A DNA stretch of 57,683 nucleotides, from positions 1 to 57,683 of the IMG/VR virus record IMGVR_UViG_3300045283_000159, one strand, 5' to 3'. The first letter of the stretch is position 1, and the number at the start of each line of letters is the position of its first letter. A program made the position numbers and the translations under genes. Below, in pieces: positions 1 through 57,683 of this stretch. Source of the DNA: a virus. Lineage: Duplodnaviria; Caudoviricetes. Under the pieces are notes generated by a model. The model ran no database searches. It was not told the origin of the DNA and saw only the letters and a program-made list of their open reading frames with translations.

Positions 1-90
1 CGCTGTAGGCGAGGCCGCCGAGGATCTGCGTCCGCAGCGGGTCGGGGGCGGCGGGCCCGGCGTCCCAGGGCGTCATCATGTCCGGCCAGC

Positions 91-369
91 TCACGAGGCC
101 ACCTCTGCCCACTGGCGCCGCAGCTCTTCCATGGACTCGTGGTGCTTGCGGGCGGTGCGGATCCGGACGGTACCCAGGTGGAAGTTGACCACCCCGGCTG
201 CGAGCGTGACGATGTTGAACCAGGCGATCCACCGTAGCGAGGGGGCTGACAGGTCCCATGCGGTCAGGCCGATGGCGGCGAGGATGAAGCTGACGCCGAT
301 GGCGCGGCCGATCCAGCCGGGGCGCGTGCTTTCCAGGTCGGTCATTTGCAGATCAGGCGGCAGCATCAC
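91..369 (-). CDS. Small membrane protein
   Basis: Two hydrophobic segments; start overlaps the stop of 366..659. Confidence 0.65.
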   Translation of the reverse strand: MMLPPDLQMTDLESTRPGWIGRAIGVSFILAAIGLTAWDLSAPSLRWIAWFNIVTLAAGVVNFHLGTVRIRTARKHHESMEELRRQWAEVAS

Positions 370-659
370 CGGGTCACCTCCGCAGCCACGCGGACCGGGT
401 TGATGGCCACGTCGATCTCGGCCTCGAAGACCTTGCCGTCGGACTTGCGGCGCAGCAGGACTGCCATGCCGTCGTCGTCCTCGTATCCGGGGACCTCTTC
501 GCCGCTGACGATCTCGAAGTCCTCGCCGCCGAGGTGCAGCGTGTCGAAGCTGCCCCACAGGTGCTCGCAGAGCATCAGGCCGAGGTCACCGTCACGCTTC
601 ATGCGCTGGTGGAAGTCGTCTTCGCGCTGCTGGCGCTCTGCTTCGGTCTCGGCGGTCAT
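366..659 (-). CDS. Hypothetical acidic protein
   Basis: 97 aa ORF, translationally coupled in the leftward operon. Confidence 0.75.
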   Translation of the reverse strand: MTAETEAERQQREDDFHQRMKRDGDLGLMLCEHLWGSFDTLHLGGEDFEIVSGEEVPGYEDDDGMAVLLRRKSDGKVFEAEIDVAINPVRVAAEVTR

Positions 660-856
660 AGCGTCGCCGCCTCTCTGCGGGCGGCCGCGGTGCCGGTGTC
701 GACCCTGGCGATGGAGGCGAGGTACCGGTAGTCCTTCACGGTCTGGTAGACGAGGACCTTGGCGGCCTGCCCGCCGGCGAGCTGGTCTTCGAGCCAGTCG
801 GCTTGCCGGTCGAGGGCTGCGGCGATGGTGTTGAACGCTTCGATGATGTCGTTCAC
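656..856 (-). CDS. Hypothetical protein
   Basis: GTG start (VNDIIEAF...) overlapping the upstream stop; helical composition. Confidence 0.65.
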   Translation of the reverse strand: MNDIIEAFNTIAAALDRQADWLEDQLAGGQAAKVLVYQTVKDYRYLASIARVDTGTAAARREAATL

Positions 857-1023
857 CGGGTCACCGCCGGAGGCAATCCGAGGGCTGCCCGCCACTCCTG
901 CGGGTCGTGCCCGGCCTTGTGTTCGTGCCACTCGCGGCCGACGTTCAGGCTTTGCCCGCAGACCGGGCATGGCGCGTGGGTGGTGTCGTGCCACCACTGC
1001 CGTATCCGCTGGATGGGGTTCAT
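853..1023 (-). CDS. Small putative Zn-finger protein (not in ORF track)
   Basis: MNPIQRIRQWWHDTTHAPCPVCGQ...HEHKAGH; CxxC plus His residues; coupled at both ends. Confidence 0.6.
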   Translation of the reverse strand: MNPIQRIRQWWHDTTHAPCPVCGQSLNVGREWHEHKAGHDPQEWRAALGLPPAVTR

Positions 1024-1688
1024 CGCCGGCCTGCCGTGTACCGGCCGCGCCCGGAGCCGAGGTGGTCCTCCGACGCGAGCATGACGTCGACGGCCAGGAT
1101 CGCGCCGGGGCAGACGCAGTCAGCGTCGAGGTTCCCCCAGTCGTGCCGCTTGCAGGTAATGATCACGCCGCGTCCGTACACCTCAAGCTGTCCCTGCCGC
1201 GCCTTCCACGCCTCGCCCTGCTGGCAGTCGGGGCAGGTCCAGATGAAGTCGGTGTCGAACGCCCACCCGGCGCGGACGGCGAGCCAGTTGACGTGCCCGA
1301 TGATCCGGGTCCGCTCGAGGATCCCGTCAGGGACGGGCGGGGGGGTGCCGCAGTGCCCGCACGGCAGCGGGGTGAGCTTGGGTCCCCACGTGTCGTCGCG
1401 GGTGAGGGCGTCGCCGATGCTGATGGCGGGCCGGCCGATGGCGCGCATGGGCCCGGTGGTGGCGGCGTACCCGGCGGGTGCGGGTTCGGGGGGCTGGTAG
1501 CGGGGTTCGGCGCGGAGCGGGCCGATGGGCTCGGTGCGGGGGCCGGGGTCGGGCAGGCCTACGTCGGACGCGCCGGCGAACTCGATGGTGGTGGCGTCGT
1601 AGCCGGCTGTGCGCAGCTGCGGTACGGGCTCGGCGCGGCGGTGGCGTTCCTCGCGGCGGGTGCGCCGGGCTGATTTGGAGGATGTCAC
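1020..1688 (-). CDS. Hypothetical protein with CxxC pairs
   Basis: 222 aa; CGHC and CPDC motifs; GAAGGG RBS. Confidence 0.75.
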   Translation of the reverse strand: MTSSKSARRTRREERHRRAEPVPQLRTAGYDATTIEFAGASDVGLPDPGPRTEPIGPLRAEPRYQPPEPAPAGYAATTGPMRAIGRPAISIGDALTRDDTWGPKLTPLPCGHCGTPPPVPDGILERTRIIGHVNWLAVRAGWAFDTDFIWTCPDCQQGEAWKARQGQLEVYGRGVIITCKRHDWGNLDADCVCPGAILAVDVMLASEDHLGSGRGRYTAGRR

Positions 1689-1747
1689 TGGTTGTTATCC
1701 CTTCGTCTGTTTTGTTAACATGTGAGCGGTTGTTGTCCCGCTCGTTG

Positions 1748-1789
1748 GCCCGGTCGTTGCGTTGGCTCGCACGGCCGGGCCGTTTTTTG
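1748..1789 (+). terminator. Intrinsic terminator-like hairpin, antisense to the leftward operon
   Basis: GGCCCGGTCG...CGGCCGGGCC stem followed by TTTTTT. Confidence 0.55.
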
Positions 1790-1792
1790 CGT

Positions 1793-2008
1793 CTAGGCGG
1801 CTGTAACCAGCCGGGTGATGCCTTCTGCGCGCTCGTAGCGGATGCGCTCGTGGTTGCGCACCACGACGCGGCCGAACGCGGGGTGGCCGAACGCGGGAAT
1901 GCCGTGCTGCGGCGGGTGTACGTGCCGTCCGACATCACGGCCGGAGCCGCACGCGGAGCCGTCGCAGTCCACCTCAAGGTTGCTCAGCGGGATGTCGTCG
2001 GCGTTCAT
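1793..2008 (-). CDS. Hypothetical protein
   Basis: 71 aa; AGAGGA RBS. Confidence 0.55.
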   Translation of the reverse strand: MNADDIPLSNLEVDCDGSACGSGRDVGRHVHPPQHGIPAFGHPAFGRVVVRNHERIRYERAEGITRLVTAA

Positions 2009-2024
2009 GAGTCCTCTTTCGTGT

Positions 2025-2294
2025 CTAGGAGGCCAGGGCCTTCGGCTCCGGCTCGCTCACGTCCTCGTCGCCGGTCCAGTCGCTGATGTCGCTCAGCCTG
2101 ACGCGGAGCCCGCGGGCGATCGGGCGGAGAGTCCTGATGGCGACCGGCCTGGGCGTGCCCCGGCTGGTGATGTCCCAGATCCTGTCCCGGTGCACGCCGA
2201 TCTCCCGGGCGAAGTCGCTGATGCTGTCGCCGCGCCGCCGGATCAGCGCGCGGATCTTGACTTTGTCCGGCACTGCGCTCGGTATGTCTGGCAT
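2025..2294 (-). CDS. Cro-like XRE HTH regulator, probably leaderless
   Basis: IRALIRRRGDSISDFAREIGVHRDRIWDI HTH; -10 TATGGT lies 6 nt before the ATG. Confidence 0.85.
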   Translation of the reverse strand: MPDIPSAVPDKVKIRALIRRRGDSISDFAREIGVHRDRIWDITSRGTPRPVAIRTLRPIARGLRVRLSDISDWTGDEDVSEPEPKALAS

Positions 2295-2461
2295 GTGGAG
2301 ACCATAAGCCTCGTCTCCACGTGCCGTCAACCCAATCGCAGGTAAATCGCAGTCGGCGGCATCAGCGATATATCTGCGGTAACTCTGCGGTAAGCGGTCT
2401 AAGCTGCGCTTTCCTGCTACGGTGGGGGTTGCTTGACGGCAACCGGAACGGCAGTCACAGT
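2295..2461. promoter_or_regulatory. Divergent lysis/lysogeny promoter-operator region
   Basis: Leftward TTGACG-18-TATGGT overlapped by inverted repeat GTGGAGAC (2295-2302)/GTCTCCAC (2313-2320); TCTGCGGTAA twice (2373-2393); rightward TTGACG (2433) and CACAGT (2456). Confidence 0.7.
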
Positions 2462-2502
2462 CAGTACGGAGCGGTACATCCGGGCACGAAGGGGACGCAG
2501 CC

Positions 2503-3111
2503 ATGCCAGCTAACCGGAGACGGTCCGCGGCGACCGCGCCATACGACAGGTGGGAGCTGCTCGGCAGGCTCCTGGAGACCCGCCGCCGGGTTCTCGGTCA
2601 CACCTGGCGGACCACGTTCGAGCGTGACCGTGGCGTCAACACGCGGCTCGCCGCCGAGATCGAGAAGGCAGCCAAGGACCGGGTCAACCACTTCATGCCC
2701 GGGACGCTGCAGCTGGTCGCTGAGGGGTACCAGGTAACGTACGAGTCGGTGCTTGCCCTGCTGCGCGGCGAGAGGGACGACCTGGTCCCGGCCGCGCCCG
2801 CCGCGCCCGCGCCCGTCGTGCCCCTCTTCCCCGACGAGCCGCCGGGGTGGCTGGCGGACGAGCCGGGGAGGTCCGCGGCGAACCGCCCCTACATGGAACG
2901 GATCCGGGGCCGCCTGGACGTGCTCCGCCTCCAGGGCGTCACCGCCCCGTCGGGCGCGCAGCTGTTCGGCGAGGGCACCCCCGACGCGCGGGAGTGGGAT
3001 AAGTATTCCGCCGACTGGGAGACCCGCGACGTGGTGTGGTTCGTCGCGGACCTCCAGCGCCGCGCCGCCGCCCGCGAGGCCGGCCCGGAGGAGAACTCCC
3101 ACGGCGCGTAA
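2503..3111 (+). CDS. Putative immunity repressor (N-terminal XRE-like HTH)
   Basis: Divergent from cro; WELLGRLLETRRRVLG...LAAEIEKA resembles actinophage repressor N-termini. Confidence 0.7.
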   Translation: MPANRRRSAATAPYDRWELLGRLLETRRRVLGHTWRTTFERDRGVNTRLAAEIEKAAKDRVNHFMPGTLQLVAEGYQVTYESVLALLRGERDDLVPAAPAAPAPVVPLFPDEPPGWLADEPGRSAANRPYMERIRGRLDVLRLQGVTAPSGAQLFGEGTPDAREWDKYSADWETRDVVWFVADLQRRAAAREAGPEENSHGA

Positions 3112-3305
3112 CATCGCAGGCCCGGGGCTTATGTCGCGTTTGCCCGTGACGCCCGTCATGGTTATCGTCTACATTCCGTGTAACACTTGCGCACCCGCGT
3201 GCGCTTCGCGTATGACGAACCTTTGAGGATTGCCGCAAAGTGAGACGCCCGTCGCGGAGCGGAGCGGCCCGGGACCCCCGGGCGGGCCTGGCATGGGAGG
3301 GGCAG

Positions 3306-3653
3306 ATGGCTGAACCCGCGTGCGCGGGCGAGGGCGGGGGAAGACCCGGCCACCCGGAGGCGGCGGTGCTGGACCCGCGGAAGCTCATCTGGGCTGACGT
3401 GCGGCACGACCTGGTCCTGTGGGCGGAGACGGCCGCCAGGCAGGTCGCCATCCTGGCCACCCGCCCGGATGACGATCCCGCGCGGGAGGTGGCCCGGCTG
3501 TGCCTGGCCGGCTTTGAGCGGGCGTTTGAGATGGCCTGCAAGTGGAAGGTGGACGAGGCGGTCCTGGAAGCCCAGTGGCAGGCCGGGTACGACGAGGGCT
3601 ACCGGGCATGCAAGGCGAACCGGTGCCGCCTCGAGGTGATCGACGGCGGCTAG
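3306..3653 (+). CDS. Hypothetical protein
   Basis: GGGAGG RBS; stop overlaps the stop of the convergent gene. Confidence 0.6.
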   Translation: MAEPACAGEGGGRPGHPEAAVLDPRKLIWADVRHDLVLWAETAARQVAILATRPDDDPAREVARLCLAGFERAFEMACKWKVDEAVLEAQWQAGYDEGYRACKANRCRLEVIDGG

Positions 3654-3895
3654 CCGCCCAGCCTGGCGAGCAGCACGTCAAGCCGGGCCAGCAGGTCATC
3701 GAGCTTGCGGCACGGCCGCAGCTCGGTCCCGCTCCTGCTGCCGGCCGCGTCCTCGATCCACGCCCGCCAGAGCTCCCCGGCACGCCAGATGCTCACTTCA
3801 GGGTGCGCGCGCTCATACTCGGCGGCCGCGGCTCCGAGCTGTCTGCTGATCCCCTCCATGACCGCAGGGTAAAACACCACGAAACCCGGCGTCAT
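3650..3895 (-). CDS. Hypothetical protein
   Basis: ATGA-coupled to the endonuclease VII stop. Confidence 0.55.
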   Translation of the reverse strand: MTPGFVVFYPAVMEGISRQLGAAAAEYERAHPEVSIWRAGELWRAWIEDAAGSRSGTELRPCRKLDDLLARLDVLLARLGG

Positions 3896-4563
3896 CCAGC
3901 CAGCGGGCCGCTCTCGTCGATATCGAACAGTTCCGTCTGGACAAGCTTGGCGGTAAGGCATGTCGCGACCTTGGCGTTCGCCACCCTCAAACGCGCCGCC
4001 GCGCGCTCCATCCGGTCGGGGTTATCCCCGAACATCGCGACGCCAACGTTGCAGCGCGCGCACGCGAGGCCGCGAATGCACCGGCCGCACGACGTATTGC
4101 CCGGGCAGCACGAGTGATCATGGTCAACGTGGATGTTGCGCTTATTTTCAAGATCTACGGGCTCGCTGCAGAGATAGCAAAGGCCGCCCTGCTCGGCGAG
4201 TAGCCGACTCCACTGATCAGCGGAGAGCCCGTATTTCCGTTTGAGCGTATAGTCAAACGCCTGGGCAGGAGTACGAGCATCTTTCTTCCCCTGGGCGCGG
4301 CGTTTTGCTGAGTACTGACGCGACTGCTCCCGGGACTTCTCGGGATTAGCCGCACGCCAGCGTCGCCGCTGGATGCGGTTGGCCTCATTGAGTCGATCGC
4401 GGTTCGCTTCCCGGTAGCGGCGCTTGTATTCCAGCTGTCGCTGCTTTACCTCCTCTGGGGCGTTCGCCCGGGACCGGCGCTCGTATCCGCTCTGCTTCTC
4501 CCGGTTTGCCCCACGCCAGCGACGCTCGTATTCGCGCCGCTTCTCGGGATCTTTGCGTGGCAC
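3892..4563 (-). CDS. Endonuclease VII-family protein with basic repetitive N-terminus
   Basis: KYGL...QGGLCYLC...HVDHDH...CIRGLACARCNVG motifs. Confidence 0.9.
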   Translation of the reverse strand: MPRKDPEKRREYERRWRGANREKQSGYERRSRANAPEEVKQRQLEYKRRYREANRDRLNEANRIQRRRWRAANPEKSREQSRQYSAKRRAQGKKDARTPAQAFDYTLKRKYGLSADQWSRLLAEQGGLCYLCSEPVDLENKRNIHVDHDHSCCPGNTSCGRCIRGLACARCNVGVAMFGDNPDRMERAAARLRVANAKVATCLTAKLVQTELFDIDESGPLAG

Positions 4564-4569
4564 GACAGG

Positions 4570-5292
4570 TCATGCCTGCGGTTCGCGCTGCAGCTCGTCC
4601 AGGTACTGGCGCACAGCCTCATACATGTCCGGCATCAGGTCCCGCGTCTCGTCGATGCTGGCCCACCGGACCTCTTCCAGATCCTCCGGGTCACCGTTCA
4701 GCGGATCGCCCGGTCCTGCCTCGACGTGGCAGTACACCATGACTCGTGAGGTCTTCGGATGGATCCGGCGGCCGATGAACCGGACCGACTGCGCCTCCAG
4801 GCCGCTCTCGGCCCGGACCCGGCGGCGCAGCGCCCCGGCCGGCGACTCGCCTTCATGGATGTCGCCGCCCAGGAACGTCCACGGCGGGATGCCGTCGCGG
4901 CGCTTGGCGATGAGGACCCGCAGGTCCGGCGATGTGATGATGGCCAGCCCGACGTGGGGCTGCTCGGGGAGGGTGGCTGGTTCGGTCACGGGATTTCCCT
5001 TCTCTCGTGCGCGTGCGATGATCTGGCTGACCCGCGCCCTGGACACGCCCATGAACTCCGCCAGCTCGTCATGCGTGAGGCTGTGGGCGTCGGCCATGTA
5101 GGCGGCGAGCCAGCCGCGGAAGTCCGCGGTCTGGGTGCGCATCGTCTCGACGAGTTCGGTGAGGGCCTTGGCGGCTTCCCATGCCTCAGCCGTGTTCGGC
5201 CAGACCTGGATCGCGGTGGTGGCCCGGTAGAAAGCCTCGCGCATGTGCGTCATCTCGCCGCCCGGAGTGTCGCCCTTTATGTAACCCGTCAT
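4570..5292 (-). CDS. HTH-Nudix fusion; Nudix domain of the AICE (pSAM2 Pif-like) type
   Basis: LTHDELAEFMGVSRARVSQII HTH; degenerate Nudix box GGDIHEGESPAGALRRRVRAESGL; RIHPKTSRVMVY motif; divergent from traB. Confidence 0.85.
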   Translation of the reverse strand: MTGYIKGDTPGGEMTHMREAFYRATTAIQVWPNTAEAWEAAKALTELVETMRTQTADFRGWLAAYMADAHSLTHDELAEFMGVSRARVSQIIARAREKGNPVTEPATLPEQPHVGLAIITSPDLRVLIAKRRDGIPPWTFLGGDIHEGESPAGALRRRVRAESGLEAQSVRFIGRRIHPKTSRVMVYCHVEAGPGDPLNGDPEDLEEVRWASIDETRDLMPDMYEAVRQYLDELQREPQA

Positions 5293-5480
5293 GAAGCCTC
5301 AGTGTAAGGCAAGAGGCGGGTTGCGGCTATGTTAGGTGTGAGTTACGGTGGTTGGCATGACCACCACTGCGGACGACCTGACGGCCCACCCCGCACATGA
5401 AAGCGAGGCCCGTGCGCTGCGAACGCCGAGCCTCGCCGCAGCCCGCCCTACCCGTAGCCCTACGAACAGGAGCATGACTG

Positions 5481-5627
5481 ATGACCGCCACGATACACGA
5501 GCCCACTGTCAGCGGCACGGACCCGCTGCCGGAGCCGGGCACCATCCCGTACTTCCGCCGGGAGCTCGACGCCGCCGCGGAACGCTGGGGCCTGGACCCT
5601 GTGCCGTGGGGCCCCCTGGCTGCCTGA
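5481..5627 (+). CDS. Small hypothetical protein (not in ORF track)
   Basis: AGGAG RBS; MTATIHEPTVSG...WGPLAA. Confidence 0.5.
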   Translation: MTATIHEPTVSGTDPLPEPGTIPYFRRELDAAAERWGLDPVPWGPLAA

Positions 5628-5679
5628 CCGCACTGGCGGCGGCGTCCTTCCCCTGCGCCGCCGCCATGAACTGGAGCAC

Positions 5680-7725
5680 GTGATGACCGAGCATGAGATC
5701 CCCGAGTCGCGGGCGCAGGTCGTCCAGCTCCGCGCGGTGGACGCGCAGACCGAGGTAGCGCTGGACGAGGGCAGGCCGCCCGGCCCCGCCTACGTCGACC
5801 TGACCGGCGCCGAGGCGAAGCGCCGCGCGATCATCCCCGAGCACTGGCGCACCCGGGAGAACGCGAAACGCCATGTCGCCCTCGCCGCCGCCCGGCACGG
5901 CCACCGCGCCGCCTACCACGGCGTCCGCTCGCCCGGCTACCTGGTCAAGGCCGCCGGCTACGCGGTCCGCGGCGTGTTCGTCACCGCCGGGCACCTGATC
6001 TCCTGGTGGCACATCCCGGGGACGTCCAGCCTGGAACATCAGGCCGCGGCGGACGGGCTGCTGAACGACCACCTGCGGCTGCACAAGGCCGCGAAGGAGA
6101 CCCGCAAGGCCCGCGGCACGATCCTCGCCGCCGCCGCCGTGGCGGCGTTCATCGCGGCTGACGCCATGGTCCTGCTCGCGCCGTGGTGGGGATGGGCCCT
6201 GCTCGCCGTCGTCCTGTTCACCGCCGCGGCGCTGGCGGGCCGGCCGCAGGGCAAGACCATCACGACGAAGGCGGAGCTGCCCGCGCAGGTGCAGCCGCCG
6301 ACCCAGGACGTCATCACCCGGGCGCTCGGGTCGATCGGCATCCCCGGCATCAGCCAGGCCATCCGCAACGGCGAGCCGCTCAGCTTCCCGTCCCCCGTGC
6401 GGGAGGACGGCCCCGGCTGGCGGTTCGACTGCGACCTGCCCTACGGCGTCACCGCCACGCAGGTCATCGAGCGGCGCGAGCAGTTCGCGTCCGGGCTGCG
6501 GCGCCCGCTCGGCGCGGTGTGGCCGGAGGTGGCCGCGCACGAGCACGCCGGCCGCCTCGAATGCTGGGTCGGCAAGACGGACATCTCCAAGGCGAAGCCG
6601 GCGCCGTGGCCGTGGCTGCGGACGGGCGGCGGGGACGTGTTCGGGCCGCTGCCGTTCGGCACCGACCCGCGCGGACGCCGGGTCGACGGGCACGTGATCG
6701 AGCACAACTGGCTGCTGGGTTCCATGCCCGGCCAGGGCAAGACGTCGGCCCTGCGGGTGCTGGCCGGCGCCGCCGCGCTCGACCCGACGTGCGAGCTGTG
6801 GATCTGCGAACTGAAGGGCACCGGGGACCTCGACCCGTTCGAGCGGGTCTGTCACCGGTTCGTCTCCGGCATCGACGACGACTCCATCGCGTACGCGGCG
6901 GAGTCGCTGAAGAAGCTCCGCGCCGAGGTGACGGCCCGCGCCGACCGGCTCAAGAAGCTGCCCCGCGAGCTGTGCCCGGACAGGAAGATCACCCGGCAGA
7001 TCGCGAACCGCCGCGGCCTGAAGCTGCATCCGCTGGGGTGCTTCATCGACGAGTGCCAGAACCTGTTCGCCCACCCGAAGTTCGGCAAGCAGGCCGCCGA
7101 GGACGCCATCTTCATCATCAAGATCGGCCGGGCGCTGGGCGTGTTCCTGATCCTGGCCACCCAGCGCCCGGACAGGGACTCGCTGCCGACCGGGGTGTCC
7201 GGGAACGTGTCGACGCGGTTCTGCCTGAAGGTCGCCGGCCAGGTCGAGAACGACATGATCCTGGGCACCAGCGCGTACAAGAACGGGGCCCGCGCTACGA
7301 CGTTCCGGCCGAAGATCGACGCGGGCCTGGGCTACCTGAAGGGCGAGGAGGACGTGCCCCGGGTGGTGCGGACGTACTACCTGAACGGCCACGACGCCGA
7401 GCGGGTCGCCCGGCGGGCGCGGGCGCTGCGCGAGGCGGCCGGGACGCTGACCGGCGTCGCCGCCGGCGAGGACGACGAGGCGGAGCGCCGCGACGTGCTG
7501 GCCGACGTGCTGGACGTGTTCGCGGGCGACGCAGGGCTGCAGTGGCAGGTGCTGGCCGCCCGGCTCGCCATGCGGTTCCCCGAGCGGTGGGATGACGCGT
7601 CGGCCGACGCGGTGTCCGCCGAGCTGCGGGCCCGCGGCGTGCCGAGCGTGAACGTGAAGGCGGACGGGCAGGTGGCCCGCGGCTGCCGCCTGGCCGCCGT
7701 CGAGGCCGCGGCGGAGCCGGCGTGA
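5680..7725 (+). CDS. traB: TraB/TraSA-type FtsK/SpoIIIE conjugative dsDNA translocase
   Basis: Two TM helices; Walker A GSMPGQGKT; FIDECQ Walker B; LATQRP; C-terminal winged-helix-like domain. Confidence 0.9.
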   Translation: MMTEHEIPESRAQVVQLRAVDAQTEVALDEGRPPGPAYVDLTGAEAKRRAIIPEHWRTRENAKRHVALAAARHGHRAAYHGVRSPGYLVKAAGYAVRGVFVTAGHLISWWHIPGTSSLEHQAAADGLLNDHLRLHKAAKETRKARGTILAAAAVAAFIAADAMVLLAPWWGWALLAVVLFTAAALAGRPQGKTITTKAELPAQVQPPTQDVITRALGSIGIPGISQAIRNGEPLSFPSPVREDGPGWRFDCDLPYGVTATQVIERREQFASGLRRPLGAVWPEVAAHEHAGRLECWVGKTDISKAKPAPWPWLRTGGGDVFGPLPFGTDPRGRRVDGHVIEHNWLLGSMPGQGKTSALRVLAGAAALDPTCELWICELKGTGDLDPFERVCHRFVSGIDDDSIAYAAESLKKLRAEVTARADRLKKLPRELCPDRKITRQIANRRGLKLHPLGCFIDECQNLFAHPKFGKQAAEDAIFIIKIGRALGVFLILATQRPDRDSLPTGVSGNVSTRFCLKVAGQVENDMILGTSAYKNGARATTFRPKIDAGLGYLKGEEDVPRVVRTYYLNGHDAERVARRARALREAAGTLTGVAAGEDDEAERRDVLADVLDVFAGDAGLQWQVLAARLAMRFPERWDDASADAVSAELRARGVPSVNVKADGQVARGCRLAAVEAAAEPA

Positions 7726-7736
7726 CCCCCCGCGAG

Positions 7737-7836
7737 GGTAGCGCCGCCGCTACCGCCCCTGACCTGCGCGGACGAGGGCTGCCCGCTACCGCCGCTACCG
7801 GGCCGCCCGCCGTGACCTGCGCGGTAGCGGGTAGCG
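7737..7836. repeat. clt-like repeat tract directly after traB
   Basis: CGCTACC at 7748, 7784, 7793; GGTAGCG at 7737, 7823, 7830; TGACCTGCGCGG at 7760 and 7813. Confidence 0.6.
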
Positions 7837-7870
7837 CCGCCGCACGTCAGATGACGGAGGAAACGGCCCC

Positions 7871-8071
7871 ATGGCCCTGCTGCCGGGCGCGCGGGATGAG
7901 CACCGCTACCAGCTCTGCCAGGACGAGTTCTGCGACCGGTTCCCCTGCCGCCTGTACAAGGAAGGCCGGGGCGACGGCGAGCAGTACGGCTATCAGCGCG
8001 GCCACGCCGAGGGGTACGCGGAGGGGTTCGGCGACGGCCTGGAGTCGTGTCCGGGCCCGCATGGCGGGTGA
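7871..8071 (+). CDS. Small Cys-containing protein
   Basis: GGAGG RBS; GY/GF repeats near the C-terminus. Confidence 0.7.
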   Translation: MALLPGARDEHRYQLCQDEFCDRFPCRLYKEGRGDGEQYGYQRGHAEGYAEGFGDGLESCPGPHGG

Positions 8072-8074
8072 TGC

Positions 8075-8365
8075 GTGATGGCCGCCCTGCTCATCATCCT
8101 GATCCTGCTCGCGGCCTGGGCCGGGTCGCTGTACCTGTGGCCGTTCCGTCCGTGCCTGCGGTGCGGCGGCACCGGCCGGAACAAGGGCAGCACCGGGAAG
8201 CGGTTCGGCTTGTGCAAGGCGTGCGGCGGATCCGGGCGCAGGCAGCGTTTCGGGTCCAGGACACTGCACCGCTGGGCGAGGTCGGCCCGGACGGAGATCG
8301 CCCGGGGGCGGGAGAAGCGGCGTATCGAGCGCGTGAAGCGCAGGACGGAGAACCCCAGGCCATGA
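8075..8365 (+). CDS. Membrane-anchored DnaJ-type Zn-finger small protein (commonly next to traB)
   Basis: N-terminal TM; CLRCGGTG and CKACGGSG. Confidence 0.8.
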   Translation: MMAALLIILILLAAWAGSLYLWPFRPCLRCGGTGRNKGSTGKRFGLCKACGGSGRRQRFGSRTLHRWARSARTEIARGREKRRIERVKRRTENPRP

Positions 8366-8541
8366 GCACCGAAGAAAACGAGCTGGACCTAGCGAAACTG
8401 CTGGGCAACGGGCTCAACCTGGCGGTAGTGCACGCATTCGACGCAGCGGACGAGGGCCAGGTCACGTGGATCACCGAGGGTGGCGTGCGGATCGCGGCAA
8501 TTGCCCCAGTGGAACGCATCACACAGGAGGACGGGCGATGA
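8362..8541 (+). CDS. Small Phd/YefM-like protein
   Basis: GQVTWITEGGVRIAAIAPVE resembles the Phd beta-strand motif. Confidence 0.5.
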   Translation: MSTEENELDLAKLLGNGLNLAVVHAFDAADEGQVTWITEGGVRIAAIAPVERITQEDGR

Positions 8542-8759
8542 AGGACACGGAGATGACAGCCGGAGACGAGCGCATAGACCGCGTGACGAGGCTTGCCGCG
8601 GTCATCCTGGCGGTCTTCGTTCTCGTGTTGTTCCTGGTGGCATCGGTCATGCTGCTGGCCGGGTGCTCTGACCCGTGCGCGGGTCATGGCGGGATCAGGT
8701 CCCAGGGGGGCGGCTGGACGTATTGCAATGACGGCACGCAGATTGCGGGCTACGGATGA
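8538..8759 (+). CDS. Small membrane protein or lipoprotein
   Basis: Long hydrophobic helix ending in LLAGC. Confidence 0.7.
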   Translation: MKDTEMTAGDERIDRVTRLAAVILAVFVLVLFLVASVMLLAGCSDPCAGHGGIRSQGGGWTYCNDGTQIAGYG

Positions 8760-9208
8760 GACGGCCGGAGAGCACGCAGAACCGGGGCCTGCTGGCGGGG
8801 TTCAGCCCGCTGGCGGGTGTCTCGGCGGGCACTGCGCTGGTGCTGTTCGCGTTCGGGGTGCTGTGCCTGGCCTGGCATCAGGTGTCGGGGCACGTGTCGC
8901 TGGCCATCACCATGCTGGCCTACGCGGTGATCGCCGCCCTGGCCGTGGTCACCGGCGCCGGAACGTGGCTGGTCGTGCTATGGGTCGCGCACCGTCACCG
9001 TAACCCGGAGCTGCTGGTGCGGCAGGTGGTCCGGGCCGAGGTCGTCGACCCGGCCGCGCCGCCGGCCATCGCCGCTGCGCAGCCTGCCGCGATCGAGCCG
9101 CCCCGCGTCTACCTGAACGTCACACCGGACCAGCTCGCAACTCTTGTGCGGCAGCAGGTTACAGACACGCAACTACCCCGCGACAACCATGACCAGGGGA
9201 CAGCATGA
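8756..9208 (+). CDS. Membrane protein, spread (Spd)-like context
   Basis: Two TM helices; coupled to neighbours. Confidence 0.7.
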   Translation: MRRPESTQNRGLLAGFSPLAGVSAGTALVLFAFGVLCLAWHQVSGHVSLAITMLAYAVIAALAVVTGAGTWLVVLWVAHRHRNPELLVRQVVRAEVVDPAAPPAIAAAQPAAIEPPRVYLNVTPDQLATLVRQQVTDTQLPRDNHDQGTA

Positions 9209-9897
9209 CAACCATGAAACTCCCAGCCTGGACCCGCCGCATCCGTGACCGGCTGCGCCCGTCCGCGCCCGCGCCCGCGCCCGTCCGCGGTGACAAGGCG
9301 TTCGCTTTCGTCACCCTGGCCGTGGTCGCGGCGGTGGCCGTCATCGCGTTCTCCGCGTCGTACCAGCACCAGTACGAGCTGTCCATCTACTACCGGCAGA
9401 CTCACTGGGTGGCGGGCATGATGCCGTTCTCTGTTGACCTGCTCATCGTGGCGGCGGGCCTGGTGATCTGGTATGCGGCCCGGCACGGCTATCCGCGTCC
9501 CCTGCGGGCGTATGCGGCGCTGTCGGCCGGGGTGGCTGCGACGGTGATCGCGAACCTCGCCGCGGATCATCATTACGCCTGGCCGTGGCTCGGCCCGGGG
9601 ATCAGCGTGTGGCCCGCGATCGCTTTCGTCGGCGCGTACGAGATGGCGGTGTGGCTGGTCCGCAAGCGGCAGGAGACGGCAGCCGGGGCGGAGGGCGGCG
9701 GCACGGTTCCGTCGCCCGGTTTCAGCGACGCCGAAACCGCGGCGCTGGCGTCTTTGAGGGCGACACTGGCGGCGGGGAACCCGTGGTCGCAGAATCAGCT
9801 TCAGGACCGGTTCGGCCTGTCCCGTGCGGAGGCGGCGAAAGTGCGTAAGCGGGTGCTGGCCGGATCCAACGGGCACGACGCAGGGAGCCAGCCGTGA
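9205..9897 (+). CDS. DUF2637/SpdA-like multi-TM protein with C-terminal HTH
   Basis: AFSASYQH...MPFSVDLLIV...ATVIAN...ISVWPAIAF; C-terminal SQNQLQDRFGLSRAEA. Confidence 0.85.
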   Translation: MTTMKLPAWTRRIRDRLRPSAPAPAPVRGDKAFAFVTLAVVAAVAVIAFSASYQHQYELSIYYRQTHWVAGMMPFSVDLLIVAAGLVIWYAARHGYPRPLRAYAALSAGVAATVIANLAADHHYAWPWLGPGISVWPAIAFVGAYEMAVWLVRKRQETAAGAEGGGTVPSPGFSDAETAALASLRATLAAGNPWSQNQLQDRFGLSRAEAAKVRKRVLAGSNGHDAGSQP

Positions 9898-10028
9898 ACG
9901 ACGAGGAACTCATCGCCCGGGCCCGCCAGCTGGCCGAGGATGGCGTCAGGTCCGCCGAGGCTCAGGCCCTGGCGCGGGAGCTGCTGCGGCAGCTGGCCGA
10001 CCGGCTGGAGGAGGACGGCGATGACTGA
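9894..10028 (+). CDS. Small helical protein (not in ORF track)
   Basis: VNDEELIARARQLAEDG...; coupled. Confidence 0.55.
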   Translation: MNDEELIARARQLAEDGVRSAEAQALARELLRQLADRLEEDGDD

Positions 10029-10257
10029 GCGTGCCCCGAACCGCACCAAGGCGATGCAGGCAGCGGGCGAGTTCTGGGTCGTGATGTGCGCGACCTGCCA
10101 CCACCCCGGCGGTCTGCACATCATCGATCAGTGGGAACCGCGTGTCACGCACTGCCGCTGCTGCACGGATTGTCACCTTTACGTTGACGGCGAGTATGGC
10201 GTGTGGAGTGATGCCCGAACGGCGGAGGCCGCCGAGGCGGAGCGGCCCCCGATATGA
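10021..10257 (+). CDS. Cys-rich small protein
   Basis: GGAGG RBS; CATCHH and CRCCTDC. Confidence 0.65.
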   Translation: MTERAPNRTKAMQAAGEFWVVMCATCHHPGGLHIIDQWEPRVTHCRCCTDCHLYVDGEYGVWSDARTAEAAEAERPPI

Positions 10258-10338
10258 TAGCCACGACCTCCCGGTCACACCCCCCGCAGGCCTCACCGCC
10301 AACGCCCCGTGCATTGGCGTCCCCGCAGAAGGAGGCGC

Positions 10339-10521
10339 ATGGTCAGCGAGGATGCTGCCGCCGCGCTGGTGGTCCGCGAGGCGATGGCGCTGAAGCTGGA
10401 AGGGTATGACCCGGTGATCACGGCGGCGAACGAGCGGCGGCTGGTGCGGCTGGCCGCGCTGCTGCTGGACGGGTTCGGCGTCGGGACCGCCCGGGAGACC
10501 ACGGAGGAAAACGATGACTGA
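10339..10521 (+). CDS. Hypothetical protein
   Basis: AAGGAGG RBS. Confidence 0.65.
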   Translation: MVSEDAAAALVVREAMALKLEGYDPVITAANERRLVRLAALLLDGFGVGTARETTEENDD

Positions 10522-10696
10522 CGAGGGTCCGCGATTGCGCGTGGTGGGTGCAGGTCCACTACGGATGCCGTGGGAGCGGAAGCGGCAAGCTAAATCGTAC
10601 GACGAGGCCAAAGCCATACTCAGGGCCGCTGACGGCTTCCGGGACGGGTTCGGCGTCGGGACCGCCCGGGAGACCACGGAGGAAAACGATGACTGA
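10467..10696 (+). repeat. 55-bp perfect direct repeat (10467-10521 and 10642-10696)
   Basis: GGACGGGTTCGGCGTCGGGACCGCCCGGGAGACCACGGAGGAAAACGATGACTGA twice. Confidence 0.95.
10514..10696 (+). CDS. Hypothetical protein sharing its C-terminus with the upstream gene
   Basis: Both genes end in DGFGVGTARETTEENDD. Confidence 0.6.
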   Translation: MTDEGPRLRVVGAGPLRMPWERKRQAKSYDEAKAILRAADGFRDGFGVGTARETTEENDD

Positions 10697-10973
10697 GACC
10701 GAATCACCGTGCGACTTCCACTGCGGCTACGTCAGCAGCGGCAGGGACCTCTGGGAGCACATCGCCTGGGAGCATCAGGACTGCGGCGAGTGCGGGAACA
10801 GTCCCCGCCACGATGAAGCCGGCAATGAGGCCGTCACTCACAAGCCGGACTGCCCGCGCCTCCAGCCCGGATATGCCTACCCGTCGGCCGGCAGCGGCTA
10901 CACGCGATACGACGGGCCGCTTGAGGGTGATGACGACCCGTACGTCAACGACGTCATCGGCGACCTCACATGA
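10689..10973 (+). CDS. Zn-finger-like small protein
   Basis: CDFHC...HIAWEH, CGEC, HKPDC. Confidence 0.65.
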   Translation: MTETESPCDFHCGYVSSGRDLWEHIAWEHQDCGECGNSPRHDEAGNEAVTHKPDCPRLQPGYAYPSAGSGYTRYDGPLEGDDDPYVNDVIGDLT

Positions 10974-11063
10974 CCCGCCAGCCGCCCCTGTAATCCGCGC
11001 AACCCGGTCGGACGTCTGTAAGGTTGACCACACCTAACTGACGACACCGGGAGACGGCTCCAC

Positions 11064-11354
11064 TTGACATCCTCCATCGGCCCGAAGGCCGAGGATTCCC
11101 GCGAGCAGCTGACGGTTGCCCAGCATAACAGCAGGGCCGCCACCGCTTGGCTATCGCGGTTGTGGCGGCCCTGCTCACGTTGGCATCTTCCGCGGAAGGT
11201 GTCAGCTGCTCACGGAGGTTCGCGGTTCACGGCCCGGCCTTACTGCGCCGAAGGGCTCCCCGCGCTGCCACCGCATGCCCTGCGGCGGGTCCTGTGGACT
11301 CGCCCACTCTACCGCGCCGTGCTAGGGCGGGGTTTCCGCACGGAAGGAATCCTG
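11064..11354 (-). mobile_element. Non-autonomous IS200/IS605 derivative (PATE-like) with TnpB omegaRNA-like scaffold and no protein
   Basis: Minus strand ends GGGAATCCTCGGCCTTCGGGCCGATGGAGGATGTCAA (right end with GAAT and TCAA); LE-like hairpin GAAACCCCGCCCTAGCACGGCGCGG; internal GGAG...GTAAG...TGAA...GAACC motifs. Confidence 0.75.
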
Positions 11355-12170
11355 ATGTACAGACGCTTTATCGCACTGGCCGCCGCAATGGCCCTGGCCG
11401 TCCTCGGCGTCACCGCCTGGATGGCCGGAGGCGCGGCCGCGACCACGCTCACCTGTACCCACTCCGCCGGGGCGACCACCGTGCCGATCGGCTGCGGCGG
11501 CCTCCAGTCCGTCCTCGCCACCCACGGCACCCTCGACATGGCCGTCATCGGCACCGCCAGCGCCAACGGGAACTACTTCAACAGCCCCGTAGGCGTGAAG
11601 ACCGACACCCAGACCACCACCCCCGGGCAGCGCGAGGACTTCACCGTGTTCGCGGTCGGCGGCAGCATCACCGGCGGCCTCGGCGGCCTCGGCCAGTACG
11701 TCGCCATGTACACCCCGAACGGCCACGTCCCCGGCTTCCCCGCCGGCCAGCCGGCGGCTAACACGTCGTTCATGCCGAACAGCCAGGACTTCTGCCTGTC
11801 CGTGACGCAGCTCCCGAACGGCCCCCACGGCGCGCTCCGCTGGAACGCCGTCCTGCGGAACTGCAACACGAACGGCACGTTCCACATGGGCGACAACGCG
11901 GGCGTGGAGAACTCGGTGACCTCGAGCCACGCGAACCGGTGGCAGGTGTGGGCCCCCGCGACCGGCGCGGCCGGCCTGGAGATGGTCAACGTCAGCCTGC
12001 ATAACCACTTCAACGTGCCGTACGTCCTGGACATCAAGGGCTCCGGCGGTGACGGGTCGAGGCTGCTGGCGTTCCCCACGCACAACGCCGCGAACGAGGA
12101 GTGGACGCTGATCGGGTGCACGCACCCGGCTGACGAGATCAACGGCGGCTCGTACGCGGCCTGCCCGTAG
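11355..12170 (+). CDS. Secreted protein with ricin-B/beta-trefoil-like C-terminus
   Basis: Signal peptide MYRRFIALAAAMALAVLG...AAA; VLDIKG...NAANEEW and RWQVW motifs. Confidence 0.7.
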   Translation: MYRRFIALAAAMALAVLGVTAWMAGGAAATTLTCTHSAGATTVPIGCGGLQSVLATHGTLDMAVIGTASANGNYFNSPVGVKTDTQTTTPGQREDFTVFAVGGSITGGLGGLGQYVAMYTPNGHVPGFPAGQPAANTSFMPNSQDFCLSVTQLPNGPHGALRWNAVLRNCNTNGTFHMGDNAGVENSVTSSHANRWQVWAPATGAAGLEMVNVSLHNHFNVPYVLDIKGSGGDGSRLLAFPTHNAANEEWTLIGCTHPADEINGGSYAACP

Positions 12171-12181
12171 GACTCCCACTA

Positions 12182-12322
12182 GGGGGATCGTTCAGGGAAG
12201 GGTAGTGCGGGTGCGTGCCTTGAGTCCCGCCCGGCGGCCAGAGCCGATCTGACTGGCTCCCTGATCCCCCGCCCTCACCGGCAGGACCCCGGTCTCCTGG
12301 CACGCGGGAGGCCGGGCCTGCC
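12182..12322 (+). ncRNA. Candidate structured RNA or terminator complex
   Basis: GGGGGATC/GATCCCCC and TCAGGGA/TCCCTGA enclosing stems, then a long GGCAGG...CCTGCC hairpin. Confidence 0.4.
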
Positions 12323-12351
12323 GTCATACGATGGAACTCCAGTGACTCCTG

Positions 12352-12621
12352 ATGGCGGGTGAGACGTTAATGGTGAGCAGCCAGGAGGTATACGACCTGC
12401 TCCGCGGCGTCGAGTACAACGACGACCTGCGGCCACAGCACTGGGTGATGAACCTTGAGTGGTACAAGGCGATCCGCCGTGAGTTCCTCCGCCCCGACGA
12501 CGACGCCAGGAACGAAGCGGAATGGGAGCCGTCCGACATCGACATGGTCCTCGGCTACTACGTCACCGTGACCGAGGACGGCGGACGGCCGCACCTGGTG
12601 GAACAGCAGGTGCGACGTTGA
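12352..12621 (+). CDS. Small protein resembling an HK97 capsid A-domain fragment
   Basis: HWVMNLEWYKAIR...MVLGYYVTVTEDGGRPHL; paralog of 25155..25493. Confidence 0.65.
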   Translation: MAGETLMVSSQEVYDLLRGVEYNDDLRPQHWVMNLEWYKAIRREFLRPDDDARNEAEWEPSDIDMVLGYYVTVTEDGGRPHLVEQQVRR

Positions 12622-12920
12622 CCGACCCGGCGGACCTCGTACGCGGGCCATTGGCCGCGTGGGATGCACGCGACGCCGGATGGCCGTACCGCCGCCAGGA
12701 GAAGACGGACTGGCTTACGGCGCAGGGCCTGCCCGCGGACGAGATGTACCGGATCGAGTTCTTCCTGGCTGACATGCCCTGTGCCCGGATCTTCTGCTAC
12801 CACCTCAACGAGGACGGCAGACGGCACCTGGATGAGGAGCGCATCGCGTCGGTGGAGCCACCCCGCATGGTTCCGCTCACCGGCCTGCCGCCCCGGGAGC
12901 TACTGGGAGTCCCGGCGTGA
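12618..12920 (+). CDS. Hypothetical protein
   Basis: TTG start; first 9 codons shared with the next gene. Confidence 0.65.
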   Translation: MTDPADLVRGPLAAWDARDAGWPYRRQEKTDWLTAQGLPADEMYRIEFFLADMPCARIFCYHLNEDGRRHLDEERIASVEPPRMVPLTGLPPRELLGVPA

Positions 12921-13522
12921 CCGACCCGGCGGACCTCGTACGCGACAACTGCGTCCAGCTTCGCCTCCTCCACCCCCGCCTCGAGTACGCCATCACGCAG
13001 GCGTCATCCGGCGACGGGGACAGCATGGCGCCGCGCCCGGCTGACGCGCCGTTCCCCGGTAACGCGGAGGCGTTCGGCGCGCTCATGGTCATCATCGAGA
13101 AGGTCCCCCGCCTGGAGGCGTCGCTGCTGCGGGCCGTCGCCGGCCATCCGGGGCTGCGGCGCGGCGGGTCGACCGGGAATTTCCTCGACGCGCTCGGCGC
13201 CATCCCGGGCCTGGCCGCCGGGCTGAAGGACGCCGATGACGAGGCCGCGGCCGGGCGGATCCTGGAATGGCTGGTGAAGCTGGCGCAGCAGGTCCGGGCG
13301 ATCGACGAGGCGGAGCGGTGGCGCCCGCTGCCGCAGCGGCCGTGCCCCCGCTGCGGCTGCTACTTCCTGCGGGTCCAGGAGGACGCGCGGGGGCAGCCGG
13401 GGCCGGGCGCGAGGTGCTTCGGGCACCTGGAGTCGGGTGAGCCGTGCCGGGCGGCGTGGGCCAGCCTCGCCGAGATCGCGCACGACCTGGAACGCGCCGA
13501 GACCGCGAATGTGGACGGGTGA
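12917..13522 (+). CDS. Zn-ribbon protein, putative late transcription regulator
   Basis: CPRCGC...C...C; position just before the late promoter. Confidence 0.6.
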   Translation: MTDPADLVRDNCVQLRLLHPRLEYAITQASSGDGDSMAPRPADAPFPGNAEAFGALMVIIEKVPRLEASLLRAVAGHPGLRRGGSTGNFLDALGAIPGLAAGLKDADDEAAAGRILEWLVKLAQQVRAIDEAERWRPLPQRPCPRCGCYFLRVQEDARGQPGPGARCFGHLESGEPCRAAWASLAEIAHDLERAETANVDG

Positions 13523-13524
13523 CC

Positions 13525-13677
13525 ATGGCCGAAGGCGACAAGGTGACCGTCAGCGGAGTCATCACCTGGGACTATGCAGGTAACGACTGGGTAGAGGTCC
13601 GCTTCGCGGATGGTCCTAACGGGGCGGCGGTCATTCCGCGCAGCCTGCTGCCCGCGCCGGCGGACGCGGACGGGTGA
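13525..13677 (+). CDS. Small beta-rich protein
   Basis: MAEGDKVTVSG... Confidence 0.55.
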   Translation: MAEGDKVTVSGVITWDYAGNDWVEVRFADGPNGAAVIPRSLLPAPADADG

Positions 13678-13687
13678 AGGCGGTGCC

Positions 13688-13888
13688 ATGGCGCAGGAGT
13701 ACGCGAAAGGCGTCTGCCCTGAGTGCAGGCGGACCATCTCCGGCCGCGCCACCGGCATCGAGAAAGCCCACGCCGACCGCCGGTTCGTCGCCCTCCAGCC
13801 GCACACCCGCGCCAGGAACGGCCACGGCCGCGACGTCGTGTGCCTCGCCAAAGGTGCCCGCCGCGTCGTCCCCCGCATCCGTGACTGA
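13688..13888 (+). CDS. Small Zn-binding protein
   Basis: CPEC...H...C. Confidence 0.6.
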   Translation: MAQEYAKGVCPECRRTISGRATGIEKAHADRRFVALQPHTRARNGHGRDVVCLAKGARRVVPRIRD

Positions 13889-13992
13889 GACCTGGGGCTT
13901 CGGGCGGCGTGACGTGCGCGGCGACCCGTGCGGCGACCCCCCGCTGAGACCAGCCGGGCGGCTGCGCGACCTGATTGCCATGCGGGGCGCCC

Positions 13993-14238
13993 ATGGTTGA
14001 AGGGTGGACCATAGCCGAGGCGCGGGAGCAGTTCGCGCAGGCGGGCGTCCCGTTCGACGGCCTCGCCCGGGTCATCCAGGTGCTGCCCGGCTTCCAGCGC
14101 ACCGGCGAGAAGAAGAAGCCGCCCGGCAGCAAAGGCGGCCGCGGCGAGCTCGTGTACGACATCGGCGACCTGCAACAGCTTCACGCTGTCCTCGCGCGAT
14201 GGCTCGTCCCGCAGGTGACGACACCGGGAGACACGTGA
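13993..14238 (+). CDS. MerR/excisionase-like HTH protein, putative late regulator
   Basis: WTIAEA...GRGELVYDIGDL. Confidence 0.6.
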   Translation: MVEGWTIAEAREQFAQAGVPFDGLARVIQVLPGFQRTGEKKKPPGSKGGRGELVYDIGDLQQLHAVLARWLVPQVTTPGDT

Positions 14239-14248
14239 CGCCCGGCTC

Positions 14249-14276
14249 TTGACAACGGGTTGGTTTCCCTTAGCCT
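14249..14276 (+). promoter_or_regulatory. Putative late promoter
   Basis: TTGACA-16-TAGCCT before the long rightward operon. Confidence 0.6.
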
Positions 14277-14435
14277 GTGCCTAGGAGCAGTATGCCCGCA
14301 CCCCCCGAGGGCAAGCTCTCCATCCGCTAGCCCGCGAGCTTCCAATCCTCTCGCGGGTGCCAGCAGCGGCTATTGCGGGCCCGGCGCCCAACTCCTTCCC
14401 GGACGCCGGGCCTGTCGCTTACCCGGAGGGACACC

Positions 14436-14591
14436 ATGGACATCGAGCGCGTCATCCGCGAGGCCGCCGACACCCTGGTAGACGCGGCCCCCCCGGAGCG
14501 CAAGAGCGAGGTCCGTGCCGCGTCCCTCACCTTCCTCAATGACGTGACCGCCGCCTTCATCGCGGACGTGCGGTGCCCTGACCATGGCTGA
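14436..14591 (+). CDS. Microprotein
   Basis: GGAGG RBS. Confidence 0.6.
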   Translation: MDIERVIREAADTLVDAAPPERKSEVRAASLTFLNDVTAAFIADVRCPDHG

Positions 14592-14751
14592 CCTGCCAGG
14601 CGGACCCGGCTGGTACCGGCTCGGTGACCACGGCTGGGAGCACGTCCCCGACGACATAGCCGAGGCCGAGTACGCAGCCAAGGTCCCCGGGTATGAGGAG
14701 CTCGTGTACTACTCGGGCACGGCACCCATGACCGCCGCCGCGCTGTTCTGA
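14584..14751 (+). CDS. Microprotein
   Basis: MADLPGGPGWYRL...; overlaps the previous stop. Confidence 0.55.
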   Translation: MADLPGGPGWYRLGDHGWEHVPDDIAEAEYAAKVPGYEELVYYSGTAPMTAAALF

Positions 14752-14763
14752 ACCGGAGGAACC

Positions 14764-14865
14764 ATGCCAAGGTTCACGATCCCCCGCACCGCCAACTGCG
14801 AAAGCGGCGCGACCAGGCGGAACCCGTCCCCCCAGTACCGCTACGAGCACTACGACCCCCGCTGA
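14764..14865 (+). CDS. Microprotein (33 aa)
   Basis: GGAGGA RBS. Confidence 0.5.
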   Translation: MPRFTIPRTANCESGATRRNPSPQYRYEHYDPR

Positions 14866-14877
14866 CCGGAGGCAACT

Positions 14878-14970
14878 GTGACAACCCTGCAAGGGTGGAT
14901 CCTGATCGTCCTGATCGGCATCATCGCGCTCGCCTACCTCATCGGCCTGTTCCGGGGCCGGGCGGCATGA
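14878..14970 (+). CDS. Single-TM micropeptide (30 aa)
   Basis: GGAGG RBS; WILIVLIGIIALAYLIGL. Confidence 0.6.
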   Translation: MTTLQGWILIVLIGIIALAYLIGLFRGRAA

Positions 14971-15155
14971 CCGACGAGGAAGCGCACGAGTTCTACAAGG
15001 ACCCGGAGCACCTGAAGCCCGCCGGGCCGTGGGCCGCCGCCTTCATCAGGCCGGGCATCAGGGAACTGCGGTACGATCCGCCGTCGTGCGGCCCGCAGGC
15101 GCAGACGGTGAACGTCGGCTCGCTGCCGTACGGGCAGCGAGACCCCGCCGCCTGA
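14967..15155 (+). CDS. Microprotein
   Basis: ATGA-coupled. Confidence 0.55.
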   Translation: MTDEEAHEFYKDPEHLKPAGPWAAAFIRPGIRELRYDPPSCGPQAQTVNVGSLPYGQRDPAA

Positions 15156-15229
15156 TGTACATCGGCCTCGGCGTCGTCCTGGTGATCGTCGTGCTCGTCG
15201 TCCTGATCGTCCTCCTGCGGCGGCGCTGA
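15155..15229 (+). CDS. Single-TM micropeptide (24 aa)
   Basis: MYIGLGVVLVIVVLVVLIVLLRRR; TGATG coupling. Confidence 0.6.
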   Translation: MYIGLGVVLVIVVLVVLIVLLRRR

Positions 15230-15231
15230 CC

Positions 15232-15369
15232 ATGACCTGGTGGCTGTGCCCGAACGAGCCCCGGTGCCCGCACGGGGCCGTACTGCACGACATCGAGGAC
15301 TACGAGGACATCATGCCGCGCTGCTGCGTCGAGGGCTGCGACTGCGGCAAGCGCGAGCCAGGGCGCTAA
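15232..15369 (+). CDS. Cys-rich microprotein
   Basis: CPNEPRCPH...CCVEGCDC. Confidence 0.55.
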   Translation: MTWWLCPNEPRCPHGAVLHDIEDYEDIMPRCCVEGCDCGKREPGR

Positions 15370-15372
15370 CCC

Positions 15373-15690
15373 GTGCCTGCGCGCGTGCGGTGGACGGGCA
15401 CCACGACACAACGCGGGTACGGCCACGGTCACCAGTCAGAGCGTGAGCGCAGGCTGGCCGCGTACCGGCCGGGCGACCTGTGCGCCCACTGCGGGCGGCC
15501 GATGTGGTGGTGGCCGCTCACCACAGCACGCCAGTACATCGACCTGCCCCACACGGCGGACCGCAGCGGCTACCTCCCCGGCCTCGCGCATAGATCTTGC
15601 AACAGGCGAGACGGGCAGCGCATGACCACGGCGATCCTCAACGCCAGGCGCGGCAGGGCACGGGCGTGGGCACAGGCACGGCAGTGGTGA
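15373..15690 (+). CDS. Packaging-associated HNH endonuclease
   Basis: TTQRGYG; CAHCG; IDLPH; AHRSCNR; located upstream of cos/TerS. Confidence 0.8.
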   Translation: MPARVRWTGTTTQRGYGHGHQSERERRLAAYRPGDLCAHCGRPMWWWPLTTARQYIDLPHTADRSGYLPGLAHRSCNRRDGQRMTTAILNARRGRARAWAQARQW

Positions 15691-15691
15691 C

Positions 15692-15793
15692 ATGAGCCAT
15701 ACCTGGACATTGCTGATCTGGACAGCGCAGGTCGTGTTCGACGTGGCCGCGTGCGTCCTCATCGCGGTCCTCTGGCTGGCATCACGCGACTAG
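15692..15793 (+). CDS. Single-TM micropeptide
   Basis: MSHTWTLLIWTAQVVFDVAACVLIAVLWLASRD. Confidence 0.45.
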   Translation: MSHTWTLLIWTAQVVFDVAACVLIAVLWLASRD

Positions 15794-15799
15794 CGCGGC

Positions 15800-16100
15800 A
15801 GTGGTGACCAGCGCACACCACGCATGCACGTTGCACATGCACGTTGCATTCGTACATTGCGTACGTACATGTACGAACAGATGGACGTGTACTGACAGTG
15901 ACCACACTGCCTGACCACCTCCCGGCCTGACCACCCGCCACCCCACCACCCTAGGGACTCCAACCACCCCCAGGGGTGGTAGCTGATCGACCATCCAGGG
16001 TGATTGACCTGCGAAGATAGACGACCATCGAATCGCGAACCGGACAAAGCGGACATTTTGGACTGCCGCAGCCATGATTTCTACACACGGCTTTCCCCCA
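15800..16100. other. Putative cos/packaging region
   Basis: Lower-GC non-coding gap between HNH and TerS; tandem CATGCACGTTGCA twice; CCTGACCACC twice. Confidence 0.55.
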
Positions 16101-16117
16101 ACATCCCGAGGTGCCCA

Positions 16118-16405
16118 ATGTCGTCACTGAGGGTAGTGAAGGACAGCCCGACCCCCCGCCGGCGCAAACCGGCGACGGTGCGGTCCGCGGCGGAGAGCGG
16201 CAGCCGCCGCGCGCTGCTGACCGCCTTGCGGGCCCGGATCGCGACGGGCATAGACAACCCGGATACGCCCGCGCGGGATCTGGCGGCCCTGTCGCTGCGG
16301 CTGCTGGACATCGCCCGGGAGCTGGAGCTGCTGGACGCGGCGGAGAAGGCGGACGGCATTGGCGAGGCGGCAGCAACCCCGGACCAGCGCTGGACTGCTC
16401 CCTGA
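16118..16405 (+). CDS. terS: Terminase small subunit
   Basis: ALRARIA.GID...PARDLAALSLRL actinophage TerS pattern; overlaps TerL. Confidence 0.8.
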   Translation: MSSLRVVKDSPTPRRRKPATVRSAAESGSRRALLTALRARIATGIDNPDTPARDLAALSLRLLDIARELELLDAAEKADGIGEAAATPDQRWTAP

Positions 16406-17291
16406 GGCTGCGCATCTCGTCCTGCCCAGGGGCATAGCCAGTGACGGCTTCCCGAGCACGCGGCGAGTGTGCGAGCGGATCGGGATCGTCTTCGACCCGT
16501 GGCAGCGTGACCTGAACCGGTGCCTGCTGTCGAAATCGCGCGATGGCCTGTACGCGGCGGACACGGCGCTGCTGTCGATCCCGCGGCAGGTGGGCAAGAC
16601 GTTCGACGTCGGCGGCGTGGTGTTCGCCGACTCGATCATCAACCCGGGCACGGTGACGGTGTGGACGGCGCACCGGTTCAAGGTGGCCCGGGAGTCGTTC
16701 AATGAGATGCGGGCGTGGGCGAAGTCGCCGCTGTTGGTCCCGCATATCGACTACGCCGACATCACCACGGGCGCGGGCAATGAGTGCATCCCGTTCCGGA
16801 ACGGCTCGCGGATCGTGTTCGCGGCCCGGGAGCGGGGCTCGGTCCGCGGGTTCACGAAGGTGCGGCGGCTGGTGCTCGACGAGGGCCAGATCCTGACGGA
16901 GATAGCGCTGTCGGACCTGGTTCCGACGATGAACCAGGCGGTTAACCCGCAGATCATCTTGATGTGCACGCCGCCGAAGCCGTCGGACCCGTCCGAGGTG
17001 GTGACCCGGCTGCGGGCTGACGCGCTGGACGGCGAGAGCACCGGCGTCCTGTACGTGGAGCTGTCGGCGCCGGCGGGCTGCAAGCCGGATGACCGGGCGG
17101 CGTGGCGGAAGGCGAACCCGTCCTATCCCCGCCGGACCCCGGCGAAGGCGATCCTGCGGATGCGCAAGCTGCTGAGCCCGGAGGATTTCATGCGCGAGGC
17201 GCTGGGCGTGTGGGATGACCCGGACGGCGCGTGGGAGGTCATCGCCGAGGATACGTGGGGTGCGGCGGCCGTGCGGCAGGGGGCGCTGTGA
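16359..17291 (+). CDS. terL: Terminase large subunit, ATPase domain
   Basis: PWQ motif; IPRQVGKT; LVLDE; ANPS; FMREALGVW. Confidence 0.92.
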   Translation: MARRQQPRTSAGLLPEAAHLVLPRGIASDGFPSTRRVCERIGIVFDPWQRDLNRCLLSKSRDGLYAADTALLSIPRQVGKTFDVGGVVFADSIINPGTVTVWTAHRFKVARESFNEMRAWAKSPLLVPHIDYADITTGAGNECIPFRNGSRIVFAARERGSVRGFTKVRRLVLDEGQILTEIALSDLVPTMNQAVNPQIILMCTPPKPSDPSEVVTRLRADALDGESTGVLYVELSAPAGCKPDDRAAWRKANPSYPRRTPAKAILRMRKLLSPEDFMREALGVWDDPDGAWEVIAEDTWGAAAVRQGAL

Positions 17292-17815
17292 TCGGCGCGG
17301 TCGCGTTCGGGTGTGCGATCAGCGACAGCTGCACCTGCCACGGGAAGGCCCGCCAGCACGGCTCGATCGTGGCGGCCGGCCGGTCCGGGCCGGGGAAGAT
17401 CCTGGTGGATCTGGCGCCGTTCTACGGTTCTCCCGGGCTGCTGGTGGCGCGGATGGCCGTCCTGTACGCCAAGCATGACCCGGTCGCGGTGGTGGTGAAC
17501 CCGAAGTCGCATTCGGGGACGCTGGTCAAGCCGCTGGGTGAGGCGGGGATCCTGGTCCGCGAGGTTACGGCGCAGGACGTGGCGGTGGCCCACGGGGAGT
17601 TCCTCGACTTGGTTGACGACGGCGGCCTCGAGCACCTCGACCAGCCGCCGTTGACCTCTGCCGTGCGGGCGGCGCAGCAGCGGCCGCTGGCGGGTGCGCA
17701 GGCGTGGGATCCGAAGGTGGCGACCGACCAGAGCCCGCTCGTGGCCGCCACGCTCGCCTGCTGGGCGTTCCGCCGGTGGGAGGAACTCGCGCAACCGTCC
17801 GTGTGGGCGATCTGA
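17288..17815 (+). CDS. Terminase large subunit, nuclease-like domain as a separate ORF
   Basis: GTGA-coupled; LEHLDQPPL...R.LAGA.AW...DQSPLVAATLA. Confidence 0.85.
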   Translation: MIGAVAFGCAISDSCTCHGKARQHGSIVAAGRSGPGKILVDLAPFYGSPGLLVARMAVLYAKHDPVAVVVNPKSHSGTLVKPLGEAGILVREVTAQDVAVAHGEFLDLVDDGGLEHLDQPPLTSAVRAAQQRPLAGAQAWDPKVATDQSPLVAATLACWAFRRWEELAQPSVWAI

Positions 17816-17817
17816 GC

Positions 17818-17971
17818 GGCCGGAGGAGTAGGCGCGTAGCGGTGCCTCGTTCTTAAGCCGCAGTCACGCTCAAGCCCTCCGGACCGTGCCCGGCTACCCG
17901 TCGGGACTGGCTTGACTTCGCCCGCGCATTTAGGGACCTGCCCTGGTACCTGGCTGCGGCCTCCTCCGGCC
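17818..17971 (+). ncRNA. Candidate ~155-nt multi-stem structured RNA between terL and portal
   Basis: GGCCGGAGGAG/CTCCTCCGGCC; GCCGCAGTCA/TGGCTGCGGC; TCAAGCC/GGCTTGA; further hairpins. Confidence 0.55.
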
Positions 17972-17996
17972 ACCCATCCGAACTTAGGAGGCGATC

Positions 17997-18218
17997 ATGC
18001 GGTTGTCTATTGCTTTGCTGCTCGTCTCCCTGCTCGGCGTCCTGGCCGGCGGGTGGCTGACGGGCCGTCTCGGGTTCGGCCTGTGCGTGATCGCCGACAG
18101 CGTGGCGGTGGGTTTCCTGGCGCTGCGCCTCGACGACGGGACGGGCGATCAGCAGCCGCAGGTGCACGGCGTGCCGACGCTGCAGGACGTGCTCGAGCGT
18201 GCGAGGCGGGCCGGGTGA
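17997..18218 (+). CDS. Small two-TM protein preceding portal
   Basis: AGGAGG RBS; hydrophobic. Confidence 0.75.
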   Translation: MRLSIALLLVSLLGVLAGGWLTGRLGFGLCVIADSVAVGFLALRLDDGTGDQQPQVHGVPTLQDVLERARRAG

Positions 18219-19636
18219 CGCGGCTGTGGGACCGCCTCATCAAGCGGGACGGCTACTGGGAAGGCATGGCCAGCGGCGCGTCGGTCCTGACGACCTCCTA
18301 CGCGTCGCCTGACCGGGAGCCGGTCCTGCCGCAGCTCGCCGCGTACGCGCAGCAGGCCAACTCGTCCAACGCGATCATCTTCGCCGCGATCCTCGTGAGG
18401 ATGAGCCTGTTCTCGGAGGCGCGGTTCGCGTTCCAGGCGAAGGACGACCGGCACCTGTTCGGCACCACGGCCCTGGCCAAGCTGGAGGAGCCGTTCGGGC
18501 CGGAGAGCACGACGGGGCACCTGCTGGCCCGGATGGAGCAGGACGCGTTCCTCGCCGGGAACGCCTACATCTGGGATCCGCCGGGCGAGGACCGGCTGGT
18601 GCGGCTGCGGCCCGACTGGGTGACCATCGTGTCCGAGCGGGTGCGCGTGGCGGACAGCGGCTGGTACCGCCGCCCGGTGGCCTACTGGTTCGAGCCGCCC
18701 AGGTCCCTGATGTCCAGGGATGAGGGGTTCCTCGTCCCGGCGGCCGAGTGCGTCCACTGGGCGCCCATCCCCGACCCGCAGGCCGACTTCCGGGGCATGA
18801 GCCCGCTGACCCCGATCGCCCGGGATCTCGCCGGTGACGACGGGATGACCCGGTACAAGCTGCGCTACCTGCAAAATGACGCCAGCCCGAACGTGATCAT
18901 CAAGTACGCGCAGAAGCTGCAGGAATCGACGATCGACAAGATCCGGGAGCGGACGGCCGCCCGGTACGCCGGCCCCGACAATGCGGGCAAGACGCTGGTC
19001 CTGGATCAGGGCGCGGACCTGACGCTGGTGGGCAACAGCCTGAGCCAGATGGATTTCTCCGGGGTGTCGTCGGTCGGGGTGGAGCGGATCCTGGCGGCGT
19101 GCGCGGTGCCGGGCGTCCTGGTGGGCCTGGAGCCGCTGCGGGGCGCGGGCCGGGGCTTTGGCGAGAGCATGACGAAGTTCGCGAACTTGTGGGCGCGGCC
19201 GGAGTGGCGGTCAGCGTGCGGGGCGCTGGAGAAGATCACGGACGTCCCCGCAGGCAACAGATTGTGGTTCGACGTCGCTGATATCCAGGCGCTGCAGGAG
19301 GGCGAGACGGCCCGGGCGCAGGCCGCTTTGGTGCGGGCTCAGGCGCTGCTGGCGCACCACCAGGCGGGTTATGACCTGATGTCCGCGGTCGCGGCGGTGG
19401 AGAGCGGGGACCTGACGCAGCTGAAGGCCGCGCCGGTCCCGCCGCCGCCGCCGAACCTGCCGGTGCAGCACCTGCTGCCGCAGCAGTCGCCGGGCGCGGC
19501 GGCTGAGCCGCTGCCGGCGGGGGCGATGCCCCGCCTGCCGGTCGGGTCCACGTCGCCGGGGGACGGCGGGAACAACACCAGGCCGACACCGCGGCCGTCC
19601 AGCGCGCGGCGGGTACTGAACGGAGCGCCCGGCTAG
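18215..19636 (+). CDS. HK97-family portal protein
   Basis: GNAY; RLRPDWV; GMSPL; NAGKTLVL. Confidence 0.92.
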   Translation: MTRLWDRLIKRDGYWEGMASGASVLTTSYASPDREPVLPQLAAYAQQANSSNAIIFAAILVRMSLFSEARFAFQAKDDRHLFGTTALAKLEEPFGPESTTGHLLARMEQDAFLAGNAYIWDPPGEDRLVRLRPDWVTIVSERVRVADSGWYRRPVAYWFEPPRSLMSRDEGFLVPAAECVHWAPIPDPQADFRGMSPLTPIARDLAGDDGMTRYKLRYLQNDASPNVIIKYAQKLQESTIDKIRERTAARYAGPDNAGKTLVLDQGADLTLVGNSLSQMDFSGVSSVGVERILAACAVPGVLVGLEPLRGAGRGFGESMTKFANLWARPEWRSACGALEKITDVPAGNRLWFDVADIQALQEGETARAQAALVRAQALLAHHQAGYDLMSAVAAVESGDLTQLKAAPVPPPPPNLPVQHLLPQQSPGAAAEPLPAGAMPRLPVGSTSPGDGGNNTRPTPRPSSARRVLNGAPG

Positions 19637-19724
19637 CCGTAACCAAGATCTGGGGGCCCCTCGTCCTTCCCTGGAGCGAGGGGCTTCCTTATGTCCACAT
19701 CCAGGGAGATCCAGGGAGACAACC

Positions 19725-20402
19725 ATGCGACTCGGAGAGTACGGCAGGATCGAACGCGATATCTCAGCCGCCGAGAACGGCACCATCTGGCACCGCTGGC
19801 GTTACGGCCGACGGCTGATGTGCGACACGGATATCACCACGCCGAACGGGAATTTCAGGCATGGCGTCATCGAGAAGATCGTGCGCGCAAGTGGCGGGAA
19901 GCTCACGGAACGTGAGCTTCGCGCTCGTCGCCAGTGCGGAAAGGCGTACCCAAACCGGTCTCAAATCCGTCAGGCTCTGACGGATTTCGAGACCTGGAAT
20001 CAGCTCCTGGACGCCAGTTTTCCGCCGTACGAGGGCGAGGAAGACGAGCTTCCGTACAACCCGCTGCTGACGGAAGAACTCATCAAACAGCACGAGACGG
20101 GTGCGGGTCACATCGCTGAGGACAGCCAGTACGAGGGCGGCGGCATCATGCCGCGCGACGACTGCGAAGAGCACGGCGAAGAGCCCAGCGAGGGCGCGCT
20201 CATCCCGCGTAACACTTACCCGGACACCACTCCGCTGAGCGAACTTGTGCGATGGGCGGAACAGGAAAGAGAGCTAGCGCGCCGCTTCAATGCCCGCGTG
20301 GACAGGCTGTGCCACTACATCGACAGTCTCGTAAAGGCCGCAAACGGCGACCTTAACATGACGCTCGGTGAGGCTGAGAAGCGGCTGCACGGTCGTGACT
20401 GA
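19725..20402 (+). CDS. Hypothetical protein, moron-like insert
   Basis: Lower GC than flanks; structured leader. Confidence 0.75.
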   Translation: MRLGEYGRIERDISAAENGTIWHRWRYGRRLMCDTDITTPNGNFRHGVIEKIVRASGGKLTERELRARRQCGKAYPNRSQIRQALTDFETWNQLLDASFPPYEGEEDELPYNPLLTEELIKQHETGAGHIAEDSQYEGGGIMPRDDCEEHGEEPSEGALIPRNTYPDTTPLSELVRWAEQERELARRFNARVDRLCHYIDSLVKAANGDLNMTLGEAEKRLHGRD

Positions 20403-20685
20403 GCGCATGCTCCAAGCAAGCGTCATCAAGCTATGCCAACTGTTCGGCATCACCTCGTACCACACATTCGACAGCCGCCGCTCAGACAGAGGCTGGCCCG
20501 ACTTGGCCATGTGCGGCCCGCGCGGATTCATCACCCGCGAACTCAAGTCCGACAGCGGGACCGTGACCGCCGAGCAGGAGCACTGGGGAGTCAGGCTCCG
20601 GCAGGCGGGTGTCGACTGGGGCGTCTGGCGGCCGGCCGATCTCCGTTCGGGCCGGATTGAGAACGAACTGCGGGCGATCAAGTGA
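20395..20685 (+). CDS. VRR-NUC domain protein
   Basis: GWPDL...RELK...G.VT.EQ..W...WRP.D. Confidence 0.85.
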   Translation: MTERMLQASVIKLCQLFGITSYHTFDSRRSDRGWPDLAMCGPRGFITRELKSDSGTVTAEQEHWGVRLRQAGVDWGVWRPADLRSGRIENELRAIK

Positions 20686-20698
20686 GGTAGGGGCATCG

Positions 20699-21421
20699 GT
20701 GACTGACACGTGGTCGTACGGCGCGGAGCGGTTCAACCCTGTGCACGCGCCCGCCGGGTCCGCTGCCGGCGGCCAGTTCGCCGCCTCCGCCGGCAGCAGC
20801 GGCGGCGCGGCCAAGGGCACCAAGCCCGCCACCCCCAGCAACCAGCACCCGGTCGGCCAGGGGGAGCACGGCAAGCGGGTCTCCGACCTGCAATCCCGCC
20901 TCAACGCCCTCGGCGCGAAACCGCCCCTGAAAGTCGACGGGATCTTCGGCCCCAAGACCCTCGCCGCGGTGAAGGCGTTCCAGAAGTCGCACGGCCTCAA
21001 GGTCGACGGGCTCGTGGGCCCGAAGACGACGGCGTCGCTCCGCGGCAAGAGCCCGGCCGCGCACCACGCCCCGGCGCACACCGCCACCCACGCCACCGCG
21101 CACGCCAAGGCCAAGCCCGCCGCGTCGCACGCCGCCGCCGGCCATAAGCCGTCCGACAAGCCCGGCAGCATCACCGCCAGCCAGAAGGACGCGATCAAGC
21201 AGGCCGTCAAGGACCGCAAGGTCCCCGGCCCGGACGCCGCCGACGCGACCAACCCCAGGGAGATGGCCGCGCTGGCCGAGTCGGAGGCGCAGGCGCTGCT
21301 CAAGCACCTGAAATCCTTCCCGCCGCGCAAGACGGTCAAGCGTGACGCGGACCCGTACGGCCACGACCTGTACGTGTCCCGCTCACGCGAGATGCGCGCG
21401 GCCGCCGGACTGCGCTGGTAA
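20699..21421 (+). CDS. Peptidoglycan-binding domain protein in the head module
   Basis: VSDLQSRLNALG...VDGIFGPKTLAAVKAFQKSHGLKVDGLVGPKT. Confidence 0.85.
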   Translation: MTDTWSYGAERFNPVHAPAGSAAGGQFAASAGSSGGAAKGTKPATPSNQHPVGQGEHGKRVSDLQSRLNALGAKPPLKVDGIFGPKTLAAVKAFQKSHGLKVDGLVGPKTTASLRGKSPAAHHAPAHTATHATAHAKAKPAASHAAAGHKPSDKPGSITASQKDAIKQAVKDRKVPGPDAADATNPREMAALAESEAQALLKHLKSFPPRKTVKRDADPYGHDLYVSRSREMRAAAGLRW

Positions 21422-21424
21422 GCG

Positions 21425-22786
21425 ATGGACGAGACGGGCGCGGCCCGGGCGTCTGACCTGAAGTACGGCCACGGGTCGGCGCTGTGGAAGTACTGGACGA
21501 CGGGCGCGGGTGCCGCGAAGTGGTCCGGGGCCGTGCACAAGTGGACGACGCTGCGTGACCTGCTGCTGAAGGCAGGCGTCCCGGCCATCTCAGCCGACGG
21601 GCTGACCACCAACATCATCCAGGCGGTCATGCCCGGCTACATGAAACAGGCCCACGCGAAGACGGGGCACGCGGGAAGGGCAGCGATGAGCACACCGGAC
21701 GGCGGGTACGACGCGGACGGCCTCGACGGGTCCTGGGACGGCGACCACTCCGACCTGCCCGACCTGTCCGGCCTGGACGTCGCCGACCTCGAAGCCGCCG
21801 ACGGCACGGCCCCGGACACGGCGTCCCGCGCCATGCCGGCACCCGGCACCGGCGCCCGGTTCGCCCGGCTCAAGTCGTCGCTGGCCGCCAAGGGCGCCAA
21901 GGACCCCGGAGCGCTCGCCGCCTACATCGGGCGGAAGAAGTTCGGCAAGGGCAAGTTCACCAAGCTGGCCGCGAAGGCACGCGGGAAAGGCGGTGCGAGC
22001 CGGATGGCCCCACTGGAGTACTTCCGCACGTACGAGCTCGAGGACATCCATATCGTCCGCTCCGCGCAGGGCGACGCGACCGGCCGGCTCGTCGAGGCGT
22101 ACGCGGCGGTGTTCAACCAGCCCGCGGAGATCCACGACCACGAGGGCCACTACGTCGAGGAGATCGACCCGGCCGCGTTCAACAAGGTCGTCGCCGACAT
22201 CGGCCGGTCCCGCGCCGGGTTCGGCAAGGTCAAGGTCATGTTCAATCACGGCCTGACCATGCACGGCACCCCCAGCGAGCGAGGGTCGATGCCGATCGGG
22301 ACGCCGGTGGAAATCCGCCCGGAGGCCCGCGGGCTGCTGACCCTGACCCGCTACTCGGAGACGCCGTTCGCCGATGAGGTGCTGGAGAACATCCGCAACG
22401 GCGCGATCACCGCCCAGTCCTTCACCGGGCGGATCGTCCGTTCCGACCCGCAGCTCCGCCGCGGCGACAAGCACTACCCGCGCGGCGGGCAGCTGACCAC
22501 GGTCCGCCGCACCGAGCTGGGCCTGAAGGAGTTCGGCCCCACGCCGTTCGCGGCGTACAGCGGCGCCGAGATCGTCGGCGTCCGCATGTCCACTCCCGGC
22601 GCCTTCGGCGACCCGGAGCCGGACGAGCACGAAGAGCACGACGAACAGGCACTTCCCCCCGATGGTGAAGCCGCCGCCGACGAGCCGCCCCCCGCTGAGG
22701 GCCAGGCACTCGAGCGGCATCACCAGCACGCACTGTTCGCCCTGCGATCCAAGGAGGCGCGCGAACGGATCGGGCTGGTCTGGTAA
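21425..22786 (+). CDS. HK97-type prohead protease with long N-terminal extension
   Basis: AYAAVFN; EEIDPAAF; FNHG; QSFTG; EFGPTPFAAY. Confidence 0.9.
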   Translation: MDETGAARASDLKYGHGSALWKYWTTGAGAAKWSGAVHKWTTLRDLLLKAGVPAISADGLTTNIIQAVMPGYMKQAHAKTGHAGRAAMSTPDGGYDADGLDGSWDGDHSDLPDLSGLDVADLEAADGTAPDTASRAMPAPGTGARFARLKSSLAAKGAKDPGALAAYIGRKKFGKGKFTKLAAKARGKGGASRMAPLEYFRTYELEDIHIVRSAQGDATGRLVEAYAAVFNQPAEIHDHEGHYVEEIDPAAFNKVVADIGRSRAGFGKVKVMFNHGLTMHGTPSERGSMPIGTPVEIRPEARGLLTLTRYSETPFADEVLENIRNGAITAQSFTGRIVRSDPQLRRGDKHYPRGGQLTTVRRTELGLKEFGPTPFAAYSGAEIVGVRMSTPGAFGDPEPDEHEEHDEQALPPDGEAAADEPPPAEGQALERHHQHALFALRSKEARERIGLVW

Positions 22787-22810
22787 TTCAGACCGAAAGG
22801 AGCGGTCCCC

Positions 22811-24301
22811 ATGGCCGCTTTGCAGGAACTCCTCGACGAGCAGGCCGCCATCAAGGCGGAACTGCAGCGCATGGAGGACTCTTCCGAGACCACGGAAGAG
22901 CAGGACGGCGATTTCAGGGACACCCTGATCGCCCGGTGGGAAGCGCTGGACGAGAAGGTCAAGCCGATCGTCGAGCGGATGGAGCGCATCAAGGCGATCA
23001 CCCGGCTGGCCGGTGACGAGGCTAACCTCGAGCGCCCCGACCCCGAGTACAACGGCAACGGCAACGGCGGCGCCGTCCGCCGCACCGCGGCCGGGGGCGC
23101 GGACGACCCGTACGGCACCGGCCGGTACGGCACCAGCGGCCCCGACCTCGTGATCCGGAACAACCGGGACCCGTACGACTGCCAGGACGCGATCCGCAAC
23201 GAGAAGCAGATCCTCATGCGGCGCTCCGAGCTCCGCGAGCGGGCGATGGACGCCATCGAGATCGAGGCCCGCCGCGGCCGCCTGATGCACGACTTCGCCG
23301 AGGAAGCCACCAGGAAGGCGCAGGAGCAGTTCTTCGGCCAGTCGAACGTCGCCCGGCACATCCTGATGACCGGCAGCCAGGAGTACCAGGACACGTGGCA
23401 GGAGTACCTGCAGGACCCGATCGCCAACGCCCAGCGTGCCGCGCTGACGCTGACCCCGGGGTCTGCGGGCGGGTTTTTGCTCCCGTACGTGCTCGATCCC
23501 AGCATCATCTTGACCAACGCCGGCAGCGCCAACCCCTGGCGTCGCATCAGCCGCATCGTCCAGACGACCTCGAACACGTGGAACGGGGTCAACAGCGCCG
23601 GCGTGAACGCGGCGTGGCTCGCTGAGCAGACGATCGTCACCGACGGCACCCCGACCCTGGGCAACGTGGTCGTGACCCCCGTCAAGGCCGCCGCGTGGGT
23701 GTTCGGTTCCTACGAAGTCCTCGAGGACACCGACTTCGGCCAGCAGCTCCCGGCGCTCCTCGCGGACGCCAAGGACAGGCTGGAGGAAGCGGCGTTCGCC
23801 ACCGGCGGCGGCACCACCGTCCCGAACGGCGTCGTGGTCGGCGCGACCACCGTCGTGACCGGCGCGACGACCCTGGTCTACGCGATCGGCGACGTGTACA
23901 GCACGCACGCGGCGCTCCCGGCCAGGTTCAGGAACTCGCCGAAGGTCGCGTGGGTCATGAACGTGGCCTACATCAACAAGACCCGGCAGCTCGACCCCGC
24001 CGGCGGCTCGTCGTTCTGGACGAACCTGGGGCAGGGTGCGCCCGAGACGCTGCTGGGTGCCCCGATCTACGAGTCGACCACCATGTCCGCCGCAACGGCG
24101 GCGGGCACCCTCGAAGCGATCTTCGGGGACTTCAACCAGTTCATCATCGCGGACCGCGTGGGAGTCAGCATGATCTACGACCCCCTCGTCCAGGGCACGG
24201 GCGGCATCCTCCCGAGCGGCCAGGCTGGCTGGTTCATGTTCTGGCGCACAGGCTCGTCACTCTCGACGATCAACGCCTTCAGGGTCCTCAAGGGAGCCTG
24301 A
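22811..24301 (+). CDS. HK97-fold major capsid protein with N-terminal delta domain
   Basis: GGFLLP; AAWLAE; WVMN; LLGAPI; FGDF..F.IADR. Confidence 0.95.
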   Translation: MAALQELLDEQAAIKAELQRMEDSSETTEEQDGDFRDTLIARWEALDEKVKPIVERMERIKAITRLAGDEANLERPDPEYNGNGNGGAVRRTAAGGADDPYGTGRYGTSGPDLVIRNNRDPYDCQDAIRNEKQILMRRSELRERAMDAIEIEARRGRLMHDFAEEATRKAQEQFFGQSNVARHILMTGSQEYQDTWQEYLQDPIANAQRAALTLTPGSAGGFLLPYVLDPSIILTNAGSANPWRRISRIVQTTSNTWNGVNSAGVNAAWLAEQTIVTDGTPTLGNVVVTPVKAAAWVFGSYEVLEDTDFGQQLPALLADAKDRLEEAAFATGGGTTVPNGVVVGATTVVTGATTLVYAIGDVYSTHAALPARFRNSPKVAWVMNVAYINKTRQLDPAGGSSFWTNLGQGAPETLLGAPIYESTTMSAATAAGTLEAIFGDFNQFIIADRVGVSMIYDPLVQGTGGILPSGQAGWFMFWRTGSSLSTINAFRVLKGA

Positions 24302-24311
24302 CCTGCGGTTC

Positions 24312-24347
24312 TGTTCTGGCGGGCCGCCTGAACGGCCCGCCAGAACA
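24312..24347 (+). terminator. Strong hairpin after the capsid gene
   Basis: 15-bp perfect stem TGTTCTGGCGGGCCG/CGGCCCGCCAGAACA. Confidence 0.65.
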
Positions 24348-24372
24348 TGAACCATCAGCGCACCTAAAGGAA

Positions 24373-24603
24373 GTGGTTGTCATCGCTGCTCGCTACGCGC
24401 TGCAGGATTTCTGGTGGACGACAGCGGCCGGCGCCGCCGTGTTCGTCGAGGAAGGCGCCCTCCGGGACTCCGTGACGTCGCCGGTGGCGGTGGCACTGCC
24501 GTCGCTGTTCGGGACGGTCGCGCCTACCTCGGGCGGGTCGCCGCACATGACGGGCCGGCGGGCGCAGCACCTGTCGCAGTACCCGGCCGGGTCGGAACTC
24601 TGA
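24373..24603 (+). CDS. Small virion protein, short paralog of the next gene
   Basis: AARYALQDFW...VEEGALRDSVTSP...HMTGRRAQHL. Confidence 0.7.
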   Translation: MVVIAARYALQDFWWTTAAGAAVFVEEGALRDSVTSPVAVALPSLFGTVAPTSGGSPHMTGRRAQHLSQYPAGSEL

Positions 24604-25151
24604 TGGCCGCGCGTTACGCGACGCAGGATTTCTGGTACACGCCTGTCCTGGCGGCCCCGTCGACGCTGGCGGCGTCGCCGAACGTGGGCGGCGGGACGTT
24701 CGCGAACGCCGCCTACTTCTGGAAGATCACCGGCCTCAACGGCAACGGCGAGACGACCGGCTCGAATGAGGCGACGTGCACGGTGGCCACCAACGGCACC
24801 GCGTCGCTGACGTGGGCGGCGCTCCCGGCGGGCACGACCGGGGTGAAGGTGTACCGGGGCACCGTGACGAACACGGAGAACGTGCTGGTCGCAACCCTCG
24901 GCGCGGTGGTGGCCTACACCGACACGGGGACCGTCGGCGTGGCTGCGACGGTGCCGGCGCTGAACACGGCGCCGCTCGCGTCGGTGTTCGTGGAAGAGGG
25001 GGCGCTGCGGGACTCGGTGACGTCGCCGGAGGTGGTGGCGAACGCGTCGCTGTTCGGGACGGTCGCGCCGGTCGTCGGGCAGGCCACCGGGCACATGACG
25101 GGGCGGCGGGCTCAGCATCTGGCGCAGTACCCGGCCGGATCGCAACTGTAG
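24603..25151 (+). CDS. Putative decoration protein with inserted beta-rich domain
   Basis: Same N- and C-motifs as the previous gene plus a ~105-aa insert. Confidence 0.75.
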   Translation: MAARYATQDFWYTPVLAAPSTLAASPNVGGGTFANAAYFWKITGLNGNGETTGSNEATCTVATNGTASLTWAALPAGTTGVKVYRGTVTNTENVLVATLGAVVAYTDTGTVGVAATVPALNTAPLASVFVEEGALRDSVTSPEVVANASLFGTVAPVVGQATGHMTGRRAQHLAQYPAGSQL

Positions 25152-25154
25152 AGC

Positions 25155-25493
25155 TCAGGCGGGAATGCGGATGACGCCATAGTCACCCGCAAGGGCACGC
25201 CTGACCTGCTCGGGGTAATGCGTTACGACGAACTGGATCAGGTCGTCGTATGGCCATGGCTCCAGGTGCGGTGCGCCGCCCTGGCGGCGCATCTCGACGG
25301 GCAGGCCGAGGAGCAGCGCCGGACCCTCGGAGGGTTCCCACCAGAAATTACCGCCGTCGTCAAGGGCGCGGATGTCGTCAAGCCAGTCCGGGCTCATAAT
25401 CCAGCGCGACCGGCGGCGCATCTCCGGTGCCACCTCGTCGCGGCCCGCGTGGACCTGTTCGCGGAGCTGCCGGAGCATTTCAGCATCGGTCAT
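25155..25493 (-). CDS. Antisense, probably leaderless small protein resembling a capsid A-domain fragment
   Basis: WIMSPDWLDDIRALDDGGNFWW...LLLGLPVEM; TATGGT 7 nt before the ATG. Confidence 0.7.
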   Translation of the reverse strand: MTDAEMLRQLREQVHAGRDEVAPEMRRRSRWIMSPDWLDDIRALDDGGNFWWEPSEGPALLLGLPVEMRRQGGAPHLEPWPYDDLIQFVVTHYPEQVRRALAGDYGVIRIPA

Positions 25494-25531
25494 ACCGCCA
25501 ACCATACGGAACTGCAGGAAAGGGGCCTGGC

Positions 25532-25756
25532 GTGTATCAGGCGATGGACTCGTTCGTGGCGGCGCTGAAGTCGGGGGCGGAGCTGCGGGTGATGAAGGGC
25601 GAGGTGCTGCCGGACAAGCATGAGCTTGTCCTGCGGGACCTGGCGGGCAGCGGGACGCTGTTCCGGAAGCTGAACCTGGACGATGAGGACGCCCCGCCGG
25701 CGGCGGGCCCGAAGCCGAAGGCGTCCCTGAACCTGGGCCGGAAGAGTCCTGCCTGA
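25532..25756 (+). CDS. Small head-associated protein
   Basis: AGGAAAGG RBS; VYQAMDSF...KGEVLPD. Confidence 0.7.
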   Translation: MYQAMDSFVAALKSGAELRVMKGEVLPDKHELVLRDLAGSGTLFRKLNLDDEDAPPAAGPKPKASLNLGRKSPA

Positions 25757-26022
25757 TGGATATCCAGGCGCCGTACGAGCCGGGTACCCCGGACCCGATC
25801 TTCGTGGGCGGTGACGCTGACGCGGGGGGCCGTGACATCGTGGCCGGGTCGGTCGCGGAAGCGGTGGCGAACGCGCAGGCCCGGTTCGGCGAGATGCAGG
25901 CGGACACGTTCGGGCAGGGTTCCCAGGTCGGTGACAACGTGACGCTGCCGGGCCCGCCGCCGCCGTTCGAGGAAATGTACTTCCCTGAGACCAACCAAGG
26001 CCCGCCCGGAGGTGGTTCGTGA
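25756..26022 (+). CDS. Hypothetical acidic protein
   Basis: TGATG coupled. Confidence 0.7.
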   Translation: MDIQAPYEPGTPDPIFVGGDADAGGRDIVAGSVAEAVANAQARFGEMQADTFGQGSQVGDNVTLPGPPPPFEEMYFPETNQGPPGGGS

Positions 26023-26336
26023 TGACCGTTCCCGATATCCCCGACGCGACCCCGGAGGGCCGCATGTCGTATCCGAAGACCCCGGTGCAGTCGTTCACGG
26101 GGGTGCCGCTGCCGTCGGAGGAGGTCCAGGCGGCGTTCGACCAGGCGATCGCCGAGGGCGGGTCCGGGGTGCTGTACCCGATGTCGCCGCGGATCGCGGA
26201 GGCGAAGGCGCTGCTGGAGTCCCCGCAGGGGTTCGGCGCGGCCGGGTACGACATCTCCTCAGGCGCGGCGGGGGGGTGGCCGACGGACGTGGAGCCCCCG
26301 GAGGGTTACGAGACGCCGCTGCGTCCCGGCCCGTGA
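26019..26336 (+). CDS. Hypothetical protein
   Basis: GGAGG RBS; coupled. Confidence 0.7.
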   Translation: MMTVPDIPDATPEGRMSYPKTPVQSFTGVPLPSEEVQAAFDQAIAEGGSGVLYPMSPRIAEAKALLESPQGFGAAGYDISSGAAGGWPTDVEPPEGYETPLRPGP

Positions 26337-26587
26337 TAGCCCAGCGTTTCTTCTTCGACGGTGACCGCCCTGATGCCGTGTCCTCCTGGCGCTGCCTGGG
26401 ATGCGGAGCCAAGGTGCGCGAGGGCGTCATGAACCACGCCGACCACTGCCCCCAGATGGGCGCGGATGAGCGGATACGGGAGCTGCGCGAGGCCATCGCG
26501 GAGAAAGACCGGGTGCTGGCGGAGAAGGACCGCGAGCTGGGCGCCCTGCATGTCTGGGGTGCGCCAGAAGAGACCCTGACGCTTTGA
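26333..26587 (+). CDS. Zn-binding coiled-coil small protein
   Basis: CLGC...HADHC followed by heptads. Confidence 0.55.
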   Translation: MIAQRFFFDGDRPDAVSSWRCLGCGAKVREGVMNHADHCPQMGADERIRELREAIAEKDRVLAEKDRELGALHVWGAPEETLTL

Positions 26588-27240
26588 CCGCTGATCATGC
26601 CGTCATCGGCTACGTCACCGGCGGATGGAACCGCAACGAGTTCACCGCGTCGCTGCTCGCCGTGTGCATGGAAGGCAAGACGCCGGTTGACGCCGTGATC
26701 GGGTTCGAGTCCGGGCCGAACATCTCCACGCCGCGGAACATGATCTGCCGGGAGTTCCTCGACGCCCAGGCCGCGCCGTGGCTGTTCATGTGCGACACCG
26801 ACATGTGGTTCGGAGCGGACACCCTGGACCGGCTCATTGCCGCGGCCGACCCCGGGGAACGCCCCGTGGTCGGCGGGCTGGCGTTCAGCAAGAACGCGGA
26901 CGGCGGCGCACCCTACTCCACGATGTACGAGCTCACCGACAAGGGCGAGGGGCGGCTGGCGTTCGTCCGTTACGAGACGTGGCCGGAAGACCAGTGCGTG
27001 CAGGTGTCCGCGACGGGGGCGGCGTGCCTGCTGATCCACCGGACGGCGCTCGAGCAGGTGGAGAAGGACACCGGTGACATCGCCGCGCCGTGGTTCCGGG
27101 AAACCGGGCTGCGGAACGCCCCGATGGCGCTGATGGGTGAGGACATGACGTTCTGCCTGCGCTGCGCGGCCGCGGGGATCCCCGTGCACGTCCATACCGG
27201 CGTCAAGGCCGGCCACATGAAGACCCAGATGCTGATCTAG
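26584..27240 (+). CDS. GT-A fold (family 2-like) glycosyltransferase
   Basis: RN..C..FL; WLFMCDTDM (DxD); ATGAACLLIHR; GEDMTFCLR. Confidence 0.88.
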   Translation: MTADHAVIGYVTGGWNRNEFTASLLAVCMEGKTPVDAVIGFESGPNISTPRNMICREFLDAQAAPWLFMCDTDMWFGADTLDRLIAAADPGERPVVGGLAFSKNADGGAPYSTMYELTDKGEGRLAFVRYETWPEDQCVQVSATGAACLLIHRTALEQVEKDTGDIAAPWFRETGLRNAPMALMGEDMTFCLRCAAAGIPVHVHTGVKAGHMKTQMLI

Positions 27241-27386
27241 GAGGCCCGCGGGAGGACCCGGGGGGCTGGCCCGGGCGCGGTGGCTCAGCGAGAAGACCAC
27301 CGTCGTGCGGGCGTACCACGGTACGGCCCGGGCCAGCTCCCCGGCCCCCCTGGGCCCGCGTGCCGCATATTACCGAAGGAGCCGCT

Positions 27387-27587
27387 ATGCACCTGCTCGG
27401 CACCGCGAAGCTCGTGATCCCCGAATGGGAGCCGGATCAGGGCTGGCGGGTCCTGGATCCGGACGGTCACGTGGTCGACGCGGGCGGCAAGACGATCATC
27501 CGCGTGGAGCTCTCGTTCACGCATGAGTTCACGCATGAGTTCGGCGTGGACGGCAACCGGGTGCCGCTGCTCCGGCAGGTCAGCTGA
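27387..27587 (+). CDS. Small protein
   Basis: AAGGAG RBS; GWRVLDPDGHVV. Confidence 0.65.
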   Translation: MHLLGTAKLVIPEWEPDQGWRVLDPDGHVVDAGGKTIIRVELSFTHEFTHEFGVDGNRVPLLRQVS

Positions 27588-27721
27588 TGACCGAGGGACT
27601 CGCATTCGAGCCGGAGGACGATCCGGCGGGGTGGCAGGTGCTGGACCCGGACGGCCACGTGGCCGCGTCCGGCGGGCAGTCCGTGACGGAAGCGTCCGCA
27701 GGCGCAGGCGACGGTTCTTAG
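27587..27721 (+). CDS. Small paralog of the previous gene
   Basis: GWQVLDPDGHVA; TGATG coupling. Confidence 0.55.
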   Translation: MTEGLAFEPEDDPAGWQVLDPDGHVAASGGQSVTEASAGAGDGS

Positions 27722-27904
27722 GTCCGACCGGCCGCCCCGGCAGGAACACCGCCTGGCGGCGGCTTAGCCGACGGGGCGGGCGGGCAAAGGTCGGCTCGCA
27801 TGTTGCTCCCGCGTTGCTCCTGGTCCTGTACCTGCCACGGCCTCGGGTCCAGGCATAGAGCTTCAGTCTACGCAGCAGCTTGATAACTCAACAGGGAGCC
27901 CGCA

Positions 27905-28351
27905 GTGCCAGCGATAGATAACACTCAGATCAGCAACGTCCTGAACGCGCTGACGCCGACGGGTGCGGCGGGGATCCCGGGGTCGTTCACGGCGTTCGCG
28001 GCGTCGGCGATGAAACTGCGGCTGAACTCGACGCTGTCCACGGCGTCGGCGGCGGGGACGGACATCGGCACGCAGACCTCCGGGTACACGGCGGGAGGTT
28101 TCACGCTGGGGACCACGGCGTCTACCGCGTCGTCGGCGGGCAGCGCGGTGGGGGTGCCGTTCATCACCCAGTCGTTCGTCAGCAGCGGGGCGCCGACCGC
28201 GGTCGTGTCGTTCGACCTGACGTCCTCGGCGGCGGTGCGGGGGTTCTGGGGCCCGTTCAACGGCCAGCCGGTGAACGTGGCGTCCGGCAACACATTTCAA
28301 ATAACTGGCGGGTCGGGTGCGGCGGCGGGCATCCAGATCAGCCTGACGTGA
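27905..28351 (+). CDS. Virion structural protein (Ser/Thr/Gly-rich)
   Basis: SGYTAGG motif shared with 49759..50208. Confidence 0.75.
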   Translation: MPAIDNTQISNVLNALTPTGAAGIPGSFTAFAASAMKLRLNSTLSTASAAGTDIGTQTSGYTAGGFTLGTTASTASSAGSAVGVPFITQSFVSSGAPTAVVSFDLTSSAAVRGFWGPFNGQPVNVASGNTFQITGGSGAAAGIQISLT

Positions 28352-28671
28352 TGGTCGTTCCGCTGCTGACCACGATGACCGACTGGTACTGCCCCAACTG
28401 CGCCATCGCCCTGACCGCCCCGGAACCGCCGCCGGGACAGTCGAAATTCCACGTGTGCGGGTCACTGCACGGCCTGACCGCCCCCCTGATCCGCGCCGGG
28501 GTCCGGTGCAAGGTCGAGGCGGAGGAGCGGCAGGACTACCTGGGCAGCGAGATCCAGGCGACGGGTGACGACGGCAAACCGTACATGGCGGTCCGGACGA
28601 CCCGGGGTGACGGGTGCGACCTGGCGGTCAACGCCGGGCTCGCGCAGGCGCGGCTAGGAGACTACAGATGA
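28348..28671 (+). CDS. Zn-binding hypothetical protein
   Basis: CPNC...HVC; EERQDY. Confidence 0.7.
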   Translation: MMVVPLLTTMTDWYCPNCAIALTAPEPPPGQSKFHVCGSLHGLTAPLIRAGVRCKVEAEERQDYLGSEIQATGDDGKPYMAVRTTRGDGCDLAVNAGLAQARLGDYR

Positions 28672-28790
28672 GCGAGCAGACCCCGGAGCAGGTCCCGGAA
28701 GAGACCCCGGCGGTGGTGGTGCAGGCAGGGCTGGCCAGCGCCGCCGCCGGGACAGGCCCGGCTGCCGCGGCGGAAGACGACGAGGACTGA
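28668..28790 (+). CDS. Microprotein
   Basis: AGGAG RBS. Confidence 0.5.
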   Translation: MSEQTPEQVPEETPAVVVQAGLASAAAGTGPAAAAEDDED

Positions 28791-28793
28791 CCC

Positions 28794-29318
28794 GTGACGT
28801 TCGGGGCGTTCTCCGCGATCTTCCAGCAGGCCATGCTCAACCCGATCATGGGCAGGGTCTGGTCGACTGCCGTGCCGCCGACGTACACCAGCCTGTCCGC
28901 GGATGACGTCCGGGCGGCGCTGTACGGCAACACCGGCACCCCGTCCAAGTCGGTGACGCTGGCTAACTCCTGCTATGCCGTGGATCAGTGGGTGACCGGC
29001 AACGAGGTGACAGATGTCACCAACTGGACGGCGGGCGGCCGGGCGCTCGGAACCAAGGCGTTCACCATCGACACCGGCTCGTCGAGCATCTGCTTCCAGG
29101 CGGCCGGGACCTCCGGGGCGGGGAACGTCACCATCACGAACGCCTACGGGTGCCTCGTCTACGACAACACGATCACCGGGGCGGGCACCGCCAAGCAGGG
29201 CCTCTGCTACAACAGCTTCGGCGGGTCCCCCCAGGGGGTAACCGCCGGGACCTTCACGATCCTCTGGGCGACCGTGGGGGCGCTGACTAATACCGTCGTG
29301 TTCAACGTGACGGTCTGA
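28794..29318 (+). CDS. Virion structural protein
   Basis: NEV....WTAGG; Thr/Gly-rich. Confidence 0.75.
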   Translation: MTFGAFSAIFQQAMLNPIMGRVWSTAVPPTYTSLSADDVRAALYGNTGTPSKSVTLANSCYAVDQWVTGNEVTDVTNWTAGGRALGTKAFTIDTGSSSICFQAAGTSGAGNVTITNAYGCLVYDNTITGAGTAKQGLCYNSFGGSPQGVTAGTFTILWATVGALTNTVVFNVTV

Positions 29319-29324
29319 CCTGCC

Positions 29325-30695
29325 ATGCCGTCGTACATCACGGGCCTGTCCGGGGGCGGCAGCGGCTCCTTCGTAGACCAGACGGGGACACCCCGCCTGT
29401 TCTGGGCGGATGAGGCGTGGGGGCTGCCGGAGAACGCGGGCCGGTGGAACGGCGGCGACTGGGCGCTGGAGTACGACACGTATTTCGCGGCGCGCGCCGC
29501 GCAGGGGTTCACCGCGCTGGTGTGCCATCCGTGGGGCCACACCCACACCGGCTGCAATAACAGCGTGGGGAACACGTGGGACGGGGTTTCGCCCTGGTCC
29601 GGCGGCGTCCCGAACCTGAATAACACGTTCTGGACGCGCATCGATTACATGTTCACCAGCGCTGCCGCGCGGGGCATCACGATCTTCTTCGACCTGACGA
29701 TGGGCTGCGACAACGACCGCGGGACGTCGTTCGCGGGGACCGGGGTGTGGCACGGCGTCTCGGATCCGAATATCACCGCCGCGGCGCAGAACATCGCCTC
29801 CCGGTACCTGGCCACCCCGAACCTGGTGTGGATGTACGGCGACGACACCAACTCCGCCGACGAGCCGGTCTTTGACCTGGTGCTGGCCGGCATCTCGGCG
29901 GCGGGAGACAACCGGGACATCTCGGTGGAGTACTACCCGACCGGCACGACGAGCCGGGAGGACCTGACCGGCAGCCCGACCGCGACCCCGTTCACCTGGG
30001 GCGGCGCGAACGCCACGTTCAACTACGTCTACTACTACTGGGTCACCTACTGGGGTGTCGAGCAGGCGTACAAGGAGAACAACCAGATCCCGGTGGTGTG
30101 GGGCGACGGGTATTTCTGGGGCGGGGAATCCGGTACGGAGCTGACCGCGACGAGTAATAAGACGATGCGGTTCCAGGTGTGGTGGGCGCTCGCGTCGGGG
30201 GCGCGCGGCTGCACGATGGGTTCCCATTTCGTGTGGAACTGGCCGTCCGTGGCGCAGGCGGCGGTCGCCGGGGAAGGCTGGTACGTGAACAGCGCCGCGC
30301 CGGTCCGGGCCGTGATCGAGTCGCTGACCGGGTGGAACAAGCTGATCCCCGATCTCACGAACCAGCTGGTCACCGCCGGGCGGGGCACGCGGGCCGCGTA
30401 CAACGCCGGCAACTGGTCTTCCGACAGCCCGGACACGTACGTGGCGGCGTCGCGGGTGCCGGACGGGTCGCTGGCCCTGCTGTACCTGCCCGCCGCGACC
30501 ACCGTCACCATTGACCAGACGAAGATGGCCGCCGGGTACTCCGCGAAGTGGATCGACCCGCTCACCGGGGCCACGTCGACGGCCGTCACCGGGTCCACGT
30601 ACAACTCGACGGCGAAGGGCGCCAACTCGGGCGGGGACGCGGACTGGGCGCTGGCCCTGTTCGCGCCGCCGTACGCGACCTGGACCGTGCCGTGA
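29325..30695 (+). CDS. DUF4038/apiosidase-like glycoside hydrolase with C-terminal collagen-binding-like domain
   Basis: FVDQTGTPRLFWADEAW; YFAARAAQGF; PNLVW.YG.D; AKWIDPLTG...DWAL. Confidence 0.8.
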   Translation: MPSYITGLSGGGSGSFVDQTGTPRLFWADEAWGLPENAGRWNGGDWALEYDTYFAARAAQGFTALVCHPWGHTHTGCNNSVGNTWDGVSPWSGGVPNLNNTFWTRIDYMFTSAAARGITIFFDLTMGCDNDRGTSFAGTGVWHGVSDPNITAAAQNIASRYLATPNLVWMYGDDTNSADEPVFDLVLAGISAAGDNRDISVEYYPTGTTSREDLTGSPTATPFTWGGANATFNYVYYYWVTYWGVEQAYKENNQIPVVWGDGYFWGGESGTELTATSNKTMRFQVWWALASGARGCTMGSHFVWNWPSVAQAAVAGEGWYVNSAAPVRAVIESLTGWNKLIPDLTNQLVTAGRGTRAAYNAGNWSSDSPDTYVAASRVPDGSLALLYLPAATTVTIDQTKMAAGYSAKWIDPLTGATSTAVTGSTYNSTAKGANSGGDADWALALFAPPYATWTVP

Positions 30696-30710
30696 CCGGG
30701 GGGTGGCGGG

Positions 30711-31520
30711 ATGGCGGTCGCTTACGACGCGGTAGGCCCGGGCGCGACCGGCACGGGCGTGCAGGGGCCGGCGTCGCTGTCGTGGAGCCATACGGTCACC
30801 GGGTCGAACATCGCGGTGGTGGCGGGGGTCGCGGTGGACGGCAGCCCGGACACGATGACCTGCACGGCCACCTGCAACGGCACGTCGATGACGTCGCTGG
30901 GCAAGGTGCACTCCGGCGGCTCCACGGCCGGGTACCTGGAGGTGTTCGGGATCGCCGCGGTGACCGCGGGCAGCGCGAGCCTGGTGGCCACCGCGAGTTC
31001 CGCCCCGGCGGACCTGAACGGCGGGTCGCTGTCGTTCACCGGGGTGTCGCCGGGCACGCCGTTCGGCACGGCTGGTACCGGGTCGGGCAATTCGGGTACC
31101 GCGTCAGCGGCGACCACGGGCAGCACGTCGGGCAACATGGTCGCCGGGTTCGCCATCGAGGGCACGGGGATCACGTCGGCGACCGCCCCGTCGACCAGCC
31201 GGTTCATCGAGAACTACCGGGGCATCGCGGGCAACGCGGCGGGGAACTCCGCCGGGGCCACGTCGCCGTCCACCGGGTCGGCGGTCACGATGGCGTGGGC
31301 GGTCACCTCCGACTTCTGGGCCGCGCTGGCGGTGGAGGTGCTGGCCGGGGGCGCCGGGCAGGCGAACGCGGTCCTGGCCACCGCCGCCGGGGCCGCCCTG
31401 ACAGCGCTGACCAGCCCGTCAGCCCTGCTGTCCGGCCCGGATTACCCGGCGCTCGCCTCGGTCCTGGGCGGCGGTTCCGGGACGTGGACGAACCCGCTGC
31501 TCGCCGAGGGCCCCCCGTAA
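30711..31520 (+). CDS. Virion appendage protein
   Basis: MAVAYDAVG; SLSWSHT; Ser/Thr-rich. Confidence 0.75.
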   Translation: MAVAYDAVGPGATGTGVQGPASLSWSHTVTGSNIAVVAGVAVDGSPDTMTCTATCNGTSMTSLGKVHSGGSTAGYLEVFGIAAVTAGSASLVATASSAPADLNGGSLSFTGVSPGTPFGTAGTGSGNSGTASAATTGSTSGNMVAGFAIEGTGITSATAPSTSRFIENYRGIAGNAAGNSAGATSPSTGSAVTMAWAVTSDFWAALAVEVLAGGAGQANAVLATAAGAALTALTSPSALLSGPDYPALASVLGGGSGTWTNPLLAEGPP

Positions 31521-31536
31521 ACGAAAGGCGGCGCAG

Positions 31537-32091
31537 GTGCCGAAGCAAACATGGTCGGGGCTCCTCAACGACGGGGCGCCGTGGCAGACAACGCAGGGTG
31601 CGACCCTGTCCACCGCGGCGACCGCGACGATCAGCCCGCAGGCCCCCACGACGCAGGACTGGTCGATGCCCGGCCAGATGTGGTACCCCGGCGCGGTCCT
31701 CGAAGTCTCGGCCCGCGGCATCTACACGATGGGGTCCACCGCCACGAACTTCACGTTCACGCTGCTGGCCGGGGCGACGACCCTGGTGACGACGGGCGCG
31801 TTCGCGGCGACGGTGACGCAGACGAACCAGCCGTGGAAGCTGGAGGCGGCGATCCGGTGCATCGCCTACGGGTCGACGGGGAACACGATGGAAACCCAGG
31901 GGGAGGTGGTCCTGTCGGTGGCCGCGACGCCGTTCACGATCCAGGTCCCGATGCCGCTGACCAACGGTCCCACCGTCGCCGCGGTCGACACCACCATCGC
32001 GAAGATCATGCCGCTGCAGGCAACCCTCAGCCAGGTCACCGGGTCGCCGACGATCAAGTGCACCCAGTACCTGCTCAAGGCCATCAACTAG
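31537..32091 (+). CDS. Virion structural protein
   Basis: Thr-rich beta-type ORF in operon. Confidence 0.75.
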   Translation: MPKQTWSGLLNDGAPWQTTQGATLSTAATATISPQAPTTQDWSMPGQMWYPGAVLEVSARGIYTMGSTATNFTFTLLAGATTLVTTGAFAATVTQTNQPWKLEAAIRCIAYGSTGNTMETQGEVVLSVAATPFTIQVPMPLTNGPTVAAVDTTIAKIMPLQATLSQVTGSPTIKCTQYLLKAIN

Positions 32092-32094
32092 GCC

Positions 32095-32643
32095 ATGCCG
32101 CCCGCGCCGCCGCTGTGGCCCCGCCCGCAGGCCGTAGTCGGCCCGGGGCTCCTCGACCAGCCCGGGCTGCCGGTCCTGCCGAAAACGGGCCTCCAGTTCG
32201 TCCCCGTCATATCCCCCGGCCTGGAACTGTCCCAGTTCGGCACGTTCACCGGGGTCACCACCGGCACCCCCATCACCCTGGTCACCCTGAACGTGAACCA
32301 GTTCACCACCGACGCGAACATCGCCCCCCTGAGTTACGAACTGTGGGACTTCACGGGCACCCCCGCCCTGCTCGGCACCGCCGCGGGAACCGTGTCGACC
32401 ACCAGCAGCAATGTGGACACCGCTAATTTCACCGGCGTCACCTACCCGATGCTCGGCACGCTCCGGGTCCGCATCTACGCCGCGCAGGGCACCGCCACCA
32501 GCGGGGCGCAGCAGGCCGTCGGGTGGGCGTCGCTCACCGTCACCTATTCCGCGGACACCGGCACCGGCCTCGCGGTACCCCAGCGGGCCGCCAGCATGCG
32601 GGTACTGCCACCCCAGCCGCCAGGCGGGGCCACATTCACCTGA
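32095..32643 (+). CDS. Virion structural protein
   Basis: Thr-rich ORF in operon. Confidence 0.7.
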   Translation: MPPAPPLWPRPQAVVGPGLLDQPGLPVLPKTGLQFVPVISPGLELSQFGTFTGVTTGTPITLVTLNVNQFTTDANIAPLSYELWDFTGTPALLGTAAGTVSTTSSNVDTANFTGVTYPMLGTLRVRIYAAQGTATSGAQQAVGWASLTVTYSADTGTGLAVPQRAASMRVLPPQPPGGATFT

Positions 32644-32659
32644 CGGGAAGGCTCAGCAA

Positions 32660-33175
32660 TTGTCTGAATACCGGGCGGCACCGCGGGCCACCTCCACCCC
32701 GTTCGCGCCGGTCGTCGTGGCGCTGGCCGCGGCGACGACGAAGACGGTGCTGCAGGTGAACATCCCGTCGGCGCAGGACATCCGGGTCATCGGCTGGGGC
32801 GTGTCGTTCGACGGCGCCAGCGGGACGGCGGTCCCGGTGATCTGCCAGCTGATCGAGGGGGACGTCGCCGCGTCGACCGGGACGTCGTTCACCCCGGAAC
32901 CGTGGGGCAACGCGATCTCCACCGCCAGCGTGTGCATCGGCGGCGCCGCCCTGACCGGGTACGGGTTCACCACCGAGGGCACCATGACCGCGGTCCGGGA
33001 GCTCGACACGCAGCATGTGCACCCGCAGTCAGCGTACGGGGTGTTCTGGCCGGCGACGGACACCCAGCCGAGATGCGGTGCGGCGGCGGCGGCGCGGTTC
33101 CTGCGGGTCCGGTGCACCGCCGCCGCGATCGTGAACGTGATCCCGTGGGTGATCTGGACCGAACCGGCAGTCTGA
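32660..33175 (+). CDS. Virion structural protein
   Basis: TTG start with GGAAGG RBS; KTVLQV...WGVSFDG. Confidence 0.7.
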   Translation: MSEYRAAPRATSTPFAPVVVALAAATTKTVLQVNIPSAQDIRVIGWGVSFDGASGTAVPVICQLIEGDVAASTGTSFTPEPWGNAISTASVCIGGAALTGYGFTTEGTMTAVRELDTQHVHPQSAYGVFWPATDTQPRCGAAAAARFLRVRCTAAAIVNVIPWVIWTEPAV

Positions 33176-33183
33176 GGTAGCTG

Positions 33184-34425
33184 ATGCCGATCCGCGGCGC
33201 GGCCGCTAACGTCCGGTTCGGCCGGCCCGCCCCGGACACCGCGGGCGCCACGTCCGCCGGCACCGCCGCGGTTGCCGGGGCCGCAGCCGTCACTGCGGTC
33301 GTCACGCAGATCGCCCCGGCCGCCGCCGCGGGGACGGGCGCGGTCACCGCCGTAGCGACGGTCATCGCCCCGGCCACGACGGCTGGCGCCGGGACGGTCA
33401 CCGCCGTAGCAACCCAGATCGCGCCGGGGAGCGCCGCCGGGGCTGGCGCTGTCACGGATGTTGTCACGCAGGCCGCAACCGCGGCATCAGCGGGCGCCGG
33501 GTCCGTCGCTGACGTAGTGACCCAGGCCGCCACCGCTACGCCGGCTGGCGCGGGCGCGGTCACGGCGCAGGCCACGCAGATCGCCCCGGCTACCGCCGCG
33601 GGCGCGGGCGCGGTCACGGATGTCGTCACCCAGATCGCGGGTGCGTCCGCCGCCGGGGCGGGGTCTGTCACTGCCATCGGGTCGTCGTCGGGCGCGGCGA
33701 CCGCTACTGCCGCGGGTGCCGCCGCTGTCACGGCGGTTGTCACGCAGATCGCGCCTGCGGCAGCGGCGGGCGCTGCCGCGGTCACGGATGTCGTTACCCA
33801 GGTCGCGGGCGGCGCCGCGGCGGGCGCGGCTGCTGTCACCGATGTCGTCACCCAGATCGTCCCGGCTACTGCTGCTGGCGCGGGGTCTGTCACGGATGTC
33901 GTGACGCAGATCGCCACCGCGACGGCGGCTGGCGCCGGGTCGGTCACCGCGGCGGGCAGCTCCGGCGGCGCGAGCACCGCCTCGGCTGCGGGTGCCGCCG
34001 CGACCACGGCCGCCGCCACGCAGATAGCCCCCGCTGCCGCAGCGGGCGCGGGCGCGGTCACCGCCGTAGCGACGCAGATAGCCACCGCGGCCGGGACCGC
34101 CGCCGGGGCCGCCAGCGCCTCCGGGGTCATCCCCGGCACCGCAAACGTGGCCGGCGCGGGAACCGCCACCGCGAAGGCCGCCCAGGCAGTCCCCGCCCAG
34201 GCAGCCGGCGCGGCGGTCCTGTCCGCGCTGGCCACCCAGCAGGCCGCCGCCGTCATCACCGCAGCCGGGACGGTCACCGCCGCTGGCGGTATCCAGCTGG
34301 CGTTCACCGTCGGCACCCTCACCGCCACCGACCGGCCCGCGGCGGTCCTCGCCGCGGTATCGGCCGCCACCGCACCCCAGGCGGTCCTCACAGGCGCGAC
34401 AAGCTCGACAGGAGGGCCATCGTGA
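33184..34425 (+). CDS. Ala/Thr/Gly repeat fibre-like protein
   Basis: Many ~18-aa repeats AAAGAGAVTDVVTQIAPA. Confidence 0.8.
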   Translation: MPIRGAAANVRFGRPAPDTAGATSAGTAAVAGAAAVTAVVTQIAPAAAAGTGAVTAVATVIAPATTAGAGTVTAVATQIAPGSAAGAGAVTDVVTQAATAASAGAGSVADVVTQAATATPAGAGAVTAQATQIAPATAAGAGAVTDVVTQIAGASAAGAGSVTAIGSSSGAATATAAGAAAVTAVVTQIAPAAAAGAAAVTDVVTQVAGGAAAGAAAVTDVVTQIVPATAAGAGSVTDVVTQIATATAAGAGSVTAAGSSGGASTASAAGAAATTAAATQIAPAAAAGAGAVTAVATQIATAAGTAAGAASASGVIPGTANVAGAGTATAKAAQAVPAQAAGAAVLSALATQQAAAVITAAGTVTAAGGIQLAFTVGTLTATDRPAAVLAAVSAATAPQAVLTGATSSTGGPS

Positions 34426-34598
34426 AGAACCCCAGCGCGCCCTGCGGCCGGCGCGGGTGCGGCGACCCCCTCTCCGTCCACGAGCATTACACCAGGCCAG
34501 GCGACCTGCGCTGCGGCCTGTGCCCCTGCCGCCGCTGGCGCCGCGCCTGGTGGCCCCGCAGGAAACCCAAAGCGCCCGTGACGGGAGGGCCGAGTTGA
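34422..34598 (+). CDS. Cys-rich microprotein
   Basis: CGRRGC...HEHY...CGLCPC; coupled. Confidence 0.5.
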   Translation: MKNPSAPCGRRGCGDPLSVHEHYTRPGDLRCGLCPCRRWRRAWWPRRKPKAPVTGGPS

Positions 34599-35479
34599 GC
34601 CGGTACCCTCTCGGCGCCCCGGTACGGGTCAGCACGACCGTCCGGGATGTCACCGGGGCGCTCGTCAACCCCGGCACCCTGATCCTGCTCGTCAAGACCG
34701 CAGCCGCCGACGGCACCTGGACCACTACCGGCACTTATTCCAGCCCGGCCAATGATTCCACTGGTACCTATCATCAGGACATCCCCGTCACCGACCTGGC
34801 CACGGCCGGGCACTACCAGTACACGTGGACCAGCACCGGCACCGGGGCTGGCGTCTCCTTCGGCGAGTTCGACATCTTCGACCCCTTTGAAACGTCGGTC
34901 ATCTCGTTGCAGGACGCGAAGGACCAGCTGAACATCCCGGCCTCCAATACGGCCAGCGACGCGGAGATCGCCTCCTGGATCGCCACGATCGAGTCCAACC
35001 TCAAGCGCGCCACCGGCGGCCCCGTCGTCAACCGCACCGTCACCGAGCGCGCCGAGATGATGAGCAACCAGACCGTCATCCTGGTCCGGCAGCGGCCCCT
35101 GGTGTCCGTCACCAGCATCGCCTCGACGTCCGGCGGGACGATCGACATCAGCGCGGGCCTGGACCTGGACGTCAACGCCGGGCTGATCCGCCGCAAGCTC
35201 GGCCTGCCGTTCTACGGCCCTTTCTTCCAGTGGATGCCCGCGGTCACGGTCACCTACGTGGCCGGGTGGGGCGTGTCGGTCCCGGCGGCGTTCGCCAGCT
35301 TCGCCCGGATCGTCCTCGCCCACCTGTGGAGCAGCCAGCGGGGCCCGCTCACCGTGCCCATGGGCGGCGGGGACCTGACCACCCCCCCGGGATTCGGTTT
35401 CGCGATCCCGAATATGGCCGCCGAGCTTCTCAACGGCTCCCAGGGGGGCGTACCTTTCCTGTCTGAGGCGTTCGTGTGA
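34595..35479 (+). CDS. Head-to-tail adaptor with N-terminal Ig/BppU-like domain
   Basis: ISLQDAKDQLNI; RPLVSVTSI; VTVTYVAGW...VP. Confidence 0.85.
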   Translation: MSRYPLGAPVRVSTTVRDVTGALVNPGTLILLVKTAAADGTWTTTGTYSSPANDSTGTYHQDIPVTDLATAGHYQYTWTSTGTGAGVSFGEFDIFDPFETSVISLQDAKDQLNIPASNTASDAEIASWIATIESNLKRATGGPVVNRTVTERAEMMSNQTVILVRQRPLVSVTSIASTSGGTIDISAGLDLDVNAGLIRRKLGLPFYGPFFQWMPAVTVTYVAGWGVSVPAAFASFARIVLAHLWSSQRGPLTVPMGGGDLTTPPGFGFAIPNMAAELLNGSQGGVPFLSEAFV

Positions 35480-35943
35480 CCTACTACTCGTCGGTTCCCG
35501 CCGCGATGACCGGCCTGGTGGCCGCGTTCAGGACGTCGACGGGGCTGGGCCTGGCCGGGGTCGCGGTCCGCGACGGGCCCGCCCTCACCGCCGACCCCGC
35601 CCTGGAAGCCGTCGCGGTCGGGTACGCCGACGACCAGAACCAGGACGTCGTGACCGGCACCGCATCCCCTGAGGGGCTGGGCACCGGGGGGGACCGGGAA
35701 CGGTACGCCATCTCCTGCACCGTCGAGGTACTCGACCCGGGCGGCGACATCGCCGCGGCCCGCACCCGGGCGTACGCGCTGCACGCCGCGTGCGGCGCGG
35801 CCATCGCCGTGGACCACACACTCGGCAGGGTGGTGCTGCAGGCGTCCATCGGGATCGGGTCGCTGCGGCAGCAGCAGACGGCGGGCGGGGCCCTGGCCCG
35901 GGTCGCCTTCCCCGTCAACTGCGACGCGTACACCGCCCGCTGA
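35476..35943 (+). CDS. Putative tail terminator
   Basis: VRDGP; D.TLG..V; position. Confidence 0.7.
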   Translation: MTYYSSVPAAMTGLVAAFRTSTGLGLAGVAVRDGPALTADPALEAVAVGYADDQNQDVVTGTASPEGLGTGGDRERYAISCTVEVLDPGGDIAAARTRAYALHAACGAAIAVDHTLGRVVLQASIGIGSLRQQQTAGGALARVAFPVNCDAYTAR

Positions 35944-35945
35944 CC

Positions 35946-36050
35946 TCAGTTCTCCCGCTGGCGGCGGAACAGCCGCGACCGGCGCTGGCGGCGGAACAGG
36001 CTCCACAGCTTCCCGCCCGCCGGCTTCCACGTCCGCCAGCGGCCCCTCAC
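35946..36050 (-). CDS. Arg/Trp-rich cationic micropeptide
   Basis: VRGRWRTWKPAGGKLWSLFRRQRRSRLFRRQREN; GTGA-coupled to the lipoprotein gene. Confidence 0.4.
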   Translation of the reverse strand: MRGRWRTWKPAGGKLWSLFRRQRRSRLFRRQREN

Positions 36051-36277
36051 GATCCGGCCATGATCTCGCTGACGATCTTCTGCAGCGTCGCGTCGGATAT
36101 GCCCTTGCACGCGGCCGGCCTGGTGGCCGCCGGGGCGTCCGGGTGGGCGAGGGCGTAGTGGTAGTCGCGGGTCATCGCGGCCTTGCACGCTGACTCGGAC
36201 GGCCCGCCGCCGCACCCGGCGAGACTCCCGGCCAGTGCGGCGGTGATCGCCAGCGCGGCGATCCTGGTCCTGGTCAT
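36047..36277 (-). CDS. Small lipoprotein
   Basis: Signal peptide with LAGC lipobox. Confidence 0.8.
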   Translation of the reverse strand: MTRTRIAALAITAALAGSLAGCGGGPSESACKAAMTRDYHYALAHPDAPAATRPAACKGISDATLQKIVSEIMAGS

Positions 36278-36441
36278 GATGCGTCCCGGGGCGCGTTCGC
36301 GGCGATGATGGCACGGCGGGCAGCCGCTGCCGACTGCACCACCTGTAGCGCCGCGCCCGGTGGTACGCCAGCTTTAAGCAACCTGGTCAGGGCGCGAATC
36401 TGCTCGACTCCATCATCCGATGAGTTCTCGTTGCCGGTCAT
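36274..36441 (-). CDS. Small hypothetical protein (not in ORF track)
   Basis: MTGNENSSDDGVEQIRALTRLLKAG...; ATGA-coupled at both ends. Confidence 0.55.
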   Translation of the reverse strand: MTGNENSSDDGVEQIRALTRLLKAGVPPGAALQVVQSAAAARRAIIAANAPRDAS

Positions 36442-36569
36442 GACTTCAGTCCCTTGGTGATCAGGATGCGGATGGCGTCGGCGATGCTGATGCCGCCGTT
36501 GGCCTCGGCGTAGGCCTTGACGGCGGCGGCTTGCCTGTCGTCGAGGCGGATGTTGGTCGTGTAGGTCAT
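36438..36569 (-). CDS. Ribbon-helix-helix DNA-binding protein
   Basis: MTYTTNIRLDDRQAAAVKAYAEANGGISIADAIRILITKGL. Confidence 0.8.
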   Translation of the reverse strand: MTYTTNIRLDDRQAAAVKAYAEANGGISIADAIRILITKGLKS

Positions 36570-36751
36570 AGTCCGTCGTCCTCTTCGGCGCGCATTTGCG
36601 CGTAGGCCATTACCTCGGCGCACTCGCGGCGTGCCCGTGCGCTGCCTCCGAGAGCGCGGTCGCACACCTTGACCTGCTTCAGGTCGCCGGCGCTTCCGGC
36701 GTCGTCCCGCAGTGCGCGTATCTGCTCGTCGCTGATCTCGGGGTGGTTCAT
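36566..36751 (-). CDS. Hypothetical protein
   Basis: GAGGGAG RBS. Confidence 0.7.
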   Translation of the reverse strand: MNHPEISDEQIRALRDDAGSAGDLKQVKVCDRALGGSARARRECAEVMAYAQMRAEEDDGL

Positions 36752-36774
36752 GATCGCGCTCCCTCTCTAGGTGA

Positions 36775-36821
36775 TACCCATACGGTACCAGGTTGGTACC
36801 AGGAACGCAACCGGAGGTACC
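36775..36821 (-). promoter_or_regulatory. Promoter of the antisense moron with three GGTACC palindromes (probable RHH operators)
   Basis: TTGCGT-17-TACCGT on minus; GGTACC at 36784, 36795, 36816. Confidence 0.65.
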
Positions 36822-36827
36822 TAAGCC

Positions 36828-37175
36828 ATGGCGGCTCTCACAGCACAGGTCGTCCCGCACGCCGGCGTAACGCCGACCCTGACAGCCGCGCTCGGCGGCA
36901 CCACCGCCAACACGGCGCCCTGCGGGTCCGGGCTGGGCCTGATGTTCGTCAATACCGCCGGCACCACGTGCGTGATCACGATGCGCGTGCCCGCCACCAC
37001 CACGTTCGACGGGCTCGTCATCCCCAACCGGACGTTCACGCTGCCGGCCACGGCCAACGCCGTCAGCTTCATCCCGCTGGTGGCCTCGTCGTACGCCGAC
37101 CCGGTGACCGGCCTGGCAACGTTCGACGTCGCGGCGGGCACCGTCTCCGCGGCCGTAGTCGGGATCAGCAGCTAA
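36828..37175 (+). CDS. Tail-region structural protein
   Basis: GGAGG RBS; MAALTAQ... Confidence 0.8.
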   Translation: MAALTAQVVPHAGVTPTLTAALGGTTANTAPCGSGLGLMFVNTAGTTCVITMRVPATTTFDGLVIPNRTFTLPATANAVSFIPLVASSYADPVTGLATFDVAAGTVSAAVVGISS

Positions 37176-37189
37176 GGAGGCGCGGCGTC

Positions 37190-37396
37190 ATGAGCGAATG
37201 GGTCACGATCATCCACCCGGGGACCGGCGGCACCAGCGAGGTGCACCAGTCCTCTCTCTATCAGTGGTACGCGGCGGGGTGGCGGCTGCTCTCCGACGAC
37301 GAGGCCCCCGCGCAGGAACCGGAGCCGGAACCGCCGCCGGTGACCAAGGCCCAGGCCGCCAGAGCCGCTAAGGCCGGAACCAGCGAGGAGAACTAG
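37190..37396 (+). CDS. Small tail-region protein
   Basis: HP.TG....V..S....W...GW. Confidence 0.7.
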   Translation: MSEWVTIIHPGTGGTSEVHQSSLYQWYAAGWRLLSDDEAPAQEPEPEPPPVTKAQAARAAKAGTSEEN

Positions 37397-37398
37397 CC

Positions 37399-37878
37399 AT
37401 GCCGCCGACACCGCTGACCGCAACCCTCCGGTACATCCCGCCGGGCACCCGGAAAATCTACTGGATCACCACGATCGCCACGTACACCGCGCCGTCCCGC
37501 GGCGAGCTGAACGCCGGGATCGACCTGTCCGCCGAGGTCGCCGAGATCAACGGTTTCTCCGTCACCTCCGGCACGGTCGACACCCCCGACCTGTCGAGCC
37601 GGTTCACGTCCAAGATCCCCGGGCCGATCACCGCCGACAACTCGTCCCTGTCGTTCTACGCCTCCACCACGTCGTCGGACGTGCGCACGGTGCTGCCCCG
37701 TGACACCTCCGGGTTCGTCGTGTTCCTGTGGGAGGGCGACATCACCGGGCAGAGAATGGACGTCTTCCCCGCGAAGGTCACCTCGTCCGCGCTGGACGGC
37801 AACATGACCGACCCGGAGAAGGTCAACATCAGCTTCGCGATCACGAAGATCCCGGCCAGCAACGTGGTCATCCCCTGA
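37399..37878 (+). CDS. Major tail tube protein
   Basis: P.R.ELNAG.DLS; DTPDL..RF...IPG. Confidence 0.85.
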   Translation: MPPTPLTATLRYIPPGTRKIYWITTIATYTAPSRGELNAGIDLSAEVAEINGFSVTSGTVDTPDLSSRFTSKIPGPITADNSSLSFYASTTSSDVRTVLPRDTSGFVVFLWEGDITGQRMDVFPAKVTSSALDGNMTDPEKVNISFAITKIPASNVVIP

Positions 37879-38261
37879 TGGGGTCGTATCTCACCAGGGA
37901 CGCGATCCTCGCCGCGGGCGCACTGAAGACCGAAGAGGTCGACGTATCCGACACCGCATGGGGCGGCATCGTGCTGGTGCGGGAGCTGCGGGGCCGCGAA
38001 CGCGACGAGTGGGAGGCGTCGCTGGCCGTGCAGCGCGGACGGCAGATGGTCCCCGACGTGGCGAACATGCGCGCCAAGCTCGTCGCCCGCTGCGTGGTCG
38101 ACGCGGATCTCGAGCCGCTGTTCTCGCAGCAGGACGTGAACGCGCTCGGCGAGCTGTCCGCCGTGGCGCTCGACCGGGTGTTCGACGTGGCGTCCCGGCT
38201 GTCCGGGCTGAACCCGGCCGACGTGGAGGAGAAGGCAAAAAACTCCGGGACCGGCCCGTAA
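37878..38261 (+). CDS. Tail assembly chaperone (G)
   Basis: LTRDAIL...WGG.V.VREL.G.ERD. Confidence 0.85.
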   Translation: MGSYLTRDAILAAGALKTEEVDVSDTAWGGIVLVRELRGRERDEWEASLAVQRGRQMVPDVANMRAKLVARCVVDADLEPLFSQQDVNALGELSAVALDRVFDVASRLSGLNPADVEEKAKNSGTGP

Positions 38262-38410
38262 GGAGGTTCTGCTTCGGGCTGGCCCGCGACCTCGGCTGCA
38301 CCGTCGCCGAGCTCCTCGACCGGATCTCCTCATCGGAGCTGACGGAGTGGATGGCCTGGTACCAGGCCGAGGAAGAAGACCGGGAACGCGAGGAGAAAAG
38401 GCGGCGGTGA
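38237..38410 (+). other. -1 programmed frameshift (A AAA AAC) producing the GT chaperone
   Basis: Slippery heptamer 38237-38243; -1 frame reads FCFGLARDLGCTVAELLDRISSSELTEWMAWY. Confidence 0.85.
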
Positions 38411-38901
38411 TGGCTGACCTGGCGAGCGAGCTGGAGGCTGTCGCGTTCCGGCTGCGCCGCGCCGGCGATGAGGACCTGGGCCGGGAGCTCACGCGGGCGA
38501 TGAGCCGCGGCGTCCAGGAGGTCCCGGACCTCATCCGGGCCGGGCTGGGCTCGCACCTGCCCGACCGGTACGCCGCCGACCTGGCCGCCGACCTGGACAT
38601 CAAGACCACCGCCCGGAACAGCGGCGGGGCCGACGCCGACGCCGCCGTGGCGGTCTACGCGCAGACCCGCGGGAAAGGCCGGAGGCTGCGCCGCCTCGAC
38701 GCGGGCCTGCTCACGCATCCCCTGTACGGGGACAGGGGGCACTGGTATACGCAGGCCGGCGGGGGCGGCACGGGACCCGGAATGCATTCCGGCTGGTTCA
38801 CCAGCCCCTGCGAAGACGCCGCCCCCCGGGTCCGCGGCAACCTAGAGCAGGCGCTGGAAAACGTCAGTAACCGCGTGACCGGCAAGGGAGCGTTACCGTG
38901 A
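38410..38901 (+). CDS. Tail component, HK97 gp10-like
   Basis: G.L.HPLYG.R..WY.Q...GWF. Confidence 0.7.
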   Translation: MADLASELEAVAFRLRRAGDEDLGRELTRAMSRGVQEVPDLIRAGLGSHLPDRYAADLAADLDIKTTARNSGGADADAAVAVYAQTRGKGRRLRRLDAGLLTHPLYGDRGHWYTQAGGGGTGPGMHSGWFTSPCEDAAPRVRGNLEQALENVSNRVTGKGALP

Positions 38902-38995
38902 CCAGCCAGTCGATCTACCTGCGATAATAGACAGGAAGTGCCCCGGCGAGGCGGTAACCTCCCGGGGCTGGCCGAACCTAGGTAAGAGGTCCGAC

Positions 38996-39664
38996 ATGGC
39001 TGAGCCTAACCCTGACGCCAAGGCGCGCAAGCGGGAGTACAACCGCCGGTACCGCGAGGCCAACCGCGAGCAGCTCCGGGAAAAGAACCGGGAATACCGC
39101 GAGGCCAACCGCGACGAGATCAACGAGCGTCATCGTCAGCGGTACGACCCCCAGCAGAACGCCGCCCGCTACCAAGCCAACCGCGCCAAGATCAGCGAGC
39201 AGCAACGCGCGTACTACCAGGCCAACCGCCAGGAGAGGCTAGAGGCCGTCAAGGCGTACACGGAAGCCAATCAGGGCAAGGTCCGCGAATACAAGCGCCA
39301 GTATTACCAGGCCAGCGGTGCCAAGGTCCGGCAGAAGGCCCTTGAGGACAAGCATGGGCCGAACATCGCCGCCGACTGGGCTGTCATGTGGGAGGCGCAG
39401 CAAGGCCGCTGCTACCTCTGCGGACGCGACATGGATCCTGACGACGCGCACGTTGAGCACTGGCACGGCTGCGCCGCCCATGGCCCGAAGAAATCCTGCC
39501 GGGCCTGCCGTCGCGGGCTGGCGCACCAGAACTGCAACATCATCGTCGGTCAGGCAGCGGACGATCCCTCTCTGCTGAGAATCATCGCGGACAACCTCGA
39601 ACGGGCCAACACTGACATCGCAGCACGTCAGGCGGTGATGCCGCAGCACATAACACTCTTCTAG
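38996..39664 (+). CDS. Endonuclease VII-family free-standing endonuclease
   Basis: QQGRCYLC; HVEHWH; CRRGLAHQNCN; YREANRE repeats. Confidence 0.85.
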   Translation: MAEPNPDAKARKREYNRRYREANREQLREKNREYREANRDEINERHRQRYDPQQNAARYQANRAKISEQQRAYYQANRQERLEAVKAYTEANQGKVREYKRQYYQASGAKVRQKALEDKHGPNIAADWAVMWEAQQGRCYLCGRDMDPDDAHVEHWHGCAAHGPKKSCRACRRGLAHQNCNIIVGQAADDPSLLRIIADNLERANTDIAARQAVMPQHITLF

Positions 39665-39671
39665 GGGAGCC

Positions 39672-42600
39672 GTGGCCACCCAGTCGATCACCTATGAGTT
39701 TCTGAGCCGGGGCGCTGCGTCACTAGCTCGTGACTTCAGGTCAACGGGCGACAGTGCTTCGGCCGCGGCGCGGGGCGCGGCGGTCCTCCAGAAAGTCATC
39801 GCCGACCTGGGGCAGAAGGAGAACCGCACCGCGGCGGAGTCGGTGGCCCTAGCGAAGGCGCTGCGGCTGACCGGCGACGCGGAGGACCGGGCCGCCGCGA
39901 AGGCCCTGGCGGCTGACATCGCGATCCGCCGCCTCGACGACGCGCTGAAGGACTCGTCCAAGAGCACGGGCGGCGCCAGGGCGGGGTTCGCGAGCCTGGC
40001 CGGGGAGGTCACCGGGTTCGGCGCCGCCTCCGACGCGGCGACCAGCGGGGGAAACAAGTTCAAGCTGGCCCTGGCCGGGCTGAACCTCGCCTCCGGGGTC
40101 CTCGAGCCCGCGCTGGCCGGGGTCGTGGTCGCCGCAGGCGGCCTCGCGGCGGCGTTCTCTGCCGCCGGGGCCGGGGTCATCGCCTACCAGGTCGCGCTGA
40201 AGCCGCTGCTGTCCCAGACCACCGACGTGATGAAGGCCCAGGCGGCGCTGGACAAGGCGCAGGCCACGGCGCAGGCGAATTACGCGGCGGCCATCAAGTC
40301 CGGGGTGAGCGCCAAGACCGCGGACGCGGCGCGGACCAAGGCGATGACCGCGGCGCAGCAGCAGTACAACCTGGCCGTCGCGGCCGCCCCCGCGCCGGTC
40401 CGCGAATTCGCCAGGGCGGTGGAAGACACCAAGTCCGGCTACACCGCGTGGGCCGATTCCCTCGCCCGGCCCGTGCTGAGCCCCCTGTCGACGGCGCTGA
40501 AAATAGTCGAGCCCGCGCTGAAGGCGATCACGCCGCTGGTGCGGGTCACGGCCGGCGCGTTCGGGATGCTGGTCACCGAGATATCCAGGAAGGTCGACGC
40601 GGGCGGCCTGACGTCCGTCGTGACCACGGTGCTGCCGCACGTGCGGGACACGATCCTCGACCTCGGGCACGCGGCGGGGAACGTGGCCGCCGGGATCTGG
40701 GGCATCCTCAAGGCGTTCATGCCGGTGTCCGGGCAGATCACCGCCGGGGTCGTCAAGCTGACCGCCAAGTTCAAGGAGTGGGGCCAGTCCCTGTCCGGCG
40801 GCACCGGGTTCCAGTCGCTGATGACCACGTTCCGCACCGAGACGCCGCAGGCCATGGCGATCCTGACGAACCTCGGCACGGTGATCACCAACGTCGGCAA
40901 GGCGATGTTCGGCCTCTCCTCGTTCAGCAATTCCCGGCTGCTGCTGTCCGCGCTGCTGCCCCTGTCCGGGGTGATGGCCAGCCTGAGCAAGAACACGGAC
41001 CTCGTGCGGATAGCGATGTACGCGCTGCTCGCGGTGAAGATCGGGCAGCAGTTCTCCTGGGTCACCGACGCGTGGAAGGGGATCGTCAAGTTCGCCGCCG
41101 CCGCAGAGGGCGCGACGGTCGCGGAGACCATCGCCGCCGCCGCGACGAGGGCGTGGGGGCTGGCGATGACCGCGCTGCCGTGGGTCGCGCTCGCCACCGC
41201 CGTCGTCGCCGTCGCGCTGCTGATCATCAAGTACCACCAGCAGATCTGGACGTTCATCCAGAAGGTGTGGCACGACATCCTCGCCGTGATCATGGGCGTG
41301 TGGAACTGGGTCAGGACGAACTGGCCGCTGCTGCTCGGCATCATCACCGGGCCGATCGGCCTGGCGATCTTGTGGGTCGTCCAGCACTTCGGCGAGATCA
41401 CCACTGCGGTCAAGGCGGTGCTGAACGCCGTGCAGACCGCGTGGAACGCCGTGTGGGGCGCGATCAGGGCCGCGTTCGCCGTGTTCATCTCCGCCGGGAT
41501 CATCGCCCCGTTCAATACGATCACCGGCGCCATCAGGACGGTCCTGTCCGCCGTGTCGTCGGCGTGGAATAACACGTGGAACACGCTGAAAGCCGCGTTC
41601 CGGATCTTCGTCGTCGACGGGGTGCTGGGCCCGCTCGGCCTGATCATCAACGGGGCGGCGAAGGCGTTCAGCTGGGTTCCCCTCGTCGGCGACAAGCTGA
41701 AGGGCGCGGCGGCGGCGTTCAACACGTTCCGGGCTAACGTCAACTCGTCGCTCGGCGGGATCAACGGCCGGACCGTCAACGTCTCCGTCGCCATGACGTC
41801 CGCGACCAACCCGTACGGCGGGATCACCCCGAAAACAGCCCGCGGCTGGCTGGTATCCGGCGGGACGCCCGGCAGGGACAGCGTGCCGATCCTGGCCATG
41901 CCGGGCGAGCTGGTGGTACCCACGCACATCGTCCGGGCCGGGGCGGTCGACCACCTGCGCGGCCGGATCCCCGGGTTCGCGGCGGGCGGCGTGGTCGGCG
42001 CTCCCGGCACGGGCGTGGTCGTCGCCCCGCACACCCCGACCGTCGCGCAGGTCCAGTCGACGCTGATGGCCAGCGTCATGAAACTCGCCGTGGTGTTCGC
42101 GAAAGCCGCGCAGGCCGCCGCGAAGGCGGCCGCGGGAGGGGCCGGGACGCCAGGTCCGGGCGGCGGCGCCCCCGGCGCGAACGCCGCGCTGGCCCGCCGG
42201 CTGATGCCCTCCTGGGGCAGCGGCGCCGAATGGAACGCGTGGAACTACCTGGAAATGCGGGAGGCGGGCTGGAACCAGTTCGCCCGCAACCCGTCATCGG
42301 GCGCGTACGGCATCCCGCAGGCGCTACCACCCGGGAAGATGGGTGCTGCGGCGAACCCGCCGCAGTCCAACCCCACCGCGCAGATCCGCTGGATGATCGG
42401 CTACATCCAGAGCCGGTACGGCGATCCGATCGCGGCGGCCGCCCATGAGCGGGCGTTCAACTGGTACGGCGGCGGCCTGGATGCCATGTTCACCCGGCCG
42501 ACACTAATCGGCGTCGGCGAGCGCGGCCCCGAGCACGTCCAGGTCACACCCGGCGGCGGCGGGGGCGGGGACCTCGGCGCCAAGCTGGACCGGCTCATCG

Positions 42601-42731
42601 CGGAAGTCCGGCAGCTCACCGGCGTCGCCGCGGGCATCCCCGCCGCGACCGGCCGCCACGTCGGCGGGGCCATCAACAGCTCCGCCGGAGCGGCCAGCTT
42701 CCGGAACCGCTACCCGCAGGGCGGTGCGTAA
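39672..42731 (+). CDS. Tape measure protein with C-terminal lytic transglycosylase-like domain
   Basis: Ala-rich helical repeats with periodic W/F; REAGWN..ARNPSSGAYGIPQALP...QIRWMIGYIQSRYG. Confidence 0.95.
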   Translation: MATQSITYEFLSRGAASLARDFRSTGDSASAAARGAAVLQKVIADLGQKENRTAAESVALAKALRLTGDAEDRAAAKALAADIAIRRLDDALKDSSKSTGGARAGFASLAGEVTGFGAASDAATSGGNKFKLALAGLNLASGVLEPALAGVVVAAGGLAAAFSAAGAGVIAYQVALKPLLSQTTDVMKAQAALDKAQATAQANYAAAIKSGVSAKTADAARTKAMTAAQQQYNLAVAAAPAPVREFARAVEDTKSGYTAWADSLARPVLSPLSTALKIVEPALKAITPLVRVTAGAFGMLVTEISRKVDAGGLTSVVTTVLPHVRDTILDLGHAAGNVAAGIWGILKAFMPVSGQITAGVVKLTAKFKEWGQSLSGGTGFQSLMTTFRTETPQAMAILTNLGTVITNVGKAMFGLSSFSNSRLLLSALLPLSGVMASLSKNTDLVRIAMYALLAVKIGQQFSWVTDAWKGIVKFAAAAEGATVAETIAAAATRAWGLAMTALPWVALATAVVAVALLIIKYHQQIWTFIQKVWHDILAVIMGVWNWVRTNWPLLLGIITGPIGLAILWVVQHFGEITTAVKAVLNAVQTAWNAVWGAIRAAFAVFISAGIIAPFNTITGAIRTVLSAVSSAWNNTWNTLKAAFRIFVVDGVLGPLGLIINGAAKAFSWVPLVGDKLKGAAAAFNTFRANVNSSLGGINGRTVNVSVAMTSATNPYGGITPKTARGWLVSGGTPGRDSVPILAMPGELVVPTHIVRAGAVDHLRGRIPGFAAGGVVGAPGTGVVVAPHTPTVAQVQSTLMASVMKLAVVFAKAAQAAAKAAAGGAGTPGPGGGAPGANAALARRLMPSWGSGAEWNAWNYLEMREAGWNQFARNPSSGAYGIPQALPPGKMGAAANPPQSNPTAQIRWMIGYIQSRYGDPIAAAAHERAFNWYGGGLDAMFTRPTLIGVGERGPEHVQVTPGGGGGGDLGAKLDRLIAEVRQLTGVAAGIPAATGRHVGGAINSSAGAASFRNRYPQGGA

Positions 42732-42931
42732 GGCACGCGTTCGGTCACGCAGGCGATACCGGCAATCTCACCCCGGCTGTTCAGGCTTGCCGTCGGGTGC
42801 GCGTCGCCGGGTGCTCCGCGTTCGCGCATGTCCGCGACGAACGCCGCCAGCTCATCTAGCGTCGCGCCGTCATCAAAGGGACGCCATGCCTGCCGGGCAT
42901 TGCGGTCCTCGGCGCGGATCTCAGCGCTCAT
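42710..42931 (-). CDS. Antisense, probably leaderless small protein
   Basis: TACGAT 6 nt before the ATG; MSAEIRAEDR... Confidence 0.6.
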   Translation of the reverse strand: MSAEIRAEDRNARQAWRPFDDGATLDELAAFVADMRERGAPGDAHPTASLNSRGEIAGIACVTERVPYAPPCG

Positions 42932-43180
42932 GCCGCCATCGTAAGCCCCCGGAGGAGCTAGTGACCGCTGACCCGCAGGGCGGCCGGCCGGGGGCGCCTG
43001 ACGGCGGATGGACGCCGGACGGGAGAGCGCGCCTAACCGGCTGATCGCGCTCCTGCCCGGGATAGCTGAAGCCGGCGCGGTCCTCCAGGCGGCGGTGACT
43101 AGTACGTCCCGTCCGGTCATCCGGCAGTCATATTACCAATCCCCGGAGGAGCCAGTGACAGCTGACCCGCACGGGGGCCG

Positions 43181-46100
43181 GTGATGACGTCCAGCCTCAT
43201 CCTGGGCAACGCGATCGAATTGCTGGGTGCTGAGGGGGGCGTCCCGTCGGTCAACCCCGCGTGCCCGGGGGCGATCTTCCTCCTCGCCGACGACGGCTCC
43301 TATGACCTGGGTGCCCCGGCGCCCACCTCGAGTTACGTGGCCAGCCTGATCCTCGACGGGGAACGGCCGTTCGGCCGCAGGGCCAGCAACCGGACCATCA
43401 CGCTGCCCATAAAGATCGTCGCGCCGAACGGCAGCCTGCAGCTCCTGGCCGCCGCCCGGGAATTTTTGCAGCAGACCGTCGACCAGGACGTGTGGACGAT
43501 CACGTGGGTACGCGACCCCGGTCCCGGCGGCACGCCGGTGCCGCTGATCATCGACTGCTTCCGCGCCCAGCCGTCCAGGCCGTCGTACGCGCCGCTGGCT
43601 GAGGCGCAGGGTGTCATGCGGGTCAACCTGACGATCCCCGCCCTGCCGTACGGCCGGTCCGACGTGCAGTCGCAGATCGCGTTCGCGGCGCCGATCCCGC
43701 AGACACCCCCGCCGCCCCCGGCACCGGTGGTCATCGACACGTTCAGCAGCATCAGCAGCACGCAGCATTTCCAGTCGGACCGGTGCATCGTCGGCCCCCG
43801 CTCCTGCGGGTGGGACCCGGACGACGCGCGGGTGGGTGACCCGGGCGGGCAGGCTAACCGGTTCCTCTACACGAACGCGTCGCTGGCCACCACGCTGAAC
43901 CTGACCGGCATGACCAGCCTCGCGATGTGGCTCGGGTTCGGGTCCCGCTACTACACGTACCTGGAGTATCACGGGAAGATCCACGGGGTCTCCCTCTACA
44001 TCACGCTGACGGACACGTCGGGGAACACGCTCGGGATGAGCCGCACCGGGCTGCGGCTGCCGGTGTCCCCGGACGCGCAGCAGCCCGTGTTCAGCCGCGT
44101 GTCGATGCCCATCCCGGCCAGCACCACGTTCAACTACGCGTCCGTCGGCGGGTACACGATCGAGATCCTCAACCGCCACGACCGGATCCGGCGGCTGTCC
44201 TGGGTGACCGCCTTCGTCGACGCGCTCACCGCCTACCCGCCGTCGCAGACCGCGAACCCGGTGACCCGCGGCGCCCTCTACACCCTGTACGGGCTGCAGG
44301 GGACGGCCAGGTCGGCGATGACGCTGGCGTTCCAGCAGCCCCCCACCGCAGGCACCCCCACGACGATCACCGCGACGGGGGCCGGCAACTACACCGTCCC
44401 CGCGCTGGCCGCGTGGCTGAAGGTGGAGGCGGTCGGCGGGGGCGGCGCGGGAGCGTCGCTGACCGCGACGGGCAACGGCGGAGGCGGAGGCGGAGGCGGC
44501 TACTCAGCCGAGTACGTGTTCCCAGCGACGCCAGCCCAGGTCATCCCGTATTACGTGGGCCTCGGCGGCACGGCCGGGGCCAGCCCGGTCGACGGGCAGC
44601 CGACCGTGTTCGGCCCCGGCCCGTCCGGGCCGATGGCGGTCACCGCGAACGGCGGGAAGTCCGCCCTGCAGAACTCCTCCGCCGGGGCGCTCGGCGGCCT
44701 GGCGTCCGGGAACGCGGTCACCTTCCCCGGCGGCACCGGCCGGACCGCCACCGGGTCGGTAGGCGGCGGCGGTGGCAGTTCCGGCGGGAACGCGTCGGCG
44801 GGCCTGTCCCCGACCGGCACGGCGGCCACCGTGTTCACCTCGCCCGGCACCGCGAACTGGACCTGCCCGCCCGGCGTGACCCAGGTCTACGCGGAATGCT
44901 GGGGGTCCGGCGGGTCCGGGGCCCTGGGAGCGTCCGGCGGCGGCAACGGCGGAGGCGGAGGGGCCGCCGAATATGCGGCGCAGTTCGTCAACGTGACGCC
45001 GGGCAACAGCTACAGCTACACGGTGGCGGCGGGTGGCGCTGCCGTGTCCACCTCCGCCACGAACGGTAATAACGGGGCCAGCTCGACGTTCACCGGGGAC
45101 GCCGCCGTCACGGTCACCGCGCACGGTGGTGGCGCCGGCCTGTACCGGACCAGCAGCGGCGGCCAGGGCCCGGCAGGTACCGGGTCATCGAACGCGGTGC
45201 ATTTCAACGGCGGCCAGGGCGGTCCGGCGTTTCCCTATTCCGGGTCGGGTGGAAGCTCAGCCGGGCAGGCGGCGGCCGGCAACAACGGCAACGGCTATGG
45301 CAGCGCGACCCCCGCGCCGACCGGTGGTGGTGCCGGGGGCGCCGGGACCGGGGCAACCACCGGAAACGGAACCGCCGGAACAGCTCCCGGTGGTGGCGGC
45401 GGTGGTACCTACACCAGCCCGGGAACCTCTGGGGCGGGCGCGGCCGGCCAGGTGCGGCTTACCTTCCCGGGCGGCCTGGGAGCCCCGACGAACAACGGCG
45501 CCGCAGCCGTGTCCGGCGGCGGTGCGGGCGGGGCGGGCGGCCCGTCCGCCAACACCGTGGGCAGTGCGGGATCCCAGCCGGGCGGAGCGGGCGGCGGGGC
45601 GTGCTCCACCGGGACCGCCGAGGCCGGCGGCGCGGGGGGCGCGGGCAAGCTCATCATCACCCCGTACTCGTCCGCGCCGTTCAAGAGCTTGATCGTGCAC
45701 CGGCCGCCGCTCGGCGCCTTGAAAACTTTCGTGCCGCTCGTCCCCGTCGGTGCCGGGGTCGACGCGCCGGACGGAACCCACGCGTACACGGTCCCGCAGC
45801 CCGTCACCGGGGTGAACGCGGACTTCGGCGGGACGTACACCCTGTACCTGATCGCCTCGTCGCTGAACGGCAGCTCGGCCAGGACGATCACGGTGACCGT
45901 GACGCAGTACGAGTTCGCGGGCGGCCCGTCCTACTCCGTGTCGACCCTGCCGGTCACGGTCACCCCGGCGCAGGTGACCAACGGCATCCTGACGGCGGGC
46001 GTCCTCACCCTGCCGGTCAAGGCCGTCGCTGCGGACAACTCGGGCGGCTACTACTCCGTCAGCGTGACCGACACGAACAACGCGGACCGCTGGCTGGACT

Positions 46101-46396
46101 GCATCTTCCTGGACTGTCAGGGAAGCACCGTGACTATCAATGGCACCGGCAGTTACATCAACTACTACCTGGATGCGCCGGAGCCGAACCTGGACCTGGG
46201 CCTGATCATGGGGTCCTCCCAGGGGCGGCCGTCCGCGGTGTCCGTGTTCGACGCCTGCCAGGCGATCAGCGGCGGGGCCATGGCCATCGAACCCGCCGAC
46301 GGGGAGAACGCGCTTTTTGCATATTCCGCTGACGCGTCGGCCCCGAACATCTCCGTCAGCTACTACCCGAATTGGTTCTTCGACCGGACACAGTGA
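43181..46396 (+). CDS. Minor tail protein (distal-tail-like N-terminus with glycine-rich domains)
   Basis: ASNRTITLPI; WTCPPGVT.VYAECWG.GG Gly-rich modules. Confidence 0.85.
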   Translation: MMTSSLILGNAIELLGAEGGVPSVNPACPGAIFLLADDGSYDLGAPAPTSSYVASLILDGERPFGRRASNRTITLPIKIVAPNGSLQLLAAAREFLQQTVDQDVWTITWVRDPGPGGTPVPLIIDCFRAQPSRPSYAPLAEAQGVMRVNLTIPALPYGRSDVQSQIAFAAPIPQTPPPPPAPVVIDTFSSISSTQHFQSDRCIVGPRSCGWDPDDARVGDPGGQANRFLYTNASLATTLNLTGMTSLAMWLGFGSRYYTYLEYHGKIHGVSLYITLTDTSGNTLGMSRTGLRLPVSPDAQQPVFSRVSMPIPASTTFNYASVGGYTIEILNRHDRIRRLSWVTAFVDALTAYPPSQTANPVTRGALYTLYGLQGTARSAMTLAFQQPPTAGTPTTITATGAGNYTVPALAAWLKVEAVGGGGAGASLTATGNGGGGGGGGYSAEYVFPATPAQVIPYYVGLGGTAGASPVDGQPTVFGPGPSGPMAVTANGGKSALQNSSAGALGGLASGNAVTFPGGTGRTATGSVGGGGGSSGGNASAGLSPTGTAATVFTSPGTANWTCPPGVTQVYAECWGSGGSGALGASGGGNGGGGGAAEYAAQFVNVTPGNSYSYTVAAGGAAVSTSATNGNNGASSTFTGDAAVTVTAHGGGAGLYRTSSGGQGPAGTGSSNAVHFNGGQGGPAFPYSGSGGSSAGQAAAGNNGNGYGSATPAPTGGGAGGAGTGATTGNGTAGTAPGGGGGGTYTSPGTSGAGAAGQVRLTFPGGLGAPTNNGAAAVSGGGAGGAGGPSANTVGSAGSQPGGAGGGACSTGTAEAGGAGGAGKLIITPYSSAPFKSLIVHRPPLGALKTFVPLVPVGAGVDAPDGTHAYTVPQPVTGVNADFGGTYTLYLIASSLNGSSARTITVTVTQYEFAGGPSYSVSTLPVTVTPAQVTNGILTAGVLTLPVKAVAADNSGGYYSVSVTDTNNADRWLDCIFLDCQGSTVTINGTGSYINYYLDAPEPNLDLGLIMGSSQGRPSAVSVFDACQAISGGAMAIEPADGENALFAYSADASAPNISVSYYPNWFFDRTQ

Positions 46397-46400
46397 GCGG

Positions 46401-46694
46401 CTAGGGCTTCCACTCCTGCCGGTAGTCCGGGTGGTCGCTCCAGACGGCGGCGAGATGGCGCACCGTGGGGCACGGATACGGTAGCCAGCCATAGCCAGCC
46501 GGATGCGGCTCCTCGTCGTCCAGCACGCAGCGGAAGCACATGTGATCGCCGTACGCCATCCAGTCCGTCGGATGATGCTCGGCAAGGATCGCCCGCGCGG
46601 CGGCGAGCCAGCGGAGCGCGGGGTCGGCTGCCGCCTTCGCCGCCGCCTCGTCCTCGTCGAGGCGGGCGTTCAGGAAGGCGATCAGGTCATCCAC
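46401..46694 (-). CDS. DUF6221-like protein
   Basis: DLIAFLNARLDEDE...PCPTVRHLAAVWSDHPDYRQEW.P. Confidence 0.8.
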   Translation of the reverse strand: MDDLIAFLNARLDEDEAAAKAAADPALRWLAAARAILAEHHPTDWMAYGDHMCFRCVLDDEEPHPAGYGWLPYPCPTVRHLAAVWSDHPDYRQEWKP

Positions 46695-46729
46695 CCGCTC
46701 ATCATCACACGCGAGGAGGTGAGCGCGGC

Positions 46730-48892
46730 GTGAGCCTGTCCTACCGGGCCGCCCCCGCGTTCACCAACACCGGCAGCACCGGCGTCACCAGCACCAGCGT
46801 CACCAAGCAGGCCGGGACGACGGCCGGCGACTGGATCTTCATCTACGTGTTCGCCGGCACCGCCTCGATGGCGTGCACGGGGTTCACCTCCAAACCCGAC
46901 GCGAACGGGTTCGGCGGGCTGCTGTACCGGCTCGCGGACGGGTCCGAAGGGTCCTCGTTCAGCGTCACGGGGCTGGCCGGGAACCGGGCGAGCACGATGA
47001 TCGTCACGGTCGCCGGGGCAGCGGCGACGCTGGACCCGGCCACCGTCGCCACGCCCACGTCCGGCGGGGCGGGCACATCCATCGCCGTCGCGTCGATCAC
47101 CCTGGCCAACTCCACCGACTGGTGCCTGTGGTTCTGCGCCAACCAGAACGGTTACAGCGGCGCGGGGATGGCGATCACCCCGCCGTCCGGGTTCACCAGC
47201 CAGGGCACCAACGGGGCCCTCGCCTCCAACGCGACCATCATGCTGGCCGACAACGAGTCGATCGCCAGCGGGGCGACCGGCACCAAGACCGGCACGTTCA
47301 CCAGCTCAACCTTCTACAGCGGCGTCATGGCGGGGCTCACCCCCGCCGCCGGCACGTCACACCCCGGGACCGCCGCGCTGACCGGCCTGGGCACCCTGAC
47401 CGGCCTGGGCGTGTTCGCCGGGACCGCCGCCCTGTCCGGGATCGGCACGCTGTCCGGGACCGCGACCCACGTCACCGGCCACGGCGCCGGGACCGCCGCC
47501 CTGACCGGCATAGGCACACTGAGCGCCCTGCCGACCGGCGTCTTCATCCAGGCCGCCGCACTGTCCGGCATCGGCACCCTGTCCGCCGCCTGGACCGGCA
47601 TCCTGCTGCAGCCCCCGGCGGTCCTGTCCGGCACCGGCACCCTCAACCTGTCCGGCTACATCCTCAGCGTCCCCGCCGGGCTGTCCGGCAACGGCACCCT
47701 GTCCGTCCTGCAGGCCACCGGCGGGCTCGTGTTCGCGTCCCCCGGCGCCACCGTCCCCTACGCCTACCCGCTGTCATCCCAGGTGATGGTCGCGCCGCCC
47801 GGCACGTCGGCGTGGCGGCCCCTCGGCTCCGTCGGGGCCGTCACCGCGCTCACCTACTCGTTCACATGCCCCGGCGGAGCAGACAAGATGACCGCCACCG
47901 TGATGGCCCCCGCCGCGTACCGCACCCAGCTGTTCAATCCGGGATGGCAAGTCAAGATCACCCGCGGCGGTCACCAGGTCTGGAGTGGACGGCTGGATGA
48001 ACCGCAGCCATCCGCCGGATCGGGCTGGACCCTGACAGCCGTCGGTACCGGCAACAGGGGCACCGACTTCACCGCCGTCTACACGTCCACGTGGCCATCC
48101 TCGGAACCCGACCAGGCGATAAACGCTGCGATAGGGCGGGGCCTCAACTGGATAAATCCGGGCGTGGGCACCCCGTCCGGGGCGTGGTTCGGGCAGGCGC
48201 CGGACTCCGGCTCGACCACGATCACCGGGCTCCTCAACCTCATCTGCACCAGGGGCGGGCTCACCTGGTATGTCAACTCCCAGCCGGGCGGGATCCCCGG
48301 CGACGACCTGGCCGTGTTCCCCCTCCCCACGGTGGCGAACCGGCTGCTGGTCTGCACGCAGCCGGTCGGCAGGACCCTCGGCGGGGACATCAACACCATC
48401 CAGATCCGCTACCAGGTGAGCGCTGATGACCCCTCCGGGTCCGGCGCGGCCGCCGTGTACGCCGTCACCTCCGTGACCAGCGCCGCCAGCGTCGCCGCCC
48501 ACGGCGTCATCGAGACCTACATCGACCTGTCATCCGCCGGGGTCATGTCCGCCGGGGCCGCGCAGGCAGTCGGGACAAAAGTCCTCGCCATCTACCAGCG
48601 CGCGAGCTTTGCCGGGCCGTTCACCGCCCGGTACGGGCAGCTGACCACCACCGGAGGCGTCCCCGTCGACCCGGGGTGCGACCAGGCCGGCACCGTGGTC
48701 AAGCTGGTTTTGGTCGATTTTGGCTATGGCGGAGAAATAGTTCCAGGGCCGATCAGCTTCCTGGTCGGCGGCTACGAGTGGAACGACCTGGACCAGACCG
48801 CCACGATCACCCCGTACCAGAACGTGAATCAAAGCCTCACGGGCCTGCTCTCCCTGGCCAGCCAAGGGCTGACACCCATCACGGCCGCGTAA
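46730..48892 (+). CDS. Minor tail protein
   Basis: Carbohydrate-binding-like N-terminus; LSGIGTLS repeats; VWSGRLDEP. Confidence 0.8.
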   Translation: MSLSYRAAPAFTNTGSTGVTSTSVTKQAGTTAGDWIFIYVFAGTASMACTGFTSKPDANGFGGLLYRLADGSEGSSFSVTGLAGNRASTMIVTVAGAAATLDPATVATPTSGGAGTSIAVASITLANSTDWCLWFCANQNGYSGAGMAITPPSGFTSQGTNGALASNATIMLADNESIASGATGTKTGTFTSSTFYSGVMAGLTPAAGTSHPGTAALTGLGTLTGLGVFAGTAALSGIGTLSGTATHVTGHGAGTAALTGIGTLSALPTGVFIQAAALSGIGTLSAAWTGILLQPPAVLSGTGTLNLSGYILSVPAGLSGNGTLSVLQATGGLVFASPGATVPYAYPLSSQVMVAPPGTSAWRPLGSVGAVTALTYSFTCPGGADKMTATVMAPAAYRTQLFNPGWQVKITRGGHQVWSGRLDEPQPSAGSGWTLTAVGTGNRGTDFTAVYTSTWPSSEPDQAINAAIGRGLNWINPGVGTPSGAWFGQAPDSGSTTITGLLNLICTRGGLTWYVNSQPGGIPGDDLAVFPLPTVANRLLVCTQPVGRTLGGDINTIQIRYQVSADDPSGSGAAAVYAVTSVTSAASVAAHGVIETYIDLSSAGVMSAGAAQAVGTKVLAIYQRASFAGPFTARYGQLTTTGGVPVDPGCDQAGTVVKLVLVDFGYGGEIVPGPISFLVGGYEWNDLDQTATITPYQNVNQSLTGLLSLASQGLTPITAA

Positions 48893-48910
48893 GCAGAACG
48901 GAGTATCACC

Positions 48911-49120
48911 ATGCGGACCATCGTCTGCAAGAACTGCCAGGCCAGCGTCACCCTGTACGGGGACGAGGACCCGCACGCCGCGCTCACCTGTGACTGTTGC
49001 GACCAGGACCACCACCACGGGGCCGCCGCCGAGACCACCGGCGAACCCTGCCGGCCCGTCCACCACATCTACGGCGGGCAGCTCGGCGCACCGGGAAACG
49101 TCAGCCTGACCAGCGGCTAA
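48911..49120 (+). CDS. Small Cys/His-rich protein
   Basis: CKNC...CDCC..DHHH. Confidence 0.65.
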   Translation: MRTIVCKNCQASVTLYGDEDPHAALTCDCCDQDHHHGAAAETTGEPCRPVHHIYGGQLGAPGNVSLTSG

Positions 49121-49620
49121 TCAGGGAAGTTGAGACAAGCGAACTCACCGAATGCCGCACGCGCGGCAGCATCGTAAGCTTGTGCAGCGCTGACCTCATC
49201 GGGAAAGGTTCCCAGGCACCTAACCTTCCCTATGTCCTTAATGCTGGCGCGCCAGCGTCCTCGGCGCTGGTCTCGGTAAACACCCTTGTACCGGCTGCTG
49301 CTTCCGGTCTTAGTCCTCTTATTGCGGCCATTCTGCACATCAGTCGCCTCGCGCAGGTTGTGTCGCTGGTTGTTCAGGCCGTCGTGGTCTTCATGATCAA
49401 CCCTGGCGAACCCAGTGATCAGCGTGTGCATCAAGAGGCAGTTGACCTTGCCGTCGACCCTCCAGAAAGTCCTGGCATAGGGTCCGTTCAGGCGCCTGGC
49501 CCCTGGTCGCATGTACTCATGCACGGTCCATCGGTACTGCATCACCAGGTCGTAGTCAGCGTCGTCAACCAGCGCGACGCGGCCTGCCGCGGTCTTCCCG
49601 TGCAGGGGTACGGTCTTCAT
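49117..49620 (-). CDS. HNH-AP2 homing endonuclease
   Basis: VDHEDHDGLNNQRHNLR; SSRYKGV; LGTF.DE..AA.AYD.AA...FGEFA.LNF. Confidence 0.92.
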   Translation of the reverse strand: MKTVPLHGKTAAGRVALVDDADYDLVMQYRWTVHEYMRPGARRLNGPYARTFWRVDGKVNCLLMHTLITGFARVDHEDHDGLNNQRHNLREATDVQNGRNKRTKTGSSSRYKGVYRDQRRGRWRASIKDIGKVRCLGTFPDEVSAAQAYDAAARAAFGEFACLNFPD

Positions 49621-49758
49621 GTCGGCCTGCTTTCATCAGGTCGTCCACGCCCCGGGGCCAGTTGCATGGTCGCCGGGGCCTCAGCTTCTCATCTTACCAG
49701 GTCATCCACCACGCGCCCACCTCTCCGGGTGCCGTCAGTAATCGGAAGGTGACGCATA

Positions 49759-50208
49759 GTGGCAAATATGACGGACCAAACTCGAGTAAATTGGATGCTC
49801 CAGGCGTTCTTCACCGCGTCGGCGACCGCCACGTTCACCCCCGGCACCGGCGGCGGCTCCGCCCTGGTCATCACCCCGCCGTACAAGCTGCGGCTCATGT
49901 CCGCGCAGGGCTCCAACTCGTCCAACGGCACCGAGCTGACCACGTTCGGCGGGTACACCGCCGGCGGCGCCTCGCTCGGCTCCACGTTCTGCGCCGCGCC
50001 GTCCGCCGGGCAGCAGTCCAACAGCAACGCTGTGTCCTGGTCCGCGACCAACACGTGGGCGACCGTCGTCGCGATCGAGATCTGGGACTCCGCCGGCACC
50101 CCGCTGCGGTGGCTGCAGGGAGCCATCACGTCAATCACCGGGGTGGTAAACGGTGACACCGTGAGCTTCGCTATAGGCAGCATCACCATAAACGCGAGCC
50201 AGTGGTAA
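49759..50208 (+). CDS. Tail fibre-associated structural protein
   Basis: GTEL...GGYTAGG; IWDS; GDTVSF. Confidence 0.8.
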   Translation: MANMTDQTRVNWMLQAFFTASATATFTPGTGGGSALVITPPYKLRLMSAQGSNSSNGTELTTFGGYTAGGASLGSTFCAAPSAGQQSNSNAVSWSATNTWATVVAIEIWDSAGTPLRWLQGAITSITGVVNGDTVSFAIGSITINASQW

Positions 50209-50352
50209 TGCCGCCGCGCTGGAAGTGGGCTTATCTGCTGTACCGCATCGGCGGCTGGCCTGTCTTCAGCGCAGAGGCCGAGGAATACGAGCACAGGCTT
50301 ATCGCACGCCGACGGCGGCAGCCGTGGGCAGACGAGGACTAAGGAGGCCACG

Positions 50353-50994
50353 GTGGGCGTGCGCGCGGTCCTGACGATCCTGGTCCTCCGCCTGGCCTGG
50401 CCGGCTTGGGCCGTCCTCACCGAGGCGGCCTGGCACCTGGCCGGGCAGGCGTGGGCGTTCGCCGTCCTGGCCGCCGGGCTGGGATGGCTCGCGGCCAGGC
50501 TGCCCGCCGCGATGGCCGCCGCGTCCGCGAAAGCCTACGCGGTCGAGGCCCGCGTCGACGGGCTCGTCCCCGCGGTCCACGGCGCCCTGACCGCCGCGTC
50601 CACCGCCCAGTCCGCCGCGTCCACCGCCCAGTCCGCCGCGAACAACGCCAACGGCCGGGTCGGCAACCTGTCCGGCAGGAACACGACGAACGCCGGCCTG
50701 TCGGACGGGGGCACCAACGGCTCCTCCGGCAGCTCCGGGCTGTCAGACGGGGGCATCAACGGGTCGTCCAGCGGCGCCGGGCTCCCAGACGGGACCCTCA
50801 ACGGGTCGTCCGGGCAGATCAACACCGGGGGAGGCACGGCGCACACCCACGGCCCCGGCTCCTACGCGGTCGCGAACGGGTTCCACTCCCACTCCAACGG
50901 CTCCTACGCGGTCGCGAACGGGAACCACTCCCACGGGGCCGGCTCCTACGCGGTGGGGAACGGGAACCACTCCCACACCCTGCCGAGCGTGTGA
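50353..50994 (+). CDS. Protein with hydrophobic N-terminus and HxH tail-fibre-like repeats
   Basis: HTHGPGSYAVANG-type repeat with four HxH motifs. Confidence 0.7.
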   Translation: MGVRAVLTILVLRLAWPAWAVLTEAAWHLAGQAWAFAVLAAGLGWLAARLPAAMAAASAKAYAVEARVDGLVPAVHGALTAASTAQSAASTAQSAANNANGRVGNLSGRNTTNAGLSDGGTNGSSGSSGLSDGGINGSSSGAGLPDGTLNGSSGQINTGGGTAHTHGPGSYAVANGFHSHSNGSYAVANGNHSHGAGSYAVGNGNHSHTLPSV

Positions 50995-51018
50995 CCCTGT
51001 AACAGCCGGGGGGCGAGC

Positions 51019-51792
51019 ATGAGCGAGGCGCGGATCGAGCACCCGCCGGGGCAGGGCTGGTGGGTCACCCAGGACCCCACCGAGCTCACCAACACCGCCG
51101 TCACCCAGGCCAAGGACGACCTCCGCCGCGAGCTAGCCTCCGACCGGGAACTGCTATCCGAGCGGATCCTGCGGACCGAGACCATCCTCCGCGACCTCGA
51201 CATCCGGCTCAAAGGCGAGATCGCCGACAGCATCAACAGCCTCGAGGCGATCCTCACCCAGCGGATCTCCGGGCTCGAGAAGATCATGAAGCTCCTGGAC
51301 CAGGCGCTGAGCCGGGGACCGGAACAGGCCGACGACCTCCGGGAACGGCTCCAGACCGACATCAAGATCGCGGTGGAAGGGCTCCGGCAGCTCCATGAGG
51401 AACGGTTCAACGCGATCCAGCAGCAGTTCAATGAGCGGGACACACGGGGGGATCAGGAGAAGAAGGCCAGCAAGGAAGCGCTCGACGCGGCGCTGCTCGC
51501 CCAGAAAGAGAGTGTCGCGCAGCAGAACGACGCCAACACCACGGCAGCGGCGAAGACTGAACTTAACTTCACAAAACAGAACGATCAGACAGCTGTCCTG
51601 ATCTCCACCCTGGAGAAGAGCCTCTCGGATCGGCTGACTGAGCTGAAGGAGAGAATTGACCGGGGAGAGGGCAGCAACGCCGGCGCCGCTGGCACCCGCG
51701 TCGACCAGCGGGCCAGCCTCGGCACCGTCATCGCGGCGGTCGCGACCCTCGTCGCGGTCATATCGTTCGTTCTCTACGTCGTGAAGAAGTGA
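51019..51792 (+). CDS. Coiled-coil protein with C-terminal TM helix
   Basis: Heptads; terminal hydrophobic helix. Confidence 0.75.
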   Translation: MSEARIEHPPGQGWWVTQDPTELTNTAVTQAKDDLRRELASDRELLSERILRTETILRDLDIRLKGEIADSINSLEAILTQRISGLEKIMKLLDQALSRGPEQADDLRERLQTDIKIAVEGLRQLHEERFNAIQQQFNERDTRGDQEKKASKEALDAALLAQKESVAQQNDANTTAAAKTELNFTKQNDQTAVLISTLEKSLSDRLTELKERIDRGEGSNAGAAGTRVDQRASLGTVIAAVATLVAVISFVLYVVKK

Positions 51793-51798
51793 GGGGCC

Positions 51799-52032
51799 GT
51801 GGCCGCCAGGGTCAGGGCGTGGATCGCCGCGCATCGGAAGGTAATCGTCGCCGTGACCGGCGCCGCCCTCACCCTGGCCATCCAGGTGTGGGGCACCGGC
51901 AACCCGTGGGTCTCGTTCGCGATCCTGGCCGCGACCAGCCTCGGCGTGTACGGAGCCCCCAACCAGGCCCCGCCCGCCGCGCCGTCCCGGGCCGAGAAGA
52001 CCCTGATCCAGCCTCCCGCCGCCCCGGAGTGA
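51799..52032 (+). CDS. Holin-like two-TM protein
   Basis: RK.IVA...LGVYGAPN; next to endolysin. Confidence 0.75.
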   Translation: MAARVRAWIAAHRKVIVAVTGAALTLAIQVWGTGNPWVSFAILAATSLGVYGAPNQAPPAAPSRAEKTLIQPPAAPE

Positions 52033-52113
52033 CCCGCTGCGGCGGGAGCCAGGCGCGGACACCAACCCCGCTGCCCCGGACCCCGGCAGCCCTGGCCGTC
52101 TGAGGAGACCGCC

Positions 52114-52248
52114 ATGGCCTACTGCCGCTGCTGCGGCGTCTTCGCCGACCTCGACGCCGCCAAGATGTGCGACACCTGCCGCGCCAATTGGCAGCCAACC
52201 GGCAGCAAGCCCGACGACCTCGGAACCCGCCACCCAGGAGCCCCATGA
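52114..52248 (+). CDS. Small Zn-finger protein
   Basis: GAGGAG RBS; CRCC...CDTC. Confidence 0.55.
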   Translation: MAYCRCCGVFADLDAAKMCDTCRANWQPTGSKPDDLGTRHPGAP

Positions 52249-53009
52249 CGATCGCCACGGTCACCGTCTGTGATGCTATTCGCGCCAACATCAGCCACCT
52301 CCCCAAAGGACCCGCCGCCGGGTACACGACCGGCCACGGCATCGTCCCGTGGGGCGCGGCGGAGTGGAAGGCGCACCCTGGTGCGGTGAGGATCTGCCAG
52401 GACCCCGGCGCCACCGACACCACCGCCGACGTCCTCGACGTCGAGGCCGGCGCGGCCACCATCGCCCGGTGCGCCCCGTGGGCCGAAGCCGCCGCCGCGA
52501 ACTTCGCCCAGGGGAAACGCGCCGGGCAGCGGAGCCCCGCCGTCTACATGAGCCTCAGCGCCGTCACGCCCGTCGTCAACGCCCTCGTCCACGGCGGCAT
52601 CAGCGAAGGCGTCGGCCTGTGGGTCGCGAACTGGAACCTCACCGTCGCCGAGGCCACCGCCCTCGTCGCCCACGCGGGCGGGCCGTTCCCCATCGTCGGC
52701 GTGCAGTACCGCAACGCCGGGACCTACGACGTGTCCGTGTTCAGCAAGCCGTGGCTCGGCGCGGTGTCCGGGGACCCGGTGACGCACCCGCCGAAGGGGT
52801 TCCACGGCGAATGGGTCACCAAAGGGCAGCTGTCCCTCGCGCAGCTCGCCGCCACGTTCGGCCTGAAACCCTCCACGCTGCTCCGCATGACCGCCGTGCA
52901 CTTCGGCCAGTTCGGGCCCGAGCTCGCCTCATACGTCAACGCGGTCCACAACGGGACGCTGCGCCCCAACTCGCCGCTCCCCGCGGCCAGCGTCCTGTGG
53001 GTCGACTGA
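52245..53009 (+). CDS. Endolysin, GH25-like muramidase
   Basis: LDVE; PAVYMS; LWVANW; QY...DVSVF. Confidence 0.75.
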   Translation: MTIATVTVCDAIRANISHLPKGPAAGYTTGHGIVPWGAAEWKAHPGAVRICQDPGATDTTADVLDVEAGAATIARCAPWAEAAAANFAQGKRAGQRSPAVYMSLSAVTPVVNALVHGGISEGVGLWVANWNLTVAEATALVAHAGGPFPIVGVQYRNAGTYDVSVFSKPWLGAVSGDPVTHPPKGFHGEWVTKGQLSLAQLAATFGLKPSTLLRMTAVHFGQFGPELASYVNAVHNGTLRPNSPLPAASVLWVD

Positions 53010-53043
53010 ACTGTAATACGCTTGACCCCTCTCGGGGTGACGG

Positions 53044-53078
53044 CAGGGCCCTCCGCGCATCGCGGAGGGCCCTGTTTT
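53044..53078 (+). terminator. Intrinsic terminator ending the late operon
   Basis: CAGGGCCCTCCGCG/CGCGGAGGGCCCTG followed by TTTT. Confidence 0.85.
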
Positions 53079-53083
53079 CGCGT

Positions 53084-53317
53084 TCATGAGGCCTTCGCCG
53101 CCTGCGCCTCGGCGATCAGCCGCTGCACGTACGCATCCACCGACGCCCGCGTGTACCGGGCCAGCGAGCCGAGCTTCACCTTCTGGATCTCGTCCTCGGC
53201 GGCCAGGCGGGTGACCTTCTTCGGCGAGCACTTCAGCCGCTGCGCCACCTCGCCGGTAGTGAGCAGGTCGAGCACTTCCAGGCCCACGTCGGCCATCGCG
53301 GTTCCAGAGCCGGTCAT
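53084..53317 (-). CDS. xis: Excisionase (HTH_17-like)
   Basis: LLTTGEVAQRLKCSPKKVTRL...VKLG...Y....V..YV. Confidence 0.85.
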   Translation of the reverse strand: MTGSGTAMADVGLEVLDLLTTGEVAQRLKCSPKKVTRLAAEDEIQKVKLGSLARYTRASVDAYVQRLIAEAQAAKAS

Positions 53318-53443
53318 CGTCTTCCCTTCGCCTGCCGGGGCCTGGAGACAGGCTCCCGTGTTCTCCCGCCACGGTTGACGGTAAATGGAGACATCCGGAG
53401 TCCACTCTAGACCAGACATGTCCATCCTGGGTACCGTGGTGTC

Positions 53444-53602
53444 ATGAAATGCGGGAAGATTTGCTACACGAGCGCGTATGCCGCACTCAGGGCGTCCCTG
53501 CGCATGAAGCCGCCGCCGACCGGCGTGCTGCCGGTGCGGTCCTATCGCTGCGGCAAGTGCAAGGCGTGGCACCTGACCAGCCGGGTTCGGAGGCCGGCGT
53601 GA
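53444..53602 (+). CDS. Small Zn-binding protein coupled to int (not in ORF track)
   Basis: CGKICY...RSYRCGKCKAWHLTS; TACCGT 6 nt before the ATG. Confidence 0.7.
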   Translation: MKCGKICYTSAYAALRASLRMKPPPTGVLPVRSYRCGKCKAWHLTSRVRRPA

Positions 53603-54897
53603 CCGGGAAGCCGGCCGGGGCGCGGCCCAACCGCGAAGGCAAACCCTGGCGGCGCGCCGACGGCCGCTGGCAAGCCCGCGCCTACCCGCCCGCCGGCGGC
53701 ATCGACCGCAAGCCGCGCACCGTCTACGGCAAGACCCGCGCCGAAGCCAAGGCCAACGCCGCCGAGCTCACCGCGCAGCTGGCACGCGGCATCCCGTCGG
53801 ACTCCGGGCAGACCGTCGCCGACGCGTTCGCCAGATGGCTCGGCGTCACGCTCCCCCAGTACGTCCGCGCGGGCCGCCTGGCCGCCTCCACGATGGACTC
53901 GTACCGTGACAACGCGCGGCTGCACATCCTGTCCGGGCGTGACGGCATAGGCCATATCAGGCTCACGGAGCTCCGCGCGGACACCGTACGGGAGTGGCAG
54001 GACCGCCTCTCACGCAAGCCATCCGGCCGCCAGCCCCGCAAATCCCGTGACGAACCGCGTGACGACCGGCGTGACGCGTCACGCAACGCGTCACGAAAGA
54101 CGCTCTCACCGCGCACCGTCGCCTACTGCCGGGAGATCCTCCACAAGATGATCGCCGACGCGATCCGCGACGAGACCGCCGGCCTCACCCGCAACGTCGT
54201 CGACCTCGTAGAACCACCCAAGGCACGCCCGGCCGAACCGGTCATCCCCACCCCCGACGAGACCTCGGCGCTGCTGATCGCGATGGCCGACGACCGGTGG
54301 TGGTGCTACTGGCTCCTGGCGTTCCTGCTCGGCTTCCGCCGCGGCGAGGGCCTCGGCATGCGGTGGGACGACCTGGACCTGGAGCGGCGGATCTGGACGC
54401 CGGGCATGCAGGTGCAGCGGCTCCGCGGCGACGCCGACCCCGCCACGGGGAAGCGTGGCCGGGGGCGGCTGGTGGCCAAGGAGCTGAAGACGCAGGCGTC
54501 ACGGGACCGGGCGCCGCTGCCTGACGCGGCCGTGGAGGCCCTGACGGCGTGGCAGCGGGAGCAGCGGCGCCAGCGGATGGCCGCGCCCGCGTGGGCCGAC
54601 CTCGGCCTCGTCTTCACCACGAACCTGGGGACGGCGGTCGAGCCGCGGAACATCAACCGGCAGTGGGAGAAAGTCCGCGCCCGCGCCGGAATCCAGCGGC
54701 CCGCCCGGCTGCACGACCTGCGGCACGCCTGCGCGTCCTACGCCCTCGCCGGGGGCGCGGACCTGAAGACGGTGCAGCGGATGCTCCGGCACGCGCGGAT
54801 CTCCACGACGCAGGTGTACGTGCACGCGCTGGAGGACGTGCCGCGGGCCGGGGCGGACGTGATGGACCGGGTACTCGAAGGGCTGCGGCAGCGCTAG
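53599..54897 (+). CDS. int: Tyrosine integrase
   Basis: Arm-binding N-terminus (DGRWQA..YGKT); GFRRGE; HDLRH; LRHA; TTQVY. Confidence 0.95.
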   Translation: MTGKPAGARPNREGKPWRRADGRWQARAYPPAGGIDRKPRTVYGKTRAEAKANAAELTAQLARGIPSDSGQTVADAFARWLGVTLPQYVRAGRLAASTMDSYRDNARLHILSGRDGIGHIRLTELRADTVREWQDRLSRKPSGRQPRKSRDEPRDDRRDASRNASRKTLSPRTVAYCREILHKMIADAIRDETAGLTRNVVDLVEPPKARPAEPVIPTPDETSALLIAMADDRWWCYWLLAFLLGFRRGEGLGMRWDDLDLERRIWTPGMQVQRLRGDADPATGKRGRGRLVAKELKTQASRDRAPLPDAAVEALTAWQREQRRQRMAAPAWADLGLVFTTNLGTAVEPRNINRQWEKVRARAGIQRPARLHDLRHACASYALAGGADLKTVQRMLRHARISTTQVYVHALEDVPRAGADVMDRVLEGLRQR

Positions 54898-55358
54898 GAC
54901 GCTTCCCACAGGGACCGCTGGATTCCTCCGGGTCCGTCGGGGTCGCGCAGGTGCCGGAGGGTGACGCTGGACTCTGCCCAGCCCGGTCGCGGGGATAGCT
55001 CCGCGATGAGGCGCCAGCCAGCTGCGCGGAGCGATGCCCCCGACTCACCCTCCTGCGTGTAGGTGATCAGCCGCCGGTAGCCGAGCGCCTTCGCGGCCCG
55101 CCACGCGGCACCGTAGAGCATGGAATTTACATTGGGCGTGCCGTCGAGGGTGCAGGTGCGATTGACCTCTAGCGTGTACCCGTCGTCCAGGTGGCGCGCG
55201 ACCGGGCGGCCTACCGTGGCCACGCCGACGAGCGTGTCCACGATCGCCACGCCGAGGCAGAACTTCATCCCCTGCGGCGGCTTATGGTGCCGGTGGTGAG
55301 CGTCGATGAAGGCCCTTGCTTGCCGGAATGAGACCGGGACTATGACGAGCCTGCTCAC
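54894..55358 (-). CDS. XF1762-family / Mom-like GNAT-fold protein
   Basis: HHRHH.PP.G.KF; GRPVAR.LDDG.TLEVNR; SMLYGAAWRAAKALGY..LITY. Confidence 0.85.
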   Translation of the reverse strand: MSRLVIVPVSFRQARAFIDAHHRHHKPPQGMKFCLGVAIVDTLVGVATVGRPVARHLDDGYTLEVNRTCTLDGTPNVNSMLYGAAWRAAKALGYRRLITYTQEGESGASLRAAGWRLIAELSPRPGWAESSVTLRHLRDPDGPGGIQRSLWEAS

Positions 55359-55615
55359 TGGCCGCGCTCGCGGTTGCTGTCACGGTTGCGGTCATTCAAC
55401 CGACCGCAACCCGTCAGAAGGTCACCACGTCCCGTGTTCCCGCTGGTCAGGCTAGCGCGCTCGGAGGGACTCGAACCCCCAGCCTTCTGATCCGTAGTCG
55501 TAGGCGGCGGTGGACAGGCGTGGACTCCGGTGCGGTAAAACCAGGTCACGGGCACTCCAGTCCGCTGCTGGCCGCTGGTGTCCGCCGCGGCGGTTGCTGT
55601 CAGCGTTGCGGTCAC
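55355..55615 (-). CDS. ORF running through attP, coupled at both ends
   Basis: GTGA overlaps at 55612-55615 and 55355-55358; protein unremarkable. Confidence 0.35.
   Translation of the reverse strand: MTATLTATAAADTSGQQRTGVPVTWFYRTGVHACPPPPTTTDQKAGGSSPSERASLTSGNTGRGDLLTGCGRLNDRNRDSNRERGQ
55371..55614. promoter_or_regulatory. attP: attP with integrase arm-type sites
   Basis: GTTGC(T/G)GTCA tandem pairs at 55371-55394 and 55591-55614; inverted copy near 55402-55411; these flank the core. Confidence 0.85.
55455..55499 (-). other. attP core: 3' half of tRNA-Arg(ACG)
   Basis: GACTACGGATCAGAAGGCTGGGGGTTCGAGTCCCTCCGAGCGCGC: anticodon loop, T-arm GTTCGA, acceptor strand; no 5' half. Confidence 0.9.
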
Positions 55616-57150
55616 GCGACCACTCCGTCATCGCGGCCGAACATGACCGGCTGGATCGGCTTGGACAGGCGCTTGCGGATCAGGTCCGCCGACTTCGGGT
55701 CCTTCTCGATGATGACGCAGCGGAACCCCTCGACGATGCACGCCTCGGCGACCGGGCCGGAACCGCCGAACATGTCCAGCACCGTCCCGCCGGGCGGGGT
55801 GATGAGCCGGGCCGCCCAGGAGATGAACCCGAGGGGCTTGACCGTCTCATGCGCCGTGCCGTCCTCGAGGCGGGGCCGCTCCGAGGCGGGGGCCTTGGCC
55901 TGATAGCGGAAGGTCGGGTAGAACCGGGACGCGCCGCCGACATCCTTGTACATCGGCCCTTGACGTGTTCCGACTCCGCCAAACATGCCGGGCGGGAAGT
56001 CCTGCCTTGAGGAGACGCCCCCAGATCTGGAATCCCCGCTCTGGCGGTCTAGCTCGCCTGCCGGGCAGTCCGGGGCGCACGCGCCGTCACACGCGGCCGA
56101 GTGGGTGAGCACGATGTTCGCCGGCCAGCGGCCAGTCACCTCTGACTCCTGCCCTACGGAGGTCGTCACGTTCGGCCGGTAGCCAGCCTCAACGCGGGAG
56201 ACGCGCTGCAGGCTGGATGAGCCGCCAGCGTTGTTCGTCCGCACCTCGCTGCCGACCTTGCACCCGTCGATGTTCAGCGCTCCCGTGCCGTACTCCAGCA
56301 CATTGGCCGCCACGGTGCCCTTCAGGGGCTTGCGGGCGAGCCACCACATCTCCTGGCCGGGTTTCAGCGCCGTCCCCCAGCCTTCCCAGCGGGCCGCGTC
56401 CTCGGTGGCGGGGGCGGTGATGTCCGCGCATACCTCGCGGCGATCACCTACACGCAACTGAAGCGACGTGCCGCCACCTTGGATCGCGGTGCGCTCCTTG
56501 ATGACCTCCCGTTCGGCAGCGATGAACTGCGCCCGGTCACCCTCGATCAGAGCGTCATAGTCGTCGGCGATCCCGAGCGCGACCTTGATTGCGGGCCACA
56601 TCTCAACGCTTGGCAGCTGCTGATGCTCCCAGTTCCAGCACGCCCCGGACGGCGTACCGACGACGGCCAGCGAGACCTGCTGCGGGGTCATGCCCTTGGC
56701 TTCGCGGTGCAACCGGATCACCTCGGCGACAGCGGCGATGCGCCGTTTCGTGTCGATGTTCTCCTCGGCGCGCTTGTCGATGGCCTTGGACACGTCCAGC
56801 GACTTCGGGAACCCCGACCCGAACAGGTGCAGCACGCAATCCCTCAGATCAAACCCCGCGTCCTCGACAGCCCACGCCGTCCAGTGCGAGGTGCGCGGGA
56901 TCGACCACACCAGCGCGTGCCCGCCCGGCTTCAGCACCCGCCACGCCTCCGCCATCCGCTCGGCGAGCATGTCAACGAACCGGCTCCGGGCCCGGCAGAA
57001 GTCATCCCAGTCGCGGCCCATGAACGCGATCCCCGCCGGCGGGTCCGTGACGATCGCGTCGATGCTGTCCGCTGGCAGCGTCCGCAGCACGTCCAGGCAG
57101 TCCCCCAGGTACAGCGTAACGTCCTCGTCGGCGTAGTACGGCGCGCTCAC
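55612..57150 (-). CDS. Beta-class N4C/N6A DNA methyltransferase with inserted XRE HTH
   Basis: GDCLDVL; VTDPPA; RVLKPGG; HETVKP; VLDMFGGSG. Confidence 0.9.
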   Translation of the reverse strand: MSAPYYADEDVTLYLGDCLDVLRTLPADSIDAIVTDPPAGIAFMGRDWDDFCRARSRFVDMLAERMAEAWRVLKPGGHALVWSIPRTSHWTAWAVEDAGFDLRDCVLHLFGSGFPKSLDVSKAIDKRAEENIDTKRRIAAVAEVIRLHREAKGMTPQQVSLAVVGTPSGACWNWEHQQLPSVEMWPAIKVALGIADDYDALIEGDRAQFIAAEREVIKERTAIQGGGTSLQLRVGDRREVCADITAPATEDAARWEGWGTALKPGQEMWWLARKPLKGTVAANVLEYGTGALNIDGCKVGSEVRTNNAGGSSSLQRVSRVEAGYRPNVTTSVGQESEVTGRWPANIVLTHSAACDGACAPDCPAGELDRQSGDSRSGGVSSRQDFPPGMFGGVGTRQGPMYKDVGGASRFYPTFRYQAKAPASERPRLEDGTAHETVKPLGFISWAARLITPPGGTVLDMFGGSGPVAEACIVEGFRCVIIEKDPKSADLIRKRLSKPIQPVMFGRDDGVVA

Positions 57151-57683
57151 GGCGCGGTCTCCCAGTCCGCCGCGATAGCCAGCTGCGCCGCCGCCAGCGA
57201 CACCCGTCCCGCGCACACCTCGGCGTGCAGCCGGTTCTCCACGGCATCCTTGACGTTCGGCACCCGCCCCACTTCGGGCCAGAGATTACCGATGTCGTTC
57301 GACCCGCCCAGCTCCAACGGCACGAGGTGGTCGAGCTCGGACGGCGTGGCCGCCGGGATCCCGTACGCCGGGTAGGCCACGTCGTGCTTGGCGTGGTCTG
57401 TCGCGGACGCCGGGGGGCGGACGGCCGCGGTCCACCCGTGACGGCAGATCGTGCTCCCGATGCTGGCCTGGGTGATGCGCGGGTCAAGGCTGCCCGGCGT
57501 GCAGGCCGGGTCGGGGAGGCGGCCGTTGTCGCGGGCGTGGCACTGGCCGGGCCGGAGCGTGACCGTGTAGGTGACGCGGCCCTCGTCCGCGACGGCGGCC
57601 AGGGTGCCGGGGATGGCGGCGGAGACGCCCGGGACGGACACGGCGGGCGGCACGGGTGACGGCGGCGGGGGCATGGTCCCCGC
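57147..57683 (-). CDS. HNH-family protein, 5' end outside the window
   Basis: LPDPACTPG; ELDHLVPLELGGSN...NLWPE; KD.VEN.LH..VC. Confidence 0.8.
   Translation of the reverse strand, partial: AGTMPPPPSPVPPAVSVPGVSAAIPGTLAAVADEGRVTYTVTLRPGQCHARDNGRLPDPACTPGSLDPRITQASIGSTICRHGWTAAVRPPASATDHAKHDVAYPAYGIPAATPSELDHLVPLELGGSNDIGNLWPEVGRVPNVKDAVENRLHAEVCAGRVSLAAAQLAIAADWETAP

Follow-up and report, generated by a model that had tools for sequence, protein, structure and literature searches.

A gene-less IS200/IS605-type element with an omegaRNA-like scaffold in front of the start codon of an actinobacterial phage gene

A stretch of 291 nt (11064–11354, minus strand) in the genome of a soil actinobacterial phage is very probably a PATE-type derivative of a tnpB-only IS200/IS605 element, and it has been inserted precisely in the interval that separates the start codon of a phage gene from its ribosome-binding site, its limits being given both by the boundaries of its family and by empty alleles. 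The explanation that we favour as a whole, with a probability of roughly 0.65, is that this derivative of an actinomycete tnpB-only element amounts to an omegaRNA gene without a nuclease. An orphan omegaRNA mini-element had been proposed at this position in a preliminary description of the DNA; that observation is real and is confirmed here in nearly every detail, and its interpretation is supported, a covariance-model match, empty-site alleles and related insertion sequence ends having all been found.

According to this explanation, a non-autonomous deletion derivative would have kept the start of the left end, a −10-like box, the last approximately 25 codons of tnpB, the scaffold and the right end, and a Y1 TnpA of the host would have integrated it, in single-stranded form, into phage or prophage DNA. 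The downstream gene should stay translatable. RNA starting from the TAGAGT box would read into the flank and thereby acquire a guide beginning with GTGGAGCCGTCTCCCG, with which a matching host TnpB could be directed to cut the element-free allele, where TCAT stands beside a guide match. Cutting of the element-free allele is the usual mechanism by which transposons of this kind are retained and home. We put the odds that the RNA is still made and usable by a host TnpB slightly short of even.

The locus provides a clean natural case for the behaviour of guide-RNA-only transposon remnants in phages. Filled alleles, a matching TCAT empty allele and two kinds of non-matching alleles are all present in soil data, which makes cutting by TnpB in trans, homing and escape through the TAM testable. 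The analysis also brings quantitative support for the notion that start codons are occupied by this family at a frequency beyond what a 4-nt target would account for, the left end replacing the ribosome-binding site, and that an additional RNA domain is conserved in gene-less copies but missing from the full-length relatives examined. Gene-less omegaRNA elements (PATEs) and the ATGA target are already published, and the known picture of IS200/IS605 elements is unchanged.

The phage gene and the family of the element

The DNA analysed is a single IMG/VR virus record of 57,683 bases, hereafter referred to as the window in its full length, with approximately 70% G+C and a completeness estimated at 81%. 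Pfam domains of a portal protein, a prohead protease, a capsid protein and a tyrosine integrase were detected in it, indicating that the window is a temperate tailed phage or a prophage. Compared with the capsid proteins of Gordonia, Mycobacterium and Rhodococcus phages, that of the window displays only 30–38% identity, which is too low for the host to be named.

The gene downstream of the element (11355–12170, plus strand) starts with an ATG at 11355–11357 and codes for a protein of 271 aa, which is hydrophobic at its N-terminus and matches nothing in Pfam; homologues of this N-terminus are present in related contigs. In empty alleles, the original ribosome-binding site GGGAGA (11049–11054, plus strand) lies 8–10 nt before the ATG, and in the filled allele of the window it is now 300 nt away from it. 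This site also falls within a 17-nt exact direct repeat, TGACGACACCGGGAGAC, found at 11039–11055 and 14216–14232, the second copy being intergenic (before position 14300); the repeat may be a regulatory or leader motif shared within the phage.

No second copy of the element was found elsewhere in the window. The lack of tnpA and tnpB, already remarked upon in the preliminary description, also holds at the level of protein profiles: PF07282 and PF01797 had no match in the window, a record estimated to be 81% complete, and PF01385 gave one sub-threshold match (11.7 bits, 20250–20339).

Relatives were retrieved with a 20-mer probe taken from a 22-nt stretch common to the window and a Thermobispora plasmid. 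This 20-mer is present at 64 genome loci, mostly from Nonomuraea, Actinomadura, Streptosporangium and uncultured actinomycete assemblies, which split into 11 chance matches in unrelated genes, 26 loci with a TnpB-like frame, 26 gene-less loci and an ambiguous one (L020). At the TnpB-like loci, the 20-mer encodes TAAGHAVAA in a C-terminal tail (...CxxC...NADVNAAxNI...), with at least 370 open codons upstream in 19 out of 26, and the right end, GGAGGAnGTCAA, follows approximately 130–150 nt after the 20-mer. Indeed, OrfB_IS605, Cas12f1-like_TNB and HTH_OrfB_IS605 domains were recognized by Pfam in the open reading frames of two such loci (L019 and L100), which identifies the product as TnpB; in the full-length elements, the interval from the left end to where tnpB begins contains no tnpA. 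Related insertion sequence ends therefore exist both with and without tnpB.

The gene-less loci comprise 12 ‘long’ copies, aligned with the window element over nearly the full length of the latter at 74–79% identity, and 14 copies of a shorter type; the closest copy is thus only 79% identical. Four genomes with long copies hold between three and 14 matches each, including full-length tnpB and derivatives of approximately 115 nt, and a Y1 transposase (Y1_Tnp) exceeds the Pfam cut-off in three of these four. In these four genomes, no capsid protein was found with the query used. The 20-mer was also retrieved in eight other viral contigs, of which three carry tnpB and five carry long gene-less copies.

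Some copies display particular arrangements. The Thermobispora bispora plasmid NZ_CP039125.1 (L014) harbours a gene-less copy of approximately 140 nt (3001–3139) located 184 nt upstream of tnpB and directed away from this annotated gene (1600–2817), which has its own right end. In genome G002, two derivatives of approximately 115 nt (L102 and L105) consist of the start of the left end joined directly to the hairpin GAGAGCCAA, with the right end after it; lacking hairpin 1 of the scaffold (see below), they are probably dead guide genes.

According to the passages of Meers et al. (2023, PMC10055086) that deal with them, PATE elements ‘often encode omegaRNAs’, which have to be used in trans by TnpB encoded elsewhere. 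Like the PATEs of Geobacillus stearothermophilus described in these passages, the window element has no protein gene and has ends in common with tnpB-bearing elements. Provision of an omegaRNA for TnpB in trans and mobilization by TnpA in trans would be further likenesses. It differs from the PATEs described there in belonging to an actinomycete clade, in being phage-borne, and in having a truncated left hairpin and an extra domain of 105 nt.

Ends, target and start codons

On the minus strand, from 11354 to 11064, the element reads CAGGATTCC...GCGGAAACCCCGCC...TAGAGT...structured middle...GGGAATCC-hairpin-GGAGGATGTCAA. Alignments of the family end at NCAT| on the left and at ...GTCAA| on the right, similarity being lost beyond both points, and the flanks in the window are ...GTACAT| on the left and |GTGGAG... 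on the right, without a repeat. The element thus has neither terminal inverted repeats nor a target-site duplication, as is characteristic of IS200/IS605, and this rules out a MITE with terminal inverted repeats; the sole 8-nt inverted repeat (11092–11099 and 11346–11353) is not terminal at both ends. Ancestral DNA lost in the relatives was likewise ruled out, since the family of this 291-nt element is found with the same ends at dozens of unrelated loci.

The right-end module (11064–11103, minus strand) reads, from 11103 to 11064, GGGAATCC, a hairpin and GGAGGATGTCAA, with GAAT at 11095–11098, the hairpin at 11073–11095 and a terminal TCAA at 11064–11067. It had been described as a typical IS605 right end, and comparison with plasmids bears this out: the right end of approximately 37 nt lies directly after or over the tnpB stop codon in the three plasmid matches that were opened, out of 53 records matched, and the module is 84–92% identical to the DNA following the tnpB stop in plasmids of Aeromonas, Acaryochloris and Thermobispora. 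Structural work on the TnpA of IS608 established a pairing between guide and cleavage-site sequences, in which the right-end GAAT pairs with TCAA. In the family of the window element, GAAT occurs together with the terminal TCAA, a right-end combination identical to that of IS608; the left target, however, is TCAT or TCAC and not TTAC, and the pairing is deduced here from covariation only.

The left end is preserved in part. What remains of it (11312–11354, minus strand) includes GAAA at 11333–11336 and, of the left-end hairpin, nothing beyond its 5′ arm. In relatives, GCGGAAA is followed by an intact hairpin, CCCCGCC-GTTCAG-GGCGGGG, resembling that of the right end (CGCCGTTCAGGGCG versus CGCCCTTCAGGGCG, for the left and right hairpins, respectively). 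Relative to all 10 long relatives that were aligned, the left end of the window is 21 nt short, loop and 3′ arm of the hairpin being missing; as single-stranded DNA, it folds no better than shuffled sequences (z = +0.58), whereas a relative (L072) forms a hairpin of 7 bp. A substitute hairpin, ACCCCGCC/GGCGCGGT, with seven out of eight pairs, can be drawn but is absent from the predicted fold. Of the left-end hairpin preceded by GAAA that had been proposed, the GAAA is present; of the two subterminal hairpins of the family, the window has the right one, and the left one in truncated form.

From GAAA and the pairing rules of IS608, the preliminary description had predicted a TCAT target. TCAT is indeed the left flank of 24 out of 26 gene-less relatives, and guide and target covary at the left end, GAAA or GAGA occurring with TCAT, and GAGG or GATG occurring with TCAC in full-length elements. 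The latter have the same left-end architecture as gene-less copies. Across the family, the final base of the target changes in step with the base that precedes the foot of the left hairpin. A tetranucleotide target is thus found at the family level. In the window, the left end adjoins ACAT, as had been noted, which fits TCAT at three out of four positions; on the plus strand, this is the ATGT at 11355–11358, which contains the start codon and occupies the position of both the transposon target and the TnpB TAM.

The loss of 21 nt of the hairpin and the ACAT flank render further transposition of the window copy doubtful, and have probably put an end to it. These two features are also what would be expected of an inert fossil, that is to say an element that transposed once into a prophage, lost its left-end hairpin and persisted as neutral DNA, its RNA either not being made or finding no TnpB to use it, and only its accidental ribosome-binding site mattering, by keeping the gene alive. 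The window, with neither tnpA nor tnpB, is compatible with such a history, and so is the 79% identity of the nearest copy, which implies that the insertion is not demonstrably recent. We nevertheless consider this account unlikely, on the basis of the scaffold described below.

The family lands after TCAT, which is ATGA on the other strand, and this is usually a start codon. For 21 of the 26 relatives without genes, the target's CAT corresponds to an ATG (in one case GTG) on the opposite strand, opening a reading frame of at least 80 codons with a GC3 of at least 0.8. Among 19 such junction frames submitted to Pfam, 18 have a domain starting near residue 1, including ArgJ, PadR, DUF899, ETF, ScpB and amino-acid kinase domains. 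With a stricter classifier, from which four copies were dropped as their right-end pattern was not matched, 16 of 22 insertion sites were start-like versus 18 of 264 other TCAT sites from the same loci (Fisher p = 2e-12), and versus 18 of 71 when only non-coding or start TCAT sites were considered (p = 1e-4); these statistics are rough, as they come from a crude home-made gene caller and from copies that are related by descent and not independent. The five other viral copies (L113 and L115–L118) all abut the ATG or GTG of an opposite-strand open reading frame.

Read as its reverse complement, the left end of the window element supplies a Shine-Dalgarno-like GGAAGGA (11342–11348, plus strand) located 6 nt before the ATG at 11355, so that the new ribosome-binding motif pointed out earlier for the same ATG is indeed borne by the element. 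A GGAGG, GGGAG or AAGGA motif lies 6–9 nt before the junction ATG in the window, in L038, in L065 and in nine relatives of type A; such a left-end motif is absent in type B and in most copies of the short type. Our literature search retrieved no paper in which elements of this kind are described as being placed at start codons and supplying a ribosome-binding site, although one may exist.

The N|ATGA target itself was published for the tnpB-only IS605B and ISC elements (Kapitonov et al. 2016, PMC4810608), which, as characterized in the corresponding sections of that article, share with the window family the same 4-nt target (TCAT = ATGA), the lack of target duplication, subterminal hairpins and the lack of a transposase of their own. 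The IS605B and ISC elements of these sections are cyanobacterial and proteobacterial, and start codons and ribosome-binding motifs are unmentioned there.

A separate observation concerns one of the viral copies (L113, approximately 1960–2235). The same 9 nt, AGTTCCTCC, stand at the start of this element and just past its right end, and their reverse complement, GGAGGAACT, corresponds to a ribosome-binding site with its spacer. It looks as if the native ribosome-binding site had been duplicated, which is unexpected for an IS200/IS605 insertion.

The scaffold and its strand

A covariance-model search was among the checks proposed in the preliminary description. We built a model (R1) for which the 3′ regions of tnpB-bearing elements, 27 in number, were the sole source, and it yielded one strong match in the window, at 11064–11288 on the minus strand (82.7 bits, E = 3e-18), aligned from position 1 to position 138 of 138. 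The sequences of the model were recruited by the 20-mer that they have in common with the window, so that its first 21 positions match by construction; the rest do not. By this homology to 27 elements, the region, like an omegaRNA scaffold, spans what corresponds to the 3′ end of tnpB and to the right end, and a guide would be drawn from the flank. Its RNA fold has a z-score of −4.3 (−4.34 for the minus and −4.39 for the plus strand), and this value together with the E-value of the model indicates that the observation is more than chance.

At the Rfam gathering score, no match was obtained in the window, nor at any of six related loci, true 3′ ends of tnpB from this clade among them, which indicates that Rfam has no family for this clade. 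Ranking by E-value likewise brought up only sub-threshold matches in the window. The Rfam family HgcC (RF00062) is linked to the 3′ ends of archaeal IS605 orfB. It gave a weak full-length alignment at 11051–11176 on the minus strand (15.1 bits, E = 0.67), and has the 3′ motif hairpin-GGAGGAnGUCA in common with the window region; however, Rfam sets the gathering score of HgcC at 50, and by that standard a region with 15.1 bits falls outside the family.

The scaffold begins with hairpin 1 (11268–11288, minus strand), a remnant of the codons for TAAGHAVAA of the TnpB C-terminal tail, as the 20-mer is in frame with tnpB at 26 loci. Covariation was assessed on an alignment (A1) of 19 long gene-less copies, namely the window element, 13 genomic copies and five viral ones. 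The consensus fold has 50 pairs, of which 26 exhibit compensatory changes. Paired cells amount to 95.7% versus 82.8% in shuffled alignments, and the 26 pairs with double changes compare with 16.2 ± 1.7 in shuffles, none of 500 reaching 26, and with 5–9 in slid controls. The covariation of the secondary structure thus exceeds both types of control.

Both strands fold alike, and a strand call by folding energy was dropped for that reason. The assignment to the minus strand comes instead from invariant G-U pairs, present in 19 out of 19 copies (columns 3/19 and 74/238 of the alignment), which fit that strand only. The scaffold helices are intact and covary across the gene-less relatives.

This bears on the suggestion that the element acts in cis, either by forming, on the plus strand, a folded 5′ leader or through an antisense transcript controlling the downstream gene. 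The position in the leader and the supply of a ribosome-binding motif would suit such a role, and the plus strand folds as strongly (z = −4.39). On that strand, however, the invariant G-U pairs become C-A mismatches; moreover, the element precedes many unrelated genes, and related phages express the gene without it. We regard regulation in cis as very improbable.

Returning to the omegaRNA reading, the scaffold of the window departs from model R1 by an insertion of 105 nt (11104–11208, minus strand) in the loop of the closing helix, which forms a small hairpin and a long hairpin with the loop GATAGCCAA. All 19 long gene-less copies have kept this expansion domain, whose helices 5, 7 and 8 exhibit compensatory changes, and it is absent from all full-length tnpB elements examined. 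Since it is missing there, the TnpB of these elements might not accept the window RNA. The loop of the domain, GA(T/G)AGCCAA, resembles the codons for RESQA, which in tnpB lie upstream of those for TAAGHAVAA; their order would thus be permuted in the gene-less copies.

The TAGAGT that had been proposed as a −10-like box is present at 11306–11311 on the minus strand (read from 11311 to 11306). A TANNNT starts 19–26 nt upstream of hairpin 1 in 15 of the 19 long copies, in eleven spellings, of which the TAGAGT of the window is one; the background expectation is 0.033 per interval of that size. A scan of 10600–11800 for the consensus of a sigma-70 promoter and of an intrinsic terminator detected none. 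Sequencing runs listed with the stretch include none recorded as RNA. The lack of a full promoter or terminator consensus would suit DNA that had become inert after insertion. Against such a neutral remnant, no helix of the scaffold is disrupted and the alignment to the model runs from end to end, the TANNNT box has been kept, and the interior helices covary in gene-less copies, which argues that RNAs of this class are under selection.

Empty alleles and the predicted guide

Removal of 11064–11354 had been predicted to restore an uninterrupted site. When the corresponding junction, GGGAGACGGCTCCAC|ATG, was searched in metagenome contigs, 12 matches were listed, of which 11 are homologous phage loci. 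These 11 contigs read CCGGGAGACGGCTCCAC|ATG, with the exact junction and without a scar; the twelfth match listed (L131) is a chance match and not an empty allele. Together with those from viral and soil-run contigs described below, these sequences amount to a presence/absence polymorphism with a scarless empty site. Contigs with the filled allele are identical in three runs (X1, X2 and X3).

Empty alleles of another type, ctccATG, lack 2 nt more and occur in two related viral contigs (L008 and L009) as well as in soil-run contigs. The two viral contigs read gacaccgggagacagctccATGcgcagacgc at the position of the element, where they have 293 nt less than the window. Contigs from other soil runs join position 11062 to 11360, with TGCG in between, or 11062 to 11370. 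In viral contigs, the exact right-end 28-mer, the left-end junction 24-mer and the predicted empty junction had no match. In named phages, a blastn search with the element returned only chance matches of 27 nt, from Ralstonia phages.

The predicted guide, GTGGAGCCGTCTCCCGGTGT, comprises the 20 nt beyond the right end (11044–11063, minus strand) as set by the right boundary of the family, and is unique in the window. Among the alleles of the target gene, TCAT stands at the target in one empty contig (L136), GCAT in the ten other empty-allele contigs listed, and ACAT in the window. The TCAT allele adds to its target a perfect match of 33 nt to the 3′ flank of the element, from which the guide is predicted, so that a natural empty allele matching the predicted guide exists; in the ten GCAT contigs, the match to the guide flank is 19 nt long.

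Such an allele invites a further proposal, in which the immobilized guide-only element would be kept by the phage and the host TnpB would cut co-infecting or resident relatives free of the element, resulting in the exclusion of these relatives or in the copying of the element into them by recombination. In addition to the TCAT allele with its perfect 33-nt match, filled and empty alleles are present in the same soil runs. The canonical left-end motif GTTC[AC][GC]GG is found in none of the six phage-borne long copies (window, L113, L115, L116, L117 and L118), which are few and partly related, versus all 15 genomic long copies. Furthermore, in-frame insertion or deletion of codons makes the TAM-determining base differ from allele to allele. 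Yet GCAT stands in 10 of the 11 in-register empty alleles listed, those of the other type are shifted out of register by 2 nt, and the ‘viral’ contigs may include host DNA. We judge the proposal improbable. If it were true, the element would be an RNA-only selfish or weapon gene without a nuclease, making use of the host's own TnpB, and the indels at the TAM base in related phages would be traces of escape. The split in the hairpin motif and the indels fit a conflict between element and phage; they are also compatible with chance, the numbers being small.

Codon 2 of the target gene is by itself a hot spot for in-frame indels. When the window (11355–11366) was compared with L136, L126–L135, L137, L008 and L009, the gene was seen to begin with ATG-AGA, ATG-TAC-AGA, ATG-CAT-AGA or ATG-CGC-AGA, and it is the insertion of no codon, TAC, CAT or CGC that changes the TAM base to give TCAT, ACAT or GCAT. 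Finally, one metagenome contig (L137) has a tandem duplication of approximately 61 nt encompassing the leader, the ribosome-binding site and the first codons, and therefore displays two empty junctions.
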